From positions 1 to 64,000 of IMG/VR virus record IMGVR_UViG_3300037067_004901: 64,000 nt of DNA. One strand, 5' to 3'. Numbering within the stretch: the stretch's first letter is position 1; every line of letters starts with the position of its first letter. The notes beneath the pieces were generated by a model that saw only the letters and a list, made by a program, of their open reading frames with translations, did not search any database and had not been told where the DNA came from. Position numbers and translations under genes: made by a program. Of this stretch, positions 1-64,000 are shown one piece after another. Origin of the DNA: a virus (taxonomy: Duplodnaviria; Caudoviricetes).

Positions 1-21
1 AACCAATTGAGCTACCTCTGG
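1..21 (-). tRNA. 5' fragment of a tRNA truncated by the window edge (identity unknown)
   Basis: Reverse complement CCAGAGG-TA-GCTC-AATTGGTT matches an acceptor 5' strand plus D-arm; it continues the tRNA array. Confidence 0.6.
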
Positions 22-137
22 ATGAATTTTTAAATATTCTTATTCAAATCTTTAAATCATCTACTTCTTTTTTCCACGGTTTCATCATAATTGTAAATAT
101 TATAACAGCAAAAATAATGACTATAGTTTCTTTTAAA

Positions 138-566
138 TTAAAAAAGAATCGAAATATTCGCTTCATTTTTCTCCCTTAATATCTTAATTGCTTTATCATA
201 ACGTTCACGAGCGGATTCACTTGATGTTTTATAATTATGTGCTATATCCGCAAGCTTCACATCTGTTGCTATTTTTGATTTTTTTATATTTTTAATATAA
301 TCAGAATATTTTTCCGATTTTATTCTTGTTAGTATTGATACTTCTCTAACGATTTCAAATGATATTCCCATTCTTAATAAATCTCGACTATCATAATGAC
401 TATCCTCTATAACATCATGTAATAAAGCAACACTTCTACGCAAATCATCTTTAAAATTACTTGCTACTGCTTCGCAGTGTGTTATATATGGCGTAATTTT
501 ATCATGTCTATATTGATTTCGATGCGCTCTATATGCTATCTGTCTTGCTAATCTCTCATACTTCAT
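138..566 (-). CDS. HD-domain protein, Mesh1/SpoT-like (p)ppGpp hydrolase family
   Basis: AHRNQYR..PYITH, ALLHDVIED and KLADIAHN motifs typical of small alarmone hydrolases. Confidence 0.8.
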   Translation of the reverse strand: MKYERLARQIAYRAHRNQYRHDKITPYITHCEAVASNFKDDLRRSVALLHDVIEDSHYDSRDLLRMGISFEIVREVSILTRIKSEKYSDYIKNIKKSKIATDVKLADIAHNYKTSSESARERYDKAIKILREKNEANISILF

Positions 567-587
567 TATTTCGTAATACTCCTATTT

Positions 588-662
588 TGGCGAATCCGCT
601 AGGATTCGAACCTAGGTGTTTGCTTTTGGAGAGCAACATATTAGCCACTATATGACGGACTC
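588..662 (-). tRNA. tRNA-Trp(CCA)
   Basis: Cloverleaf GAGTCCG/CGGATTC, anticodon arm TTGCT-CTCCAAA-AGCAA, T-loop TTCGAAT, encoded CCA. Confidence 0.92.
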
Positions 663-804
663 TTTCTTGTCTTTATTTTTACATTCTTCACATATATCCC
701 ATTCTACAGTTTTATTTTTATCTGGACAACGACATTGTGTTATTGTCTTTAAACATATTTTACATTTTTTAATAAAGTGCGACATATGTTCCTTTCTGTT
801 TTTT

Positions 805-896
805 TGGCGGAAACTGTAGGATTTGAACCTACGAGCCGATATTAATCGACTAATACGTTAGCAGTGTATCGCCTTCAACCACTCGGCCAAGTTTCC
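805..896 (-). tRNA. tRNA-Ser(GCT)
   Basis: Acceptor GGAAACT, loop CTGCTAA, long variable arm, GCCA end. Confidence 0.92.
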
Positions 897-897
897 A

Positions 898-1116
898 TTA
901 TTTTTCAAAACTATAATTTCTAACCCTATCAGGGTCATAATCTTCATATATAAACGTTTTAATTTTATTGCAAATACAACATTGTTTTTTTATTTTAACT
1001 AAAGCATACCCATTTTTAAATACGTTTTCAGTATTTTTTTTGCATTTAGATTTTCTTTTTAAAACTAATTCTGAATCTAAAATATTATGATAACAATGTA
1101 TTAAATGCATAAACAC
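898..1116 (-). CDS. hypothetical protein
   Basis: ORF filling the gap between tRNAs on the coding strand. Confidence 0.4.
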   Translation of the reverse strand: MFMHLIHCYHNILDSELVLKRKSKCKKNTENVFKNGYALVKIKKQCCICNKIKTFIYEDYDPDRVRNYSFEK

Positions 1117-1124
1117 CTTTTTTT

Positions 1125-1201
1125 TGGTGCGTGCGATAGGACTCGAACCTATAAGAACTTAGTTTTGAGTTAAGTATGTCTGCCAATTGCATCACACACG
1201 C
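1125..1201 (-). tRNA. tRNA-Leu(CAA), short variable loop
   Basis: Loop CTCAAAA, T-arm ATAGG-TTCGAGT-CCTAT, ACCA end. Confidence 0.88.
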
Positions 1202-1202
1202 T

Positions 1203-1289
1203 TGGTGCGCAGGGAGAGAATCGAACTCTCACGTTCTTACGAACACAGGCTTTTAAGACCTATGCGGCTGCCAATTACGCCACCCACGC
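1203..1289 (-). tRNA. tRNA-Leu(TAA)
   Basis: Loop CTTAAAA, long variable arm, ACCA end. Confidence 0.92.
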
Positions 1290-1294
1290 TTATA

Positions 1295-1582
1295 TTATGT
1301 TTTGATTAATGTATTTTTTGCTCGTTCTTCTGCTAATCTATTCTTTAAATCGTCTCTTTGCTTAATTACTTTTTTTAATTCATCTTCTAAATAAATAACT
1401 TGGGATTTTAATTCAGTATTCTCTGGTTCTTTTACACCTTTATATATGAAATCATAAATACGTGCTTTTGCAACTAAAGATTCTTGAAAGAAGCGACCCT
1501 CTCTACTTTGAACTCTTGATAATACTGATAACGCTTGTTCTAATGTTTTTATTGGTGATAATTTACTTTTATTTTCTTCCAT
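1295..1582 (-). CDS. hypothetical coiled-coil protein
   Basis: 95-aa ORF with AAGGAG RBS. Confidence 0.6.
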   Translation of the reverse strand: MEENKSKLSPIKTLEQALSVLSRVQSREGRFFQESLVAKARIYDFIYKGVKEPENTELKSQVIYLEDELKKVIKQRDDLKNRLAEERAKNTLIKT

Positions 1583-1603
1583 TCTTTCTCCTTTTTATTT
1601 AAT

Positions 1604-1688
1604 TGGTGCGGATAGAAAGATTCGAACTTTCACGCCTTACAGCATATGTTTCTAAGACATACGTGGTTGCCAATTACACCATATCCGC
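1604..1688 (-). tRNA. tRNA-Leu(TAG)
   Basis: Anticodon arm TATGT-CTTAGAA-ACATA, long variable arm, ACCA end. Confidence 0.92.
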
Positions 1689-1696
1689 GTAAATTT

Positions 1697-1790
1697 TGGC
1701 GGAAGAGATAGGACTTGCACCTATATGTCTCGTTAAAAGACAGGCAGTTTTCAAGACTGTTCCACGCACTATACTGTGGTCAACTCTTCC
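1697..1790 (-). tRNA. tRNA-Ser(TGA), atypical D-arm and T-loop
   Basis: GGAAGAG/CTCTTCC acceptor, loop CTTGAAA, long variable arm, T-loop TGCAAGT, GCCA end. Confidence 0.8.
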
Positions 1791-1800
1791 TTATATATTT

Positions 1801-1876
1801 TGGCAGATGGGGTAGGATTCGAACCTACACATTACGAATTAACAGTTCGTCTCAATACCAGTTTTGATACCCATCT
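1801..1876 (-). tRNA. tRNA-Asn(GTT)
   Basis: ACGAA-CTGTTAA-TTCGT arm, T-loop TTCGAAT, GCCA end. Confidence 0.92.
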
Positions 1877-1887
1877 ACATTAATATT

Positions 1888-1962
1888 TGGTGCTTGAATC
1901 GAGTGTCGAGTCGAATCTTCTGCGCTTCAAGCAGACGCTCTTACCATTTAAGCTATTCAAGC
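1888..1962 (-). tRNA. tRNA-Phe(GAA), degenerate T-arm
   Basis: GCTTGAA/TTCAAGC acceptor, TCTGC-TTGAAGC-GCAGA arm, ACCA end; T-arm non-canonical. Confidence 0.75.
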
Positions 1963-1963
1963 T

Positions 1964-2041
1964 TGGACGCTAGAGTGAGATTTGAACTCACGATTGTAAC
2001 GTTTTGCAGACGTTTGCAATTGTCCGCTCTGCCATCTAGCG
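1964..2041 (-). tRNA. tRNA-Cys(GCA)
   Basis: AACGT-CTGCAAA-ACGTT arm, U73 discriminator, CCA end. Confidence 0.9.
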
Positions 2042-2044
2042 CAC

Positions 2045-2130
2045 TGGTAGACTGGGCGAGACTTGAACTCACAGTGGATAACTATCCGACAGCTTAAAGG
2101 GCTGTTGCTCTACCATTGAGCGACCAGTCT
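2045..2130 (-). tRNA. tRNA-Lys(TTT) with long variable arm and C33
   Basis: AGACTGG/CCAGTCT acceptor, ACAGC-CCTTTAA-GCTGT arm, extra GGATA-GT-TATCC hairpin, ACCA end. Confidence 0.82.
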
Positions 2131-2317
2131 ATTTTAATTCTTTATATTCTTGCCATAATTTATAATGTTTACAACAACACTCACCATCTATTGATTCAAA
2201 ATAACCATCTTCCGCATCATCTGAACAAGAACAGCAACAATAAATATCTTGCTTTAATTCTTCACATCTACGTTTTTTAAATTCTTCCCAATTTTCGTTA
2301 GACATATAATTTTCCAA
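2129..2317 (-). CDS. hypothetical Cys-rich protein
   Basis: Short ORF with CCCSC and CCC; true start probably the internal MSNE. Confidence 0.4.
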   Translation of the reverse strand: MENYMSNENWEEFKKRRCEELKQDIYCCCSCSDDAEDGYFESIDGECCCKHYKLWQEYKELK

Positions 2318-2355
2318 AACAAAAGAGGCGCATCGTTTTCACTCTGCGCCTCTTT
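2316..2355 (-). terminator. intrinsic terminator (attenuator) upstream of the tRNA array
   Basis: 11-bp stem AAAGAGGCGCA/TGCGCCTCTTT followed by TGTTTT; competing strand CTGCGCCT at 2382-2389. Confidence 0.8.
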
Positions 2356-2378
2356 AATCTGTTTATGTGATATAGTTT

Positions 2379-2498
2379 TTAAGGCGCAGTTCGTTTTAGA
2401 TTTTCAAAATTTATATAGTCTGATACACTCAAAAGCCATGATAAGTGGCGTTTGCTACATAAACTCTTTACTCTAATCTCTTTGCACTTTAAAAACAT
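2379..2498 (-). CDS. putative 39-aa leader peptide MFLKCKEIRVKSLCSKRHLSWLLSVSDYINFENLKRTAP
   Basis: AAAGGA RBS; last codons ACT GCG CCT TAA coincide with the antiterminator strand. Confidence 0.65.
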   Translation of the reverse strand: MFLKCKEIRVKSLCSKRHLSWLLSVSDYINFENLKRTAP

Positions 2499-2512
2499 AT
2501 ATTATCCTTTGC

Positions 2513-2606
2513 TTATATTGGTTCTCTACATGGTTTCATTATACTGGATTTCTGTCATTGAATCTCATACAGGACCTCTCGTTGGTTTATATGGTTGATT
2601 TTTCAT
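2513..2606 (-). promoter_or_regulatory. three coupled micro-ORFs (MKNQPYKPTRGPV, MRFNDRNPV, MKPCREPI)
   Basis: ORFs at 2606-2565, 2568-2539 and 2539-2513, joined by ATGA and TAATG overlaps; AGGA RBS before the first. Confidence 0.55.
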
Positions 2607-2633
2607 ATATTCCTACTATTTAAACATCGTATA

Positions 2634-2662
2634 AGTATATCACATTTTTACCATTTTGTCAA
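2634..2662 (-). promoter_or_regulatory. sigma70 promoter of the leader/tRNA array
   Basis: TTGACA-17-TATACT with extended TG. Confidence 0.8.
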
Positions 2663-2897
2663 GTTTTTTCCCACAATTTCTACAATAATAATCTAATGTG
2701 CTTATTTCTTTTTTGCAATAATCGCATATTGGAAATTTTCTTTTTTCACGTAACATTTTTTTACCATCTTTATGACAAAAATTAGCATACGCAGATTGAT
2801 ACCCGCAACTTGGGCATATTTTGTTATGTTGTGGTAGAAAATATTTTAAATTATATTTTATATCATTAATTATTATTTTTAAAAAATTCATGCTCAT
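2640..2897 (-). CDS. double zinc-ribbon protein
   Basis: CPSC, CHKD, CDYC and CRNC motifs. Confidence 0.65.
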   Translation of the reverse strand: MSMNFLKIIINDIKYNLKYFLPQHNKICPSCGYQSAYANFCHKDGKKMLREKRKFPICDYCKKEISTLDYYCRNCGKKLDKMVKM

Positions 2898-3337
2898 TCC
2901 CTTCTATCTAATTTTTTACCAAAAAACCCGCAACCCCAATTCTGATGCCGATATACACCATCTGTGTTAAACCATGTAATTCTTTTACATGCTGGACACT
3001 CTCGCACCTCCTTCGCGTGACAATTTGGACATTCATCAACACGATACATTTCTTCCCATATACCTAAGTATGGTCTGTTCTTTAATTTTTCTTTTTCTTC
3101 AGCTATTCTTTTGTAGTCTAACGGTATTTCTGTGTTACAAAATGGACATGTTCTCCAAGAAAATTTGTATTCTTTCTTTACTTTTTTCTTTTTCTTGCGA
3201 GCAGAGCCAACACCTTTTTCAGGTATTAATGGGTCGTCTATTTTTGTATGACGTTTTGTAAATTTTCTAGGATGTCCCCAATTTCCACCGGCATACTTCT
3301 TATCTTTATTATTTATACGTCCACGAGAGGCATACAT
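2894..3337 (-). CDS. hypothetical zinc-ribbon protein
   Basis: CPFC, CPNC and CPAC motifs; basic N-terminus. Confidence 0.6.
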   Translation of the reverse strand: MYASRGRINNKDKKYAGGNWGHPRKFTKRHTKIDDPLIPEKGVGSARKKKKKVKKEYKFSWRTCPFCNTEIPLDYKRIAEEKEKLKNRPYLGIWEEMYRVDECPNCHAKEVRECPACKRITWFNTDGVYRHQNWGCGFFGKKLDRRE

Positions 3338-3497
3338 AGTTTTTTTATACCTTTTTTAAGTGGCGCATTATAATATTTCTTTAGATAGGCATCCACTCGT
3401 TTCTTTTCTGCTTTTGTAAAACATAATTCTTGAATATGTTCCTTAACACCAGTTCGTAATCTATTTCTACGTTGTTTTATCAATTCAAAACCCCCTT

Positions 3498-3830
3498 CTA
3501 ACCATTATACCACGATTCTTGTATAACACTACAAGTATCATCAATGCCTAATTGTTTTAATTGTTGTTCTATTGATTTTTTAAAAAAACCAAAAGTTTCA
3601 TAATCTTTCATTGTGGATAATTCTTTACCTACATAAACATTATCTTCATCTGGGTCAGCTACACAATATAGTTTATGTTTATTAAATAAAGTCTCTGCGA
3701 AATCATAATCTTTCGTGTCAACATTATTTTTCTTTGCTACTTCTTTTAGTTTACTTCGTTCTAAAGATACACCATAAATACAAAAACTTGTTGTACTCGA
3801 ATTACTTACAAAACCATATCGTATTTTCAT
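3498..3830 (-). CDS. GFVSNSSS-motif protein 4 (MKIRYGFVSNSSTTSF)
   Basis: Shared N-terminal motif; RBS AAAGGAG. Confidence 0.8.
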   Translation of the reverse strand: MKIRYGFVSNSSTTSFCIYGVSLERSKLKEVAKKNNVDTKDYDFAETLFNKHKLYCVADPDEDNVYVGKELSTMKDYETFGFFKKSIEQQLKQLGIDDTCSVIQESWYNG

Positions 3831-3844
3831 AATACACTCCTTTC

Positions 3845-4357
3845 TTATTCACTAAAAACTTCTCCTCTTATCTTAATGTTAGCATCGTGCGATGCAATTG
3901 TTCCAGCAATGATATGTATTAATTCTCCGAAATCACACATATCATTAAACATTATTGTCCAAGTTCGTAATTCTATTCTATTTCTTGGACATACTGTTAA
4001 TTTTATATTATTTTCTTTCAGAATAGATAATACTAACTCTTTTGCGCTCATTAAATCCATATCTTTTAAAAGTTGATTATAGTATTTCACTTTATCTTCT
4101 GATTCTTTTAACCATATTTTATGTAATTCAAGACGATTTTTATCTTTTGCTTCTTTAATTTCTGAACGTGTTTCTTTTACAAATTTTTCTTGCATTTCTA
4201 TTTGTTTTTTTATAAAACATGTAAACCCTCGCTTCGAGAATATACTATATGTAAAATCTGCAAGCATATTTTGTACAAATTCTTCAAAATCAATTCCTAA
4301 AGTCAAAACATAACTTGCACTGCTACTATTGCTTACAAAACCATGTCTGATTTTCAT
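3845..4357 (-). CDS. GFVSNSSS-motif protein 3 (MKIRHGFVSNSSSASY)
   Basis: Shared N-terminal motif; RBS AAGGAG. Confidence 0.8.
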   Translation of the reverse strand: MKIRHGFVSNSSSASYVLTLGIDFEEFVQNMLADFTYSIFSKRGFTCFIKKQIEMQEKFVKETRSEIKEAKDKNRLELHKIWLKESEDKVKYYNQLLKDMDLMSAKELVLSILKENNIKLTVCPRNRIELRTWTIMFNDMCDFGELIHIIAGTIASHDANIKIRGEVFSE

Positions 4358-4367
4358 TTTATTCTCC

Positions 4368-4730
4368 TTATCCTAAATGTACACGTTTAGCATTAAACAC
4401 ATCAGATATTAAATCGAATATTTCATAAGGTATTGAATTATCATCCGCACTGTTGACGAGTATTAAGTCTTTCTTATATCCTATCTTTGAATTCCAACCT
4501 TCATTTAAATATCGTATAGCTTCTTTATCAGCTATTCTCGGTTCTTGAAAAATGTCTTCAAACTTTGCGTTTGAGTCGATAATCCCCATTGCTTTAACAA
4601 AATCAAATATTTGATGTGTTTTCTTGATAACTTCATCGAGTGTTACTTTTTTCCTGCCTTCATACATATTCACATTACAAACAAAACTACTTGAACTACT
4701 GTTACTGACAAATCCTAATCTAGTTTTCAT
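4368..4730 (-). CDS. GFVSNSSS-motif protein 2 (MKTRLGFVSNSSSSSF)
   Basis: Start re-assigned to the internal ATG at 4730, which overlaps the upstream stop (TAATG). Confidence 0.8.
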   Translation of the reverse strand: MKTRLGFVSNSSSSSFVCNVNMYEGRKKVTLDEVIKKTHQIFDFVKAMGIIDSNAKFEDIFQEPRIADKEAIRYLNEGWNSKIGYKKDLILVNSADDNSIPYEIFDLISDVFNAKRVHLG

Positions 4731-5038
4731 TAGCGCCCTCTCGTTCCATATATTATTTTTATATCTTCTTTTTTTAAACCACATTCTTCAATTGTTTTAA
4801 TAGCTTCTTTTGTTGCTAAATCAATATCTATTGCACCACACTCTAAATAATCTTCGTTATTATTATCCATAATGACTTTACCTAAAAAACCAGGTCCATA
4901 ACTATCACTTAAATAATTATTGCCATTATCTAATAAGTTTTTGTCTATCTTTTCATATTGTAATTTATTTAATGAAACACCAATAATAACAAAAGATGAA
5001 GAACTTGAATTACTTACGAATCCCATCCGAACTTTCAT
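4730..5038 (-). CDS. GFVSNSSS-motif protein 1 (MKVRMGFVSNSSSSSF)
   Basis: Shared N-terminal motif; RBS AAGGAG. Confidence 0.8.
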   Translation of the reverse strand: MKVRMGFVSNSSSSSFVIIGVSLNKLQYEKIDKNLLDNGNNYLSDSYGPGFLGKVIMDNNNEDYLECGAIDIDLATKEAIKTIEECGLKKEDIKIIYGTRGR

Positions 5039-5696
5039 TTGTTTTCTCCTTTTGTAACTTCATTTTTTTATAATATGGATTATTTTTTCCTTTTAAATAT
5101 TTATTTATATATTTTTGTTTTTCTTTTTTAGAAACATTATTCATCCAACATTTATTTTTAAGTTGTTTTTTATTTAATTTACTTTGATAATTATTTTTGC
5201 CTCTTAAATTTTTATTTAACCAATTTTCACGTTCTTCTATTGACATTTTATTTAAATAATGATTTTTCCCACTAATAATAGAATTATTATAATTTGGATT
5301 ATTTTTTCCTAATCTATATTTTTTCATCCATTGTTTCTTTTTATTTTTTCCCATCCTATTTAAATAATGAAATTCCCCCTTACATCCAAAATTATTATCT
5401 CCACCAACAGTAAGATTATATCCATATTTTTTATTTAACGGTGCATATGTTTTTAATTTTTTGATATAATATTTTTCCAGTTTGTTTAATTCACTTATCT
5501 TGCATATCCTTATATAATCAAATGTAAAATTATGAAATCCATATTTTTTGATAGCATAATCAAACCCTATTTTTGCAATTTTTGAGTGTCGTAAATGCCA
5601 CTTAATTCTTGTTTCTAAATTATGTATAGTTTGCCCTATATATTTTTTATTATTTATTTTATTAACTGCTAAATATATTATTCCTTTTCTATTCAT
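5010..5696 (-). CDS. GIY-YIG homing endonuclease with NUMOD-like repeats
   Basis: GIIY..NKINNKKYIGQT, E..YI, GYNLTVGG; repeated GKNNPxY motifs. Confidence 0.85.
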   Translation of the reverse strand: MNRKGIIYLAVNKINNKKYIGQTIHNLETRIKWHLRHSKIAKIGFDYAIKKYGFHNFTFDYIRICKISELNKLEKYYIKKLKTYAPLNKKYGYNLTVGGDNNFGCKGEFHYLNRMGKNKKKQWMKKYRLGKNNPNYNNSIISGKNHYLNKMSIEERENWLNKNLRGKNNYQSKLNKKQLKNKCWMNNVSKKEKQKYINKYLKGKNNPYYKKMKLQKEKTNESSDGIRK

Positions 5697-6747
5697 TGCT
5701 ACCTATTTTAAATAAAATACAATTTCTATTATTATTTAATAATTTATTTCTAAATTCATTTGTTTTCTTTCCGCGCCAAATATTTGCAAGAAAATGTCTT
5801 GTTTTTAACACATCAATACCTTTTTCCCAATTTATTTCATTTTCACAAAAACTACATGGAAAGAACATACCATCTACATTTATATAACCAGAAAATAAAC
5901 ATGATTCACATGGTTCTGCCATTTTTTCTAATGATTTATAATCTATTCTATCTTTTATAGCTCTTAAAAACATGTTACAACCACAACTATCAAATCCGAT
6001 TCTTACATTATTTGTAAAAGCATAATCTACTAATTTTTTATATTTATCCAGTGAAGTTAATTGATGTAATTTATTTCGCTTACCTTTGGGTTTAAGCCAT
6101 AAGAAAACGATTGCGTTTAACTTTTCAAGACGTTTATCTTCTTTTGATAATTTCATTAATTCAAAACATTTATCATATGTTTCCTCGCAAAGAAGTGCGT
6201 GTATATTAACTTGCTTCATATTTCTATCTGTTAATTTTTGCACAGCATTGAAACAAGTTTCAAAACCATAATTGCTAACAGCAACAGCACCGCATAATCT
6301 CGCAAGATTGTCTGCGTATTCATCAGTAAGATTATCCCCATTTATTGTAATATTAGGTATTATTTTATTATCTCTGCAAAATTGCATTATCTTAAATAAG
6401 TCGGGATTTGCAGAAATATCACCGATACCAAACGCCGCCTGCGTGAGTGTGTCGGGGAATTTTTTAAACAGTTCAACAAATGTTGAATAAGACATATTTT
6501 TACCTTTAGCTGTATTCGATTTATAACACCAATTACAAGCACGAGAACAGATGCTTGATAATTCTATATCCAGTATCTCTGGGCCTATAGCACTATATTG
6601 TGGGTCGTCATTTAAAGTAGCACCAAAACGGATAAAAACTCCGTTTGTTCTATTAAAAGAATAATTATAATTGTGTGATTTTAATAACTTTATTTCTTCA
6701 CCCTTTTTATTCTTTGTTTCTGCAATCGAATACGCTATCATCTTCAT
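5689..6747 (-). CDS. radical SAM protein with C-terminal SPASM/twitch-like cysteines
   Basis: CSRACNWC (CX3CX2C); C-terminal PCES...YINVDG.FFPCSFC...RNC. Confidence 0.9.
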   Translation of the reverse strand: MKMIAYSIAETKNKKGEEIKLLKSHNYNYSFNRTNGVFIRFGATLNDDPQYSAIGPEILDIELSSICSRACNWCYKSNTAKGKNMSYSTFVELFKKFPDTLTQAAFGIGDISANPDLFKIMQFCRDNKIIPNITINGDNLTDEYADNLARLCGAVAVSNYGFETCFNAVQKLTDRNMKQVNIHALLCEETYDKCFELMKLSKEDKRLEKLNAIVFLWLKPKGKRNKLHQLTSLDKYKKLVDYAFTNNVRIGFDSCGCNMFLRAIKDRIDYKSLEKMAEPCESCLFSGYINVDGMFFPCSFCENEINWEKGIDVLKTRHFLANIWRGKKTNEFRNKLLNNNRNCILFKIGSNE

Positions 6748-6769
6748 CTCCTTTTTTTAGAACGATATC

Positions 6770-7024
6770 TTATCCAAGATACCATTCATTTAGTTTCTTA
6801 TTATTTAACTTCAAATACATTGCTTTATAAGCTCTACCACGCGCAATGTTTATTCCTCTTTCTCTGTTCTCAATATCATCATCAGAAAGACGAGAAGCGC
6901 CGTAATATTCTTTTTTTCTGCTGTCTATTAATTTGACAATAGTGTAACGTCCATTAACATTTACTTCCTCTTTTTCGATAGTAACGTGAATCTTTTCTAA
7001 CAAATCAAACAATTTCTTTTGCAT
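6770..7024 (-). CDS. small phage protein with G-x-S...D...G-x2-IA-x2-RA motif
   Basis: YYGASRLSDDDIENRERGINIARGRAY. Confidence 0.55.
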   Translation of the reverse strand: MQKKLFDLLEKIHVTIEKEEVNVNGRYTIVKLIDSRKKEYYGASRLSDDDIENRERGINIARGRAYKAMYLKLNNKKLNEWYLG

Positions 7025-7040
7025 TTTTTTCTCCTTGTTT

Positions 7041-7424
7041 TTATAAGTAATATACTATATCAACAGTATATATTAATTTAAATACTAAGTGCCATAATTG
7101 GTCACTGATTGGATTCAGATTATTATTACATTTATTAAAGTCTATAATCCAATGTGAAAACAATTCTATCATAGCAAATGCGAATGATATATACAAATTA
7201 CGCATTAAAAAATATGATACAAAAAATACACAACCTGCTTGTATAACAGAATGATGAGTGAGCCACATATACCAAAGATTCATTGCTTTTTGACCTTTAG
7301 GAACTCTACTCAAATCTATTTCTCTGTTCTTATTTTTACCTTTTGCCATCGCATCTGTTTGCAATGCTGTATCTGCAATGCAATGCGCAAAAAGATATAA
7401 GAAAAATATCATTAAAAATTTCAT
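7041..7424 (-). CDS. DUF3307-like membrane protein
   Basis: AHCIADTALQTDAMAKGK, HWIIDFNK and DQLWH motifs. Confidence 0.75.
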   Translation of the reverse strand: MKFLMIFFLYLFAHCIADTALQTDAMAKGKNKNREIDLSRVPKGQKAMNLWYMWLTHHSVIQAGCVFFVSYFLMRNLYISFAFAMIELFSHWIIDFNKCNNNLNPISDQLWHLVFKLIYTVDIVYYL

Positions 7425-7425
7425 T

Positions 7426-8217
7426 TCAACACCCTAACATTGATGGAGCTTCGAGTTTAAATTTATTTTGCTCAACTCTTGTAATAATCTTATCTATCAC
7501 GCTTACAGGTATATTTTTGTGATTATAAACAATAGTATTTACAATCTCTTGTCTCGAATGGTCTCTAAAATTGTTAGGGTCTTTCATCATCGGATTATAT
7601 ATTTTTAATATCTTATCCATAATTTCATATGAGCAACCAATCTCTTGCTCATCTGTTTGATTTTCCCAAAGACCTGCACTCGGATGTTTTTTAATAACTT
7701 CTTTTGGAACTTTTAATTCTTTTGCTATCTCTCGTACTTCTGTTTTATATAGATGCCCTATCGGTTCTAATGCACAAGCACCATCACCATGAAGCGTGAA
7801 ATAACCTAAATCAAGCTCTGTCTTATTGCTCGTACCAACAACAAGTGCATTGTTTATCGCAGAGCTGTTATATAGAATCATCATGCGAACACGTGCCATA
7901 ATATTACCTAAACGACGCTTATCATCGGTATGAAACGCATCTACTATTGGTTTTATATTAAAGAAGGCAGCATGAATATTAAATTTATCAATTACACTTC
8001 TTGAATGATGTATATCTTTTTGTTCACCGTATGGTAACAAAAGTCCAGTTACATTTCTATTTCCTAATGCTCTGCTACACAGCGCAACGATAACAGCAGA
8101 ATCAAGTCCACCGGATACGCCAACAACAGCGTGTTTGAAATTTTTATATTTAAAAATATTCTGTATAAAATAAATACATTTTTCTACTTCACGTTTCGCA
8201 TCAAGTTTATTTTTCAT
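7426..8217 (-). CDS. nadE: NH3-dependent NAD+ synthetase
   Basis: SGGLDS, NIMARVRM, GTSNKTE..LGYFTLHGDG, LYKTEV, PSAGLW..QTDE. Confidence 0.93.
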   Translation of the reverse strand: MKNKLDAKREVEKCIYFIQNIFKYKNFKHAVVGVSGGLDSAVIVALCSRALGNRNVTGLLLPYGEQKDIHHSRSVIDKFNIHAAFFNIKPIVDAFHTDDKRRLGNIMARVRMMILYNSSAINNALVVGTSNKTELDLGYFTLHGDGACALEPIGHLYKTEVREIAKELKVPKEVIKKHPSAGLWENQTDEQEIGCSYEIMDKILKIYNPMMKDPNNFRDHSRQEIVNTIVYNHKNIPVSVIDKIITRVEQNKFKLEAPSMLGC

Positions 8218-8386
8218 TATTATTTTTCCTTTACTTTTAGTTCAATTAATTTTGGATTTATAAGTGCTACTATTGGTAATGTAAAACATAATAATCCTAA
8301 TATGACACAAGCAAAAGCGATAAATAGAAAACAAATAAATAAAAACGGTGTTAATATCAATGTCATAATAAATTTATATATTCTTT

Positions 8387-9373
8387 CTAACATCTTGCGC
8401 TCCTTAAATATTTTAGTCCATCATCTGTTATAAAACGTCTATGTGTTGTGATAGTATAACCAATTCTATCAAGATAACTTAAATACATGTCCGATAATGT
8501 TCGTTTATCTATATTAACAATACCTGCTAATGTATTTATACCACTACCACGAGGATGTTTTGATAATGCTTTTAATATAGACAAATCATTCTCTGTTATA
8601 CCGTTCTTTCGAATTTTAAAATCTTTAAATAAACTTCTTGTAACCATATTATCAATCTGTTTACTACGAGTAACTAATCTTTTGTTTTCACAACTTTCGA
8701 TAAAATTAACCGCTATTCTTGGATTACCTCTACTATTATTAGCGATAATTTTTGTGGCGGTTTCTGTTATATTATATTTCTTTTGATTAACATTAAATTT
8801 TATAATTTTTTGTAAATCTTCTTCTGAATAATCCTTTAAAGCGCAAGTTATCTTAAATCTGTCGCGCATTGGCTTCTTTAATAATGCTGGGTCAGTTGTA
8901 GCACCTATAATAGTGAATGGTTTTAATGTTATAGTATTGCCTTCTACAACTAAATCATTAACTAGTGTTCCTTCTTTAACATTATGAAAGAATATATAAT
9001 CTTCTAATATAGTATACCATAATGTCTCTGGTATATTTTTCTTACCTAAATCATGTATCTCATCAATAAATAAGATTGCGTTTTTATTTTCATTCTGTAA
9101 AGAATATATCTTGGTTAAATATTTTAAAATGTCGATTGGTGTATGAAAAGCAGAACCAATTGTTTCTATAAACTCGGTATTCTTCATCTCGTGAGCGCAA
9201 ATTTTACCAAGAGTAGTTTTACCTGTTCCAGCTGGACCATATAACAAGATGTGTGGTAAAATCGTCTTTCTAATCTTTGATGCTTTGATAGCGTCTCTTA
9301 AAATGTTTACAGCTTGTTCATTGGAATCTAATTTAAAATCTTCTAATGTTTTTGGTCTTATCGTAGTTGTCAT
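8387..9373 (-). CDS. ruvB: Holliday junction branch migration ATPase RuvB-like
   Basis: IRPKTLEDF, GPAGTGKTT, FIDEIH, FTIIGATT, RDRF, RGNPRIA. Confidence 0.88.
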   Translation of the reverse strand: MTTTIRPKTLEDFKLDSNEQAVNILRDAIKASKIRKTILPHILLYGPAGTGKTTLGKICAHEMKNTEFIETIGSAFHTPIDILKYLTKIYSLQNENKNAILFIDEIHDLGKKNIPETLWYTILEDYIFFHNVKEGTLVNDLVVEGNTITLKPFTIIGATTDPALLKKPMRDRFKITCALKDYSEEDLQKIIKFNVNQKKYNITETATKIIANNSRGNPRIAVNFIESCENKRLVTRSKQIDNMVTRSLFKDFKIRKNGITENDLSILKALSKHPRGSGINTLAGIVNIDKRTLSDMYLSYLDRIGYTITTHRRFITDDGLKYLRSARC

Positions 9374-9391
9374 AATATATCACCACCAATC

Positions 9392-10306
9392 TTATTGTAT
9401 GCTTCTTTGTTTCATCATTGTATGATATTTCCTTGCCTCCTTCATTGGTCTGATTTTTCTTATGTTACATATTTTAAAAATTTCATCAAATTTTTTCATA
9501 CTTTTTATATTAAATAATTTTTTTATTACTAATAAATCAACACCAGCCTCAATAGCAGTTTTCAGTGTTAATAACTTTTTACCTCTTAAACCACCTATTG
9601 GCTTTTCGACTCCCGCTCTTTTAGCTATGTTTGCTAATATAATTCTTATATGCAAAGCTGTTAGTGGTAAATTATTTTTTGTAAAGAATAAATATTCATT
9701 ATTGATTACAGTGCGTATGCGATATTGTTTTATTGCTTGCACAGCTTCATCAGAAATATATAGATACGGAATATCGTTTTCTGTGATATCTTCTGCGTCC
9801 AAATCTATCATATTATAATTTAATTTTAAGTTCTTTACTTTTATTTTTGCTATATCTTTTATATTAATAAAAGAAGTGTAAGCTAATTTCCAAATAGTTC
9901 TATCTCTATCTGATAAATTGCCTCTATTTACGAAACGTTTTTGTCTGCGCACATCTTTCAAAGATTCATAATCTAAATGAACTTTTAACTTAGGCGAAGT
10001 TACTTTAAATTTTGGTACTTCTGCAATAATATTTTTTTCTTTTAAAAATTGAAAGAAAAGACGCAATGCCCAATAATTATTTGTAACAGAAGAATATGTA
10101 TTAAAGCATTGTGTTTCTTTTTTTCTATAAAAGAATCCGTTTATATCTTCTACATCAATATCTTGTGGTTCTTTTTCTATAATTTTTAAAGCGTGATTTA
10201 CTATCTGTTCATTAAGATGTTTATAATGTGCACTCCAATTTCTTTGTTTCGAATATTCTTCTACATATTGCGTTACTAATGGATGCTTTTTTATACTTTC
10301 AGACAT
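9392..10306 (-). CDS. XerC/D-like tyrosine recombinase fold lacking catalytic residues
   Basis: ALRLFFQFL SAM-like N-domain, RDRTIWKLAYTS, YLFFTKNN.PLT, AKRAGVEK, AGVDLLVIKKL; R, HxxR, H and Y not recognisable. Confidence 0.7.
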   Translation of the reverse strand: MSESIKKHPLVTQYVEEYSKQRNWSAHYKHLNEQIVNHALKIIEKEPQDIDVEDINGFFYRKKETQCFNTYSSVTNNYWALRLFFQFLKEKNIIAEVPKFKVTSPKLKVHLDYESLKDVRRQKRFVNRGNLSDRDRTIWKLAYTSFINIKDIAKIKVKNLKLNYNMIDLDAEDITENDIPYLYISDEAVQAIKQYRIRTVINNEYLFFTKNNLPLTALHIRIILANIAKRAGVEKPIGGLRGKKLLTLKTAIEAGVDLLVIKKLFNIKSMKKFDEIFKICNIRKIRPMKEARKYHTMMKQRSIQ

Positions 10307-10385
10307 GTATCTCCTGCATCTATCATCAAATAGGCTGAAAACGTCGATTATAGCTCATTTAAACAGCTTTTAAGCGTATTTTAAA

Positions 10386-10628
10386 CTATGTTGCAGAGTA
10401 ACTATGACCACGTTTACCAGATGAAGATTTACGATTTAACGTAGCGATATAATCATCAATATCTGATTTCTTATAAATATTCTGCGTGCCTATCTTTTGA
10501 TAAATATTAATTTTTTTATTACTAATAAGATAAAATAATCTTGCTTTTGTCCAATGTCGTTTATATGTTTCATTGACATAAGACAATACGTTATCAGTAG
10601 TCAATAAACCATTAGATAATATTGACAT
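10386..10628 (-). CDS. excisionase-like HTH DNA-binding protein
   Basis: LLTTDNV...KIGTQNIYKKSDIDDYI pattern. Confidence 0.6.
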   Translation of the reverse strand: MSILSNGLLTTDNVLSYVNETYKRHWTKARLFYLISNKKINIYQKIGTQNIYKKSDIDDYIATLNRKSSSGKRGHSYSAT

Positions 10629-10654
10629 TTATATCACCTACTTTCGATATTATA

Positions 10655-11590
10655 TTATATTTTTTTACCAACAACAAGATATTCGTGGGCTTTAGCTGCC
10701 ATTTTACGTTCTTCTATTTGGCTTGCGAAACATTGTCCAATACATGATTTCCATTTTACAATAATAACATCATGTAATTTAAATCCTACATCAACAAATA
10801 GCTTCATTATATCCGCATGATATGGAAAGAATTTGTTATCCATTCTGAAATCATTTATATTAAAAATACAATATTTATCTTTCTTTAATACCCTATAACA
10901 TTCTGCGATAATAACTTTTATTCTCTCTAAAAACTTTTCATAAGAACCAGAAAGACCTAACTGTTCGGGTTCATCACCATACCACTCAACACAGTAATAT
11001 GGCGGTGAAGTATAAATCATATCTATCGAATTACTATCCTCAAGCATCTTTTCTGATGATTGTTCTCGCAACGTAATTGTATATGCAGATTGGAATAATT
11101 GACCTGTCGTAATCTGCTCTTTTACTTTACGATTAAACTCCATAAAAACTTTACTCACATCGTAACCGATATAGTTTCTATCTAAAGAAAAAGTAACTTG
11201 CATGCGGCTATTATGTCCTGCACATGGGTCTAAAATTGTATCACCACGATTTGAATAAAATTCTACAATAAACTTTGCTAATCCTGGAGGAAAAGTGCTT
11301 ACACCACTTTGTTTGCCTCTAACATTTTGGCTTGACATCGAGAACGCTTCTTGTGTTTCATTATATTCAACAACAGTGCCGTCAGATTTGGTATAACTTT
11401 TGATATTATACTTCATCTTTGAATGTTTTTCTTCCGCTTTGACCTGTTGTTTACGTTCTTCAAATTCTATGATATCTTTGCCCCAAGAATAGTCTGGTTC
11501 TATAACAGAAGTCGGAATAAATCCATACTTGTTCAAAACCATTTCTCTTATCTTACGGCTTTCTTGTAAATCTTCTTGCGTTTTTGCCAC
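10655..11590 (-). CDS. DNA amino-methyltransferase (N4-C/N6-A)
   Basis: ILDPCAG SAM-binding motif followed by catalytic TSPPY; HEY motif at the C-terminus. Confidence 0.88.
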   Translation of the reverse strand: MAKTQEDLQESRKIREMVLNKYGFIPTSVIEPDYSWGKDIIEFEERKQQVKAEEKHSKMKYNIKSYTKSDGTVVEYNETQEAFSMSSQNVRGKQSGVSTFPPGLAKFIVEFYSNRGDTILDPCAGHNSRMQVTFSLDRNYIGYDVSKVFMEFNRKVKEQITTGQLFQSAYTITLREQSSEKMLEDSNSIDMIYTSPPYYCVEWYGDEPEQLGLSGSYEKFLERIKVIIAECYRVLKKDKYCIFNINDFRMDNKFFPYHADIMKLFVDVGFKLHDVIIVKWKSCIGQCFASQIEERKMAAKAHEYLVVGKKI

Positions 11591-11892
11591 TAATCGATAT
11601 CTCCCTCAAGCACTTTTTCGGTGCCATCTTTCATAATGAAAAGAGGAAGATATTTCCCCTGACATCTTTCATCTAATAAAATAACGAAATTATTTTCATC
11701 GTGTGCGGCGACTTTGATGCATTCTGGTGTTTCTTCTGCCAATGATAGAATTGTCTCATAACCCATTTCAACGCCTAACGATTTAACATAATCGCTACTA
11801 CATTCTTTGAATAATTTTAATTCGTGCAAATAGAACTTCATTAGACACTTCTTTTCTAACGAAGAAAGGTTGATTTTTTTACTCTTTATCAT
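11590..11892 (-). CDS. hypothetical protein
   Basis: ORF coupled to the methyltransferase. Confidence 0.55.
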   Translation of the reverse strand: MIKSKKINLSSLEKKCLMKFYLHELKLFKECSSDYVKSLGVEMGYETILSLAEETPECIKVAAHDENNFVILLDERCQGKYLPLFIMKDGTEKVLEGDID

Positions 11893-11923
11893 TTGAATAC
11901 CTTTCTACTCTTTTAGTAGAAAT

Positions 11924-11952
11924 AGTATATCATATTACGATGAAATTGTCAA
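11924..11952 (-). promoter_or_regulatory. sigma70 promoter
   Basis: TTGACA-17-TATACT with extended TG. Confidence 0.75.
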
Positions 11953-12377
11953 GCTCTTTTTAAATTTATTTCTTTAGATGTCCTTCAGGTGGTGACATAA
12001 ATTCATCTTCTCGCTCAACTATCTCTCCGCTATATACTACTCCGTCGTTAGTTTTAATTTTAATGAATAATTTTGTACCTTCATCGTTTGGTTCTATCTG
12101 CATATCAAAAGATTGATTATCTCCAATATCAATAAATATACGTGGCATTTATTTTACCTTTCTTAATATTGGTAGTTCGCCTTTATCAAGCATTGTCTCG
12201 ATTTCACTATCTTTTTCATCTTTTGTAATATGATTATTCTGATAATCTAAACATAATAAAAATAAATCGGCAACATGAAACGTCTCATCACTACTCATCG
12301 GTGCAAAATGTTTAGTTATCTTCTGTGCAGTTTTCGATAACTCATTTTCCAATTGTTCAAGTGTATGTTTTCGCATA

Positions 12378-12884
12378 TTATGCTCCAATTGTGACGTTAT
12401 ACTCTATTCTAATAGCGATTCTTTTAAATACAGATATGTTCGGTGCAACTATAGAATTCTTAATCAAGAAAGCTTTTAATTCTTCATCTGTATCAAAGCC
12501 AACAATGTTATGATTAATGTAGGCTAATATGTTTGCTTTTTCAAAAGTTTCTTTTTCTCTTAAAAGAGTCGCATTAGGTCTTTCTTCCCCATTTCTTTCG
12601 GCTCGCAATCTTTCGTTTCTTCTTGCATATGCTTCTTTTTTTATTTCTGGATATTTAACAAAACGTAACCATGTATACATTCCAGTCGCAGTAAGTGTCT
12701 TATTAAACTTCGTAAAATATTCTTCACATACTTTAAGCTCTATAATTGTTTTTGCTGTTATTTTTGGTAACGATTCACATTTTTCTTTCGCCCAAGCTTT
12801 TTCTTCTTCTGTGTGTTTAATTATTTTACAACCTAAAAGCGGCATATAATATTCCTTTCTATTTTTTGATGAACTGCATAACAT
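12378..12884 (-). CDS. hypothetical protein
   Basis: ORF on the coding strand; true start probably MPLLGC. Confidence 0.55.
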   Translation of the reverse strand: MLCSSSKNRKEYYMPLLGCKIIKHTEEEKAWAKEKCESLPKITAKTIIELKVCEEYFTKFNKTLTATGMYTWLRFVKYPEIKKEAYARRNERLRAERNGEERPNATLLREKETFEKANILAYINHNIVGFDTDEELKAFLIKNSIVAPNISVFKRIAIRIEYNVTIGA

Positions 12885-13278
12885 ACTCTATCAAGAATAG
12901 ACGCGGTGCGACTAAGCACTTAATCCATTCTAAGTGAGTAACAAAATTATATATTCCAGCTATAATTAAACCTACTGTAGCGAGTGCAAGAACAATAGTT
13001 TTAAATGTTGGTCCTGCTTGCCACCAATGCGTGCCTCTTGTTTCATCTTCTTTAAATTCTTTATTCATTACTTTAAGAAGCGCCGCAATTGTAAAACATG
13101 AAGCAATCAACATTAATATTGCTAAAAGAAACCATACTAAATGATACATTAAATTATATTGCACAATTTCTTTAATGACAATAGGACATTCTTTTTCAGC
13201 AATATCAATTGCTTTGATAATACCCTCTTTAGTCTTCTCGATTATAGGAAGTATTTGTTGCATTAAACGTTCGTCCAT
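12859..13278 (-). CDS. hypothetical two-TM membrane protein
   Basis: Two hydrophobic segments; APRLFLIEY end. Confidence 0.6.
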   Translation of the reverse strand: MDERLMQQILPIIEKTKEGIIKAIDIAEKECPIVIKEIVQYNLMYHLVWFLLAILMLIASCFTIAALLKVMNKEFKEDETRGTHWWQAGPTFKTIVLALATVGLIIAGIYNFVTHLEWIKCLVAPRLFLIEYVMQFIKK

Positions 13279-13283
13279 TTATA

Positions 13284-13721
13284 TCACCTCTTTTCTATTA
13301 AGAGTGGTGTCGCATTAATTCTACGACGCCCATCTACTGTTTGACTTAACACGTCTATCGTGTGTAATGCTTTCGGTTTAAAAGCAATACGTAAAGAATG
13401 ATGTCCATCTAATGATATAGCTTTATATCTACTATAAACGTGCGCGCCGTTTATTATTATAGAAGTTCCCATTTTCAATCGAACGATACCTTCATTTCGT
13501 AAATTCTCGACACTTTCTTTTGTTGTGTAACCTGATTTACCTAAATGAATGTAAATCGCATTTTCTTTACGTTCTGAAAACTTTTTTCTTATCCGACTAA
13601 TATGATACGTTATTTTTTTATTATTTGAATTTAACTCTGATGCTATTTCTGTGCTTTTTCTTTCGCACCCATCTGCGAGTAAATGCAATATTGCTCTTTC
13701 AAAATTCGTCAACTCTCTCAT
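13284..13721 (-). CDS. winged-helix DNA-binding protein
   Basis: LTNFERAILHLL...STEIASEL...ITYHISRIRKK. Confidence 0.65.
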   Translation of the reverse strand: MRELTNFERAILHLLADGCERKSTEIASELNSNNKKITYHISRIRKKFSERKENAIYIHLGKSGYTTKESVENLRNEGIVRLKMGTSIIINGAHVYSRYKAISLDGHHSLRIAFKPKALHTIDVLSQTVDGRRRINATPLLIEKR

Positions 13722-13746
13722 TTCAATTTTTTCCTTTCTTTTATGT

Positions 13747-14391
13747 TTATGTTACAAGCATATTAAGTGCGGGTATATCTCGCGTCTTTATCAAAAACAC
13801 CCCCTTTGCTTTCCACGATTTGTATATGCTTTCACAATCATAATTTTTTAATTCCTTCATTGCATCAGTTACAGCAACGACTTTATAATCTTCTTCTAAT
13901 AAACCTTTAATAGCGAAGTCAACGCATACATTTGTCGCGACACCATACACTACAACTATATCTGGACAAAGTAATGTTAAAACATTTAATGTCCAAGCAT
14001 TACCTTCAAATATATCGAACTTATCTTTATATAATACGATATTTCTGGCTCGTATTATTTTATCTATCGGTAAGTTATTTTCTGTATGATTTATCATTAC
14101 ATAATTATCTTTGAAATCTCTTATATCAGTTTCTTTTATAAACTCTGCGCCATCAGAACCAGCAATACAGTGTTCTGGGAAAGTTTTTTTAAAATCTGGG
14201 GATTTGCTTAATTCTTCCGATTTAATGGTGTGAAAATCTCCCGTCGAAATAACTTTTATAGATTTATCTTTTGCAAACTCTGTTAAAAATTTTAAATTAG
14301 GTTTTATCTGCTCTGCGTTTTTTATGTAAAGTTTACCATCTTTATTCATAAAATCTTTTTGTGTATCAACATTAAAAAATATAATTTTCAT
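13747..14391 (-). CDS. pncA: nicotinamidase (isochorismatase family)
   Basis: VDTQKDF, DFH, FPEHCIAGSDGA, KDKFD, GVATNVCV. Confidence 0.85.
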   Translation of the reverse strand: MKIIFFNVDTQKDFMNKDGKLYIKNAEQIKPNLKFLTEFAKDKSIKVISTGDFHTIKSEELSKSPDFKKTFPEHCIAGSDGAEFIKETDIRDFKDNYVMINHTENNLPIDKIIRARNIVLYKDKFDIFEGNAWTLNVLTLLCPDIVVVYGVATNVCVDFAIKGLLEEDYKVVAVTDAMKELKNYDCESIYKSWKAKGVFLIKTRDIPALNMLVT

Positions 14392-15657
14392 TTAATCTCC
14401 TTTAATAACTGCGAGTGGCTGAAGTTCTGTAATAATTTCTACCAAATCTGATTGATTATTCATAACATCTGTTATATCTCTATATGCACCACTTGCTTCA
14501 TCTAAATTATTTATAGAACGAAGACCATGTACAATACCTTGTGCATCTAATTTATTTTGTTCATCTATAAGATTTAATACTTTGCGTGCTTTGCTTCTAC
14601 TCATTATTCTACCTGCACCATGAGAGCAAGAGTTAAAACTTTCAGCATTGCCAAGACCGCGCACTATATATGATTTACGTCCTTGGTCGCCAGGTATAAT
14701 ACCAATCGTATTTTTAGTTGCAAGAGTTGCACCTTTACGATGTATCATAACGTTCTTACCGAAATGATTCTCCATCTTTGCGTAGTTATGCGCTATGTTA
14801 ATCATAGCTTCACTCATATCGGAAGTAATAACTGGAAATTTTTCACTACCAAATATGACAGCAAATATATTTAAAATTTTATTCATCATCAATTTTCTAT
14901 TAGCCAATGCAAAGTCAATGCAATATTGCATTTCTCTTATATATGCTTTACCTTCATCGCTATCTATTGTTAGAAATGCTAATGATTGTTCCATATCTTT
15001 TGGTAAATATGTATTTGAATGCCACTCTTTATTTAGTTCATATGCTACTTTATTATAATGTTTCGCTACTGTATAACCTATATTACGACTGCCTGAATGA
15101 ATCATAATCCAAACATTATCGTATTTATCTTTCTGTATCTCTATAAAATGATTGCCACCGCCAAGAGTTCCAAGTTGACGCAACGCAGATTGATATTCTT
15201 GATACACTATTGGATACATACACTGAAAATCAAATGGTTTACTTTCTGCGCAACTTCTTTCAGGCATTAACTTTTCATCTTGCGCATCTTTATTATGTTC
15301 CTTACCAACTGGTATTGTTTCTCGTATCTTACCCATTATAGTCTTGATTATTTCTTCGCTCAAATCTTTTGCTTTAAGAGAAGTCTTAACAGCACACATA
15401 CCACAACCAATATCAACACCAACTGCATTTGGAACTATCACTCTATCTGTTGCGAGAACAGCACCAATCGGCATACCATATCCACTATGACAATCTGGCA
15501 TTATCGCTATATGATGAAACGCGAAAGGTAAACAAGATAAATTCATTATTTGATTTTTTGCTTCATCTTCTATTTTATCCCAGTCTAACCAAAGTTTCAC
15601 TGGAACTTTTACAGCTTTACTATCTTTACTTATCCCTGTCACATCAATAACTTTCAT
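14392..15657 (-). CDS. rtcB: RNA ligase RtcB
   Basis: MPDCHSGYG, VGVDIGCG, GTLGGGNHFIE, HSGSR, HNY, HRKGA, SHGAGR. Confidence 0.95.
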   Translation of the reverse strand: MKVIDVTGISKDSKAVKVPVKLWLDWDKIEDEAKNQIMNLSCLPFAFHHIAIMPDCHSGYGMPIGAVLATDRVIVPNAVGVDIGCGMCAVKTSLKAKDLSEEIIKTIMGKIRETIPVGKEHNKDAQDEKLMPERSCAESKPFDFQCMYPIVYQEYQSALRQLGTLGGGNHFIEIQKDKYDNVWIMIHSGSRNIGYTVAKHYNKVAYELNKEWHSNTYLPKDMEQSLAFLTIDSDEGKAYIREMQYCIDFALANRKLMMNKILNIFAVIFGSEKFPVITSDMSEAMINIAHNYAKMENHFGKNVMIHRKGATLATKNTIGIIPGDQGRKSYIVRGLGNAESFNSCSHGAGRIMSRSKARKVLNLIDEQNKLDAQGIVHGLRSINNLDEASGAYRDITDVMNNQSDLVEIITELQPLAVIKGD

Positions 15658-15674
15658 ATTATCCTCTCATTATT

Positions 15675-15749
15675 CAGAGTGCGAGTATCTACTTGACAAG
15701 TTAAACCAAAAAGGAAAAGAAACTCATCTTTCGATACTCGCTATCTCTG
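15675..15749 (-). promoter_or_regulatory. long stem-loop between the Ubl gene and rtcB
   Basis: CAGAG..GCGAGTATC / GATACTCGC..CTCTG inverted repeat. Confidence 0.55.
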
Positions 15750-15755
15750 CTTACT

Positions 15756-15971
15756 TCAAAAGCTACCGCCGCTAACAGCACCGATAACAGTAATGATGTC
15801 ACCGGCATGAAGCACAGCGGTTTTGCTGACGACTACTCCATTCACTCTGATAGAAGCACTATATTTCATGTCCTTCTTTTCGAGAAATGAAGCCAGCGTC
15901 GTTCCCTCTGCACACGTCATAGGCTTTAACGGCTTTGCAAGCTCCGCAACCTTAACTGTAATGTTTGCCAT
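15756..15971 (-). CDS. ubiquitin-like (ThiS/MoaD beta-grasp) protein ending in GG-SF
   Basis: IRVNG...LHAGDIITVIGAVSGGSF. Confidence 0.8.
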   Translation of the reverse strand: MANITVKVAELAKPLKPMTCAEGTTLASFLEKKDMKYSASIRVNGVVVSKTAVLHAGDIITVIGAVSGGSF

Positions 15972-15973
15972 TT

Positions 15974-16684
15974 TTATTCACCCCCCTTCATTTGTTTATT
16001 TTTATCTGGTACAACAAATAATTTTAGTATAGATTTCTTTTTATCTCCAACTTCTTCAAGTTTCATTACTTCATCTGCTCCAGAAAAAGATAATAGAATA
16101 GCTTCTGTGTTTAAGTGTCTTAATTGTGAAATAATTGAACCACGTTCATCTTGACCTACATAAAAATTACCAGTGCGCGCTATCCCGCATGGAATTAAAT
16201 CTTCTTTATATATCTCTATCATAGCTTTACTTAAAAATTCTGCTGGTATACTTGGCATCGCATAACAACCACCATTACTTTTCATTGGTATTGCTCTGCA
16301 TATTAAATAATTTTTATCTCTACCCAACATAAATGATTTAGCATAGTGAAAACATTTAACAGAAGAATCAAAAAGTTTATTATAAATATTTTCTTCTATG
16401 AGATATTGATGTTTATTTCCTATTTTCTTTTTTGAAAGTTTTATCTTAACACGATTATCTTTATTAAAAAATTTTATTCTGCTTACACTGTAAGAATCTC
16501 TTGCATATGCTGAACCATCTCCTATCGACCACGAATACTTGAATCCTAATCTATCATGACATGATGCTCCATTTCTAATGTTTTGACATATATAAAATTG
16601 CCCATTTTCTACTTGAATTTTTGCATGACGTATTCTATCTTTACCAATAAAACAACTAATCTCCATATTTTTTCGTAGTTTCAT
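15974..16684 (-). CDS. hypothetical protein with possible inactive MPN/JAB-like C-domain
   Basis: Lies between E1 and Ubl; C-domain similar to 29518..30219. Confidence 0.55.
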   Translation of the reverse strand: MKLRKNMEISCFIGKDRIRHAKIQVENGQFYICQNIRNGASCHDRLGFKYSWSIGDGSAYARDSYSVSRIKFFNKDNRVKIKLSKKKIGNKHQYLIEENIYNKLFDSSVKCFHYAKSFMLGRDKNYLICRAIPMKSNGGCYAMPSIPAEFLSKAMIEIYKEDLIPCGIARTGNFYVGQDERGSIISQLRHLNTEAILLSFSGADEVMKLEEVGDKKKSILKLFVVPDKNKQMKGGE

Positions 16685-16696
16685 ATTTTAATATCC

Positions 16697-17356
16697 TTAA
16701 TCTCTTATCATAAACGATGCTTTGTTTATATTCTGCATATTAAAAACTATCTCTCTCGGATATTCTTCTTTAGATATTACACTTCTATATGAACGACATA
16801 TTAAAGAGGATAACATCAATACGTTATCAATGATAGCCCGCTCACTACAACGAAGCGGCGCTACGTCTTCATCTTTATATAAAGTTTTTTCATAAAATTT
16901 TATATTCTCTTTACTCTTGTCTCGTATTGTATAGACAACACCAAGTTGAGCACCCATTCTTGCTTCAATATAATTTTTGCATTGTTTCTGTTTCAAAAAT
17001 TGTTCCCACACTAAACATCTCGAACTCATTGAATCGGTTGTTACAATTACAGTTTCATGTAGTGGTTGATTCGTATAAAACATTGGCATAATCAACGTAT
17101 TATAACCTGTAAAATCTTGTATGATTTCGTTGAGTGCATCTACCTTAAACTGTTCTACATCTTTTATTCGGTAGAATTGATTTGGTAAATTATGCTCTGT
17201 TACGCCATCTTCATCATAGACTTCTATCATCATTGCGCCCATCTTGGAAAGCGTCAAAGCTGAAAAACTACCGATAGCACCAGCACCAATTAGCGTTATC
17301 TTCTTACTTTGTAACTTCTTCATGTTAATCATAGAAGATTGTCGAAGAAAGTCCAT
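16697..17356 (-). CDS. ThiF/E1-like activating enzyme
   Basis: IGAGAIGS, DEDGVTEHNLPNQ, TDS...R; putative catalytic Cys in PLRC. Confidence 0.88.
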   Translation of the reverse strand: MDFLRQSSMINMKKLQSKKITLIGAGAIGSFSALTLSKMGAMMIEVYDEDGVTEHNLPNQFYRIKDVEQFKVDALNEIIQDFTGYNTLIMPMFYTNQPLHETVIVTTDSMSSRCLVWEQFLKQKQCKNYIEARMGAQLGVVYTIRDKSKENIKFYEKTLYKDEDVAPLRCSERAIIDNVLMLSSLICRSYRSVISKEEYPREIVFNMQNINKASFMIRD

Positions 17357-18056
17357 ATTTTTTCTCCATTTCTTTTGCTGTTAAAACTTCACCATTAACA
17401 ACTATCGCATCATTCTCTACTGGAAATATTATACGATGAGAAGGATAAAGCGTTTTCTCATTCATTATGTTTACAATTTCATATTCTGGTTCTACTATTT
17501 TTACCTTTCGTTCAACTTCTTTTTTGCACGTTTCTCGTAAATCTATATAACCTGTAGGTAATATTGCGATAGATAATTCTTGTGTGTTACCATTTTCATC
17601 GACACGTGCTATCATATCGCCATCTTTATTAATACAGATAGAAAATAAAACAGTATCTTTCGAAAGATGTTTTATACAATCTTCATCAACAGAAGACCAG
17701 CCGACAGAAAAATCATTATGAGAATGCCACCATAATTTCCAGTTTTGCGGGTCTTCATTTTTCTTAACTAAATCAACTACGAATTTTGCAAGCATATCCT
17801 CATTTAATTCTGTATATGCACTTGAACACTCTTGCTCAAATATCAATGCTCTTGTTACTATCGCTATCTCATCATTTATTATCTTTATTTTACCAAGTCC
17901 AGAAATCTCACCCTTCGCGGCTCTCGTATAATAATACATTTTTAAATATGGTATTAAACTGATTTTTAATTTCATATCATAAAGTCCCCAATCTTTATTT
18001 TTGCGTATTTTTCTTGTACGATGTAAGCGTAACTTTGTTAAGTCTTTTACTTTCAT
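17325..18056 (-). CDS. JAB/MPN+ metallopeptidase
   Basis: EISGLG and WWHSHNDFSVGWSSVD (HxH-x7-S-x2-D); start may be at 17975. Confidence 0.85.
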   Translation of the reverse strand: MKVKDLTKLRLHRTRKIRKNKDWGLYDMKLKISLIPYLKMYYYTRAAKGEISGLGKIKIINDEIAIVTRALIFEQECSSAYTELNEDMLAKFVVDLVKKNEDPQNWKLWWHSHNDFSVGWSSVDEDCIKHLSKDTVLFSICINKDGDMIARVDENGNTQELSIAILPTGYIDLRETCKKEVERKVKIVEPEYEIVNIMNEKTLYPSHRIIFPVENDAIVVNGEVLTAKEMEKKYGLSSTIFYD

Positions 18057-19132
18057 ACAACTTTCTCCAATCTTTCGTTTACACGATATGGTCTACCAAC
18101 TTTATGTATATTTTTACCATCTACTTCTACTATATCGCCTGTCGCTACTCTTGAAGTAAATACTTGTCCAACTCCAAGCATATCGAAAAGTTTTATATTT
18201 AATTCTTTTTCTGCCTGCACAAATGCTTTTGTTTTATCAGCGTTTGCAAAACCAGATGATAATACTATTTTCACATCTTCGCAATCAATATCATTCAAAA
18301 GTTTTCTTAAAAGATATGCACCTTTTAAAGAAACACCTTTTGAATTAGATGATGTTGGTAAAACACCTTGCATATAGTTTTCGCCACAAGTATCGATTCT
18401 AACTCCAAATAAATCTTCATCTAATTCAGCGATTACTCTAAAGGTATCTATTATTTCTTGATTCGCATAATCAATTAAAGCTATGCGTGGAACATCTTTA
18501 TCTATATGTTTATTAAATGCTTTCGTAGCCTCTACAACTGCATTTTCTATACCATATTTATAATGATAAATTGCTTCAAGTGCGTGTGGTATCGTTCCTA
18601 CACTATAAGAACCTACACTTGACGCACCAATACCAGTAGAGCAAGACTTCGCACCTGCTTCAAAGCACGCTTTAGATATTTCGAAATCTCTATCATATCG
18701 CCAATGTCTTGCGCCCATGTATATAACTGCTCTATTACCAACAAGTTCCACTATTTTAGCCATATTTGCAGATACTTCTTTTAAATTAATATCTTGCTTA
18801 TCATTCTGTAATGTAGTTTCTGCGCTTATAACACCAAGATACATAGTTTCTAAATCTATAATATCTTGTACCGGTGCTTTGATTGTCATTATCGTTTCGC
18901 AATTCTCGATAAATAAACCTTCTTTTAACGCCCATATTTCTGCGCTTGGGGCATATTTCTGTATTATTGCGATAGCTTCATCAACGCCATAAACATAACA
19001 TAGACCTTTTCTAATAAAAACCTGCAACATTACTTTTGGGTTTAAATTTTCTTTTTGAAGTATCTCTTTACTTCTCAAAAAATATTTATCTATGTATGGT
19101 CTATAATCATCTGGTAAATTAAAGTTTTTCAT
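18053..19132 (-). CDS. pncB: nicotinate phosphoribosyltransferase-like (type II PRTase)
   Basis: DKYF, ETMYLG, MGARH, GTIPHA, LIDY, GVRIDT, VLSSGF, GVG, KVGR. Confidence 0.82.
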   Translation of the reverse strand: MKNFNLPDDYRPYIDKYFLRSKEILQKENLNPKVMLQVFIRKGLCYVYGVDEAIAIIQKYAPSAEIWALKEGLFIENCETIMTIKAPVQDIIDLETMYLGVISAETTLQNDKQDINLKEVSANMAKIVELVGNRAVIYMGARHWRYDRDFEISKACFEAGAKSCSTGIGASSVGSYSVGTIPHALEAIYHYKYGIENAVVEATKAFNKHIDKDVPRIALIDYANQEIIDTFRVIAELDEDLFGVRIDTCGENYMQGVLPTSSNSKGVSLKGAYLLRKLLNDIDCEDVKIVLSSGFANADKTKAFVQAEKELNIKLFDMLGVGQVFTSRVATGDIVEVDGKNIHKVGRPYRVNERLEKVV

Positions 19133-19486
19133 ATACCAAACCTTTCTACGAAATATTCCATTATTTCATATTGTATTTGAGTATTTAAATCAGCATTGAC
19201 ATTTTGTAATCTTTCGTCTACTAATGAATATATATCGTCTCTAAGAGCTTCAAAAAATTCTTTCGGATTTTTACAAATAGCTAAAATTAAACCAGACCTT
19301 AGTTCTTTTTCTACAACTACTTTTGTCATAGCATCTCCTTAAACTACAAAATCATGCTTTGTTAAACGCTTTTGTCTTACCGATAATATTTTCGTTTCTA
19401 TTTTTTCATACATTTGTCTATCTAAAATTTCTATAAAATCCTTGCTGACTTGTTTATTATATTTTTTGGCTAATTCTTTTAAAGTT

Positions 19487-19765
19487 TTAACTACTAATAT
19501 CTTGGCCATCTATTATCTCCTGTTCAGAATTTTCTTCGTAATCATCATATTCTTGCTGTTCTTTTTTTGTGAAACTACCTTTTAAGAAAAACGGTTCAGA
19601 GCAATCTCCACAATCTAAAAATGCTCTATGCTTTTTGAAATCAACATATATATATAAATTTGCCTCCGGCAAATCTGTAACGTTTACATCAAATATACCA
19701 GCGGCTATCTCACCGCCGATACATTCGAATCCAAAAGATTCGAATAATTTTATTCTATCTTGCAC
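19487..19765 (-). CDS. hypothetical protein
   Basis: ORF with GAGAGG RBS. Confidence 0.5.
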   Translation of the reverse strand: MQDRIKLFESFGFECIGGEIAAGIFDVNVTDLPEANLYIYVDFKKHRAFLDCGDCSEPFFLKGSFTKKEQQEYDDYEENSEQEIIDGQDISS

Positions 19766-19783
19766 ATAACACCTCTCTTTCCG

Positions 19784-20437
19784 CTACTTCGTTAAAAACA
19801 TATAATTAGTTATATCGGCTATTACTTCACGATAATATGATTGATTTTCCAAAACACGTTTTATTTGATTACAAATAGTCGATACTAAGAACCCAACTCC
19901 ATATATAATGGCTGAAGCTGTGCAAGTTGTTTGCTCTGAATGCTCATCTGGATAATAATGTTTTTCCCAAAAAGCTTGTTCGCATTTTAAGCGCATATCA
20001 ATAGTATAAACTCTATACTGTTCTGCACTTGCACGAGGGTCTATTACCCAATGCACATCTTTCATAGTTTTACAATATTCAAATATTTCTTTTCTGCATT
20101 TCATCGTATCAACACCGATTACGACTATACCTTTTAATGCTTGTTTTTCATACTTACAATTTTCAAATTTTATTTTTACTCCGCTAAAATCTTCGCATAT
20201 TTTCGACGTTTGCTCTGCTTTATATAAATTTAAATCTTGACGCTTAAAAAGCTGATTGGAAAAATTATGTTCTTCTACAAAGTCAAAATCATAAATCTTG
20301 ATATTGTTGCAACCCATCTTAGTCAAGAAGAAAGCTAAAATACTACCAGTTGCACCAGCCCCAATAATATTTATTTCTGCGTTATGATTTGCTGGTTTAA
20401 ATAAATCTAATTGTCTTAAATGCGTTTGAACTGGCAT
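19784..20437 (-). CDS. ThiF/E1-like activating enzyme
   Basis: IIGAGATGS, DFDFVEEHNFSNQ, GVDTMKCR; putative catalytic Cys in TTCT. Confidence 0.88.
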   Translation of the reverse strand: MPVQTHLRQLDLFKPANHNAEINIIGAGATGSILAFFLTKMGCNNIKIYDFDFVEEHNFSNQLFKRQDLNLYKAEQTSKICEDFSGVKIKFENCKYEKQALKGIVVIGVDTMKCRKEIFEYCKTMKDVHWVIDPRASAEQYRVYTIDMRLKCEQAFWEKHYYPDEHSEQTTCTASAIIYGVGFLVSTICNQIKRVLENQSYYREVIADITNYMFLTK

Positions 20438-20451
20438 TTATAACCTTTCTT

Positions 20452-21573
20452 TTAAGTATTATAAAGTATATGTCTATCTTTTTCTGTAAGTGTTATATCG
20501 TTTGCTTCTTCGTTATTATCAAAATATTTTGGGTCTGCGTATGGCATAAGCCCTGATTTTTCTATTTCATCGATAGTCAATTTTTTATTATCTTTATTAT
20601 AAACGTTATACATTTTTATTTCGCTATCCCACACAAAAGCAAAACCATCTAGCGTAAAATGATTACCAAAAATCTGCAACTGCATTGCGTTTAATTCTTC
20701 GATATCAATTGTAATGTCCGCATTTTTTTTAAATAAATCTGGTGGTACTCTTGCTTCTTCATCTATTTGTGCTTGAGCGTCATTTTTAGAAGCATCTGTC
20801 ATATAACCACGTTCACGATGTTCGTCTCTATAATCGTGAATGTTAGTAAACCCAGTTACTACTCTGCTCTTTTCTTTAAATACCTTTTGTTTAATTTCTT
20901 CTTGGCACGTTTTAAGTAACTGCTCTAACTCATCATTATCTATCATAACTACTTTTACGTTGTCTATTTTAAATTCTATTGGTTGATAGACATTTAATTT
21001 GCACTTAATTTCACCTTTATGATTTATGACTAATGAAATCATATAATCACAAACACTTTCACGACCGGTTTGCTCATCACGATTAGACCAGAACGCTCCC
21101 ATATGAGCGTGTGAATGCCACCAAAATTTAAGTTTACTTGGGTCTTTGCCCTCACTAATTAAACGTTGCATTAAAGCGCATTGGTCGTCAATATCCAATA
21201 CACAGCTTGAGCTTGTTACTGTTTGTTTTAAAAGATATATATCAACTATTCTAAATGTAAATTGACTAATACGCTCGACATAGCCAAGACCGGTTATTTC
21301 ATCATCTAATAATTTACAGTAACTATACATCTTATAATATATGTCTCTCGGAATCTCTATTCTCATCGATGATTCATATTGCATATCTTTTCCATCTGAT
21401 AATATTAAATTCGTTCTCAATTCATCGACATCTATTTTGTCAGATGGTGTTACAGCTTCAAGCGTAGCTTCTGTCTTATTATCTGTTGTAACTGGTATTA
21501 CCCCTACACAATTAACTAATGATTTCTGTGTGTCGTTAGAACTACCTCTAAAGCGTCTGTTCTTTCTTCTCAT
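20452..21573 (-). CDS. JAB/MPN+ metallopeptidase
   Basis: EITGLG and WWHSHAHMGAFWSNRD. Confidence 0.85.
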   Translation of the reverse strand: MRRKNRRFRGSSNDTQKSLVNCVGVIPVTTDNKTEATLEAVTPSDKIDVDELRTNLILSDGKDMQYESSMRIEIPRDIYYKMYSYCKLLDDEITGLGYVERISQFTFRIVDIYLLKQTVTSSSCVLDIDDQCALMQRLISEGKDPSKLKFWWHSHAHMGAFWSNRDEQTGRESVCDYMISLVINHKGEIKCKLNVYQPIEFKIDNVKVVMIDNDELEQLLKTCQEEIKQKVFKEKSRVVTGFTNIHDYRDEHRERGYMTDASKNDAQAQIDEEARVPPDLFKKNADITIDIEELNAMQLQIFGNHFTLDGFAFVWDSEIKMYNVYNKDNKKLTIDEIEKSGLMPYADPKYFDNNEEANDITLTEKDRHILYNT

Positions 21574-22997
21574 AATGAATCAACTCCTACTGTTATATTA
21601 TAGTTACACCCATTATCTTCTGTTTGATACGAACATTCATTGCAATTTATATCTTCCATTAAGTGATGCGTTGATGGACATCGTGCGCATTCGCAACGAT
21701 TTACTGCTCTATCGCATTTTCTACAAATATTCTGTCCGCAAGCGCATTCTTCTAATTCTCTATCGCAATTATCACACCATGCAATACCTTGACCCCAACC
21801 AATTGCAAGCTTTTTATATGGTCTTCCACCGCTCTCATTTACATATGTGCAAAGATATGTATGCAATAAATCAAATAACGGTAAAAACATAAAATTCTTT
21901 ATCATTTCTTGCACTTGTTCTTTAATATTTCCAAGACATGGTGCTTGATTATGAACGTGTGGGTGGTCATATGGGTCATTCTCTATCATATAAGGAGAAG
22001 TTAAGTTTTTCATTGTAACAGTTCCATCTAACTTAACAACTACTTTAAATTCTCCTACTTTAAATGTTTTCTTACGATATGTAATTTCGATAGCATGAGT
22101 ATAACCAGTTATACATTGTCCGTCTGGAGCAAAATCAAATGTTTTATATTTATTTGCTGTAAGAAGTGGTTCTAACATCTTCGTTACGCATTCTATATCT
22201 GAATCGTGTTTATTTTTATGAAATCTTTTTTCGGTTGATTCTTGCAATGCTACATTCGCTTCAATATCTCGTTCAAGTTTTTGAACCGCCCGATAATGAC
22301 TATAAATTTCTTCTTGTAATTCATCAATTTTTTGCTTTGTCATTCTATGGAAGTTTTGCTTTAATGCCTTAAAGAAAGTCATATATCTATCTAAAACACG
22401 TCTATCAAAACTAAAACGCCTATTAAGCGCACCTCCTTTTTCCATTATTTCATATGCTTTTAATGCGTCAACAAGAAAACTTTTGCGCATAAATTCATCA
22501 TTTAGCTGAGATGGTTCACTGATTAAATCGGTACAAAATACAATTTCATCCTGCATAGCAAATGCTATAAATACCTCTTGATTTTTAGACGATAAATATA
22601 ATGCTTGCATTGGAGAATGAGACATAAAACAACTTATTGTTACATCTTTTACAAAACGTAATATGATTTCTCCGATTGAAGAAGAATTAGATTTCTTTGT
22701 ATATTCATCTAATATTGTAAGATTATAACAATCGCTATTATTGAATGTTCCTAAATTAATTGGAACATAAATCATTAATTTATTTTTTGATACTTTAGCA
22801 GGATTCAAGTAGAAATCTCTATTTAATCCTACAACTTCAATTTTTTTCTTTAATTTTTTAGCATATTTTTCTAATATCGGAATTATTTCTTTCACTACTG
22901 ATATATTAGTAAAAGAAACGATGCTATCGTTTTTTTCTTTGTTATCTGTTTTTTCTATCGCTATTGCACTTGTTTCTCTTCCAACTTCGATAGCCAT
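21570..22997 (-). CDS. prokaryotic E2-like protein with coiled coil and Cys-rich tail
   Basis: HPHVHNQAPCLGN resembles the E2 HPN..ICL signature; located between Ubl and JAB/E1. Confidence 0.7.
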   Translation of the reverse strand: MAIEVGRETSAIAIEKTDNKEKNDSIVSFTNISVVKEIIPILEKYAKKLKKKIEVVGLNRDFYLNPAKVSKNKLMIYVPINLGTFNNSDCYNLTILDEYTKKSNSSSIGEIILRFVKDVTISCFMSHSPMQALYLSSKNQEVFIAFAMQDEIVFCTDLISEPSQLNDEFMRKSFLVDALKAYEIMEKGGALNRRFSFDRRVLDRYMTFFKALKQNFHRMTKQKIDELQEEIYSHYRAVQKLERDIEANVALQESTEKRFHKNKHDSDIECVTKMLEPLLTANKYKTFDFAPDGQCITGYTHAIEITYRKKTFKVGEFKVVVKLDGTVTMKNLTSPYMIENDPYDHPHVHNQAPCLGNIKEQVQEMIKNFMFLPLFDLLHTYLCTYVNESGGRPYKKLAIGWGQGIAWCDNCDRELEECACGQNICRKCDRAVNRCECARCPSTHHLMEDINCNECSYQTEDNGCNYNITVGVDSL

Positions 22998-23025
22998 AAA
23001 ATCTCCTATTTTAATATATAAAGAA

Positions 23026-23061
23026 AATATAGGACGAGCAGAGCTAAACTCGTCCTATATT
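23026..23061 (-). promoter_or_regulatory. 13-bp perfect hairpin downstream of the Ubl gene
   Basis: AATATAGGACGAG / CTCGTCCTATATT. Confidence 0.65.
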
Positions 23062-23089
23062 GAAGAATTATTAGAACTTTACTTTTTTG

Positions 23090-23296
23090 TTAATTCCCTT
23101 TTACTTGCGGAATAACGAAAATTGTATCGTTCGGATCAAGCGTATCTTCAAGTTCCGCTACTTCATTGTTAACCCTTATTTCTTTCGCAACATCAATACG
23201 TGCTCCCGCTTTACGAAGCGCGGTTTCGATTGTCGCGTTTTCTGAAACTTCTACATCTGCCATTATTCCGCCTTGCTCTACAACTCTTACTTTCAT
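23090..23296 (-). CDS. ubiquitin-like beta-grasp protein ending in KG-N
   Basis: IRVNNE...LDPNDTIFVIPQVKGN; first gene of the Ubl-E2-JAB-E1 operon. Confidence 0.8.
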   Translation of the reverse strand: MKVRVVEQGGIMADVEVSENATIETALRKAGARIDVAKEIRVNNEVAELEDTLDPNDTIFVIPQVKGN

Positions 23297-23504
23297 TTTT
23301 GTCTCCTTTCGACAAATTGTATGTTTAGTTTTATCTTTATATCATATAGACGGTTTTTTTTATTTATCGCCTCGCTTTCTTTCTATACAATACGCAGACA
23401 GGAAACTAAACTTTATAACCTGTCACGCTTTCTACAAATAAATTCGCTACTCATAACCGATAATGAGTAGCATATAGACATATTTCTTCTACTGTATTTT
23501 GTCA

Positions 23505-23533
23505 AGTATATCATAAATTAAATGAAAAGTCAA
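23505..23533 (-). promoter_or_regulatory. sigma70 promoter of the Ubl operon
   Basis: TTGACT-17-TATACT with extended TG. Confidence 0.7.
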
Positions 23534-23546
23534 TAACTCTGTTACC

Positions 23547-23798
23547 CTAAACGACAGCTTGAATTTTGTTATGTTTCTCTGCTTCAATAAATCGTTTTAT
23601 GTGTTTACATTTACGTTGTGTCGCAACAAAAATCGGGCAACTACATACATATCTATAATGCTTTTTATCCCTTTTTCTTATCTTTGCTACCATATACTCT
23701 GTATCTTCTTTTGTTTCTGATGGAATCAGTGCATACTTTCTTGCACCAAAACGATTTCTTGCTGACATTGTTTGTTTTACTTTTAGTTTTGCTGACAT
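23547..23798 (-). CDS. SWIM zinc-finger protein
   Basis: CSCP...CKH. Confidence 0.75.
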   Translation of the reverse strand: MSAKLKVKQTMSARNRFGARKYALIPSETKEDTEYMVAKIRKRDKKHYRYVCSCPIFVATQRKCKHIKRFIEAEKHNKIQAVV

Positions 23799-23812
23799 AA
23801 ATATTCTCCTTT

Positions 23813-24877
23813 CTAATAACTTGATTCTATTAACTCGTTAGTTCTGAAAAGCTCCAAGATGATTATGCTTATAATAATAGAAGCTATAAATAATATAATT
23901 AAAAATATAGATGGTAACTCTACACGTAAATATTCAAACTTGCTAAAATTCTCCTCTATAAACCCTCTTTCTTTAATATCGTTATACACTATCGATATAA
24001 TAGAATCAAAGTTTTTTAAGTCGTGATGTTTATCCATAATATCATACTTAATCTTTGAACGTAAATATTCGTTTCCCCAACATACTACATCTGCATTATG
24101 TAATATATTTTTTTCATCCACAAAAAGAAGTACAATGCAATCATTTGCTTGACCACCACGCCATTGATTTTTAAGATAATCGTAATATGTTTCTGGCAGT
24201 GTCGTTATTATAAATCCTATATTAATGTTATATCTATTTAACATAGAATTTATTAAATTAACTTTTGCGTGATAGTCTTTATCTAACTTGACATTACCTA
24301 TTACTGTTACACGATTTATATCAAAAAGATTATAAATCTTTGGTGTATGAGGTATTGGGAATTGACTTTGCTTTATTTTCTTAAACAACGTATTACGATT
24401 GCGTTTAATTGGATTTTTGTATGTTTCTATCCATGCGGCAATTTCTCCAATAGAAGTTGCGTTATATTTACTACTATCGCAATCTAAAACGATTCCATTA
24501 TTTGAACCAATAAGTTCCCCATCATAATATGATTTTTGTTTTGTTACATTCATAACTTTTTGCTGTGCTACAAAAATCACGTAATCATCCGGTACTGTTA
24601 CTGTATATGTTTCAAGCGATGTATCACCATCACTATCGGTAGTCATGCGCACTCTTGTTTCTTCGTGTTCTGGGATATAACGTTTACCAACAGTATAACC
24701 GCTTATTATTTTTTTATCATTTGTATTAACAGTGCTAAAGATAGCAACGGATGCGAATGTTAAAGCAACTATAATAGCAAGTGTAATGGCGAATTCTAAA
24801 AAAGTAATGTCTCGATGAAACTTTATTTTATAAAATATCGCTATTACAAATGGTATAATTAACGCAAAATAATGCAT
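23813..24877 (-). CDS. membrane protein, partner of the LemA-like gene
   Basis: N- and C-terminal TM segments, WRGGQAND motif; coupled to the LemA-like ORF. Confidence 0.65.
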   Translation of the reverse strand: MHYFALIIPFVIAIFYKIKFHRDITFLEFAITLAIIVALTFASVAIFSTVNTNDKKIISGYTVGKRYIPEHEETRVRMTTDSDGDTSLETYTVTVPDDYVIFVAQQKVMNVTKQKSYYDGELIGSNNGIVLDCDSSKYNATSIGEIAAWIETYKNPIKRNRNTLFKKIKQSQFPIPHTPKIYNLFDINRVTVIGNVKLDKDYHAKVNLINSMLNRYNINIGFIITTLPETYYDYLKNQWRGGQANDCIVLLFVDEKNILHNADVVCWGNEYLRSKIKYDIMDKHHDLKNFDSIISIVYNDIKERGFIEENFSKFEYLRVELPSIFLIILFIASIIISIIILELFRTNELIESSY

Positions 24878-25416
24878 TAAAACACCCCCACAGTTTTATC
24901 CTTTCCGCTATCAAAGACTTCTTGCACTTCACTTATTATCGGAGTTGTCGGTGTTTTCTTTGTCTTGTGCATAAATGTTTTATTTATGATATTATTTGGG
25001 AATATAGATATATAAGTATTATATTCTCTTACAGTATCTATATGTATTTTTTGTATCATATAAATTTCGTTTCTTCCAGATACAATTATTCTTTGCAATT
25101 CTATAAATGTCGATTGCTCTATCGGAAGATTAGCTTCTACAATAAGTTTTGCCATTTCATTTCCAGATTTTCTTCCGGAAATAATTAGTTCGTATATTTC
25201 TTTCAGTTTAGCTATCTGCTGTGTCGGAACTTGCGCACTTTCTTTTACCTGATTAAAATACTTATTATAGTTTGCTGTCATATCGCTTACTTGTGCTGTA
25301 ATGGTATTATCAAAAGCGACAACAGCATTATTAAAACTGATTATATTGGCAACTGCCACTAACGCTAACATCGCTATTGCTATAACAATAGTAATTAAAA
25401 TTTTTGATGCTTTCAT
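24877..25416 (-). CDS. LemA-like protein
   Basis: N-terminal TM, ISFNN, EANLPI...LQRII.SGRN, YNTYISIFPNNI. Confidence 0.65.
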   Translation of the reverse strand: MKASKILITIVIAIAMLALVAVANIISFNNAVVAFDNTITAQVSDMTANYNKYFNQVKESAQVPTQQIAKLKEIYELIISGRKSGNEMAKLIVEANLPIEQSTFIELQRIIVSGRNEIYMIQKIHIDTVREYNTYISIFPNNIINKTFMHKTKKTPTTPIISEVQEVFDSGKDKTVGVF

Positions 25417-26550
25417 TTTTTCTCCTTTTTTATGGTCAACTGTTAAATTTTACCGATTAATACAAACATTTTTAAAAAAACTAAACTAGATTACTCCTTT
25501 CTACGATTAACTCGTTGTTATTATCTGTATCTTTTCTTTTTCTGGCATTTTACAGAACTTTCTAATTCTGCGCACTACCATTGTGCGACAATTATTATAA
25601 CCACCAAAATATGATATTTTTTCTTTCGGCGTTTTTAACGTAAAAGACTTTTTTAACATTGGTGGTAGCATTATTTCTATCATAGCTTTTTGAATATTAC
25701 GAGTTGCGTCTGCTATAAATTTATCTTTGCTTTTTTTATCTATATCTAAAATAGGACAATTTTCGCACTTAGCTTTGTCAATTTCAAATTTTATAATATC
25801 ATACATTGTTATTTCCGACATCTCATTTCTCCTTTTGTAGTCTGTATTTAATAGCATAATATCGTTTACGTAATTCATTAAGTTTACAATGTCGTAAACT
25901 TTTTTTTGCAATAAATCGTTTTAAAAAATCTATAAACTCACTTCTGTATTTCGGAGCATAAAAATCTCTAAATAAAGTTTGCGACATATGAATTAACCTT
26001 TAGATTTAAAACGTTCATATTTTTTTTCTAAAATATATTCTTGCTCAGATACCTTAACGAAAACTTGTATATAAGCAAATCTTATTTCTTCTTGTCCTTT
26101 ATGAATATGCGCTACTCTTGCGCCACAACCATCGTGTGTTATGTCTATCACAGTTGCGTATGGACTTTCACCATCTACAATATCAGCAATTTGCACAACT
26201 TTGTCATTTTTTTTAATTTTTATTTCATACATATCACAAATCTTCCGATATTTGTTTTATTATATTACTTAACTCGTCATAACTCATAGTGTTTAAAGTA
26301 TCCGTATAAATTGGAGAAAATTCTTTTATAAAATCGCGCATTATCTTTAATTCTCTCGTTTGCCTTTTTTTGATTACTTTATCTGCTATGCTATTTTTAG
26401 TATTATCTTCTGTTATTATCTTAACGATTTCAAAAGAATCCTCTACATACTCTTTCGGTAGTTCTACGTTTCTTAAAAAACTTCTCGCATCGACTTTTTC
26501 TGGTATATCAAATTGAAGATTAACATTTACTATACCTATACGTTTCATTT

Positions 26551-27117
26551 TTATACCTTTCTATTCATACAGCATTTTTTATATTTTTTACCGCTACCAC
26601 ATACGCATAAATCGTTACGACCAACTTTTTCTTGTTTCTTGTGAGCGAAATCAGTTATTAATAGACCATTCATATGCGCTATTTCGTGCTGAATAACTAA
26701 TGCTTCGAGTGCGCTGAAATAAGCTCGCTTTTCTTTCTTCTCGTCGAAGTCAATCCACTTTACCACTATCTCTGCGTATCTATCTGTGTCAACAAGAATA
26801 TCGGGTAAAGACAGACATCCTTCATTTTGCAAAGTCATAAGTGTTTCTTGTTTCTCAATAACTGGATTTATCATATTGAGATTCAGTTCTTTACCATTTT
26901 CATGCTTTAATCTAATAACACACGCTCTTATTGCAAAATCAATTTGTATAGCTGTAAGACCAACACCCGGTCTACCTTTATGTTCACTATCTTTTAAAGC
27001 GTCTTGTAGTCTATCAAATATAGAAATTGTTTGACATTGCTCGATACTCGTTTCTCGTGAAATCTTACGCAACTGCGATATATCTGTTATAATCATATTA
27101 ACCTCATATATAAACAC
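26551..27117 (-). CDS. def: peptide deformylase with C-terminal SEC-C motif
   Basis: GVGLTAIQ, EGCLS, QHEIAH; GRNDLCVCGSGKKYKKCC. Confidence 0.9.
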   Translation of the reverse strand: MFIYEVNMIITDISQLRKISRETSIEQCQTISIFDRLQDALKDSEHKGRPGVGLTAIQIDFAIRACVIRLKHENGKELNLNMINPVIEKQETLMTLQNEGCLSLPDILVDTDRYAEIVVKWIDFDEKKEKRAYFSALEALVIQHEIAHMNGLLITDFAHKKQEKVGRNDLCVCGSGKKYKKCCMNRKV

Positions 27118-27963
27118 TCAAGTTATTTTTTTGTGACTTCCTTTTTCATTTCTTTTTCTTTATCTATCATCTGTAAAATAGTTTCTCTACTATAATTTTT
27201 CGCAATAAGTTTAAGATGATTTGCTTCAAGCCAATATTGAACACTATTGTTAAATTCCTTCATTACTGAATCAGGATTTTTACAATTTAGTTTATAGAAA
27301 TTTACGAGAACATTTCCATCTGTATCAATATTCTCTACTAATCCACGTGAACCAATATCAGTTATAAGATATGTATTCTTTACATTCATTTCTACTAAAT
27401 CGCCTTTTTCAAAATTTATTTTGTTCATAGATAATAAAAATATCCTTTCATCGAATAACTAATATTTGTTTTTCTCCAATTGCAGTTATTTTTCTTACGA
27501 GTATTCTTTTTAATTCATATCCACAATATGACAAAGCATCGAGTTCGTCTTTTGAAAACCAATTATAAACTTGCTCAAGATTAAGAAATGCGCAAATCTC
27601 CGCTGTTTGCATATATCGTCTTATTTTTTTATCTCTTATCGGACTAGGATATCTTTTTGTATCATAATGCGATTTTAATATTCTATCAATTTCTACGCTG
27701 TCGTCGTAATATGGTCCGTCTCCATCTTTATTTTGTACGCGCCAGACACGAAATTTATTCAAACGAGAAGATATATTTGTCGTGTTCATAATAAATCCTT
27801 AAATAAATCTTGTTGCTGAATTATCGATAGCATAGCTCTTTCTATTGGATGCTCTACTATCATCTGCTCTGCGTTACTTTCATCATAATCATCCGATTTG
27901 ACTCTTTTTTTGGATTCGGCGAAAGCTATTTCTCTATAATACTGCATCGAATAATCATCTTCG

Positions 27964-28308
27964 TCAACTTCTTTTGCCAATCGTTTCGCTTCTCTCTTTT
28001 TTCGCACCATCTTTTTTCGCGCCTTTCATACGCATTAACGAATTTAATATATCTTTACGAGCTTTTTCACCATCTAATTGTTTCAACAGTTTCACGTTAG
28101 ATGGTAAGATAGATACTTTGTTATTGCGTATAGCACGAACCCATTTATTGTGTTTACAAGATTTATGAATATGACCTGCAATGCAAGAGCATTTAAAACC
28201 TTTATCTTGTTTGTTGGAAACTGTATATTCTTGTTCTTCGAATCCGTGATTATATTTCTTAACTTTAAATTCGTTTTTACTGACAGCGATTATCTCATAT
28301 TCTATCAT
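27964..28308 (-). CDS. SWIM zinc-finger protein
   Basis: FKCSC...CKH. Confidence 0.7.
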   Translation of the reverse strand: MIEYEIIAVSKNEFKVKKYNHGFEEQEYTVSNKQDKGFKCSCIAGHIHKSCKHNKWVRAIRNNKVSILPSNVKLLKQLDGEKARKDILNSLMRMKGAKKDGAKKERSETIGKRS

Positions 28309-28599
28309 AATTTTTTTATCTCCTCACTTGTTTCTTCACCTATCATGAATTCTTTTAACAATAAACGAAATCTATCTGATGCACCTATATCTATATATGC
28401 ACGTATACATTTCACCAATTTAAAGTATTCGTATATAGTGTTAGTATGTTCATCAACGCTTTTATTATAATTTTTTAAAAGCTCTTGATAGTCTGTGTGA
28501 TAATCCTGTATAGATTTTATGAGAAAACGAACTAATTCATCTTTCTCTAAATTCGCTTTATTTTTCTTTTTGAAGAATAACATCATCTCTCCTATTATT

Positions 28600-28859
28600 C
28601 ATATAACTTGGCGAGAATCGAACTCGCAACGGGGCTTTAGATAAATAAGTGTGATTGTTTTTCGCGGGGTCTTGTTACATAAAACCACGATTACGTCATA
28701 TCACACGCTTCACGTTTGGCAAGATAACGCACCCTTGCTAAATGGTTTCTTGTTATCTCGTAGCTTCCAAATTCCTACATTTAAGTCAACTTATCTTTTC
28801 TCACTATGCCCTTCGCTATAAGTAGTGCGTTTCCTCCGTGAACGCCATCAAGTTATATG
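28600..28859 (-). ncRNA. ~260-nt tRNA-like structured RNA with a large internal domain
   Basis: 11-bp closing stem CATATAACTTG/CAAGTTATATG, D-arm-like GCGT..ACGC, T-arm GCGAG-TTCGATT-CTCGC; fills an ORF-free gap. Confidence 0.65.
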
Positions 28860-29139
28860 TTTTAACTTAACAAATTCGCCTTCTTAACTTCTGTTATCAA
28901 TTCTTCTAATTGCTCGGATATATATTCTTGATAACGTGTCTGTGTTGAATTGGTAAACAAAATTGCGAACAACATACACATTAAGAAGGACTGCCAATAA
29001 TTGATTGTTGCTAAATGAAACATAGATACCATTATACTATTCCATAATAGTTTTAATAATATAATTTCTATAACTATCGACACCAACATTCTTAATTGAA
29101 ATCTTTCTTTTCTTGATAATGTCATTTTATTATCTCCTT

Positions 29140-29502
29140 TTAATGTTCGCTTGGTAGTAACAATACACCTTGTTCATACCATACTTCTACATAAGACATT
29201 GGAAAATCTGTATATTCTATTTTTTCTTTATGTAAGACATTACCATTACCATCTTCGCAAGTCAGCGTTGCTGGTAAATTCGAGTTTAAGATATGTTCTT
29301 TTACGTCTAACTTCCAAACGCTAAAATCGACTTGCACTTTCTTTTTGTGCCGAATCAATATAAGTATCTTATCAAGAAGCCAATATGCTTTCGCTTCATC
29401 TGCAAGATACTTCACTCCATCTGTATATTTAAAGCCACTTAATGCGTGTATGTAATGATGTTCTGTGCCAGTAAAATTATCTAATGCTTTTTGTGTTAGC
29501 AT
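29140..29502 (-). CDS. DUF6876-like protein
   Basis: FTGTEHHY...YTDGVKYLADEAKAYWLLD...CEDGNG...YTDFP...LLLPSE. Confidence 0.7.
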   Translation of the reverse strand: MLTQKALDNFTGTEHHYIHALSGFKYTDGVKYLADEAKAYWLLDKILILIRHKKKVQVDFSVWKLDVKEHILNSNLPATLTCEDGNGNVLHKEKIEYTDFPMSYVEVWYEQGVLLLPSEH

Positions 29503-29517
29503 AATTATATAGCCTTT

Positions 29518-30219
29518 CTATTTAACAACGCTATAAACGAAACGATTATTATAACGACCTCTCTTAGTCAAACTTTCTATCAAAATATCAGCACGATTTC
29601 GCTGTGAAATTGATAATATTATTGCCGCATACTCACCGCCACGAAGTAATTCGTTCAAAGCGTAATTTGCGCTACCCTCGTCTGCTGAACGAGAACTCCA
29701 TCGTCCATCACCAAAGCGTGCAAGACCAATAGCCATTCTATCTTTTATCGCAAGTTTAATCATCGCTTGCGATAAAACTTCAGCAGAATATCGTGGCATA
29801 TTTTCGCAACCGCCACCACGTTCTTTGTGTAATGATACTAAAGTATCTATTACGTTTTTATTATTCATACCCATCATAAAACATGTAATACCTCTATTAT
29901 ATTTATGCACATTATCTAATATATTAGAAAAACGATTATGAATTTTTTCCGATATTTTTATAGTCGTTACTTTTTGCGCTCTTTCTTTTTTAATTAATCG
30001 AAAACAGGACATATATCCAAAACGACAATGACCTTCTTTACCACGACCTCCACAACTATGCCCACCACTAAAAGTTCTATCAAATTGCACCCCAACATTA
30101 TCATTCGAATTTTCCGGAGCACTTACAATTGTGCCACGATAGCCGATTAAATCTAGACCGTCAACAGCTTTTATTGCTTCAACTCTGACACCTTTTTTAA
30201 AATCTCTGTATGTAATCAT
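29518..30219 (-). CDS. CAP-Gly/SH3-like N-domain fused to a C-domain shared with 15974..16684
   Basis: GTIV..VGVQFD...GGHSCGG; C-terminal GGC..MP...AE.LS.AMI. Confidence 0.55.
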   Translation of the reverse strand: MITYRDFKKGVRVEAIKAVDGLDLIGYRGTIVSAPENSNDNVGVQFDRTFSGGHSCGGRGKEGHCRFGYMSCFRLIKKERAQKVTTIKISEKIHNRFSNILDNVHKYNRGITCFMMGMNNKNVIDTLVSLHKERGGGCENMPRYSAEVLSQAMIKLAIKDRMAIGLARFGDGRWSSRSADEGSANYALNELLRGGEYAAIILSISQRNRADILIESLTKRGRYNNRFVYSVVK

Positions 30220-30257
30220 AGTTTAATGTCTTTCGTTATTTATCTATTAATTATTAA

Positions 30258-30509
30258 TTACGAATTATAAGCTTCGATAACCACTCGCTCGATTTCGTCT
30301 TTCACTTCTCTGCGTAATGGCACAACTACATTATACCACTTTCCATCTCTAGTTTCTTCGCGAGGCATACTTATAAATAATCCATTGGTGCCTTCTACAA
30401 CTCTAATACCGTTTATAATAATACTATCTTCAACTGATACATCAACTAATGCTTTTGTGGCACTGATATTATCAAGTTTATGTAATCTTATTACTTCAAA
30501 TTTTAACAT
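30258..30509 (-). CDS. spoVG: SpoVG-family nucleic-acid-binding protein
   Basis: KALVDV...INGIRVVEGTNGLFISMP...DGKWYNVVVP...VIEAY. Confidence 0.88.
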   Translation of the reverse strand: MLKFEVIRLHKLDNISATKALVDVSVEDSIIINGIRVVEGTNGLFISMPREETRDGKWYNVVVPLRREVKDEIERVVIEAYNS

Positions 30510-30757
30510 TGTAGTCTCCTTTAATTAAAAATCGGTGAGTGTCAGCATTTTATCAACAAGACCTACCTCAGAGGTAATTGACATACTTGATTTTTACTCA
30601 CCGCACTTCATAATTTTGCTACTTGTTATATAAATAAATATAGTTTTAATTATATTTTTTTATATCACATAATAAACCTCCTTGTTATATATGTATAAAC
30701 AAAAATCGAGACTTGCTTTCCTGTCACAAAGCTTATCTCGAATTATTGATATATGTT

Positions 30758-30785
30758 AGTATATCATATCGCAAAGTAATGTCAA
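30758..30785 (-). promoter_or_regulatory. sigma70 promoter
   Basis: TTGACA-16-TATACT with extended TG. Confidence 0.65.
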
Positions 30786-31253
30786 TAGTGCGGAGAACTA
30801 TTTCATTTCCACTTCTCATTGCTAAAATTGCTCAAATCTGCTACTGCGACACGTGTTTCATATCCGCTCTCTGCGTCAAGATTACGTGTTATACCAACAT
30901 CGCCTAATCTGCTGGCCATCACTACTCGCACTCTTTTTTGATTATATGTCGCAAATAGTTTTGGTTTACAATTATTGACTTCAGCTAAACATTTCATCAT
31001 AGCTGGTAATCTATTAATAAATAGAAACCAACGTAAACAATCTGGCTGTTCATAATCATCTATATAATCGTCGCAATGTTTCATACATCGTCCTTTTTTA
31101 TCATAGCTTGACAATATATTTCTTTTCCAAAGAATGCTGATACGGGTATACAATGCGTAACAGAACCTTGACATACATAACCCATATTCATAAACTCTTT
31201 GACTTTATTTTCGAGAGCTATCTTAGAGTTAGCTTCTAATATAACATAATCTT

Positions 31254-31784
31254 TCACGATTTTTCTCCTTTTATTATCCATACATATGGTAGATTACTTT
31301 TTTCTTTCCAATTAAACTTTTTGTAATACTTTTTATCTTTGCGTAATAGATTACTTCTATGGCTTGCGTGAAATTTTCTGTTTCTTAACCAATTTGGATA
31401 ATCATCTTTTTTTAGAAGATAACCTAATCTACATATTTCTGATAAAAATCTTTCTTTCATTGTATCTTTATAACCACGTCGTATCCATTCATTACACATT
31501 ACGAGTCCATATCGCAGTAAAACATCTTCGTAATTATACCACATCTTAACGATTGGATGATACTCCCACGCTACATTATACCAACCGTGTAATACTATCA
31601 TGTGGTTTTCTCTATTAATACACCATTCTTTGAAAGATTTGGACTTGCATTGCCTATTACGTTCTTTTATTTTTTGTAATGTCTGATAAATCTGCCAAGC
31701 TTCAACACGTTGTTTACCTAGTCTTCTATAATCAAGACACTTTGCTGACTTCTCGAAACTCTTATATGGTAAGAATGTTTGCAT
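31254..31784 (-). CDS. pyrimidine-dimer DNA glycosylase / DenV-like protein
   Basis: MQTFLPY..F..SA..LD.RRLGKQRVEA, HP..KMW, SHRSNLLRKD, LPYVW. Confidence 0.85.
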   Translation of the reverse strand: MQTFLPYKSFEKSAKCLDYRRLGKQRVEAWQIYQTLQKIKERNRQCKSKSFKEWCINRENHMIVLHGWYNVAWEYHPIVKMWYNYEDVLLRYGLVMCNEWIRRGYKDTMKERFLSEICRLGYLLKKDDYPNWLRNRKFHASHRSNLLRKDKKYYKKFNWKEKSNLPYVWIIKGEKS

Positions 31785-32470
31785 TTTTATCCTTTTGCTT
31801 CAGTTAGCAACCTATCAGCTTTATCGAGATATTCATTAACACATACTATCTCCTTCTCATTTCTTTCAAAGAGAGATTGTACTATATCCAATTCTTTATT
31901 AATTTGATTGGTGATTTTATTATAATCTTTACGAAATAAAAAAGTAAGTTTATGCCGATTTTCTATATTTCTGCATTGTTTTATTAAAACTATACATTTT
32001 TGCCTTTGTTCTTTAATACGTTTGTTTCCGTTTTCAAGCATTGCATTAGTGTTATTAGCTAAATTTATCAACGCATTTGCTCGCTCATATAATTTTAGCA
32101 TTGTTAATCTCCTTATTTAAAATGATTTATTATTTTATCTGCTAACATACAATTACTTGATATCCATATGTGTATTGTATTATATAACGCAAATAATATA
32201 CTAATGATTATAATTGGTATTATTATACATAATAAGATTATTATGAAACCTTTAACGAATAAACATATACAATCATCTGAATAGACATATGTGAATTTAC
32301 TTTTATAATCAAGATATGGTCCATATTCAGTTGTTGGAAATTTCTTTTTTAAATAATTGTTATGAATTTTTCCAATAAAGTAAGGTGCTATAAAACATAA
32401 ACAAAAAGCAAAAATTTCCAATATTTTTAATGCAATTACTAATGCGATTTTAAGATACATCGTTTCTCCT

Positions 32471-33040
32471 TTATTTTAAGTTAAGTACATCTAACGCTAT
32501 TCTTGCAGTAGCCTTCATCACCTGTATTAGAGTTTTATATTCACCTATACTTATTTCGCCATTACCTGCTATTTCCATTTTTTCTATCTTCTCAAGTGCC
32601 GTACGATATTTATTTAACTGTTTTTTATTTAATTCATTTGAAGCTAATAATCCTTCATACATCGCCAATGTAGTATCTAATCTTTGGTGCAATTTCTTCT
32701 GTTCAGTAGGCTCTGATTTGCTTGTGCCGTTACATCCATAGCAATCTTTTATCTCTTTAAAATTATGATATTGTAACTTTCCCGTTCCTCCACATACATC
32801 GCACTTCCCCTCTACTTGCGCGGGAGACTTACCAATGATACACTCTTTTGAATAATTATTGCAATTCGTGTTAGTGCAAATATCAGGACATGCAACTTGC
32901 TCTTTGTGAGACAGGATGACTTTAATACAATCTTTTATTCCTTGATTATAAGCTTCAATATCATTTAGTTCTTTTTCTCCCATCCAGGTTTCTTTTTTGC
33001 ATAATTTAGGTAATTGCTCAAGTAATTTATCTCTATACAT
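32471..33040 (-). CDS. hypothetical protein with a DnaJ-type CxxCxGxG zinc finger
   Basis: CDVCGGTG...CYGCNGT. Confidence 0.55.
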   Translation of the reverse strand: MYRDKLLEQLPKLCKKETWMGEKELNDIEAYNQGIKDCIKVILSHKEQVACPDICTNTNCNNYSKECIIGKSPAQVEGKCDVCGGTGKLQYHNFKEIKDCYGCNGTSKSEPTEQKKLHQRLDTTLAMYEGLLASNELNKKQLNKYRTALEKIEKMEIAGNGEISIGEYKTLIQVMKATARIALDVLNLK

Positions 33041-34008
33041 TTTTCATCTCCTTCAAGATATCATCATAAATATTATTATCTCGGAAACATTTTAATACAA
33101 AATTACGAATTTGTAGGCAACGATTTTCTACTTCGTTCTCTCTACAGGTGCATACGCACATATGATGTTTGGGTATATGATTTTCTATTATCTCTATAAG
33201 CTTCTCTTTTTTAGATATCGTAGATGGCACTTTACCAAATAAAGATTTTGCAGTTTTAATTAAAGATATTACTAAATGGTCTTTGTTCGTTTTACTTACT
33301 TTTAAGGCGTTGTCTATAATGATATTTCTTATTTCCTTTTCACTCGCCAACTCCCCGATACGACCTTCAATTTTGGCGGAGGCGAGAGCGAGTAAAGGTA
33401 TTATAAAATCATTCTGTTCTTGACAATGGTTTGCCATTATTTTTGGTGCTTCCCATTTAGATTTAAGCCCTTCAGATATTACTCTTTTATTTTCTTCTAC
33501 ATAAGAAGAAGCCTTCTTCACCGATTCTTTCAGTTGTTCGTTATTTGGTATATCATTTGGTTTCATCGAATAAACCTCCTGCTGTTTTTATGCCTTGATT
33601 AAAAGTTCGTTTACGCTCACAATCAATATGCATACAAGTAAGTCCTTTAGAAGTTTTACACACACCATCTACATAATTTTCCTAGATTAACTTCTTTAAC
33701 TCCTGTTTGGCGATGGCAAGTTCTCGTTCTCTAAAATCTTCTAAAGAAAATCGTTCTGCACAATGGTATTTTTTAGCGAAAGCTACCAATATTTCATCTA
33801 CCGTATTAATTTTTTTATTCTTCATTTCTTGGGGGGTCATTTTATAGCTCCTTTATAGTCACTTCAACTTTTTTATCATAAAAATCATATTTACTTTTAG
33901 TCAGCACTAACTCTATGCTTGGGTTACTAGGAGTATATTGTAACTTAAATTTTTTGTGCCATTGATTACCTAAATACTCTACCAACGTCTTCTTCCGTTT
34001 CTTCGCTT

Positions 34009-34674
34009 TCATTTAGGCTCCTTTGGTATATTAGTAAGAGCAGATGCAAGATAAGTTAAGTATCCTTCTGCGTTTTCAGAATGTGTATTGTGCCATTCTT
34101 TACTTGCTTCCCATAATTTTTTATTTATTTCGGGTCGTGTCATAAACTTCTCTGCCAATTGCTTTTTAAGCTTCTTATACTTTGTATGAACAATTAAGGC
34201 ATAGTCTACTATATGAGTTTTTATTTTAGTCTCTCCTGGACTAACTATATCTAATAGCATTTTAGAAGCATTGTTATATTCATCTAAAAGCAACTCTTTC
34301 TCTTTCTTTTCCTCTAATAGTTGCTTCTTTAGTTCGGCAATTTCTTGTGGCATTTTGTAACCCTTAATAATATTCCTAAGTTCATCTACCACCTCTTTCT
34401 CCACCAACTCTCCCTTTAAGAGTGAGGTAAGGATAGAGAGAGCAAATTTAACCGAACTAAGACGAGGTGGAACTGCCTCATGTTGTGATAATTCAAAATC
34501 CTCGATAGTCTGTTTCAACTGTAATTTTTTGTTTGTATCTATCACTTTATCAGGACATTTTTCACAAGTTTGACCTGCAAGAAGTTGATGATGTTTCTTA
34601 CAATAGTCTTCGGCAAGTTTAATATCTTTCCGATATTTGATGATATGATGTAAACAATTTTCTTGATTTGTCAT
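34009..34674 (-). CDS. hypothetical coiled-coil protein (paralog of 34671..35300)
   Basis: Shared GELV, KQL.EKFMT..EI and ASALT segments. Confidence 0.6.
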   Translation of the reverse strand: MTNQENCLHHIIKYRKDIKLAEDYCKKHHQLLAGQTCEKCPDKVIDTNKKLQLKQTIEDFELSQHEAVPPRLSSVKFALSILTSLLKGELVEKEVVDELRNIIKGYKMPQEIAELKKQLLEEKKEKELLLDEYNNASKMLLDIVSPGETKIKTHIVDYALIVHTKYKKLKKQLAEKFMTRPEINKKLWEASKEWHNTHSENAEGYLTYLASALTNIPKEPK

Positions 34675-35300
34675 TTTTTCTCCTTCGATAGAGATGTTAA
34701 CGCGGATGCAACATCATTCGATACTCTGTCTAATGTTTTTTGGTCGGGTATTAATTCTCCTATACTTATTAATAGCTCATCTTTAACTTTATTTTTAATT
34801 TCATCCAGTGTCATAAACTTCTCTAATAATTGCTTCTCAAAATTTTGATAATGTCTACAATATTTAGGTTTATATACTAAACATTTAGACATAGTTCCTT
34901 CTTCATATTTACATTTATCTTCACAACTAATACAAAGATGATATTGGTTTTCTTCTTTAAGTTTTGCGATTTCTTTTTCCAATTCTTCTACTTTATCATA
35001 TCTCTCTAAAACATCACCTATTTTATGATTTTCGAATATATTTTTATAACGAGAAATTTGTTTCTCCAATTCTTGATTATAAGCAATAGCATCTTTAATG
35101 GCTTGTGAGTGACGTTCGCAACGTTCATTTTTATTAACCAACTCACCATTCATAAATGCGCTAACAATAACGAAAGCAATTTCTTCGTATTTATTTCTTT
35201 CTTCTCCTACTTCACCGATTTCTAAATATCTAGCCGTATCTTTTATTTCTTCATTTGTGAATTGCTTCATATGAATAATTCTCCTTGTTCTATACAACAT
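34671..35300 (-). CDS. hypothetical coiled-coil protein (paralog of 34009..34674)
   Basis: Shared GELV, KQLLEKFMT..EI and ASALT segments. Confidence 0.6.
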   Translation of the reverse strand: MLYRTRRIIHMKQFTNEEIKDTARYLEIGEVGEERNKYEEIAFVIVSAFMNGELVNKNERCERHSQAIKDAIAYNQELEKQISRYKNIFENHKIGDVLERYDKVEELEKEIAKLKEENQYHLCISCEDKCKYEEGTMSKCLVYKPKYCRHYQNFEKQLLEKFMTLDEIKNKVKDELLISIGELIPDQKTLDRVSNDVASALTSLSKEKK

Positions 35301-35326
35301 ACTTTATTGTCCATTTGCTCGATTTC

Positions 35327-35500
35327 TTATTTTGTTATCATCAACAATGTTATAAAGATGCCTATTAAAAGCGAAAATATACTCGCTAACATAAGACGCA
35401 ACATATTTTCTTGTTTTTCGCCTGTTATTATGAGCCAAACAAAAATAGCAGAACAAAACATAAAACCCAAAAGATTTACTGATAGCTTTATAAGATACAT
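35327..35500 (-). CDS. 57-aa two-TM microprotein (absent from the ORF track)
   Basis: MYLIKLSVNLLGFMFCSAIFVWLIITGEKQENMLRLMLASIFSLL...; paralog at 41368..41538. Confidence 0.7.
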   Translation of the reverse strand: MYLIKLSVNLLGFMFCSAIFVWLIITGEKQENMLRLMLASIFSLLIGIFITLLMITK

Positions 35501-35572
35501 TTGCTCGCGCCCTTTCTTATATTAAAAATAAATATAGCTTCGCACTTGATAACCGTAAACTATCATCATAAC

Positions 35573-36025
35573 CTACTGTGTGTTATATCTGTATTGAGTC
35601 TTTGCGCAAGCGTCGCCTAATCTCTTATGACATACTTTGTGCCAACCACTAACACGCTTGTTAACAGCCCATTCTTTCTTGCATTCAGGACATATCGCTA
35701 TGAACTTCTTCGCTGGCTGTATTACTGTTGCGCTATCATACGCTCTGCGCGGGGAACAACCTATTTCAACGCATTTTAATTTAAATATTCTATTATGACC
35801 ATTATAACTACCAACTAAAGCGTGCGCTATCTCGTGAAGTATAACATCAGTAACCGTTTCTTCATTATTCAATTCAACTAAACACGCCGAAAGTGTTATA
35901 GTCTGCGTTCTAAAATGAGCGCAACCAAATCTACGCTTTGCGTTATCAAAACAAAAAGTCCAATCAAGCAGATTATGCTTCTGCATTAACTTTTTTGCCT
36001 TTTTTTCGCAATGCTCAATATTCAT
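35573..36025 (-). CDS. SprT-like zinc metalloprotease
   Basis: AKRRFGC, ILHEIAHAL, H...F, CPEC. Confidence 0.85.
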   Translation of the reverse strand: MNIEHCEKKAKKLMQKHNLLDWTFCFDNAKRRFGCAHFRTQTITLSACLVELNNEETVTDVILHEIAHALVGSYNGHNRIFKLKCVEIGCSPRRAYDSATVIQPAKKFIAICPECKKEWAVNKRVSGWHKVCHKRLGDACAKTQYRYNTQ

Positions 36026-36805
36026 ATATAACCCTTATACTCGACTTCTCAGATAGTCATAACCCATTTCAACGAGTGTTTTATGCTCTTTAAATTTTAG
36101 TTGTAGCTTGTGTTTATTCTTCAGACAATTCATTATCGCATACGAAAAGAATAAACGCCTATTACGACGTTTACGACCGCTCAAATATATAAAATAACTG
36201 AGTGTGGGTTTTATCACACGTTTCCAAGTTTTGCGTTTCTCGGAAATTAATGATGGGTCTTGATACTCTAATACGTGGTCCGTTATTTTCCCGCACGTCT
36301 TGCATACTATATACGGTATGTTCTCTTGTTTACGCCCTAAAACTCGACTATCGTATTGCTTATCTTCTTTATTACTCGCTTTAAATGAAAATTTTGGGAA
36401 AACACGATTATATTCTTTTTGCGCTTCTTCATCGCCTTCTTTAATTAACTCTAACAAACGATTTTTAACTGCCTGCTTATACTGCTTTTGCTTGCTGTCT
36501 TTTAAAAGTATTTCTTCGCTTTCCTGTAACTGTGTTATAGACATTTCGCGCTGTCCTTTCGTTCTATTCTAACTCCTGCATTATAAATACAAGTTCTGCA
36601 TCTGATATACTATACTTATCTTGGAAATTGCTTATAACATCTTTACTCCAATAAGCATTGTAATTATATCGCAATAATATATCCTTTTCTAACATCTTTT
36701 GCAATATTCTCGCCAACTTACTTTTGTGTATTACAGGAAACTTCTTCATTTTTCTCGGCATATTGTTCTCACCTCGCTTTCAGTTTTAATTTACTATATG
36801 ATAAT

Positions 36806-36833
36806 AGTATATCACATAACAAACTAAATGCAA
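36806..36833 (-). promoter_or_regulatory. sigma70 promoter
   Basis: TTGCAT-16-TATACT with extended TG. Confidence 0.6.
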
Positions 36834-39800
36834 CTAGTAGGCGACGATTTACTTCACCTGCGCTATTAACTGCTCAACTTCTTTCTGATAGCTGTAATCA
36901 TTTTTGCGAATACCTAATTTCATCTTCGCTTTCTCGTAATCCATACCAGCATATTTTGATTTCTTTGCGTTCTTTAGATTACGTTCAACTGCTTCTGTAT
37001 ATTTATCGCTTAATGATTTCGCCATTTCTATTCTCCTTTCATTTCATTTTGTATTATAGCTTCTTGTATTGGAAAATGTTGCTGTATTTTACCGCAATCA
37101 GCGCAGTAAGAAAATTCTATATAATCTCCACCTTCACCTAAACCGATTGTAGCGGGTACATAACCATCATAGTTAATATCTTTATAAGTTGCAGAAAAAC
37201 AATCGCTTGTTTTTCCACTTATACTTATTATTCTATCACTTTTACAATGAATACATTTTGGCATTTTTTCTCCTTTTGCTCGACTTCTTATTTACTATCT
37301 AATTCTGAACTATCGAGACCGTACACAACAAAAGTGTTTTTTCTGTCTGTCAATTCTGCAACAACACCTTCTGTGCGTAATATATTTAACTCCTCATCAG
37401 AGCTGAATAATATCTTTGCGTTGTCTGGAATATCATTCAGTATCTTTTTTAAATCTTTAACTAACATCTATTATCACCTCACTTTCATATAATTATCGTT
37501 GCTCTCGTTTGGCTTGTTCTAATATCTCGCTAAACTTTCCATATTTTGATTTATCTACGTAGTTTATATCTTTAAATACGGGAATTAAACGATGATATCC
37601 GCGTTCTATTTTGTTATTTCTCGTCTTCTCGACAAATACAATATCAGCTTCAATAAAACGTGGTCTTACGACCAAATCATTTATGATAGCTATTGCGATT
37701 AAAAGCAAAATTCCAAAAGCAATTGCACATACACTTTCTAAATTTTTCATATCTTTCTCCTTTGTCTTATCGGTCTCCAGCACATATCTTTCTTATCATA
37801 ATAATCTATAAGACCACCGTGCTTTTCTTGTATTTGTATTGCATATTTTAATAAAGAAGATAACCCGAGTATCACATCTTTATCTATTACGCGAAACGGA
37901 TATTTATGAGCGAGAGTGTCAGTATCCTTTTTTCTTATTTTGCATAAAAAATCAAAATCATCTTTTAAATACTGTTCTCTATGATTATGCAGTTGTTGCT
38001 TTATTGAATATAAAACTTTAAAACGCTCTTTATCCGAATCTCGTGTGTCTTGCAATGCTTCTTCAATAACATTGCTCAACACAAATGCTTCGCGACCCGC
38101 TTTAAGCGTTAATGTAATATTTTTGTTTGACATATCGCAGCCTTTCTTATTTTATTTCTTCTAACTGCATTACTTGTTCTGGAATAAACATACTAAATGT
38201 CACCCAATAATATGCACGCAACGTCTTGCGTATTTTTATACCTTTTAACGTGCTATTATATAACGCTTTTGCAGAGGCATATCTGCATATGTAATCGGAT
38301 AAATTCGTTGATTGTTTTATATTGTCGAGTGAGCCATTAAGCAACGTAGCGTTACTCGTGTTACTTTCTTTATAATAGGCTTCGCGCACGCTTTGTATTT
38401 CTGAACCGTATGACAAAACGCTTTCTTTTGACTTAACTAAATCTTCGTAAACATATAAATTGGCTTGATATGCACCTAAAATTCCCATAATCATTACAAT
38501 TGCGATTATGATTGGTGCTATGCAAAATCCAGTCTTAAAATTCTTGCTTTTATCTATAAACGCCCCTAAAATAGACAACACTACAAAGAACAGCGTAAGC
38601 AATATTAAAAACATTTCAATACCCTCCCTTATCTGTTAGAGTTCATTATTTCTTCATTAAGCACGTTTTCGACTTGTGTGAAAGCCATCTCCCAAGTGTC
38701 GAAAATCGCGTTTGGCACACGCGCCATTACATTTTCACGCACTACTCGATAGTCTATACTGTCTGTTATAGAGAACTTGCTCAATTCTTCTCTAACCAAA
38801 CTTTTTATTAACTTAATATTCTTCGCACCTATGCTTCGCATATTATTTCCTTTCTTTTCTTTTCTAAACTCTATTCCTGCTCTTAAATCTTGCTCTAATA
38901 ATTCGGTATAATTATCCGCTAGTTCTGTTTTACCAGATTTTATATTTTCTAAATCTTTTTTTAAAGCTATGATTAGTTTATTTTTAAAATCTTCTATATA
39001 GTGTAGCATGTTTCTCCTTTATGATGAACAAACAGCGCCAAATAATACATTTGTCTTTTCTTGTTTTGGTAATTTTATATTTCCAACAATTTGACAAGTA
39101 GGTATCAATCGTTGTTTATTATCATCGCATTCAAATATTGCTATACCCGCATCAGCAGTATACTTTACAAACTTCACTACTTTATATTTTGCATATCCTT
39201 TTTTCGGCATTACACAAAACCCATTATAGAAAAAGTTCTCGACTTTATATAACATCATACCCTCCAAATTGGTTCGCATAATATCCCATCAGGTGTATTA
39301 GCGTGCGCAATAGCTGTCTTATCTATTGGGTCTTTTATTTTTAAAGCACTTATTGTATATTGATGTTCATTTTTTATCTGCTCATCATTTATAATACCAA
39401 CAACACCGCATACAACATATACTTTTTTACCGGCTCTTATTTCTTCTGTCTTACGAAAGAATAATTGACCACTGAATATGGGTTCTTTTTTATCTGACAT
39501 TTTTAAAAATTCTTTTACTGTTGTTCCTTTAGCAACAAGTTTATTATTTACCATTATCATTTTACTTGCTTTGCGCATCTCGCGACTCCTTACAGTTTAT
39601 ATCTTTACCGAGCGTAACAATTGTATATTCAAGACCGCACTTATCACATCTATACACGATAGATGTTGTGCCTAAACAAATGCGTTGTATTGTAACAAAA
39701 TAAGAATTAACGTCATTCGCACTTCCTCTTATGCTTTGCGTGTCTATTCGTTGCGGCTCTGCATAAGTTCGTGCAATCTCCTTATACTCGTGTTTACAAG

Positions 39801-41367
39801 TCAATACATTTGTGCAACCTGACAACAAGATACATCCAATCAACGCTATTACTAAAAACTTTTTATTCATTTTTATCTCCTTTTTTATCATCAATAGATT
39901 TAAGACAAGTCATAGCCATTGCAAGACGCATAATGAGAGAACATTGCTCGTATTTCTTTCCGACGACTTCTTCCATATCTGTTAGTGTTGTCATATTATA
40001 TTATCTTTTCTCCTTGAAAGTTATAACCTCGCGCTCTTTCTGGTTTAAAATTACGCTTTTGCGCACCTTTTAACCATTGTTTCGCTTGTTTTTCTTTAAT
40101 ATCTTTTTTAGAATATTTCGCTAACAGCCTTCTTAAAAATTGCAATTCTTCTTCGTTTCTATAAATTTCTCGTTGGCTATAGTCTGCGCAACGCATTTGG
40201 CGTCTGTCATTTAATATTCTGCCCATTCGTTTTTTAATTTGTGCTACTGTTAATCTTTTTATCATCTTATTTTTCCTTTTACTATACAAGACTTTTATTC
40301 CATCTTCTTATCTCTTTTTCTTTCTTTACAGCACGCAACACGTGCATAAACTCCTCTTTCTGAATACTATCGAATAAATTCTTTTTCACCACTTGCTCGA
40401 CTTCATTCCCGAATATACTCACAAGTCTATTCGCTATCTGAATAGGCTTTTTCTTTAATAATTGCTGTAACTCGAACGTGCTATGTCTATGATTATCTAT
40501 CACAAACACCCTGTTCATACATCACCTCTTTGGTAGAATACCAGTCGCTAAAAATATTCTTAAAATCTTTTCGTATTTCTCTATTTCTTCTACCCAATAT
40601 TTCTTTTTTTCTTCACTTTTAGCTGTGTTATATCCAAAAACTGCGCCACCATACAAACAAGTAAACTGTCTAACAGTATGTATATTAGCTCCTGTAGCTT
40701 TAAGCTCTACTTGTCTTTCTAAATCGAAATCACATTTTATCATAGTATTAGTTTTTATTGCTTATGCGTTCAATGACTTTTATACTTTTGCATTTCGGAC
40801 ATTCTCTGTATCTTTCAATGCCACTATCAGCTTTTCGAGAACCACCAAATGGTCCACACCCGCGTGTAGCTGGGTCATTATAATGACGTGTCTTTAATAT
40901 ACCATCATGAACGAACCCGCACGCAAGACAAGCATACATAACAGTCTCCTTTTAGAAATGATAAAGTGATATAAATCCATTGATGAAATCTACACGACCG
41001 TCATCCAATATAACTTTAGTATCCATTTTTGTATACGAATCATAATTGCTTAAACACGTTCTGCATTTATCCAAGAATATTTTCTCGGCTTCTTCGTTCG
41101 AATAAAACGGTATATTTTCTTCTATCACATTATCTTTAATAACTATAACAGAGCCAAGCGCAATATCGTCTTTACCCTTAAAGAAATTGTTATGCTTACT
41201 CTTTATATAGTCAGCGAGCTTCTTAGCGCCTATAAGCGATAGTCGCGGCTCGTGTTCTCTTTGACACGCTTCGCATTTACCAGTATATATATCTCTGGCT
41301 ATATCAATATTGACTTCTCTTAACAGCTTAATGAATGGTATTTTATAATACATCGCATTGTTCTCCT

Positions 41368-41538
41368 TTATTTTATCTGTAACAGAAAAGACAGAAACAT
41401 ACCAACCCAAAAAGAGAATATACTCGCTAACATCAAGCGCATTATATTCTTTTCTCTTTCACCGCTTATTATACAGTATACATATAGTGCTGAACACATT
41501 AAAAAGCCAAACATCAATACAAGCATTCTTATAATCAT
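41368..41538 (-). CDS. 56-aa two-TM microprotein (absent from the ORF track)
   Basis: MIIRMLVLMFGFLMCSALYVYCIISGEREKNIMRLMLASIFSFW...; paralog at 35327..35500. Confidence 0.7.
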   Translation of the reverse strand: MIIRMLVLMFGFLMCSALYVYCIISGEREKNIMRLMLASIFSFWVGMFLSFLLQIK

Positions 41539-41551
41539 AATAGCCACCTAT

Positions 41552-41929
41552 CTATGCGAGTTTCGTATAACACATTACTTTTTCGCTTCTGTAATAATAT
41601 AATCGTATTTCTACGTTGTTAGGCTTTCGACTTGCAACTTTGCTCAAAGCAAGTCGCTCACGTGGTTCTATATAGCCGTTCTTCTTACACGTTATCCACA
41701 ACTGTCGCTTATTCTTCATCTGAACTACTATATCAATAGCACTATGCGAGCCTGCACTTCGAATAGCGAATAAAACGTCGTTTCTGTTCTTAAATGAGCG
41801 CAGTATTCGAAACTCCATCGCTTCACCTAATTTTCTATTGTTTCGACCGCGTTCTGCGTTCTGTTCATAAATCATTCGCAGGACTGTCTTATCTTCTTTT
41901 GCACAGCTTCGCACTTGCGTTCCACTCAT
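41552..41929 (-). CDS. Hjc-like PD-(D/E)xK nuclease (Holliday junction resolvase-like)
   Basis: G..ME, IRSAGSHSAIDIV, ITCK. Confidence 0.7.
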   Translation of the reverse strand: MSGTQVRSCAKEDKTVLRMIYEQNAERGRNNRKLGEAMEFRILRSFKNRNDVLFAIRSAGSHSAIDIVVQMKNKRQLWITCKKNGYIEPRERLALSKVASRKPNNVEIRLYYYRSEKVMCYTKLA

Positions 41930-41966
41930 ATGGCTCTCGCTTTCTTTTGTGTTTCTGTATAGTAGA

Positions 41967-41994
41967 AGTATATCACGAGCGCACAGAAAGTCAA
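41967..41994 (-). promoter_or_regulatory. sigma70 promoter heading the leftward arm
   Basis: TTGACT-16-TATACT with extended TG. Confidence 0.7.
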
Positions 41995-42129
41995 TGCTAA
42001 ATGTTGCCCATCATCACTACAATTACATTTAAGAATATAAAAAGTTACTTTCTGGGCAATGCGTGAGATAAGCTGATAAATAGGCTTTAAAAAGCGCAGA
42101 GAAAAGAGTATAGTATATCTACAACTAAA

Positions 42130-43130
42130 ATGACGTGATTTGGGTCTCGGGTCTCGTGAGCGAGCCCTTCTCGGATTTTGTCTCAAAAATCAGGTAAAAA
42201 CCGTTTTACTCGCAAGTCGTTTGTCTTTAGTTCGACACCCGAGTATCAATTCTCGCAACTCGCAGCCACGTATCGACATACGAATATCGCAACTCGACAT
42301 TCACCAATCGACATTCACTACATATCTCTCAACTCTTAACAGTAGATTGGTATAATCCGTTCAACTGTCAAGAGTAGAAAACTGGCTTTCGAGACTTAAC
42401 TTTCGAGAACTGGCTTTTAATAGTTGGATTTCGACATTCTATTCTCAACTATATAGAAAGTTAGTTTCTTAACGGAATAGCGGCTATAGTAAGTTCTTAA
42501 CAGAATGAACTGTAAATATGATACTCGCGTCTCGGCAATAGATAAAATCGCTTAAAAACGCTTACATTTTACGCCATTTGCTCTACTTTCTATAGGAACT
42601 AACTTTTGTTTACACAAAAAACTCGAAACTCGGATGAGCTAGTTTCACACTCAAAAGCCAGTTATTTCGCTCGGCAAAAGTTAGAAACTGGCTTTTTGTT
42701 AAGAGAATTTTTTAGTTGGTGATGTCCTAGTCTAATTACACCCGAGTGCTTTTTTCGGGTGCAGGAAAATACACTGCAAAAACACACAACAAACTACGTG
42801 AAAGTGACCAACGGTTACAAAAAAAACGACCTTCCATATGGGTGCCTGTAGGAGTCGTGGAAAATGCTAACCAAAAAAATATCTAACTTTTTATATAAAT
42901 ATATATATTCTTAACAGGAAACTTGTGCTGGTTTTGTTTAACAGATTTTTATACTTTTAACTGTTAAGAGAATTTGTGTGATTTCCAATTATATAGACAT
43001 ATATCAACATAGTGCTTTTTTTCGTAACTATTGGTCACATTCGAGCGTCAAAGTGAAGTTTTTTAAATATCCATTTTTTTTACAAAATAGCTGTTTTTCT
43101 TCATTAAAACGATTTTATTTTGCAGGTTAA
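42130..43130. repeat. ORF-free strand-switch region with short dispersed repeats
   Basis: AACTGGCTTT x4 (about 42380, 42408, 42686; inverted at 42654), several TCTTAAC/GTTAAGA, TCGACATTC repeats. Confidence 0.6.
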
Positions 43131-43137
43131 GATAATG

Positions 43138-43166
43138 TTGACAAGTGTATAGTATTATGATATACT
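43138..43166 (+). promoter_or_regulatory. sigma70 promoter
   Basis: TTGACA-17-TATACT with extended TG. Confidence 0.8.
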
Positions 43167-43172
43167 TCTATA

Positions 43173-43482
43173 TGTAAGCAGAGAGTTTTGCGACTTCTCT
43201 TGTTTACTCATGGTTATCGGTTGTGTTGATTACGAAAAGTAGGATAATAGTGTAAACTATGTAATTATGAGCGTAAAATTCTACATTGAACGGCGTAGTT
43301 GCTCGTAACGTGCTTACCAACACAACTCGTGTTTCGCGCAGAGTGGACATCGTGTTCACTCGCTTTCGAAGAAGAAGAAGCTGAGAATAGAAAGTGTTGA
43401 AGTTGATTCCTCCTTCACGAGTATATTTTCAGTTTCTTCTTCTTTTTTTCTGGTCAACCTTTTACATTAACCGATATAGCCA
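43173..43482 (+). ncRNA. putative ~310-nt structured ncRNA
   Basis: Starts just after a consensus promoter, has no ORF, and contains nested helices (TATCGGTT/AACCGATA, GTTGTGTTG/CAACACAAC, GAGTGGAC/GTTCACTC, GAAGAAGAAGCTGAGAATA/TATTTTCAGTTTCTTCTTC). Confidence 0.6.
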
Positions 43483-43598
43483 CAATTCGATTAAAATGTA
43501 ATTATTTTTTTGCGAAAATTGATTGGAAGGATCCTAAATTAAGAGAATTGAAAAGTTAGCCACGGTTTGTAGTAGGCTGAGAAAAATGCTCGTTTAAA

Positions 43599-43627
43599 TT
43601 GACTTTTAGTTGTATATGTGATAAACT
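43599..43627 (+). promoter_or_regulatory. sigma70 promoter
   Basis: TTGACT-17-TAAACT with extended TG. Confidence 0.65.
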
Positions 43628-43662
43628 ATAAATAAAGAAAGAAAGTTAAAAATAAAGAAAGG

Positions 43663-43905
43663 ATGGGTTGTTATATGAATAAGATAATGTTAGTTATTAG
43701 TATAGCATTAGTTATGCTGTTTGCAAATGAAGCGTCTGCGCTAAATGTAATGCGTGTCAACGGGTCTGTTACGCATAGAAGTATAAATCGAAAAGAAATG
43801 CGTAATATAACAAATCAAGATAGGGTGAATTCATCACGTTATATCTTTATAAATAACAAAAAGAGAGGGGGTGAACAAGATGAAGAAAAGGATAAAGCTG
43901 AATAA
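43663..43905 (+). CDS. hypothetical secreted protein
   Basis: Signal-peptide-like MNKIMLVISIALVMLFANEASA. Confidence 0.5.
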   Translation: MGCYMNKIMLVISIALVMLFANEASALNVMRVNGSVTHRSINRKEMRNITNQDRVNSSRYIFINNKKRGGEQDEEKDKAE

Positions 43906-44194
43906 ATATGTCGTGAACACGACTAAGGCTGGAGGGCTCGTATTTACAGCTTTGAAGACGCTCGCTAATAATAAAAAGCGAACTGACAAAGCAACGTTAT
44001 CGAGAAGTGAAGTCAATGAATTGAAGAGGGCGAAATCGAAAGACGCCTTCTTTTCACTTGTTGATAAATATATCGTAGATAGAGCTAAGATTGGCTCTGC
44101 GGCAAAACGCGCGGGTCAGACACTAAATACCGGTTATGACGCGGCTCATTATCGAGTTGCGAAAGAATTGGGTTTAGCGAAGATAGTAGCGTAA
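43871..44194 (+). CDS. basic hypothetical protein (paralog of 45706..46125)
   Basis: Shared LK.A...F.S...K and NT.YD..H...AK.L motifs. Confidence 0.7.
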   Translation: MNKMKKRIKLNKYVVNTTKAGGLVFTALKTLANNKKRTDKATLSRSEVNELKRAKSKDAFFSLVDKYIVDRAKIGSAAKRAGQTLNTGYDAAHYRVAKELGLAKIVA

Positions 44195-44200
44195 CGAGAA

Positions 44201-44239
44201 AAGAGGGGCGAGCGTAGAAATGCGCTCGTCTCTTTTTTT
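44201..44239 (+). terminator. intrinsic terminator
   Basis: GC-rich stem GGCGAGCG/CGCTCGTC followed by a T7 tract. Confidence 0.8.
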
Positions 44240-44321
44240 GGCTTGTGAAATACAGTTGGACGCGCGCTCGTCCAATGACTTTTGCATATTTTGCTCGGTG
44301 AAGTTATAGTTAGCCGAGTGC

Positions 44322-44349
44322 TTGACTTGCGCTTTGCATAGTGTATACT
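44322..44349 (+). promoter_or_regulatory. sigma70 promoter
   Basis: TTGACT-16-TATACT. Confidence 0.6.
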
Positions 44350-44887
44350 TATAGTAGAAAGCGAGAGAGAAACGAACACAAAAGAAAGCGAGTTGAAAAA
44401 TGCCAAAATGTAAAGAATGCAAGAAAAGCGACAAAGTAGTTATTGCGAGTTATAAGTTAAGAAACGGTAAAAAAGATAAGTATTTTGAATGTGAACGCTG
44501 TAACTGTGTTGTTAAAAGAATAAGTAAATTTAAAATAGACTAATAGAAAGGAGATGAGTAAAATGTTTACACAAATACATTATGTAGAAGTAGCAAAAGT
44601 TATTAACAAGAATATACAGAAAGCAGATAAAGTTGGTATATTCTCGAAACAAGCTGTTGTAAGCGTTGCTGTGGATTTCGCAAAATTGTTTGCAAAAGAT
44701 AATGCGAAATTTGATGTTATGAAATTTAAGTCAGCGTGCGGTATATAAAAATAATCGAAAGCGAGGCGCGAAATGACCGAATTATTAAGATTTGTCTATA
44801 AGTTAGAAGCTGAAAGACAGAAGCGAGAGATTAAAGCGGCGCTCATTAAGTTATTAAAGACAAAACGAGCGAGAAAGGCGGTGGCTA

Positions 44888-45478
44888 ATGTCTAATATGT
44901 CGAGATTAGCGCAGGGTATCGAAGAAGCGTGCAATGCGTGTCAAGATATGAAATGCGAGGGTTGCAAAATTGTTGTAGACATTGGCGACAAAGTAGTTAC
45001 TGTCAACGGTAAGACGCACGACATTTTGAGCGTCAAGCTTAAAGAAGAAGTAAAAAAAGAAAAAGTGAAAGAAGCTTGTATGAATTATTCGAAAGGCAAG
45101 TGGAATTTCTCGAAGTTAGCACGTTTTTTGAAACACGTTGCGTGCGTTGTGTTATTGTTGTTAATAACGCACAATGCGTTTGCAGTTGAAATAAATATTG
45201 AGAAATTGGCAGACGCAATATACAAAGCAGAGGGCGGTAGTAAGACTTCGCATCCTTACGGAATATTGAAGCATTACAAGTATACAACTGCAAGACAAGC
45301 CTGCATCAACACTATAAAGCACGCATTAAAAGATTTTAATGAGCAAGGTGACTTTATAGAGTTTTTAGGAAGTCGTTATTGCCCAACACATTGGGAAAAT
45401 ACATATCAAGCTACAAGAGAAGAATATCTATTGAATAGATATTGGGTAAAGAACGTCAAATACTTCTATAATCAATAA
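44888..45478 (+). CDS. putative lysozyme-fold / glucosaminidase-like protein
   Basis: Internal signal peptide, then LADAIYKAEGG...PYGIL...FLGSRYCP...WVKNV; true start probably MNYSKG. Confidence 0.5.
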   Translation: MSNMSRLAQGIEEACNACQDMKCEGCKIVVDIGDKVVTVNGKTHDILSVKLKEEVKKEKVKEACMNYSKGKWNFSKLARFLKHVACVVLLLLITHNAFAVEINIEKLADAIYKAEGGSKTSHPYGILKHYKYTTARQACINTIKHALKDFNEQGDFIEFLGSRYCPTHWENTYQATREEYLLNRYWVKNVKYFYNQ

Positions 45479-45705
45479 AATAAAATAATTTTGGGCAACT
45501 AAAAAAAATAACCGATATATTCCTATTACGGTTTGGAGAAAATATAAACAGGTTATCAACATTTTATCAACAGGAAATCCACATTTAAAAAGTTTTTAAA
45601 AAGAAGTTTAAAAAAGAACTTAGGAAGGTTCCTAAAAAAATAAGCAAAAAAAATTCGAGAAGTAAAAGACAATTTGCGCTTTGTGTTTTGTGTGTGTTTT
45701 TATTT

Positions 45706-46125
45706 TTACTTCTTTGCTTTTGCTTTCGTTGTTGTCTTTGATGTCTTCTTGACTTTCGACATCTTGACAAGCGACGCTTTGACTTCTTTCTTACGTCTAT
45801 CGTTTGACGCTGTAAAAGCGTCTTTGTTTAAGAGCTTCGCTATCGACGTATGAACTTTGTCATAGTGCGTGTTTTTCGTTAACATCGCTTTGCGTGCTTG
45901 TGCGTCGAGATGCTCGACTAACAAGAACTTGTTAGCGACGCTTGTAAACTCTTTGAACGTGCGCGCGCTTTTTAGCTTTGCGCTGTCTTGCGCGTCGAAC
46001 ACATAAGCACGCTTTTCGCTTGTGTTGTCGCTGTATAAGCGAACATAAGAGAGAGCGACTTTATTTTTTATCTGCGACGCTGTTAAATTCAGCACTTTCA
46101 AAATCATCTTTTTGAGTTTTGACAT
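45706..46125 (-). CDS. basic hypothetical protein with Lys-rich tail (paralog of 43871..44194)
   Basis: Shared motifs; own promoter at 46286-46313. Confidence 0.7.
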   Translation of the reverse strand: MSKLKKMILKVLNLTASQIKNKVALSYVRLYSDNTSEKRAYVFDAQDSAKLKSARTFKEFTSVANKFLLVEHLDAQARKAMLTKNTHYDKVHTSIAKLLNKDAFTASNDRRKKEVKASLVKMSKVKKTSKTTTKAKAKK

Positions 46126-46285
46126 TGTGTATCTCGCTTTCTTGCGCTTTGTCTTTTACTTCTCGAACTTTACTTTTTAAATGTTTACTTACTCGACGCT
46201 ATGCTTTCGCATTAGTTTATAACGTTTTACGTTCAGCATTTAAATTTCATTATTTGTTAATGAGCGTTTAACTTCTTATGTATAT

Positions 46286-46313
46286 AGTATATCATATTAT
46301 ATACTAAATGCAA
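46286..46313 (-). promoter_or_regulatory. sigma70 promoter
   Basis: TTGCAT-16-TATACT with extended TG. Confidence 0.6.
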
Positions 46314-46569
46314 GAATTATTTTATATTTTTTCGTTTTTATTTTTATGCTAATAAGCACGAAAAGATATAACATACCCCCCAGTTATTTCTCGTCGAGAA
46401 AAAAAGTTGAAAAATAAAAATCGATGTCTACTGTATCTTACACTGAAGGTCCGCATTTTTTGTAATTGTAGTATAGAATATCACCAACTAAATATAATAT
46501 GTCATATATGTTATTTTTATTATCGAAACTTCACTTTTATTTCAAAATATATATTTTTTTATTTTTCCC

Positions 46570-46598
46570 TTGACAAAAACGATTTTATATGATATACT
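46570..46598 (+). promoter_or_regulatory. sigma70 promoter heading the rightward arm
   Basis: TTGACA-17-TATACT with extended TG. Confidence 0.8.
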
Positions 46599-46629
46599 TT
46601 ACACGAAAATAAAAGAAAGGAGTTTATGA

Positions 46630-46935
46630 ATGCATAGAGATTATGTTTATTATGGACACGATGCACAGATAGATGTGTCAAATGGGGTTTTTCAAAATCC
46701 TTTTTCAGTAGAAAGTGAAATTGTACATATACACGACAATCCAGATAACATGCGCGCGAGAAGCAAGTATCAAAAAACAAGTAACATAGCAAAATTCTCA
46801 TCTACAGCAACACTTACAATTGCTGATTTAGAAGAAGCAAAACGACGCATATCATCTGTTGAATCATCAGAAATTCCAATTGCACCAATACGTTTTATTA
46901 ATTCTTATTCTATTACAGGCGGTGCTAGCTCATGA
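46630..46935 (+). CDS. hypothetical protein
   Basis: AAAGGAG RBS directly after the promoter. Confidence 0.55.
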   Translation: MHRDYVYYGHDAQIDVSNGVFQNPFSVESEIVHIHDNPDNMRARSKYQKTSNIAKFSSTATLTIADLEEAKRRISSVESSEIPIAPIRFINSYSITGGASS

Positions 46936-46999
46936 GTTCTAGCGTCATATCATATATATATTATATTTCGCGCTAGAAAGCATCGCCTTTTTAAATTAT

Positions 47000-47075
47000 T
47001 GCGGGATGGACAAGTGGTTAAGTCGATTGGCTCATAACCAATATATCATGGGTTCAAATCCCATTCCCGCTACCA
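47000..47075 (+). tRNA. tRNA-Met(CAT), initiator-like
   Basis: ATTGG-CTCATAA-CCAAT arm, 1:72 mismatch, ACCA end. Confidence 0.88.
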
Positions 47076-47381
47076 ATTTGTCGCTGTGTGTCACGCACTA
47101 GAACGCACGATGTTTTTGCTACTCATCGTAGTTATAAATCATAGACCCAATGATACATATGTTTAATCATGTAGATGTGTATATCTGAAGCACAGACTTG
47201 AAGATATCTAGAGCGACGATTATTTGGGTGCGACAACTTTGCCCAGCTATTTAGTTGTTGTATGTATGATTATCTCGATAAGAGCATATACCCGTCAAAT
47301 AGCTATGGTATACGCGCGGCGGCGTGGAATCGCGTTGAGCATTGAGACACGCATTTTAAAAATAAGAAAGGAGATTTTTGA

Positions 47382-49010
<1,629 letters not shown>

Positions 49011-49041
49011 AATTTTTTTATAGATAAGGAGACTTTTTTTA

Positions 49042-49869
49042 ATGCAAGTCGTTGATTTATCAAAAAAACAAGAATTAGAAAAATTTGATGTTAAAGTAAG
49101 CGAAGAACTTATTGTAGCGATAAGTCAATACAAGAGTATTGATTATACAAAATCGGCTATAGAAGCATTAAAGAAAGAGGGCGTTAAGTTTACAACGCTC
49201 ATTTTGTTTGATGGTAGTTCTGATGAAGATTATGAGAAAATTCAGAATCTTGCTGATATAAGCATTCGAATAAAGAAACGGATAAATAGCTTACCACAAA
49301 TATGGAACATCATGTTTGGCGCAGCCAAGCTCACCGCGGCTAAATATTTGTATTGGCAAGGTTCTGATATGTTATTAAACGAGCATGGTTTAGAAAATAT
49401 GCTCATGACTATGAAGTTAGGTTATGACGCAGTAAGTCCAATTAAAATTGATAATGATGTTGAAAGATTTAAAAATTATAAAAGAGTTTATAATCGCGTA
49501 ATGCGATGTGCTGGTATAAATGATAGCGCATGTCTATTTCGTTTAGATAAGCTAGACTTTTTTTGTTTTGATGAAATGTATGCGCCGTATCAATTCGAGA
49601 CAAGCGCGTTGGGTTATGCGCTGTTTCGTAAAAAATGCAGAATGTGCATAGATGATAACGCTGTCATATTACATTATTGCAGTAAAGATATAGAGCATAG
49701 CCCAAAAGAGCGTGAAATCGGAAGTAAAACTTGGGATATGAAGCGCGATTATTTTTTAAAAGACGCAAGTGAAGATAAGAGATGGTTCTTTGAAAAATCT
49801 ATAATGAACAGCGAAATCGTAAAAGATATTGGGTTCCCAGCGCATATTTATTTAGGAGACCCAAAATGA
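49042..49869 (+). CDS. GT-A (family 2-like) glycosyltransferase
   Basis: LILFDGSSD, WN, SD, SACLFR, FDE.Y pattern. Confidence 0.6.
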   Translation: MQVVDLSKKQELEKFDVKVSEELIVAISQYKSIDYTKSAIEALKKEGVKFTTLILFDGSSDEDYEKIQNLADISIRIKKRINSLPQIWNIMFGAAKLTAAKYLYWQGSDMLLNEHGLENMLMTMKLGYDAVSPIKIDNDVERFKNYKRVYNRVMRCAGINDSACLFRLDKLDFFCFDEMYAPYQFETSALGYALFRKKCRMCIDDNAVILHYCSKDIEHSPKEREIGSKTWDMKRDYFLKDASEDKRWFFEKSIMNSEIVKDIGFPAHIYLGDPK

Positions 49870-50924
49870 ACATACTAGTTTGTGTCGGAGCAAGTGAACC
49901 GAGTTATACGAGTAGCAAGAGTTTTATTAGAGCGTTAAAACGCGCTGGGTATGATGTCAGAACGTGTGGTGCATATTATAAATACGATAGAGAACGCACA
50001 GAACAAGTCGATTTTGAATTAGAAGACAAATGTTTTCCAGAATTATATACATATGAAGAAGTATTAAAAAGCACTAAAGATTTTAAAGCAGATATTATAT
50101 TACAAATAGAACCACATTTTTATTTATGTGGGGAAAAACCAAAAGATATAAAAAGTTATTATTGGATTCTAGACCCACATCGAGGTGGTTATGCATACAG
50201 AAATCTTGCTAAACAAGGTGATTTTAATGCATTGTTTATGTCGCAAACTTATTTTTCTGATAGTTATTTAGAATTTGCAAAAAAAATTTATTTCTTTCCA
50301 CAAGCAGTAGATATAGATAGAATTAAATATGATGAAAACATTAAAGCAGAATGCGACATCGCGTTTATCGGTGAAACAGGCATTGCAGATAGATGCATGA
50401 GATACGACAAACGAGATGCAGATAATTATGAATATACGAATTTAATTAATGATAATTATATATTAGATTCAGAAATATATAAAGATTACGCAGAAAGAGC
50501 GAAATTGTTAATGTTGTTATCTCGTGGCTTTGATGTTCGTATATATAAAAAGAATTTTAATACAGATTATTCTAAAATAATACAAAAAGGTAAAATTGCT
50601 TTTCATCGTAGTTTATTTAAAGATATAACATTGCGAAATTTTGAATCTTTAGCTTTAAAGCGTGCGCTTGTATGCGATTACGTACCGAATCTAGAAAAGT
50701 TGATGATAAACTATAAGCATTGTCTTATGTATAAAGCTTTTGGATTCAATACAGAACTTGAAAACTTTAAACTTGATTATGAACAGGCGAAAGAAGCTGT
50801 TGACATTTTGCTAAAAGATGATAAAATGAGAAATGATATTGCAGAGAATGCGTATCAACATGTTATGAAATATCATACTTTTGATAATCGCGTTAAAGAA
50901 ATGATGAGCGTTATTACGGGATAG
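49866..50924 (+). CDS. CgeB-like GT-B glycosyltransferase
   Basis: YWILDPH, PQAVD, DIAFIG, LRNFE, IAENAY..V...HTFDNRV. Confidence 0.8.
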   Translation: MNILVCVGASEPSYTSSKSFIRALKRAGYDVRTCGAYYKYDRERTEQVDFELEDKCFPELYTYEEVLKSTKDFKADIILQIEPHFYLCGEKPKDIKSYYWILDPHRGGYAYRNLAKQGDFNALFMSQTYFSDSYLEFAKKIYFFPQAVDIDRIKYDENIKAECDIAFIGETGIADRCMRYDKRDADNYEYTNLINDNYILDSEIYKDYAERAKLLMLLSRGFDVRIYKKNFNTDYSKIIQKGKIAFHRSLFKDITLRNFESLALKRALVCDYVPNLEKLMINYKHCLMYKAFGFNTELENFKLDYEQAKEAVDILLKDDKMRNDIAENAYQHVMKYHTFDNRVKEMMSVITG

Positions 50925-51005
50925 GGTAATTGGTAGCCCAGCAGACTTTGAATCTGCCAGAACAAAATAGTTCGCGTGGAAGTTCGAATCTTTCTCCCGT
51001 AACCA
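50915..51005 (+). tRNA. tRNA-Gln(TTG) with long variable arm
   Basis: TACGGGA/TCCCGTA acceptor, GCAGA-CTTTGAA-TCTGC arm, extra GAAC-AAAATA-GTTC hairpin, ACCA end. Confidence 0.85.
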
Positions 51006-51443
51006 AAAAAGATAGGAGAGAATGATATGTATAAAGTAACAATAAAACTAAAGAACGTTGATTCTGTAGTTTATGATGATGTAGAAGATTATGATATTGA
51101 CGAAGTTACTATAGATTTAAGCATTGGTGAAAATAGGAAAATAATTTTTCCTCTTATTAATGTAGAATCAGTAGATATAGCAAAGTTAGATGAATCTTAA
51201 AAAAATGAAGATTATTTTAAGAAACGAGAATATAGAACAGATGAGAAAGCGTCACGAAAAAGAAATCGAGACGCTTCAGAAGAAATGTAAACATAAAGAA
51301 ATTAGTGACTGGATGGAGTATCATTTTGCAATTGGTCACTTTTCGCATTATGTAAAAGTTTGTAAATATTGTGGTAAAATTATAAAAGAAGATAAACCGA
51401 AATTCGTAACACATAATATAGGATTTGAAAAAGCAGTTAAATT

Positions 51444-51520
51444 GGGGGATTAGTAGCTAACTGGGAAAACATGTGCTTTGCAAGCATGAATTATCGGTTC
51501 GAATCCGATATCCTCCACCA
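51444..51520 (+). tRNA. tRNA-Ala(TGC)
   Basis: G3:U70 pair, loop TTTGCAA, ACCA end. Confidence 0.92.
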
Positions 51521-51708
51521 AAAAAAGGAGTGAAAGAAAGTGAAAAAAGCAAATAAGACGATACGACGCGAAAAAATAGCAGTAATCAATGCATGGATGA
51601 ATAAATTCCCATGTAAAAATTATTTTAAATATCAAGATGGCGGTTGTATTCATGACCGTATTAATGCACGCGAAATATATAATTTTATAGAAGCAAAATT
51701 TAGATAAT

Positions 51709-51785
51709 CAGGACGTGGGCTAGTTTGGTAAGTCACTCGGCCTGGGACCGAGTAATCGCTGGTTCAAATCCAGCCGTCCTGACCA
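51709..51785 (+). tRNA. tRNA-Pro(TGG) with C33
   Basis: CAGGACG/CGTCCTG acceptor, CTCGG-CCTGGGA-CCGAG arm, ACCA end. Confidence 0.88.
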
Positions 51786-51876
51786 ATTTTAATAGAGATA
51801 ATATGATTGAAATATGCGAGTTGTGTAAAGAATGTCCATATAAGAATATTTGTACTGAAACAGATAAATATGTGGA

Positions 51877-52218
51877 GTGTATATGACAGATGAAGAAATA
51901 TTACAAAAAGTAATCATCAAAGCAGAGAAGAATGGGTATAAAGGTCATATGCAGTATCTTCCCATGTTTCTCAAACGAGACCCAAGTAAAAAGAAAAAAC
52001 TTTCTAAAAAAGATTTCATGAAGTTTATGTCTCGTATTTGGTTTATTCATAAGAACGATATAATTTACTCACACGAATTTGCAAAAGCGTTTTTTGGTGA
52101 AAAAAAACATATGGAGTGTTGTGGGTCATTAGGTAATAATTTAAAAGAATATCAATATTACTTAATGTGGTTAGTTAAAATTCCACACCCTATAATAGAA
52201 CTGGAAAAATTTTTATGA
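51877..52218 (+). CDS. hypothetical phage protein
   Basis: MTDEEILQKVI.KAEKNGY...IIYSHEFAKAFFGE. Confidence 0.6.
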   Translation: MYMTDEEILQKVIIKAEKNGYKGHMQYLPMFLKRDPSKKKKLSKKDFMKFMSRIWFIHKNDIIYSHEFAKAFFGEKKHMECCGSLGNNLKEYQYYLMWLVKIPHPIIELEKFL

Positions 52219-52322
52219 CAATAAAAACTGTAATAAAGAATGGTAAAATTGTAATTAAAGATAAACATATCACACATAGACCAAAAAAATCACCGTGTGG
52301 TCAAAGAGTTAAAAAAATATGA

Positions 52323-52399
52323 GCGCGGTTTGTGTTAATGTTCGAGCATGTCAGTCTTCCAAACTGAAGGGGAGAGTTAAAGTCTCTCACCGCGCACCA
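52323..52399 (+). tRNA. tRNA-Gly(TCC)
   Basis: GCGCGGT/ACCGCGC acceptor, TCAGT-CTTCCAA-ACTGA arm, ACCA end. Confidence 0.88.
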
Positions 52400-52642
52400 A
52401 AATTATGAAACTATTAACATTATTTTCTATATCTATAACATTAATTAGTTTTCAGTTCGGATTTTTCTTTATCCAACAGCAACACAATGAATATAAGATG
52501 AATGATATTTTGAATTATTGTGAAAAAGTTAAGGATAAACTTGATATCAGTATTATAGATGAGCAAATTACAAGAAAAGAAGCTCAAATTTATATTAAAT
52601 CAATACAAAAAGATATAGAACGTAATAGTGTAATAAAAAAAC

Positions 52643-52717
52643 GCCCGCATAGCTTAGTTGGTAAAGCAGTAGTTTTGTAAACTTCAGACAGCCGTTCGAT
52701 TCGACTTGTGGGCTCCA
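52643..52717 (+). tRNA. tRNA-Thr(TGT)
   Basis: GCCCGCA/TGTGGGC acceptor, loop TTTGTAA, CCA end; some stem mismatches. Confidence 0.82.
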
Positions 52718-52914
52718 ATAAAATGAGAAAAAATGCATATAAAAACTGAAAAAGGTCTTGAAATCGAATTAAATGTTGAAGAAATAAGGCATTTTAAAAT
52801 AAACAATGCAAAATCACTTAAAACTTTTGTTTCAGAGCTTGTTGAGAACGAGAAGAAGATTGGGTTTCACGCGCATAAAGACGAACCAACGAAAAAGTAA
52901 AGGAAAAATTAAAA

Positions 52915-53256
52915 ATGCACGAAGAAATAGTAAAAAAACCATGGGGCGAAGAATCAATTCTGCATATAACAGATAAAACGAAGTTAAAATATATATCTGT
53001 TAAGAAAGATGAAGCATTAAGTTTACAATATCATGAGAAAAAAAGAGAATTTATCGTTTGTATTAGCGGTGAAGTTCTTATACAAGTAGAAAATGATGTA
53101 TTTAAGTGCAAAGAAAACGATAATTTTTTTGTAGATGTAAATAAAAAACATAGAATCGTAGCAATTACTGATGTAGAAATAGTTGAACTATCTGTTGGTG
53201 ATGATAGTGATATTATACGAATAGAAGATAAGTATGGACGCACAACAAAAGTATAA
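52915..53256 (+). CDS. cupin, mannose-6-phosphate isomerase type II C-terminal-like
   Basis: KPWG, LSLQYHEKKRE, HRI, DIIRIEDKYGR. Confidence 0.85.
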   Translation: MHEEIVKKPWGEESILHITDKTKLKYISVKKDEALSLQYHEKKREFIVCISGEVLIQVENDVFKCKENDNFFVDVNKKHRIVAITDVEIVELSVGDDSDIIRIEDKYGRTTKV

Positions 53257-53625
53257 AATACTGAACAAACTAGCGTATAATTGCGCAGAAATATATAAAT
53301 ATTTTCACACACCAAAATCAAATGACTTTAATTGGAAGAAAGCAGAAGAAGCACTTGAATTAGATAAAAGAATAAATGGCGAAGATTTTTTATTATGTAT
53401 GTTAGAGGAGACTAATGGCTAAAATTAAAGTTTTAATCAATAAAAAGAACGCAGAAGGTTGTGATACAGGTGATAGAATAACAGTCGAAGCAGATTTTTT
53501 AAAAGATAATGCTACGAACATTCTAGTGAAATTACCAGATGGTAATATAGTCACCAGAAAAAAGAAACGCGATATAATAATGTAATTAAGGAAATAGCAG
53601 TTTAATAAAAATTTTAAAAAAATAC

Positions 53626-53654
53626 TTGACAAAATCACATTTATGTGTTATACT
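53626..53654 (+). promoter_or_regulatory. sigma70 promoter of the Y RNA/Ro60 unit
   Basis: TTGACA-17-TATACT with extended TG. Confidence 0.8.
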
Positions 53655-53703
53655 TACTATAATAGAAAAGAAAACGTAAGATTATTTAAAAATCGGGGAT
53701 AAA

Positions 53704-53940
53704 ATGGCAGAAAATGAAAAGGATTTTAAAGTTAATATAAAATGTCCATCTTGTCAAACTATAAATAAAGTAGACTATTCTACTTTTAAGATGGCAATGC
53801 TTGCAAACCATTTTTATAGATATACATGTGATAATGATAAATGTAAATCAAGATTTTTAGTTACTTATAAAATGATGTTTGTACCAATCAAAAGCAATCA
53901 GCTCCCTGAACAAGCTTTTGAATCTTTGATAATCGAATAA
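53704..53940 (+). CDS. zinc-ribbon protein
   Basis: CPSC...CDNDKC. Confidence 0.6.
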   Translation: MAENEKDFKVNIKCPSCQTINKVDYSTFKMAMLANHFYRYTCDNDKCKSRFLVTYKMMFVPIKSNQLPEQAFESLIIE

Positions 53941-53944
53941 GATT

Positions 53945-54028
53945 TTGGGTGGCGTAGATGAGACTTACTTCGTATGATACACGCATGTGGCGTCGAGCCA
54001 CAGTCTGTTTCATCGCTTGTTCCCCCAA
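53945..54028 (+). ncRNA. Y RNA-like unit 1
   Basis: GGTGGCGTA-GATGAGAC-TTACTTC...GTTTCATC-GCTTGTTCCC; upstream of Ro60. Confidence 0.75.
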
Positions 54029-54035
54029 TTCATTT

Positions 54036-54124
54036 TAAGGTGGCGTAGATTAGGGTTACTTCATACTCAGAGAGTTCGGGCAATTTCCCGGACATAAAAA
54101 GTCCCTTATCGTTTGTTCCCCTTA
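54036..54124 (+). ncRNA. Y RNA-like unit 2
   Basis: GGTGGCGTA-GATTAGGG-TTACTTC...CCCTTATC-GTTTGTTCCC. Confidence 0.75.
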
Positions 54125-54131
54125 TTAAAAT

Positions 54132-54192
54132 TGCGGTGACGTAGGCAAGACATACTTCGGCTATGAAAAAGTCTTGTCGCTTGATTCCCGCA
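54132..54192 (+). ncRNA. Y RNA-like unit 3 (minimal)
   Basis: GGTGACGTA-GGCAAGAC-ATACTTC...GTCTTGTC-GCTTGATTCCC. Confidence 0.75.
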
Positions 54193-54212
54193 TCGTTCTT
54201 TTAAAACTGTAT

Positions 54213-54534
54213 TGGGTGCCGTAGAATACGTGATACTTCGTATACTGACAAGTAATGTAAGCGCATAATAAATGAGATATAAGCGCGCTTGATATTTAAT
54301 GATATAAGAATAGACTTACAAAGTTGAAAACTTGTATCATTATGTAAGCAAAGCATTCTTCTACATGTCTTGCATGCGACATTGCTTTTATAGAATGTGT
54401 AACAATAAGATGTGACGGTAAACCGCGTTATAAATTGTCATGTGAACGCCTAGCGTGAGCATAGACAACTTACTATAACAGTTAAGGTTCCCAGCCGTTA
54501 AATGGACCAAGCTCACTGTTCGCTTGTTGCCCCT
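54213..54534 (+). ncRNA. Y RNA-like unit 4 with a ~270-nt structured insert
   Basis: GGTGCCGTA-GAATACGTGA-TACTTC...TCACTGTTC-GCTTGTTGCCC. Confidence 0.7.
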
Positions 54535-54566
54535 ATATAGTTCTAAAATAAAAAAAGGAGATAAAA

Positions 54567-56090
54567 ATGTCAAGATTTAATCAATCTACAAAAACTGTAA
54601 AATCTTCTAAAACTGTAAATGCAGAAGGTGCAGAAGCATACACTTTAACACCAAAGTTAGAGTTGTATTCGCTTGCTTGTACTTTTCTTGGACAGGATAA
54701 ATTTTATGAGAAAGCAGATAAGCAATTAAAAAGGCTTGTAGAACTGATTAAAAAGAATGACCCGGAATTTGTCGCGAAATTGGCTGTATATGTTCGCGAG
54801 AAAATGTATTTGAGAACATTACCACTTGTATTGTCTGTTGAATTAGCCAAAGTACATAGTGGTGACAATCTAGTATCTCGTGCTGTTGAGCGCGTTATAC
54901 AACGTGTTGATGAATTAACAGAGATACTTGCATATTATCAATTTTCAAACAACAGAAAGGATGTAAAAAAACTTTCTAAACTTTCCAAACAAATCAGATT
55001 AGGTATTGCAAATGCTTTTAATAAATTTGATTCTTATCAATTCTCTAAATATAATCGAGATAATGAGATTAAACTAAAAGACGCTTTATTTATTTCGCAT
55101 CCGTTTCCAAAAGATAACAAACAAGAAAATATTTTTAAAAAGATAGTAGATGATACTTTAGAAGTTCCATATACTTGGGAAGTAGAGCTATCGCGTTTAG
55201 GTCAACAAAAGTTCGATACAGAAGAAGCGAAAGCAGAAGCAGTTTCTAAGAAATGGGAAGAACTGATAGCTAGCAATAAACTTGGTTATATGGCTACTCT
55301 AAGAAATTTAAGAAATATCTTGGATGCTAAAGTCTCTACTATTTATATAGAGAAAGTCTGTCAGTATTTATCGAATGCAAAAGCTGTAAGAAATTCCAAA
55401 CAGTTACCTTTTAGATTTTTCTCTGCATATAGAGAATTAGAAGGGAATGCTTCGAAACATACTGACAAAATACTTTTTGCTTTAGAAGAAGCAGTTAAGA
55501 TAAGCATAGAGAACATACCAACCCTTAATGGTGATGTTCTGATTGCTTGTGATGTGTCTGGGTCTATGCAAACTCCTATCTCTGCTAAATCTAAAGTTGA
55601 ACGTTACGATATTGGGTTATTGTTAGGACAGTTGTTAAGATTGAAATGTGAAAACAATATACTTGGTATCTTTGGAGATACGTTTAAAGTAAAAAGAACA
55701 ACTAGCAAAGAACTACTATCGAATACAATGAGACTTCACGATATTGAAGGCGAAGTAGGGTATTCTACTAATGGTTATCTAGTGATAGATTGGTTGATAA
55801 AAAACAAAGTAGTGATGGATAAAGTAATAATGTTCACTGATTGTCAGATGTGGGATAGTAGATATGGGAACACTCAAAACTTCGCTGATTATTGGAGAAC
55901 ATATAAACAGATTGCACCAAAAGCAAAACTTATTCTCTTTGATATGGCTGGATATGGAAATACTCCTATAGACACAAAAACAAATGATGTGTATTTGATA
56001 GCAGGATGGAGTGATAAAATATTCGATATGATAGAAGCATATGAAAATAAAGAAAGTGCTGTCAAAGAAATAGAAGCGATGGAGATATGA
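54567..56090 (+). CDS. rsr: Ro60/Rsr TROVE-vWA RNA-binding protein
   Basis: N.EG.EAY...LELY, FVAKLAVY.R, YMATLRNLRN, SKQLPFRF, DVSGSM (MIDAS), FTDCQ. Confidence 0.92.
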   Translation: MSRFNQSTKTVKSSKTVNAEGAEAYTLTPKLELYSLACTFLGQDKFYEKADKQLKRLVELIKKNDPEFVAKLAVYVREKMYLRTLPLVLSVELAKVHSGDNLVSRAVERVIQRVDELTEILAYYQFSNNRKDVKKLSKLSKQIRLGIANAFNKFDSYQFSKYNRDNEIKLKDALFISHPFPKDNKQENIFKKIVDDTLEVPYTWEVELSRLGQQKFDTEEAKAEAVSKKWEELIASNKLGYMATLRNLRNILDAKVSTIYIEKVCQYLSNAKAVRNSKQLPFRFFSAYRELEGNASKHTDKILFALEEAVKISIENIPTLNGDVLIACDVSGSMQTPISAKSKVERYDIGLLLGQLLRLKCENNILGIFGDTFKVKRTTSKELLSNTMRLHDIEGEVGYSTNGYLVIDWLIKNKVVMDKVIMFTDCQMWDSRYGNTQNFADYWRTYKQIAPKAKLILFDMAGYGNTPIDTKTNDVYLIAGWSDKIFDMIEAYENKESAVKEIEAMEI

Positions 56091-56509
56091 TTGAACAGTT
56101 TTCAAAAGAATATATAAATTTTTTAGAAAAGAATAAACTATTGCCACTGGATGAAACTGCAAAATATCTAAATATACACCCCGCAACGTTACGTACATTA
56201 GTTAAAAGAAACGAAATAAAAAGTGTAAAAATAGGTAAAAGATATTATTTTAATTTAGAAGATATTAAAAATAATAACAGTAAAGTTGTGTATCCAAGTG
56301 GCATAAGTGTTAGTAATGGATATCTGAAAGTTCTTGTTGGAAAAGATTTCCCAAACGCTGATTTAGATGGATATATTGCTTTACATAAATTAATATTAGA
56401 AGCTTCTTTATTAAGACGATTATTACCAACAGAAGAAATACTTCATAATGATGGTAATACTATGAATAATTTATTAAGTAATTTATTAATAAAGATAGTA
56501 AATTCGTGA
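56087..56509 (+). CDS. HTH (excisionase-like) fused to an HNH-like domain
   Basis: ETAKYLNIHPATLR; GYI..H.LILE...LLPTEEILHNDGNTMNN..SNL. Confidence 0.7.
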   Translation: MIEQFSKEYINFLEKNKLLPLDETAKYLNIHPATLRTLVKRNEIKSVKIGKRYYFNLEDIKNNNSKVVYPSGISVSNGYLKVLVGKDFPNADLDGYIALHKLILEASLLRRLLPTEEILHNDGNTMNNLLSNLLIKIVNS

Positions 56510-56686
56510 TTAAAGAAAATATAAAAAATAATTTTTACAATAAAAAATGTTGTTTTATATGTAAAAAAATATTTACAAAAAGAGATAAAATAGAAAATAA
56601 TATAATCGAAGTTTTTGATACATCATTTGGTTGTGCCGTTAAAATACATAAACAGCACAACAATTTTTTTGTAGGAGGTATGGATA

Positions 56687-56941
56687 ATGCCATATAGTTC
56701 TATTAATGAAATACCTGATTATGTAAAAAAGAAAACAAAAAATTCTAAAAAACGTAGACAATGGATGCAAGTTTTTAATAGTGTATATAGACAAACGAGA
56801 AGCGAAGCACGAGCTTTCGCGGCAGCTAATGCAGTAATGAGTAGAAAGAAAGAATATACAAAAGAAGAAGTAAATAGTATTATCAAAGATTATATAAATT
56901 GTAATAGAAAAGGTAAGTTTATAGAAGAAGATGAAATATAA
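56687..56941 (+). CDS. ChaB-family protein
   Basis: MPYSSINEIPDYVK...WMQVFNS.Y...EARAFAAANAV. Confidence 0.75.
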   Translation: MPYSSINEIPDYVKKKTKNSKKRRQWMQVFNSVYRQTRSEARAFAAANAVMSRKKEYTKEEVNSIIKDYINCNRKGKFIEEDEI

Positions 56942-57846
56942 TGGCCGTAGAAAAAAGAAAAGAATCTGTTGATTTTTCTGATAAAGAAAAAGATAATATC
57001 AATACTGAATCAGAACAAAACAAAGATAATATTGTTATTGCAGTAGAGCCATTGGTATCACACAAAAGAAATGCTTTAAAATTTGATAGTGGTAAAATAT
57101 CTGATTTAAAATATCTAGAAGATATATTTTCTTCAGATTACGATAAATTTCATTCATTAGATTTTTTAAAAAAAATTCATGCCGAATTACTCTCACAAGG
57201 ATATCCACAAACCCCAGCATTAAACGAATATTTATTTTGGACAACCATTTCTAGAAGAATGCAGATTATCTATCAAGAAAATCATAAAAAAGAAATGGGA
57301 GAATTAGAAGAAGGTGAATCCTTAAAAGGTATTGAAGATTTAAAATTCTTAGATTCATTACAAAGTGTAGCTGAACATGTTACGGCATTGCAAAAAGTTA
57401 TAGATGTTTCTTTAGAGACAGCTAAACAAGTTAAAGATGTTGTAGATTTACATAAAGAAACATGTGAACGAGCAGAAAAGTTTTTAGCGGCACATTTTGG
57501 GGAATATGTAAAGAGACATTCAGCTAGTGGTAAAATAACAGATATCATAGATAAAGCTTATTGGGCTTTTATACAGGATGTTATTTATAAAGAAGATGGT
57601 ATAGAAAACGTAGATTATGTTTGGTCTGAAGAATTAAAATTTTTAATTGATAAAAAAATAATACCAGTAGAAATTATGGCTTTTATATTGCGTACTAGTA
57701 TAGAATCATTGTATAATACTGCAAAGATTAGAAAAGATGAAATGATAGAAATTGACAAAGAAAAAGCTGAAAAAAATCTAAAAGAACTTATGTTAGAATT
57801 TGAATTATTACGTGATGCAAAAGATAGAGAAATATTAGAGAAATGA
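56941..57846 (+). CDS. hypothetical protein in the terminase small subunit position
   Basis: Helical 301-aa ORF overlapping the TerL start; call based on position only. Confidence 0.45.
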   Translation: MAVEKRKESVDFSDKEKDNINTESEQNKDNIVIAVEPLVSHKRNALKFDSGKISDLKYLEDIFSSDYDKFHSLDFLKKIHAELLSQGYPQTPALNEYLFWTTISRRMQIIYQENHKKEMGELEEGESLKGIEDLKFLDSLQSVAEHVTALQKVIDVSLETAKQVKDVVDLHKETCERAEKFLAAHFGEYVKRHSASGKITDIIDKAYWAFIQDVIYKEDGIENVDYVWSEELKFLIDKKIIPVEIMAFILRTSIESLYNTAKIRKDEMIEIDKEKAEKNLKELMLEFELLRDAKDREILEK

Positions 57847-59471
57847 AATTAGACCCAGAAATAAAACGTGCATTAGCATATTATATAGTAATGAAGCATC
57901 AAATAGAGTTTGAAAACTTTTTTGGTCCTATTGCATGGCAAAAACCATTTAAAGTTCGTTATTATCAATATGGATATACCATTGCAGATGATTGTGTTGT
58001 TTATGGTGGTCGTTCTTTTGGAAAATCTATTACACTAGAATTTAATATGGCGCAAAATGCTATTAATATATATAACGAAGAAAGTTTATTAACTACTTTT
58101 AGACGTATGCATATAAAAGATAGATTTGAGAAAGTCATATCTTATTTTACTAGAATCCCTTACTTCAGAAAATTTTTAAAAGGTGCTGGTGATAAATCCA
58201 CAAAAGAATCTATAACGAGAACACCGTTTTATGATATACACTTGCGTAATGGGCACTCTCTTAAAGGTATTAGTGTTGGTGACGACCCATTAGCTGTAGC
58301 TATACAAGGTACTCACCCAGTAAGAAGATATATAGACGAAACACAAATGTTTCCAAGAGAAGCTTGGGTAAAGTTTCAATCTACAAGAGACCCAAAAGGT
58401 AGCAATGATAAATACTTTGGATGTTGTGATGGAAGAATCACTACTCCATATTATGAACTAGAAAAATCTAGAAAGTTTAAAAATAAAAGATTTCATGTAC
58501 CAAGATTATACGAACCATATTTTAATCAAGAAGATAAATTTAATTTAATACAAACACTAGGTTCTGAAAATAGTAATGAATATTTACAACAAGTGCTTGC
58601 ATTGCATGGAGAACCAGAATGGGCTGTATGGCCAGAAGAATCAATAAGAGCTTGTATCGATAAGACAGAAGTTAAAGTGGGAACCGGGATATTGTCTCAT
58701 CATATTGATTTTATAACTATATCTGCAAAAGATTATAAAGATTCTGGTAATCCAATGTTATTTTTACAATCATTAAAAATACCAAAAGGTGTTACAGAAA
58801 CAATATTAGCTATAGATGCTGGATATTCAGAACCGACAGTAGTATTACCTTTTATGAGAATTAATCATAAGTGGCACTTATATACTATTATAGAATTAAT
58901 TGATAGAATGATACCGGATGACCAAACAGAAATTATAGATTATATTGCAAATTTTTATAATGCAATGATAATACCGATAGATTGTACATCTGCTGATGGG
59001 CGCGCAGTAGCATCATCATTACAAAATCCAAAACGGGAAGAATATAAAAATAAGAATTATGACAAGAGAGTTATTTGGGTAGAATTTAATAAATATTTTG
59101 AAGTAGGCAAAAGAATAAATGAAAAAACACAAGAAGAAGAACCAATTAAAGAAAAGGTTAAAGATAAGACAACGACTGTATTAAGACAAATGTTTGCGAA
59201 TCAAGATTTTTTTATGTATTATTCTGAAGAATTACTTGTACAATTTAATGCAGAAAGTCAACGAAGAACAAGTGCTGGTAGAATTGAAATTAAAACTCCT
59301 GATTGGGTGCATATTCCAGAAGCGTTTCGTTGTTTTGCGGCTGCATATTACGAAAAATATATGAATGTTAAACCAGAAATAGAAGAAGATGAGTATGGTG
59401 AAATGGCGCATGCAGAAAATATTGAATTAAATTTTACAATTTTTTCTGATAATAAGGATAGATATGAATAA
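57843..59471 (+). CDS. terL: terminase large subunit
   Basis: Walker A GGRSFGKS, Walker B YIDE, RNase H-like ILAIDAG, C-terminal HIPEAFR. Confidence 0.8.
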   Translation: MKLDPEIKRALAYYIVMKHQIEFENFFGPIAWQKPFKVRYYQYGYTIADDCVVYGGRSFGKSITLEFNMAQNAINIYNEESLLTTFRRMHIKDRFEKVISYFTRIPYFRKFLKGAGDKSTKESITRTPFYDIHLRNGHSLKGISVGDDPLAVAIQGTHPVRRYIDETQMFPREAWVKFQSTRDPKGSNDKYFGCCDGRITTPYYELEKSRKFKNKRFHVPRLYEPYFNQEDKFNLIQTLGSENSNEYLQQVLALHGEPEWAVWPEESIRACIDKTEVKVGTGILSHHIDFITISAKDYKDSGNPMLFLQSLKIPKGVTETILAIDAGYSEPTVVLPFMRINHKWHLYTIIELIDRMIPDDQTEIIDYIANFYNAMIIPIDCTSADGRAVASSLQNPKREEYKNKNYDKRVIWVEFNKYFEVGKRINEKTQEEEPIKEKVKDKTTTVLRQMFANQDFFMYYSEELLVQFNAESQRRTSAGRIEIKTPDWVHIPEAFRCFAAAYYEKYMNVKPEIEEDEYGEMAHAENIELNFTIFSDNKDRYE

Positions 59472-59949
59472 TAGTGAGATTCCTGTAGGTGTATTAATAA
59501 TTACTAAAATAGTAAAAAAGGGTGCAAGAATATATCAAACTGGTAGTAAACGCCCTATTGCTATAGCAGAAGAAAATTTTTTAGTTGGTGATATGGGGAT
59601 TCTTGATTACTCTACATCATATCCAATAGATGTCAGAAATAAATTATTAATATTACCTGGTCTAAAAAAAAATGCAAATCTAGAGAAATACATAAAAAAC
59701 TTAGTGGAGAAAAAATGTCCGAACAAGAAAAAATAATAACACAAGAAGAAAGAATTAAACAATTATTATCTAAATATGCTTCTTTTATAAATCAATCACA
59801 CGAAGAAAAAATAAAAATTGTAAGATTATGTGGTATACTTTCATATTTAGAGGCATTAAAATCACAAAATATGAATATAGATGGCGCTATAAAGCAATTA
59901 GAAAATTTTTTAGATAAAATCATATTACCTTATATAGGAGGTGATACAA

Positions 59950-60009
59950 ATGGCAAAAAAACCTAATGGTGGCAAAAAAAGTGGAAAGGGTGGTGGGTGT
60001 GGACGTTAA
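59950..60009 (+). CDS. putative 19-aa Gly/Lys-rich peptide MAKKPNGGKKSGKGGGCGR
   Basis: Strong AGGAGGTG RBS; overlaps both neighbours. Confidence 0.5.
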   Translation: MAKKPNGGKKSGKGGGCGR

Positions 60010-60538
60010 AGATTATTTAAAAAAATATTTAAATGAAAATTTAAAAGAAAAAGTATTATTAATGTATGATGCCATACAAGAAGATTTTTCGCATTGGCCT
60101 GCTAGTATTAAATACCATCATAATTATGAAGGTGGTCTTTACAAACACACACAAGAAGTTATTGAATCTGGTTTAAAACTATATAAAACATTTGAAGAAG
60201 ACTTTAAAAAGAAATTAATTACAGAATCAGATATAGTTTTTGTATGCTTTATACATGATTTGGAAAAACTTACAAAATATAATGATAATAAAAAATTTGA
60301 TTCTGAAAACTGGCAGGCCAATGTATATGAATTTGAATTTAATAATAATAAATTAGATTGTCATGATAGCGCGAAAGTTGTTAATATTTGTGCAAAGTAT
60401 GGAATTTTTTTATCCGATAAACAACTTAACGCAGTTTCTTATCATCATGGTGGCTGGACTAAAGATGGAGGAAAAATGCATGCATTAGCTGTATTATTGC
60501 ATATGTCAGATTTAATGAGTGCAAATGTCAAATCATAA
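59966..60538 (+). CDS. HD-domain phosphohydrolase (YhaM-like)
   Basis: PAS.KYHH.YEGGL..H, HDLEK, HHGG, LHMSD; probable start at GTG 59999. Confidence 0.8.
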   Translation: MVAKKVERVVGVDVKDYLKKYLNENLKEKVLLMYDAIQEDFSHWPASIKYHHNYEGGLYKHTQEVIESGLKLYKTFEEDFKKKLITESDIVFVCFIHDLEKLTKYNDNKKFDSENWQANVYEFEFNNNKLDCHDSAKVVNICAKYGIFLSDKQLNAVSYHHGGWTKDGGKMHALAVLLHMSDLMSANVKS

Positions 60539-60674
60539 GGAGATGTTATGGCAAATTATTGTATTAATTTAGAAAAATCTGAAAACTGTAAATTTTTATT
60601 TAGAGGTGTTGTTATTGGCACTGATAAAAAATTATGTAATATTTTATCAGGTGTAAAACCATGTCTTACGGAAT

Positions 60675-61349
60675 GTGTTTGCGTGGAAAACTGCAAATGT
60701 GAAAAAAATAATCAAAATGGCTAATATAGACAAAAGAATCGATGTTTTAATACTATCTGCTGGAAAAGGCAGTAGAATTAAATCGCAATTTGGGAACACA
60801 CCAAAAGCATTAATAGAACATAATGGGGAAGTTGCTTTAAATAAAGTATTACATCCATTTACTAAAAGTGTAGATGATTTTAAAATATCTATTAATGTTA
60901 GAAAAGATGAAGTTGATGTATTTAAAAATTTAGGTTTTGATTTATTGATTGAAGATTTTCCATTAGGCAATGCTGGCGCGATTAAATTATTTGGTGCTAA
61001 TTTATCTGACCCATTTATTGTTAGTCATAATGATGTAGATTTACGAGATATCAATGCAATCGATTTTTATATGGAACATTTACAAAATGATAGTTTTGTA
61101 ACGATGTCTGTTTTTAATACTGCGCATGAAAAAGAACGTGGTATAATAGTTAAAAAATATAACAAAGTATTAAACTTTACGCGTGAGCGTTGGGTAAACT
61201 GTGGTTTTTATTGTGTAAGTCATAAAACTTTTGATATTCTTGATGATGGTTTTCAGGATATTGACGAACATATGTTACCAAGATTATCTTCTATACATCA
61301 ATTATCTTGTTATGAGTATAAAGGATTTTATGAAGATTGGGGTAGATAA
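60675..61349 (+). CDS. sugar-phosphate nucleotidyltransferase
   Basis: LSAGKGSRI...PKAL, PLGNAGAI, HND, VNCGFY, EDWG; probable start near MANID. Confidence 0.85.
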   Translation: MFAWKTANVKKIIKMANIDKRIDVLILSAGKGSRIKSQFGNTPKALIEHNGEVALNKVLHPFTKSVDDFKISINVRKDEVDVFKNLGFDLLIEDFPLGNAGAIKLFGANLSDPFIVSHNDVDLRDINAIDFYMEHLQNDSFVTMSVFNTAHEKERGIIVKKYNKVLNFTRERWVNCGFYCVSHKTFDILDDGFQDIDEHMLPRLSSIHQLSCYEYKGFYEDWGR

Positions 61350-61936
61350 TGAATTATAATGAATTAGTAAAAGAAGCACTAGAAAAGTATAGTGTGAATG
61401 GTTTGGGTGGTTGGATGTCTGTTATAGATAGAGATTGGATATCACAATTTTTAACTACTAAATTTGATAGAAATGTTACAATAGAGATAGCTGAAGTAGG
61501 TGTATTTCAGGGTGGTTCGTCATTAATTTATTTAGTTGCGCTTCCTAATTGTAAATTTCACGCAATAGACAATTGGCTTGGTGGACCAGCTTCACCTGGT
61601 TTTGAAACAATTAAAGAAGGATTTATTTATTTTACAAAACAATTTGAAGATAGAATAGTAATGCATAGTGGTGATTCTACAGAAATTGGAAAACAATGGA
61701 ATATAGAATTAGACTTATGTATGGTAGATGCAAATCATGATTTACATTTTCCAAGAGAAGATATATTCTATTATAGTAAATGGATTAAGAAAAATGGTTA
61801 TTTGTTAATTGATGATTATGATATGCCAAACGTAAAACAAGCTGTAGACTTTATGATACTTAATCATCCTAATTGGAAATTTATACATAATACTGTGCCA
61901 GATGGTGGCAAAGTAATAACATTTCAGAGGATGTAA
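61349..61936 (+). CDS. class I SAM methyltransferase (Methyltransf_24-like)
   Basis: EVGVFQGGS, GDS, VDANH, IDDY. Confidence 0.85.
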   Translation: MNYNELVKEALEKYSVNGLGGWMSVIDRDWISQFLTTKFDRNVTIEIAEVGVFQGGSSLIYLVALPNCKFHAIDNWLGGPASPGFETIKEGFIYFTKQFEDRIVMHSGDSTEIGKQWNIELDLCMVDANHDLHFPREDIFYYSKWIKKNGYLLIDDYDMPNVKQAVDFMILNHPNWKFIHNTVPDGGKVITFQRM

Positions 61937-62553
61937 TGTTAAATATAAAACAACAATTTTTAAATAAATGGCATAAATATCTAGAATCAGAAAAATGGAA
62001 TAAACATGGTGGAGATGGATTCAAAACATGGGGTCATGGAAATTTTCCATTTGTTGCATCATTAGTTCCAGATAGTGCAAAAAAAGTTTTAGAAATAGGT
62101 TGCGCAGATGGATATTTATCACATCTTTTAATACAAAAAGGACATGATGTTATAGGTTTAACATATGCAGAAAATGAACAACGTAATTGTATAAAAAATG
62201 GTGTTAATGCTATATTATCAGATATGCATGACTTACCATTTTTAGATGATACATTTGATGCTATTGTATCAAGACAAACATTAGAACATGCTTTATCTCC
62301 ATTAGTAGTTTTATTTGAATGTAATAGAGTATTAAAACATAATGGTTATTTAATAATACATATTCCATATAGTTTAGACGGGACAGATTATTCATTAGAT
62401 TATCATCACTCTCCCTTCACACCAATACAATGGAGATTTTATTTATATAAATCTGGTTTTAGAGAAATACTTAAAGAAGATAGAGATATAGAACAAAACT
62501 CATATTACTTTATAGTAAGAAAAACAGAAGTATTGACTTGGGAGATTTCGTAG
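61936..62553 (+). CDS. class I SAM methyltransferase (Methyltransf_11-like)
   Basis: VLEIGCADG, DMHDLPF.DDTFD, LEH, RVLK.NG. Confidence 0.88.
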   Translation: MLNIKQQFLNKWHKYLESEKWNKHGGDGFKTWGHGNFPFVASLVPDSAKKVLEIGCADGYLSHLLIQKGHDVIGLTYAENEQRNCIKNGVNAILSDMHDLPFLDDTFDAIVSRQTLEHALSPLVVLFECNRVLKHNGYLIIHIPYSLDGTDYSLDYHHSPFTPIQWRFYLYKSGFREILKEDRDIEQNSYYFIVRKTEVLTWEIS

Positions 62554-63143
62554 TGAACATTGATGAAATATTAAGAACAGTTGATAAAATACCTGGTACT
62601 GGTGGCAGAATGGATTATGCTATGAATTTACATAAAATTGCAATGAAATTACCGGATAATGCGATTATTGTAGAGATTGGAACTCAAAATGGTGGTTCAG
62701 CCGCAACATTTGCATTAACGTTAAAAGAACGTGGTGTTAAAATATATTGCATAGACCCTTGTTTTATCAAAGAAGAAGATAGACCAGCATCATATAGTCA
62801 ATATGCTATTGGGGCATACACTATGAAAGGTATTGTAGAAAAATTTACTGAATTGAATATTTTAAATAACTTTATATTTTTAGCTGGTACAAGTCAAGAG
62901 GTGTTACCTAGATATAATGGTGAAAAATTTGACATGTTATATATTGATGGGTCTCATACATATGAAGAAGTAAAAATTGATATATCTTGGTTAAAACATG
63001 CAAAAGATAAATGTATATTAATGCTTGATGATTGGATAAAACCCGTTGAACAAGCTTGTAATGAAGAAATAATAAAATTTAAAAACTTTACACAACGTAC
63101 AGATAATAATTTTTGGCCTATGTATTTTACTAGAGGATATTAA
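62538..63143 (+). CDS. class I SAM methyltransferase (Methyltransf_24-like)
   Basis: VEIGTQNGGS, IDP, YIDGSHTYE, LDDW. Confidence 0.85.
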   Translation: MGDFVVNIDEILRTVDKIPGTGGRMDYAMNLHKIAMKLPDNAIIVEIGTQNGGSAATFALTLKERGVKIYCIDPCFIKEEDRPASYSQYAIGAYTMKGIVEKFTELNILNNFIFLAGTSQEVLPRYNGEKFDMLYIDGSHTYEEVKIDISWLKHAKDKCILMLDDWIKPVEQACNEEIIKFKNFTQRTDNNFWPMYFTRGY

Positions 63144-64000
63144 TGAAAATTTTTATACCATATAGACCATCTCGCGGTGGTTTAGATAGTATTGGAAATA
63201 ATCCAATGCAACTAGATGATTATTCTTTTCAAGCAGATAATAATAACAATAGAAGACATCCTGATGATGATATACATAGATGTTTAAAATCTATAGCTAA
63301 AAATTCAAGATATAGACACGAAGCAGTGGTTTGCATTGATGAAGATTTACAAATATGCGATGATTGGCTTAAACATTTAAATATACAAGATAGACTTGAT
63401 ATTACTATCTTTCGATGTAAAAATAAAGGCATAACAGATGCACATAATAGATTACCAGAATCTTTAAAACAAGCAATATTATCGCTAGCTACAGATAAAG
63501 ATATTATTGCATATGATTTAATAGCAGATGCTATAGTTTGTAAAAACTGGGATGTACAGATTATAAATTGTGTGAAAGAATTTGGAGAAAAATATTATTA
63601 TGCATCAATGTTTGTTGAACCAAGAACAGAGCAATCTAGAGCATTAGTAAGTGATATATCAAGACAAGATGTAATTGAGGATATAAAGAAATGTTCTCCA
63701 CAAACTGTAAATAATATATGGAATTTATGGAGAAAATCTATTTGTTGTCATTCATTAACAATGATACCAAAATTAGATAGAAATTATGCTATTGAATCTG
63801 ATTTCGATGAATATATATCTATAGCAAACCAATTTGATAAAGAATATATAATAGAAAATGCAGGAGAAAGAACTTATGGATATTGGGCTCCATTAATATC
63901 TACGGGTAGAATATTCAAAGAATTATTACAAAAAATGGTGTGTATCTCTGGTTCTGATTTATGGTTAGATAATAATTTCCCAATGCAAAAAATGGTATTA
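63143..64000 (+). CDS. partial ORF, possible GT-A glycosyltransferase
   Basis: MKIFIPYR...RCLKSIAKNSRYRHEAVVCIDED; appears open to the window end; coupled by TAATG overlap. Confidence 0.55.
   Translation, partial: MKIFIPYRPSRGGLDSIGNNPMQLDDYSFQADNNNNRRHPDDDIHRCLKSIAKNSRYRHEAVVCIDEDLQICDDWLKHLNIQDRLDITIFRCKNKGITDAHNRLPESLKQAILSLATDKDIIAYDLIADAIVCKNWDVQIINCVKEFGEKYYYASMFVEPRTEQSRALVSDISRQDVIEDIKKCSPQTVNNIWNLWRKSICCHSLTMIPKLDRNYAIESDFDEYISIANQFDKEYIIENAGERTYGYWAPLISTGRIFKELLQKMVCISGSDLWLDNNFPMQKMVL

What the first reader, a model, noticed from the sequence alone, without database searches (positions are those of the whole stretch)
53945..56090. Array of four Y-RNA-like units with a fixed scaffold and variable cargo upstream of Ro60
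Seen: four units share GGTG(G/A/C)CGTA-[8-10 bp stem]-TACTTC-[cargo]-[stem']-G(C/T)TTG(A)TT(C/G)CC. Stem sequences differ but remain complementary (GATGAGAC/GTTTCATC, GATTAGGG/CCCTTATC, GGCAAGAC/GTCTTGTC, GAATACGTGA/TCACTGTTC), which is covariation within one locus. Cargo ranges from about 12 to about 270 nt. The array directly precedes a TROVE-vWA gene. Established: Ro60/Rsr binds the bulged terminal stem of Y RNAs encoded next to it, and the distal module tethers effectors such as PNPase. Inference: one phage Ro60 is programmed by four different adaptor or decoy RNAs.
Basis: partly seen in the sequence, partly recalled or inferred. Interest (0 to 1): 0.85.

Follow-up and report, generated by a model that had tools for sequence, protein, structure and literature searches.

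The report
Four Y RNA genes before phage Ro60
A large AT-rich phage carries four back-to-back small-RNA genes of the Y RNA type directly in front of its Ro60 gene; this is a real example of a known RNA-protein partnership, unusual only in that none of the four RNAs imitates a tRNA and one is about three times the usual length.

Summary
Four units at 53945-54029, 54036-54125, 54132-54193 and 54212-54536 (+) share a 5' GGUGNCGUAG, an 8-9 bp helix, UACUUC, a variable interior, the return strand and CGYUUGWUN'CCC. They end 30 nt before a TROVE+vWA (Ro60) gene. Both end motifs match exactly only at these four places in 64 kb.

A covariance model of the handle, built from 20 short units (three of them from this window), has 15 pairs. 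Cells are 94% paired and 13 pairs show double changes. The model finds only these four units in the window, including unit 4, which was not in the seed. It finds 161 units in 84 phage loci and 377 in 80 Bacteroidota Ro60 loci, on the Ro60 strand in all oriented loci.

Sister units with the same handle carry T-arm and D-arm interiors that match Rfam YrlA below threshold. The units are therefore Y RNA genes of a Bacteroidota-type handle (GNCGUAG for the published GNCGAA). Multiple Y RNAs per Ro60, including in phages, are published.

Two things are unusual. No unit here, or anywhere in the 105-kb record, has a tRNA-like module. Unit 4 is 325 nt with an orphan 273-nt interior. Ro60 binding, processing and partners are untested.

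The scan has reported Ro60-plus-handle-RNA arrays many times on other DNA.

The parts
53626..53654 (+). Promoter-like site (TTGACA, 17 nt, TG-TATACT), the best consensus match in the region, upstream of the small ORF, the RNA array and Ro60.
   Evidence: 11 of 12 with an extended -10. This is a consensus match only. The total number of such sites in the region is not above the shuffles, and the host may use another promoter type.
53704..53940 (+). 78-aa ORF with CxxC ... CxxxxC (zinc-ribbon-like by eye), first gene of the presumed operon. Its stop lies 4 nt before unit 1.
   Evidence: No Pfam or PHROG family. The nearest relative L203 also has a 78-aa ORF in this position, but the two are not alignable.
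53945..54029 (+). Y RNA unit 1 (85 nt): handle plus a 35-nt interior with a GC-rich hairpin (UGUGGC GUCGA GCCACA).
   Evidence: R1 68.0 bits, E 9.6e-16; fold.
54036..54125 (+). Y RNA unit 2 (90 nt): handle plus a 40-nt interior with a hairpin (GUUCGGG CAAUUU CCCGGAC).
   Evidence: R1 68.3 bits, E 7.9e-16; fold.
54132..54193 (+). Y RNA unit 3 (62 nt): minimal unit whose interior is a 14-nt purine-rich loop (GGCUAUGAAAAAGU). Loops of the same kind recur in other loci.
   Evidence: R1 64.0 bits, E 1.1e-14. MFE equals centroid, -19.8 kcal/mol. Comparable loops in L108, L126, L148, L203, L205 and L206.
54212..54536 (+). Y RNA unit 4 (325 nt): intact handle (9-bp upper helix with one bulged C; N-N' pair is C-G) around a 273-nt interior (54240-54512) with no relative anywhere.
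   Evidence: R1 28.9 bits, E 2.2e-5 with a 262-nt insertion; the unit was not in the model's seed. No + strand ORF of 30 aa or more. No Rfam hit. No similar DNA in about 165 loci, in the own genome or in E. coli genomes. Interior fold z = -2.3, GC 0.355 against 0.314 for the window.
54567..56090 (+). Ro60/Rsr orthologue (507 aa; TROVE ring plus vWA with the MIDAS DxSxS motif, DVSGS).
   Evidence: Pfam TROVE 7.9e-27 and vWA_Ro60 5e-10. PHROG 850 at 4.5e-60. PDB: Thermus phage phiLo Ro60 9KOP/9L5Y 1e-26, Xenopus Ro60 1YVP 7e-9, D. radiodurans Rsr 2NVO 1e-4. 57-63% identity to Bacteroidota proteins. D329, S331 and S333 are invariant in A1.

Best explanation
The four units are genes for Y RNAs, the small non-coding RNAs that bind the Ro60 ring protein. 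They belong to the handle type used by Bacteroidota and their phages.

Each RNA closes on itself through two helices. The first is a variable basal helix with one conserved bulged U. The second is an 8-9 bp variable upper helix. Between them lies a conserved asymmetric internal loop (5' CGUA, 3' GNUUGUU), and the upper helix is capped by an almost invariant UACUUC. This handle is the likely Ro60 docking site (inferred by analogy with GGUCCGA in animal Y RNAs and GNCGAA in YrlA).

The interior is a free module: two GC-rich hairpins, one short purine-rich loop and one 273-nt domain.

The units are probably transcribed with the upstream 78-aa ORF and Ro60 as one operon RNA. Host nucleases would cut them out at the 6-18 nt AU-rich spacers, and Ro60 would stabilise them (inferred from Salmonella, M. 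smegmatis and D. radiodurans, where Y RNAs are processed from polycistronic precursors and need Rsr to accumulate).

Each RNP would then gate Ro60 or tether it to a different partner, for example host PNPase as in Thermus phage phiLo, so that the phage redirects host RNA surveillance and decay.

Shown here: the anatomy, the covariation, the exclusive association with Ro60 genes and the kinship with YrlA. Inferred: transcription, processing, binding and partners.
For: Exact end motifs occur only at the four sites.

Handle structure on 20 units: 94% of cells paired, 13 of 15 pairs with changes on both sides, covariation 0.845 against 0.22 shuffled (0 of 500) and at most 0.21 slid. On 144 phage units: 95.3% paired, all 15 pairs with double changes, score 0.93 against 0.24 (that alignment is model-fitted).

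Model R1 finds only these four units in the window and in the whole 105-kb record (units 1-3). It finds 161 units in 84 phage loci and 377 in 80 Bacteroidota Ro60 loci. In the oriented Ro60 loci every hit lies on the Ro60 strand and hugs the gene.

An independent regex for the 5' half gives 74 on the Ro60 strand against 0 opposite (phage) and 290 against 1 (bacteria).

Units with the same handle carry T-arm and D-arm interiors that match Rfam YrlA at 30-48 bits, E down to 1e-9.

GNCGUAG is one substitution from the published GNCGAAN0-1G Rsr motif, and UAC falls where the YUAY of YrlA lies (PMC4201824).

The Ro60 gene is intact, with a MIDAS motif.

Phage Ro60 binding two upstream Y-like RNAs and forming a complex with host PNPase is published (PMC12135203).
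Against: No Rfam Y RNA or YrlA model hits any of the four units, even at E up to 10.

None has the tRNA-like domain said to be present in at least one Y RNA of every species examined (PMC4201824).

The interiors have no relatives, so their function has no comparative support.

There is no expression, end-mapping or binding data.

The promoter is a consensus match only.

The record is estimated to be about 60% complete, so a tRNA-like unit elsewhere cannot be excluded. In other loci, however, such units sit beside Ro60.
Confidence: 0.82

Rival explanations
1. The handles are cis-acting Ro60 binding sites in the leader of the Ro60 mRNA. Ro60 would use them to control its own translation or mRNA stability, and they would not be excised as trans-acting RNAs.
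For: All four lie between the presumed promoter and the Ro60 start. Unit 4 ends 30 nt before the ATG, just ahead of the ribosome-binding site. Nothing here shows that the units are cut out.
Against: In many related loci the same units lie downstream of Ro60 (24 of 119 phage units; most bacterial units), where they cannot be a leader. Characterised bacterial Y RNAs are processed out of operon transcripts (PMC4201824). Four different interiors are unnecessary for autoregulation.
Confidence: 0.08
2. The array is partly decayed. Units 1-3 are stripped-down remnants of tRNA-like Y RNAs, and unit 4 is a unit broken by an insertion of unrelated DNA, so some units bind Ro60 but have no effector function.
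For: The nearest relative (L203, 62% Ro60 identity, same layout) keeps a tRNA-like unit and this phage does not. The unit 4 interior is an orphan with only modest predicted structure (z = -2.3) and GC close to background. A free-standing HTH-HNH endonuclease gene abuts Ro60, which hints at mobile DNA traffic at this locus.
Against: All four handles are intact: conserved loops, compensated helices, and R1 scores of 64-68 bits for units 1-3, among the best of all hits. Short-loop and hairpin interiors recur as classes in many other loci. The unit 4 interior has no repeat in the genome and no ORF.
Confidence: 0.1
3. The units are chance repeats, terminators, REP-like elements or degenerate tRNA genes unrelated to Ro60.
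For: One hairpin inside unit 1 passes a loose terminator scan. tRNA genes lie 1.2 kb upstream.
Against: The motifs are unique to this site. Covariation is strong. Strand and position are tied to Ro60 in about 160 loci. ARAGORN and the Rfam tRNA model do not call the units. The terminator count equals the shuffle expectation.
Confidence: 0.01

Closest known systems
Bacterial and phage YrlA / YrlB Y RNAs beside rsr (Chen et al. 2014, PMC4201824; Rfam RF02553)
   Same: Encoded within a few hundred nt of Ro60 on the same strand. The 5' and 3' ends form a long stem with a conserved 5' motif (GNCGAA there, GNCGUAG here) and a 3' UUG. A YUAY/UAC element follows the stem. There are several RNAs per locus with different distal modules. 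Sister units in related phages carry the YrlA T-arm, acceptor-like hairpin and D-arm.
   Different: None of the four units has the tRNA-like domain that defines YrlA. They resemble the non-tRNA Y RNAs (YrlB, Yrn2), which the authors say escaped bioinformatic discovery. The handle has U for A in the core motif and an almost invariant UACUUC. Rfam YrlA does not detect the units. Unit 4 is about three times the length of a typical Y RNA.
Thermus phage phiLo Ro60 with Yrl1 and Yrl2 (NAR 2025, PMC12135203; PDB 9KOP, 9L5Y)
   Same: A phage-encoded Ro60 with Y-like RNA genes immediately upstream. The RNAs have a stem, internal loop and stem design around a CGAA-type motif. The proteins are the closest solved relatives (E 1e-26). 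That work showed binding and a RYPER-like complex with host PNPase, which is the mechanism proposed here.
   Different: Two RNAs there, four here. A different host phylum and a different handle sequence (CGUA). Nothing is experimentally tested for this phage.
Chromosomal Ro60 loci of Bacteroidota (Chitinophagaceae, Microscillaceae, Chryseobacterium, Flavobacterium and others)
   Same: Identical handle, including UACUUC and the covarying N-N' pair. Tandem same-strand arrays with a variable interior. Ro60 is 53-62% identical.
   Different: Bacterial arrays lie mostly downstream of Ro60 and are longer (up to 8 or more units within 2.5 kb). They usually include tRNA-like units, and in some genera a unit of about 220 nt with a 23S rRNA-like stretch. 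I found no paper in the searchable library that describes these arrays.
Animal Y RNAs (hY1, hY3, hY4, hY5)
   Same: A small family of RNAs sharing one Ro60-binding bulged terminal helix, with variable loops that recruit different partners. The 3' strand CUUGAYU and the 5' strand GGU-CGA resemble the motifs here (my recollection of the sequences, not tested).
   Different: Pol III transcripts with 3' U tracts that bind La. The bulged residue is C rather than U. No sequence model links them to these units.

Membership tests
Y RNA (Ro60-associated ncRNA, broad sense) | Encoded next to a Ro60/Rsr gene, on the same strand | tested here: met
   Unit 4 ends 30 nt before the Ro60 start. The same holds for 161 phage and 377 bacterial units.
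Y RNA (Ro60-associated ncRNA, broad sense) | 5' and 3' ends pair into a long stem interrupted by a conserved bulge or internal loop that carries the Ro60 recognition motif (GGUCCGA / GNCGAA) | tested here: met
   Two covarying helices flank the conserved 5' CGUA / 3' GNUUGUU loop and a bulged U. The motif GNCGUAG differs by one base from GNCGAAN0-1G.
Y RNA (Ro60-associated ncRNA, broad sense) | Bound and stabilised by Ro60 in vivo | not testable with these tools
   Needs RIP, EMSA or a Northern blot in a Ro60 deletion.
Y RNA (Ro60-associated ncRNA, broad sense) | Accumulates as a discrete small RNA | not testable with these tools
   No transcriptome is available for this uncultured phage.
YrlA subfamily (Rfam RF02553) | Central tRNA-like domain (T-arm, acceptor-like hairpin, D-arm) | tested here: not met
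   No YrlA or tRNA hit in 53600-54600 at E up to 10. No T-arm or D-arm by pattern. The only YrlA hit in the whole record is a tandem-tRNA artefact at 1935-1997. The units are therefore Y RNAs but not YrlA.
YrlA subfamily (Rfam RF02553) | Score at or above the Rfam gathering threshold (69 bits) | tested here: not met
   No hit in the window. Even the tRNA-like sister units of related loci reach only 30-48 bits.
Ro60 / Rsr protein | TROVE HEAT-repeat ring followed by a vWA domain with a MIDAS motif (DxSxS) | tested here: met
   Pfam TROVE and vWA_Ro60. DVSGS with D329, S331 and S333 invariant among 24 homologues. Matches to 9KOP, 1YVP and 2NVO.

The most novel reading that the evidence does not exclude
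The interiors are not mere spacers. They would form a library of RNA modules, each presenting a mimic or docking site to a different host RNA enzyme. On this reading the 273-nt interior of unit 4 is a new folded RNA domain delivered to, or by, Ro60. The phage would have replaced the usual tRNA mimic with modules of its own. The tRNA-like interiors and the 23S rRNA-like interior seen on the same handle in related loci are consistent with this picture.
Probability: 0.25. Interest if true: 0.7.

Novelty: new member of a known kind. Interest (0 to 1): 0.45.

Why it matters
Ro60-Y RNA particles are a conserved RNA-surveillance system, best known as a human autoantigen. How the variable part of a Y RNA selects partners is still largely open, and almost nothing is known about why phages carry the system.

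This locus gives a clean natural set for that question: one Ro60, four RNAs with an identical handle and four very different interiors, none of them a tRNA mimic.

The handle model built here also detects the non-tRNA Y RNAs that earlier homology searches missed. It shows that Bacteroidota and their phages hold large arrays of them. That gives hundreds of interiors to classify and a compact motif (bulged U, CGUA loop, UACUUC) to test in binding assays.

Tried and rejected
- Rfam at gathering threshold on the whole window, and at E up to 10 on 53600-54600: only noise in the array.
- blastn against GenBank phages: no relative of the locus.
- Exact search for the unit 4 stem in IMG/VR: nothing. 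The best non-self Ro60 in 5.8 billion proteins is 62% identical, so conservation of the window's interiors cannot be tested.
- blastn-short of the four interiors against about 165 Ro60 loci, and nhmmer with the 220-nt unit family: only the handle matches.
- Window array against E. coli genomes, to look for rRNA- or tRNA-like stretches: no match.
- Unit 4 interior against its own genome, to look for a repeat or mobile element: no copy.
- R1 with filters off, to look for nested or degenerate units inside unit 4: none. In that mode the model's length limit also hides unit 4 itself.
- My first pattern-based tally of arrays without a tRNA-like unit was too generous. L165 and L200 do contain YrlA-like units, so only L126, L127 and L159 stand with the window.
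- The 78-aa ORFs of the window and of L203 occupy the same position but are not alignable.
- The supplementary tables of Chen et al. 2014 and the 2020 Annual Review were not available. I therefore could not check how many Y RNAs per Bacteroidetes genome were already listed.

Full report
**What is in the sequence**

Between a 78-aa ORF (53704-53940) and a 507-aa gene (54567-56090) lie 626 bases without a credible ORF. They hold four units on the + strand: 53945-54029, 54036-54125, 54132-54193 and 54212-54536. The spacers between them are 6, 6 and 18 AU-rich bases.

Each unit reads GGUGNCGUAG, then 8-9 variable bases, UACUUC, an interior, the complement of the variable bases, and CGYUUGWUN'CCC.
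- The 10-mer GGTGNCGTAG has exact matches only at these four places in 64 kb. So has the 12-mer CGYTTGWTNCCC.
- The interiors measure 14, 35, 40 and 273 nt.
- The downstream gene is a Ro60/Rsr orthologue. It hits Pfam TROVE (7.9e-27) and vWA_Ro60 (5e-10), carries a MIDAS DVSGS motif, and its best solved relative is the Ro60 of Thermus phage phiLo (1e-26).
- The record is an IMG/VR virus contig of 105.5 kb, about 60% complete by CheckV, with 31% G+C and many tRNA genes.

**Is the scaffold a real RNA structure?**

A second phage with a Ro60 gene 50% identical (L001) has four units with the same ends downstream of the gene. A scan of IMG/VR for the 5' half, and a scan for Ro60 relatives, brought in about 85 phage loci.

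I aligned 20 short units, three of them from the window and 17 from 12 other phage loci. This alignment shows two helices.
- The basal helix has 7 pairs and is interrupted by one conserved bulged U.
- The upper helix has 8 pairs.
- Between them lies an internal loop, 5' CGUA and 3' GNUUGUU.

On this alignment 94% of cells form standard pairs, and 13 of 15 pairs change on both sides. The covariation score is 0.845, against 0.22 for shuffled partners (0 of 500 reach it) and at most 0.21 when partners are slid by 1-3 columns. The N of GGUGNCG pairs with the N' of UUGUUN'CC: GC 10, CG 4, UA 3, AU 2, UG 1.

On 144 phage units aligned to the model, the figures are 95.3% paired and 0.93 against 0.24. 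That alignment leans towards the structure.

Among the unpaired positions of the phage units, G, U and A of CGUA are 85-94% conserved. UACUUC is 93-100% conserved in both the 144 phage units and 150 bacterial units.

**Specificity**

The covariance model R1 (72 positions, 15 pairs) finds only the four units in the window. Units 1-3, which were in the seed, score 64-68 bits. Unit 4, which was not in the seed, scores 28.9 bits (E 2e-5) with a 262-nt insertion. Nothing else in the 105-kb record matches.

R1 finds 161 units in 84 phage loci and 377 in 80 chromosomal Ro60 loci of Bacteroidota. In the loci oriented on their Ro60 gene, every listed hit is on the Ro60 strand and within a few hundred bases of the gene.

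A simple regex for the 5' half gives 74 matches on the Ro60 strand against 0 opposite in phage loci, and 290 against 1 in bacterial loci. By that regex, 75 of 80 bacterial loci have at least one unit and 36 have four or more.

Chance, terminators, repeats and tRNA genes are excluded as explanations.

**What the units are**

In related loci the same handle encloses a T-arm, a hairpin and a D-arm. Examples are L001 5012-5144, L108 1546-1673 and L203 2757-2889, plus 24 such units aligned. These interiors match Rfam YrlA (RF02553) at 30-48 bits, E down to 1e-9, always below the gathering score of 69.

Chen et al. 2014 (PMC4201824) describe for YrlA and YrlB:
- a 5' motif GNCGAAN0-1G, proposed as the Rsr recognition site;
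- a YUAY element after the stem;
- genes within 4 kb of Ro60 on the same strand;
- at least two Y RNAs per species, processed from one precursor and dependent on Rsr.

The handle here carries GNCGUAG and UAC at the corresponding places. The 3' UUG is also in the Rfam consensus. So the units are Y RNAs with a Bacteroidota-type handle.

They are not YrlA. No unit in the window has a tRNA-like domain. The only YrlA hit in the whole record is the tandem-tRNA artefact that the authors themselves warn about.

**How unusual is this array?**

Four units is ordinary. Of 74 sources searched (73 phage loci and the window), 51 have at least one unit, 26 have at least three and 18 have at least four. One contig has nine, and a GC-rich 308-kb phage has at least seven.

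The nearest relative, L203 (62% Ro60 identity), has the same layout of small ORF, array and Ro60. It carries three units, one of them tRNA-like.

Arrays without any tRNA-like unit are rare. After checking with Rfam, only L126 (five units), L127 and L159 join the window.

Unit 4 is the longest unit found: 325 nt, against a median of 95 and a next-longest of 206 in phages and about 235 in bacteria. The model is biased against long insertions, so this comparison is approximate.

The interior of unit 4 has:
- no ORF of 30 aa or more on its strand;
- no Rfam match;
- no copy in the genome;
- no relative in about 165 loci or in E. coli genomes;
- a modest folding signal, z = -2.3.

Units 1 and 2 (linker plus GC-rich hairpin) and unit 3 (purine-rich loop of about 14 nt) belong to architectural classes that recur in other loci. 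Their sequences do not.

**Likely mechanism**

The best promoter-like site (53626-53654) lies upstream of the 78-aa ORF, and no convincing terminator separates the parts. I therefore infer one transcript that holds the ORF, the four RNAs and Ro60. The RNAs would be cut out at the AU-rich spacers and protected by Ro60 bound to the handle, as shown for other bacteria (PMC4201824).

For a phage, the published precedent is phiLo. Its Ro60 binds two upstream Y-like RNAs and forms a ternary complex with host PNPase (PMC12135203). By analogy, the four interiors would direct Ro60 to different partners or substrates.

None of this is tested here. The main alternatives are cis-regulation of the Ro60 mRNA and partial decay of the array. 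Both are less likely, given the downstream arrays elsewhere and the intact handles.

**Novelty**

Several Y RNAs with one Ro60-binding stem and variable modules is the textbook organisation: four in humans, at least two in each bacterium studied, and two in phage phiLo. This locus is a new member of that kind.

What goes beyond the literature I could search:
- the precise handle, with its covariation-supported structure;
- detection of non-tRNA Y RNAs by the handle alone;
- the lack of a tRNA mimic in this array;
- the 325-nt unit;
- outside the window, the size of the arrays in Bacteroidota and a unit class with a 23S rRNA-like stretch.

The scan has already reported Ro60-plus-handle-RNA arrays on many other genomes.

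Noticed in passing
L257 5455-5670, L259 6087-6309, L260 4813-5031, L261 5919-6140, L262 5760-5978 (Chryseobacterium); L250 4254-4474 (Dokdonia); L247 1321-1527 (Dysgonomonas): A conserved unit class of about 220 nt on the same Y RNA handle. Its interior begins AACGGUCCUAAGGUAGCG.AAUUC. A stretch of 34-36 nt is 92-94% identical, in the same sense, to E. coli 23S rRNA (7 places per genome, annotated as 23S ribosomal RNA). This is a possible rRNA-mimicking Y RNA module.
   Followed up: partly
L211-L290 (80 Bacteroidota chromosomal Ro60 loci): Ro60 is followed by long same-strand tandem arrays of units with the identical handle. R1 gives 377 hits, and 36 of 80 loci have four or more units within 2.5 kb. 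Rfam YrlA scores even the tRNA-like units below its gathering threshold, so standard annotation would miss these arrays.
   Followed up: partly
window 56087-56509 (+): A 140-aa HTH_17 plus HNH-endonuclease-like ORF whose start overlaps the Ro60 stop codon (Pfam HTH_17 5e-11; PHROG HNH endonuclease families 1e-7). It looks like a free-standing homing-endonuclease-like gene next to the Ro60 module.
   Followed up: partly
L054 1-1384 (-), IMGVR_UViG_2974566103_000001 (308 kb): A GC-rich jumbo phage with at least seven tandem units on the same handle in 1.4 kb. Most have T-arm and D-arm interiors, the opposite extreme to the window's array without any tRNA-like unit.
   Followed up: partly
L146 / L073 (IMGVR_UViG_3300031111_000023): One phage contig with units on both sides of Ro60: three upstream and five or six downstream, nine in all.
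   Followed up: no
L214 4133-4361, L241 5460-5694, L125 5660-5828: tRNA-like Y units in which the acceptor-like hairpin between the T-arm and D-arm is expanded by about 60-100 nt. So large insertions inside Y RNA interiors occur elsewhere too.
   Followed up: no
window 50915-52717 (+) and 588-2130 (-): Two tRNA gene clusters (6 and 8 genes). The first lies 1.2 kb upstream of the Y RNA array on the same strand, which recalls the Yrn2-tRNA-Yrn1 co-transcription in D. radiodurans.
   Followed up: no
window 52915-53256 (+): A 113-aa ORF that matches a PHROG annotated as cysteine dioxygenase (2.5e-11), between the tRNA cluster and the Ro60 operon.
   Followed up: no

What the first reader, a model, noticed from the sequence alone, without database searches (positions are those of the whole stretch)
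54213..54534. Giant (~320 nt) Y-like RNA carrying a large folded domain
Seen: unit 4 keeps both scaffold ends but encloses about 270 ORF-free nt with several helices: TAATGATATAAG/CTTGTATCATTA (54297-54342), GCATTCT/AGAATGT, ATGTC/GACAT, GTGACGGT/ATTGTCAT and GGTTCC/GGACC. Established: characterised Y RNAs are roughly 70-130 nt. Inference: the Ro-binding handle is fused to a much larger RNA domain (scaffold, mimic, ribozyme or degenerate intron). I could not match it by eye to a group I intron, tmRNA or RNase P.
Basis: partly seen in the sequence, partly recalled or inferred. Interest (0 to 1): 0.8.

Follow-up and report, generated by a model that had tools for sequence, protein, structure and literature searches.

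The report
Oversized phage Y-like RNA, orphan insert
In front of a phage's Ro60 gene, the fourth of four Y-RNA-like genes keeps a complete, matching Ro-type handle but encloses about 270 bases that code for nothing and resemble nothing found elsewhere, so it is either the longest Y-like RNA seen here or a normal one carrying an insertion.

Summary
The window is an uncultured phage (105.5 kb) that encodes Ro60 (TROVE+vWA, 54567-56090) and RtcB. Four units sharing one handle lie just upstream of Ro60.

I showed the handle is a real RNA structure: across 32 units from phages and Bacteroidota, 96% of cells pair and 13 of 14 pairs show double changes.

Unit 4 (54212-54535) keeps every conserved handle base I checked. 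Its two ends, about 300 nt apart, form 13 of 14 handle pairs. Cognate ends average 13.6 pairs and mismatched ends 8.3; only 1.5% of mismatched ends reach 13.

The enclosed 272 nt (54241-54512):
- have no ORF, no Rfam match at E<=10, and no credible tRNA or tmRNA call;
- contain no hidden half-handle;
- have no relative in about 1.75 Mb of Ro-linked loci, the rest of the phage, or public phage genomes.

Folding evidence is moderate. The + strand gives z about -3, against -1 for the - strand, but that is only about the 10th percentile of genome windows.

Other true units in about 240 loci reach at most 197 nt.

Verdict: a new, oversized variant of phage Y-like RNA. Whether the insert is a working domain is unproven, because it is a single sequence with no RNA data.

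The parts
53626..53654 (+). Sigma-70-like promoter (TTGACA-17-TATACT with TG) upstream of a 78-aa ORF, the four units and Ro60. It is a candidate start of a single precursor transcript.
   Evidence: 11 of 12 consensus matches. This is consensus only; its function is inferred.
53943..54031 (+). Y-like unit 1: handle plus a hairpin payload.
   Evidence: model R1 scores 64.8 bits (it is a seed member).
54034..54127 (+). Y-like unit 2: handle plus a hairpin payload.
   Evidence: Model R1 scores 70.4 bits (seed member).
54130..54195 (+). Y-like unit 3: a minimal handle with a payload of about 12 nt.
   Evidence: Model R1 scores 58.7 bits (seed member).
54212..54240 (+). Unit 4, 5' half of the handle. 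It comprises the outer-helix strand 54212-54219 (bulged U at 54217, N = C at 54219), CGUAG 54220-54224, the inner-stem strand AAUA(C)GUGA 54225-54233, and the invariant UACUUCG 54234-54240.
   Evidence: All invariant alignment positions of this half are kept.
54241..54512 (+). Orphan 272-nt payload or insert. Predicted sub-domain A spans 54250-54387: a closing helix 54250-58/54379-87 (P 0.70) and the 12-bp hairpin 54297-54342. Predicted sub-domain B spans 54427-54479 with nested helices. A further hairpin is GGUUC/GGACC at 54486-54508.
   Evidence: The helices are predicted only.
54513..54535 (+). Unit 4, 3' half of the handle. It comprises the inner-stem strand UCACUGUU 54513-54520, CGCUUGUU 54521-54528, N' = G at 54529, and the outer-helix strand 54529-54535.
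   Evidence: 13 of 14 pairs with the 5' half.
54567..56090 (+). Ro60 ortholog with TROVE ring and vWA domains. Its Shine-Dalgarno sequence AAGGAG lies about 20-25 nt after the end of unit 4.
   Evidence: TROVE 7.9e-27, vWA_Ro60 5e-10. (Thermus phage phiLo Ro60, 9KOP/9L5Y, 1e-26; Xenopus Ro 1YVP, 7e-9).
56087..56509 (+). HTH plus HNH-endonuclease-like gene that overlaps the Ro60 stop codon. It looks like a free-standing homing-endonuclease gene. This is context, not shown to be linked to the insert.
   Evidence: HTH_17, 5e-11. (PHROG HNH endonuclease families, down to 1.2e-7).
14398..15552 (-). RtcB RNA ligase gene. This is RNA-repair context, matching the bacterial rsr-yrlBA-rtcBA operon.
   Evidence: PF01139, 368 bits, full length, no stops.

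Best explanation
Unit 4 is a genuine member of the phage's Ro60-associated Y-like RNA array. Its payload position, the loop enclosed by the handle, holds a lineage-specific 272-nt sequence instead of the usual 10-150 nt.

Proposed working (steps marked shown or inferred):
- The array and Ro60 are transcribed together from the promoter near 53626 and cut into units, as in M. smegmatis, where YrlA and YrlB come from one precursor (inferred).
- The 5' end (54212-54240) and 3' end (54513-54535) pair into the bulged handle carrying the GNCG(U/A)AG motif (pairing shown in silico).
- Phage Ro60 binds this handle (inferred from the family).
- The 272 nt project from the handle as a partly folded module on the + strand, with two robust hairpin regions.
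- That module either tethers a partner (an RNA-repair or decay enzyme, or a host factor) to Ro60, as Y RNA modules do, or is a tolerated expansion of the loop (inferred).

I lean to the first option: a working, Ro-tethered long payload.
For: Handle is a real structure. In 32 non-redundant units, 96.4% of cells pair and 13 of 14 pairs have double changes; covariation score is 0.99 against 0.22 for shuffles (0 of 500 reach it), and slid controls stay at or below 0.20.

Unit 4's ends are cognate. They make 13 of 14 pairs. Cognate halves average 13.6, mismatched halves 8.3 (sd 1.8), and only 1.5% of mismatched halves reach 13.

The handle has not decayed. All conserved handle positions I checked in A1 are intact in both halves (checked by eye).

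N/N' always pairs. This holds in 159 short units and in every true N=C unit from IMG/VR.

Position and strand are typical. Arrays lie directly upstream of, or beside, Ro60 on the same strand in L052, L054, L100, L002 and Bacteroidota loci.

It is not two decayed units. The model with filters off finds no internal half-handle (best 4.5 bits, E 0.31).

Large payloads exist elsewhere. I found a 196-nt family and 172-175-nt units in gut Bacteroidales, and a 197-nt YrlA with an insertion.

The fold favours the + strand: -63.6 (z -2.9, 1 of 200 shuffles as good) against -51.8 (z -1.0). The raw MFE is in the 4th percentile of genome windows.

It is not an assembly artefact at the 5' junction. An independent landfill sample holds identical sequence across 53931-54286.

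Literature. The GNCGAAN0-1G motif and processing from one precursor are described in PMC4201824. Phage Ro60 binding phage-encoded Y-like RNAs is shown in PMC12135203.
Against: The payload is a singleton. No homolog turned up in 1.75 Mb of Ro- or handle-bearing loci, the rest of the genome, INPHARED phages, or exact-word scans of IMG/VR and GTDB genomes. Selection on it therefore cannot be shown.

The fold is only moderately convincing.
- Its z-score is about the 10th percentile of genome windows.
- The strand asymmetry is only the 18th percentile.
- The MFE frequency is about 0.0004, and the listed helices compete.

The first 150 nt have background G+C (28-31%).

No RNA run holds the stretch, so transcription, ends and processing are unknown.

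The outer helix has one U-U mismatch and the inner stem one bulge, so the handle is slightly weaker than in units 1-3.
Confidence: 0.45

Rival explanations
1. Neutral or recent insertion. A normal small Y-like unit acquired about 270 nt of foreign or duplicated DNA in its tolerant loop. The handle still closes, and the extra RNA is filler without its own function, or the unit is on its way to becoming a pseudogene.
For: - The payload is an orphan with no conservation.
- Its 5' half has background G+C.
- The fold is ill-defined.
- Loops of related units tolerate insertions: the L008 YrlA has about 90 extra nt in its acceptor-like hairpin, and the L030 YrlA has an extra hairpin in its D-loop.
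- There is a weak echo of the 5' handle half at 54481-54500 (4.5 bits, not significant) and GAC(C)AAG at both junctions. These could be scars of a rearrangement.
Against: Both handle halves keep every conserved base and 13 of 14 pairs, which argues against long-standing decay. The + strand folds well below shuffled expectation (z about -3), and the 3' half has RNA-gene-like G+C of 41%. No repeat family, terminal inverted repeat or significant target duplication was found.
Confidence: 0.3
2. Precursor or leader reading. The 272 nt are not part of a mature Y RNA. They are either cut into separate small RNAs or serve as a promoter or leader for the Ro60 mRNA.
For: Weak promoter-like hexamers lie inside the insert (54289-54316 and 54311-54340, 9 of 12 matches each). 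Unit 4 ends 31 nt before the Ro60 start codon. Arrays are known to be processed from precursors (PMC4201824).
Against: Promoter-like sites are no more frequent than in shuffles (19 found, 16.8 expected). Related loci place small units directly before Ro60 without any such spacer. A transcript starting inside the insert would make the cognate 5' half pointless, yet that half is perfectly kept.
Confidence: 0.12
3. Intron or mobile element. The insert is a self-splicing intron or other mobile RNA or DNA element that is removed to give a normal Y RNA of about 60 nt. It might be linked to the HNH endonuclease gene after Ro60.
For: The size fits small ORF-less group I introns (my own knowledge). A free-standing HNH-type endonuclease gene lies about 1.5 kb downstream. 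GAC(C)AAG occurs at both junctions (sequence).
Against: - No Rfam intron family matches, even at E<=10 with permissive filters.
- By eye I found no P7-type GACUA/UAGUC pairing and no U-G P1 at a plausible junction.
- There are no terminal inverted repeats and no other copies in the genome.
- Rfam's group I model is known to miss some subtypes, so the exclusion is not absolute (my own knowledge).
Confidence: 0.06
4. Composite of decayed units. The 5' motif at 54215 and the 3' motif at 54520 belong to different former units, and the units between them have eroded.
For: Several apparent 'giant' units in other loci turned out to be two neighbours whose inner motifs my pattern missed (L033, L038, L009, L196). 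The insert also holds short echoes: CGCTTGAT at 54286, AGAATAGACTTAC at 54307 and GTGACGGTA at 54412.
Against: The two ends are cognate, with 13 of 14 pairs including 7 of 7 in the variable inner stem (p about 0.015). The full model finds no internal half-handle. By my estimate, echoes of that length are expected by chance in 700 nt.
Confidence: 0.05

Closest known systems
Bacterial and phage Y RNAs bound by Ro60/Rsr: YrlA/YrlB of Salmonella and M. smegmatis, Yrn1/Yrn2 of D. radiodurans, and Yrl1/Yrl2 of Thermus phage phiLo (PMC4201824, PMC12135203)
   Same: It is encoded next to a Ro60 ortholog and on the same strand, as one of several units. Its 5' and 3' ends pair into a bulged stem carrying a GNCG(A/U)AG motif. 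It has a modular build of handle plus variable module. The genome also carries RtcB.
   Different: It measures 324 nt, against roughly 60-200 nt for described or here-collected units. Its module is neither the tRNA-like domain nor the long hairpin with a pyrimidine-rich loop. Binding and expression are untested.
YrlA family, Rfam RF02553 (tRNA-mimicking Y RNA)
   Same: The same handle is shared. Related phage arrays (L100 709-830, L052 about 2760-2885, L002 5015-5140) carry a YrlA-type unit in the same kind of array.
   Different: Unit 4 has no T-arm or D-arm, and no unit of this window does. RF02553 scores 43.8 bits on the L100 unit but gives nothing at E<=10 in 53880-54600.
Large-payload Y-like units beside Ro60 in gut and rumen Bacteroidales MAGs (found here: L042 4210-4405 and its 196-nt family; L204 2105-2276 and 2291-2465)
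   Same: They have the same handle and the same genomic association. Their payloads are well above 100 nt and match no Rfam family.
   Different: Their payloads are 130-155 nt, G+C-richer, and recur in several MAGs. They share no sequence similarity with the unit 4 payload.
Small ORF-less group I introns in phage and bacterial tRNA genes
   Same: The size class is similar. Both are a non-coding stretch interrupting a small structured RNA gene in a phage rich in tRNA genes, with a homing-endonuclease-like gene nearby.
   Different: No intron model matches and no core pairings are recognisable. The insertion lies in a loop where the family naturally varies in length.

Membership tests
Ro60-associated Y / Y-like RNA (bacterial and phage) | Encoded within a few kb of a Ro60/TROVE gene and on the same strand | tested here: met
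   Unit 4 ends 31 nt upstream of the Ro60 start codon, on the same strand.
Ro60-associated Y / Y-like RNA (bacterial and phage) | The 5' and 3' ends pair into a bulged stem carrying the conserved Ro-binding-type motif (GNCGAAN0-1G; here GNCGUAG) | tested here: met
   13 of 14 handle pairs form and all conserved positions checked by eye are kept. The motif is compared with PMC4201824.
Ro60-associated Y / Y-like RNA (bacterial and phage) | Small size (about 70-200 nt) | tested here: not met
   Unit 4 is 324 nt. The largest other true units in about 240 loci are 196-197 nt.
Ro60-associated Y / Y-like RNA (bacterial and phage) | Stable RNA that binds Ro60 and depends on it | not testable with these tools
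   No RNA holder was listed for this stretch. Immunoprecipitation or a northern blot is needed.
YrlA (Rfam RF02553) | tRNA-like module with T-arm, acceptor-like stem and D-arm | tested here: not met
   No RF02553 match at E<=10. The positive control L100 scores 43.8 bits. ARAGORN gives nothing credible.
Group I / group II self-splicing introns | Match to the conserved catalytic core (Rfam models); recognisable P1 with U-G and P7 | tested here: not met
   No intron family matches at E<=10. None of the pairings was seen by eye. The model's sensitivity is incomplete.
tmRNA / RNase P RNA / 6S / SRP RNA | Match to the family covariance model, or an ARAGORN tmRNA call | tested here: not met
   The only relaxed-threshold ARAGORN calls are spurious and lie on the opposite strand.
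Mobile element (MITE or IS remnant) | Terminal inverted repeats, target-site duplication, and further copies | tested here: not met
   There are no further copies in the genome or loci. There are no terminal inverted repeats at the junctions. The only junction repeat is an imperfect 6-7-nt GAC(C)AAG.

The most novel reading that the evidence does not exclude
The Ro-binding handle is a general display platform that phages load with very different RNA cargos. On this reading, unit 4's 272-nt cargo is a new, independently folding RNA domain, for example a decoy or tether for a host RNA-processing or defence factor. It would be delivered as a Ro60 particle alongside the phage's tRNA and RtcB repair kit. 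That would make it the first 'long Y RNA', with a module class not seen before.
Probability: 0.3. Interest if true: 0.7.

Novelty: new variant of a known kind. Interest (0 to 1): 0.45.

Why it matters
Y RNAs are thought to work as handle plus module: the handle docks on Ro60 and the module chooses the partner, such as PNPase or the tRNA machinery.

This locus suggests the handle may tolerate, or exploit, a module about ten times the minimal size. Together with the 170-200-nt units found beside Ro60 in gut Bacteroidales, it suggests the range of Y-RNA modules is much wider than the tRNA-like and hairpin types described so far.

If the 320-nt RNA exists and binds Ro60, it offers a direct way to ask what a phage Ro60 particle is aimed at. 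If it does not, the locus is simply a Y-like gene with an insertion.

Tried and rejected
Searches for a known family or a relative of the insert:
- Rfam, whole window at gathering thresholds: tRNAs only.
- Rfam at E<=10 on 53880-54600: only three chance-level hits (tsr32, Mu-gpT-DE, SCARNA7).
- BLASTN of the locus against INPHARED phages: no match.
- blastn and nhmmer of the insert against all fetched loci (1.75 Mb), the rest of the window and the whole 105.5-kb genome, including the antisense sense: only 11-12-nt chance words.
- Exact-word scans: a 19-mer of the insert gives nothing in IMG/VR. It gives one hit in GTDB genomes, a Streptosporangiaceae MAG with no similarity beyond the word, so chance. 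A 22-mer gives nothing.

Searches for a closer relative of the phage:
- Full-length Ro60 homologs are at most 63% identical.
- N-terminal fragments on short contigs are at most 66% identical.
- The 78-aa upstream ORF has no relative in IMG/VR and is unrelated to the 78-aa ORF of L052.

Sequencing runs: no RNA holder was listed. The DNA runs gave an identical phage in a landfill sample and a diverged Ro60 in a wetland sample, with no cover of the array. The part 54287-54543 has no cover outside the likely source run.

Other tests of the insert:
- ARAGORN with introns and low thresholds: spurious opposite-strand calls only.
- The two minus-strand ORFs (51 and 61 aa): no PHROG family.
- Stop-codon reassignment: rejected.

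Methods that failed or needed correcting:
- My first motif scans used a wrong index for N'. This was corrected, and the numbers from the earlier calls are not used.
- Apparent giants in L058, L123, L067, L098, L147, L148 and L169 are coding-sequence false positives. Those in L033, L038, L209, L009 and L196 are pairs of neighbouring units.
- A search for the 196-nt Bacteroidales unit in 300 genomes of its order found only its own genome, so that family is narrow.
- Model R1 cannot report unit 4 as one hit because of the insert's length.

Full report
**What the window is.** It is the first 64 kb of a 105.5-kb IMG/VR phage record, estimated 60% complete and 31% G+C. It carries 14-15 tRNA genes and an RtcB RNA ligase at 14398-15552 on the minus strand. 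At 54567-56090 it has a full-length Ro60 ortholog. That protein scores TROVE 7.9e-27 and Ro60-vWA 5e-10. Its best solved relative is the Ro60 of Thermus phage phiLo (1e-26). Its nearest sequence relatives, at most 63% identity, are uncultured phages and Bacteroidota. An HTH/HNH-endonuclease-like gene overlaps the Ro60 stop codon.

**The array.** The 626 nt between a 78-aa ORF and Ro60 hold four units.
- The 5' motif GGTGNCGTAG occurs without mismatch only at 53948, 54039, 54135 and 54215.
- The 3' motif TCGCTTGTTCCCC-like occurs at 54013, 54109, 54177 and 54520.
- The two motifs alternate strictly. The 3' motif count is far above chance (5 found, 0.3 expected) and the 5' motif count somewhat above (8 found, 2.3 expected).

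The same layout sits beside Ro60 genes in other phages (L002, L052, L054, L055, L100, L065) and in many Bacteroidota genomes and metagenome contigs. The 5' motif matches the GNCGAAN0-1G motif that Chen et al. 2014 assign to Rsr recognition, with U in place of the first A (PMC4201824).

**The handle is a real RNA structure.** I aligned 32 non-redundant short units (A1) and tested a two-helix model: an outer helix of 7 pairs with a bulged U, and an inner stem of 7 pairs.
- 96.4% of cells pair.
- 13 of 14 pairs show changes on both sides.
- The covariation score is 0.99, against 0.22 for shuffles (0 of 500 reach it) and at most 0.20 for slid partners.

The outer helix was partly used to select the units. 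The inner stem was not, and it still pairs in 93% of cells. UACUUC just after the inner stem is invariant in this alignment.

**Unit 4's two ends belong together.** Mapped onto the model, 54212-54240 and 54513-54535 give 6 of 7 outer pairs (one U-U) and 7 of 7 inner pairs with one bulged C. N/N' is C-G. Cognate halves in the alignment average 13.6 pairs and mismatched halves 8.3 (sd 1.8). Only 1.5% of mismatched halves reach 13. Every conserved alignment position I checked by eye is intact in both halves. With filters off, the covariance model finds no half-handle inside the insert (best 4.5 bits, E 0.31). Unit 4 is therefore not two neighbours with eroded inner ends, which is what several apparent giants in other loci turned out to be. 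An independent landfill metagenome holds identical sequence across 53931-54286, that is, across the 5' junction. The 3' junction is covered only by the likely source run, at about 12x.

**The 272-nt payload (54241-54512).**
- Coding: the longest + strand ORF is 27 aa, and every + frame holds all three stop codons.
- Rfam: at E<=10 there are only three chance hits, and nothing for YrlA, Y_RNA, introns, tmRNA, RNase P, 6S or the large ornate RNAs. As a control, RF02553 (YrlA) scores 43.8 bits on the tRNA-like unit of the related array L100. So this window has no YrlA-type unit at all. That departs from the published rule that one Y RNA per species is tRNA-like.
- ARAGORN: nothing credible.
- Homology: nothing in the rest of the genome, in 1.75 Mb of handle- or Ro-bearing loci, in INPHARED, or by exact words in IMG/VR and GTDB genomes.
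- Closer relatives of the phage: none could be reached.

**Is it folded?** The + strand has an MFE of -63.6 kcal/mol, z -2.9 to -3.4 (1 of 200 shuffles as good). The - strand has -51.8, z -1.0. The raw MFE lies in the 4th percentile of same-length windows of this genome. However, the z-score is only about the 10th percentile and the strand difference the 18th. G+C is at background level (28-31%) in the first 150 nt and RNA-gene-like (about 41%) in the last 110 nt. In the ensemble, the helices that reach P >= 0.9 are the 12-bp hairpin 54297-54342 with its inner stem and the nested hairpin 54435-54468. This is suggestive of structure, not proof of it.

**How unusual is the size?** After I corrected an indexing error, 182 units with a closing outer helix were found in about 240 loci. 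Their lengths peak at 60-140 nt. Inspection of everything above 165 nt left these true single units:
- a 196-nt family downstream of Ro60 in rumen and gut Bacteroidales (L042, L204, L212, L214, L218, L232);
- 172-175-nt units upstream of Ro60 (L204, L218);
- a 197-nt YrlA with a long insertion (L008).

None has an Rfam match. Long payloads therefore do occur, and unit 4, at 318 nt from motif to motif, is about 1.6 times the next largest.

**Reading.** It is shown that unit 4 is a cognate, intact handle enclosing an orphan, non-coding stretch that folds moderately well and on the correct strand. It is inferred that unit 4 is transcribed with the array, that Ro60 binds the handle, and that the payload is displayed as a module.

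I give 0.45 to a working long Y-like RNA. The rivals are a neutral or recent insertion in a tolerant loop (0.30), a processed spacer or leader (0.12), an intron or mobile element (0.06) and a composite of decayed units (0.05). This is a new variant of a known kind. The earlier notes of this scan on the same array and on tRNA-Y chimeras in other phages agree with what I saw. They are not independent evidence.

Noticed in passing
L054:4612-4735 and L055:about 2900-3030: These are circularly permuted tRNA/Y chimeras. A tRNA acceptor 5' strand and D-arm come first, then the 3' half of the handle, a 3-nt loop, the 5' half of the handle with UACUUCG, and finally the T-arm and acceptor 3' strand. Rfam calls the L054 copy a tRNA (52.8 bits) with a large insertion.
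   Followed up: partly
L042:4210-4405 (also L204:4142-4337, L212, L214, L218, L232); L204:2105-2276 and 2291-2465; L218:950-1308: These Y-like units, 172-196 nt long with G+C-rich payloads, lie beside Ro60 in gut and rumen Bacteroidales. They have no Rfam match. The 196-nt unit is nearly identical in six contigs, but was found in only its own genome among 300 genomes of its order.
   Followed up: partly
window 14398-15552 (-): There is a full-length RtcB RNA ligase (368 bits). The phage therefore carries Ro60, Y-like RNAs, RtcB and 14-15 tRNA genes, which mirrors the bacterial rsr-yrlBA-rtcBA repair operon.
   Followed up: partly
window 56087-56509 (+): An HTH_17 plus HNH-endonuclease-like gene overlaps the Ro60 stop codon (ATGA). 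It is probably a free-standing homing endonuclease. I found no link to the insert.
   Followed up: partly
window 53943-54535: None of the four units has a tRNA-like (YrlA-type) module. The arrays of related phages (L052, L002, L100, L143, L177) each have one.
   Followed up: yes
L008:2960-3156 and L030:about 2300-2460: These YrlA-type units carry large insertions inside the tRNA-like module: about 90 nt in the acceptor-like hairpin in L008, and an extra hairpin in the D-loop in L030. The payload loops of this family evidently tolerate expansion.
   Followed up: no
window 54481-54500: This is a weak echo of the 5' handle half (AAGGU-ucca-GCCGUUAAAUGG against GGGUGCCGUAGAAUAC), and its next bases can pair with 54516-54520. 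It scores only 4.5 bits, so it may be chance or a scar of an internal duplication.
   Followed up: partly
window 53603-53703, 55050-55100 and 56098-56157: In the laid contigs these short stretches have several-fold higher summed depth and many loose ends from other contigs. That suggests short repeated sequences, possibly phage promoter or regulatory motifs, shared with other places or other phages.
   Followed up: no
window 28587-28861; genome 104949-105537 (outside the window): These ORF-poor gaps have unusually high G+C (40% and 44%, against 31% for the genome) and no Rfam match in the window scan. They may hold further non-coding RNAs.
   Followed up: no
L065:1-1384 (-) and L126: High-G+C giant-phage contigs (280-308 kb) carry arrays of eight or more consecutive handle units of 100-155 nt. 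Most have T-arm- or D-arm-like modules.
   Followed up: no
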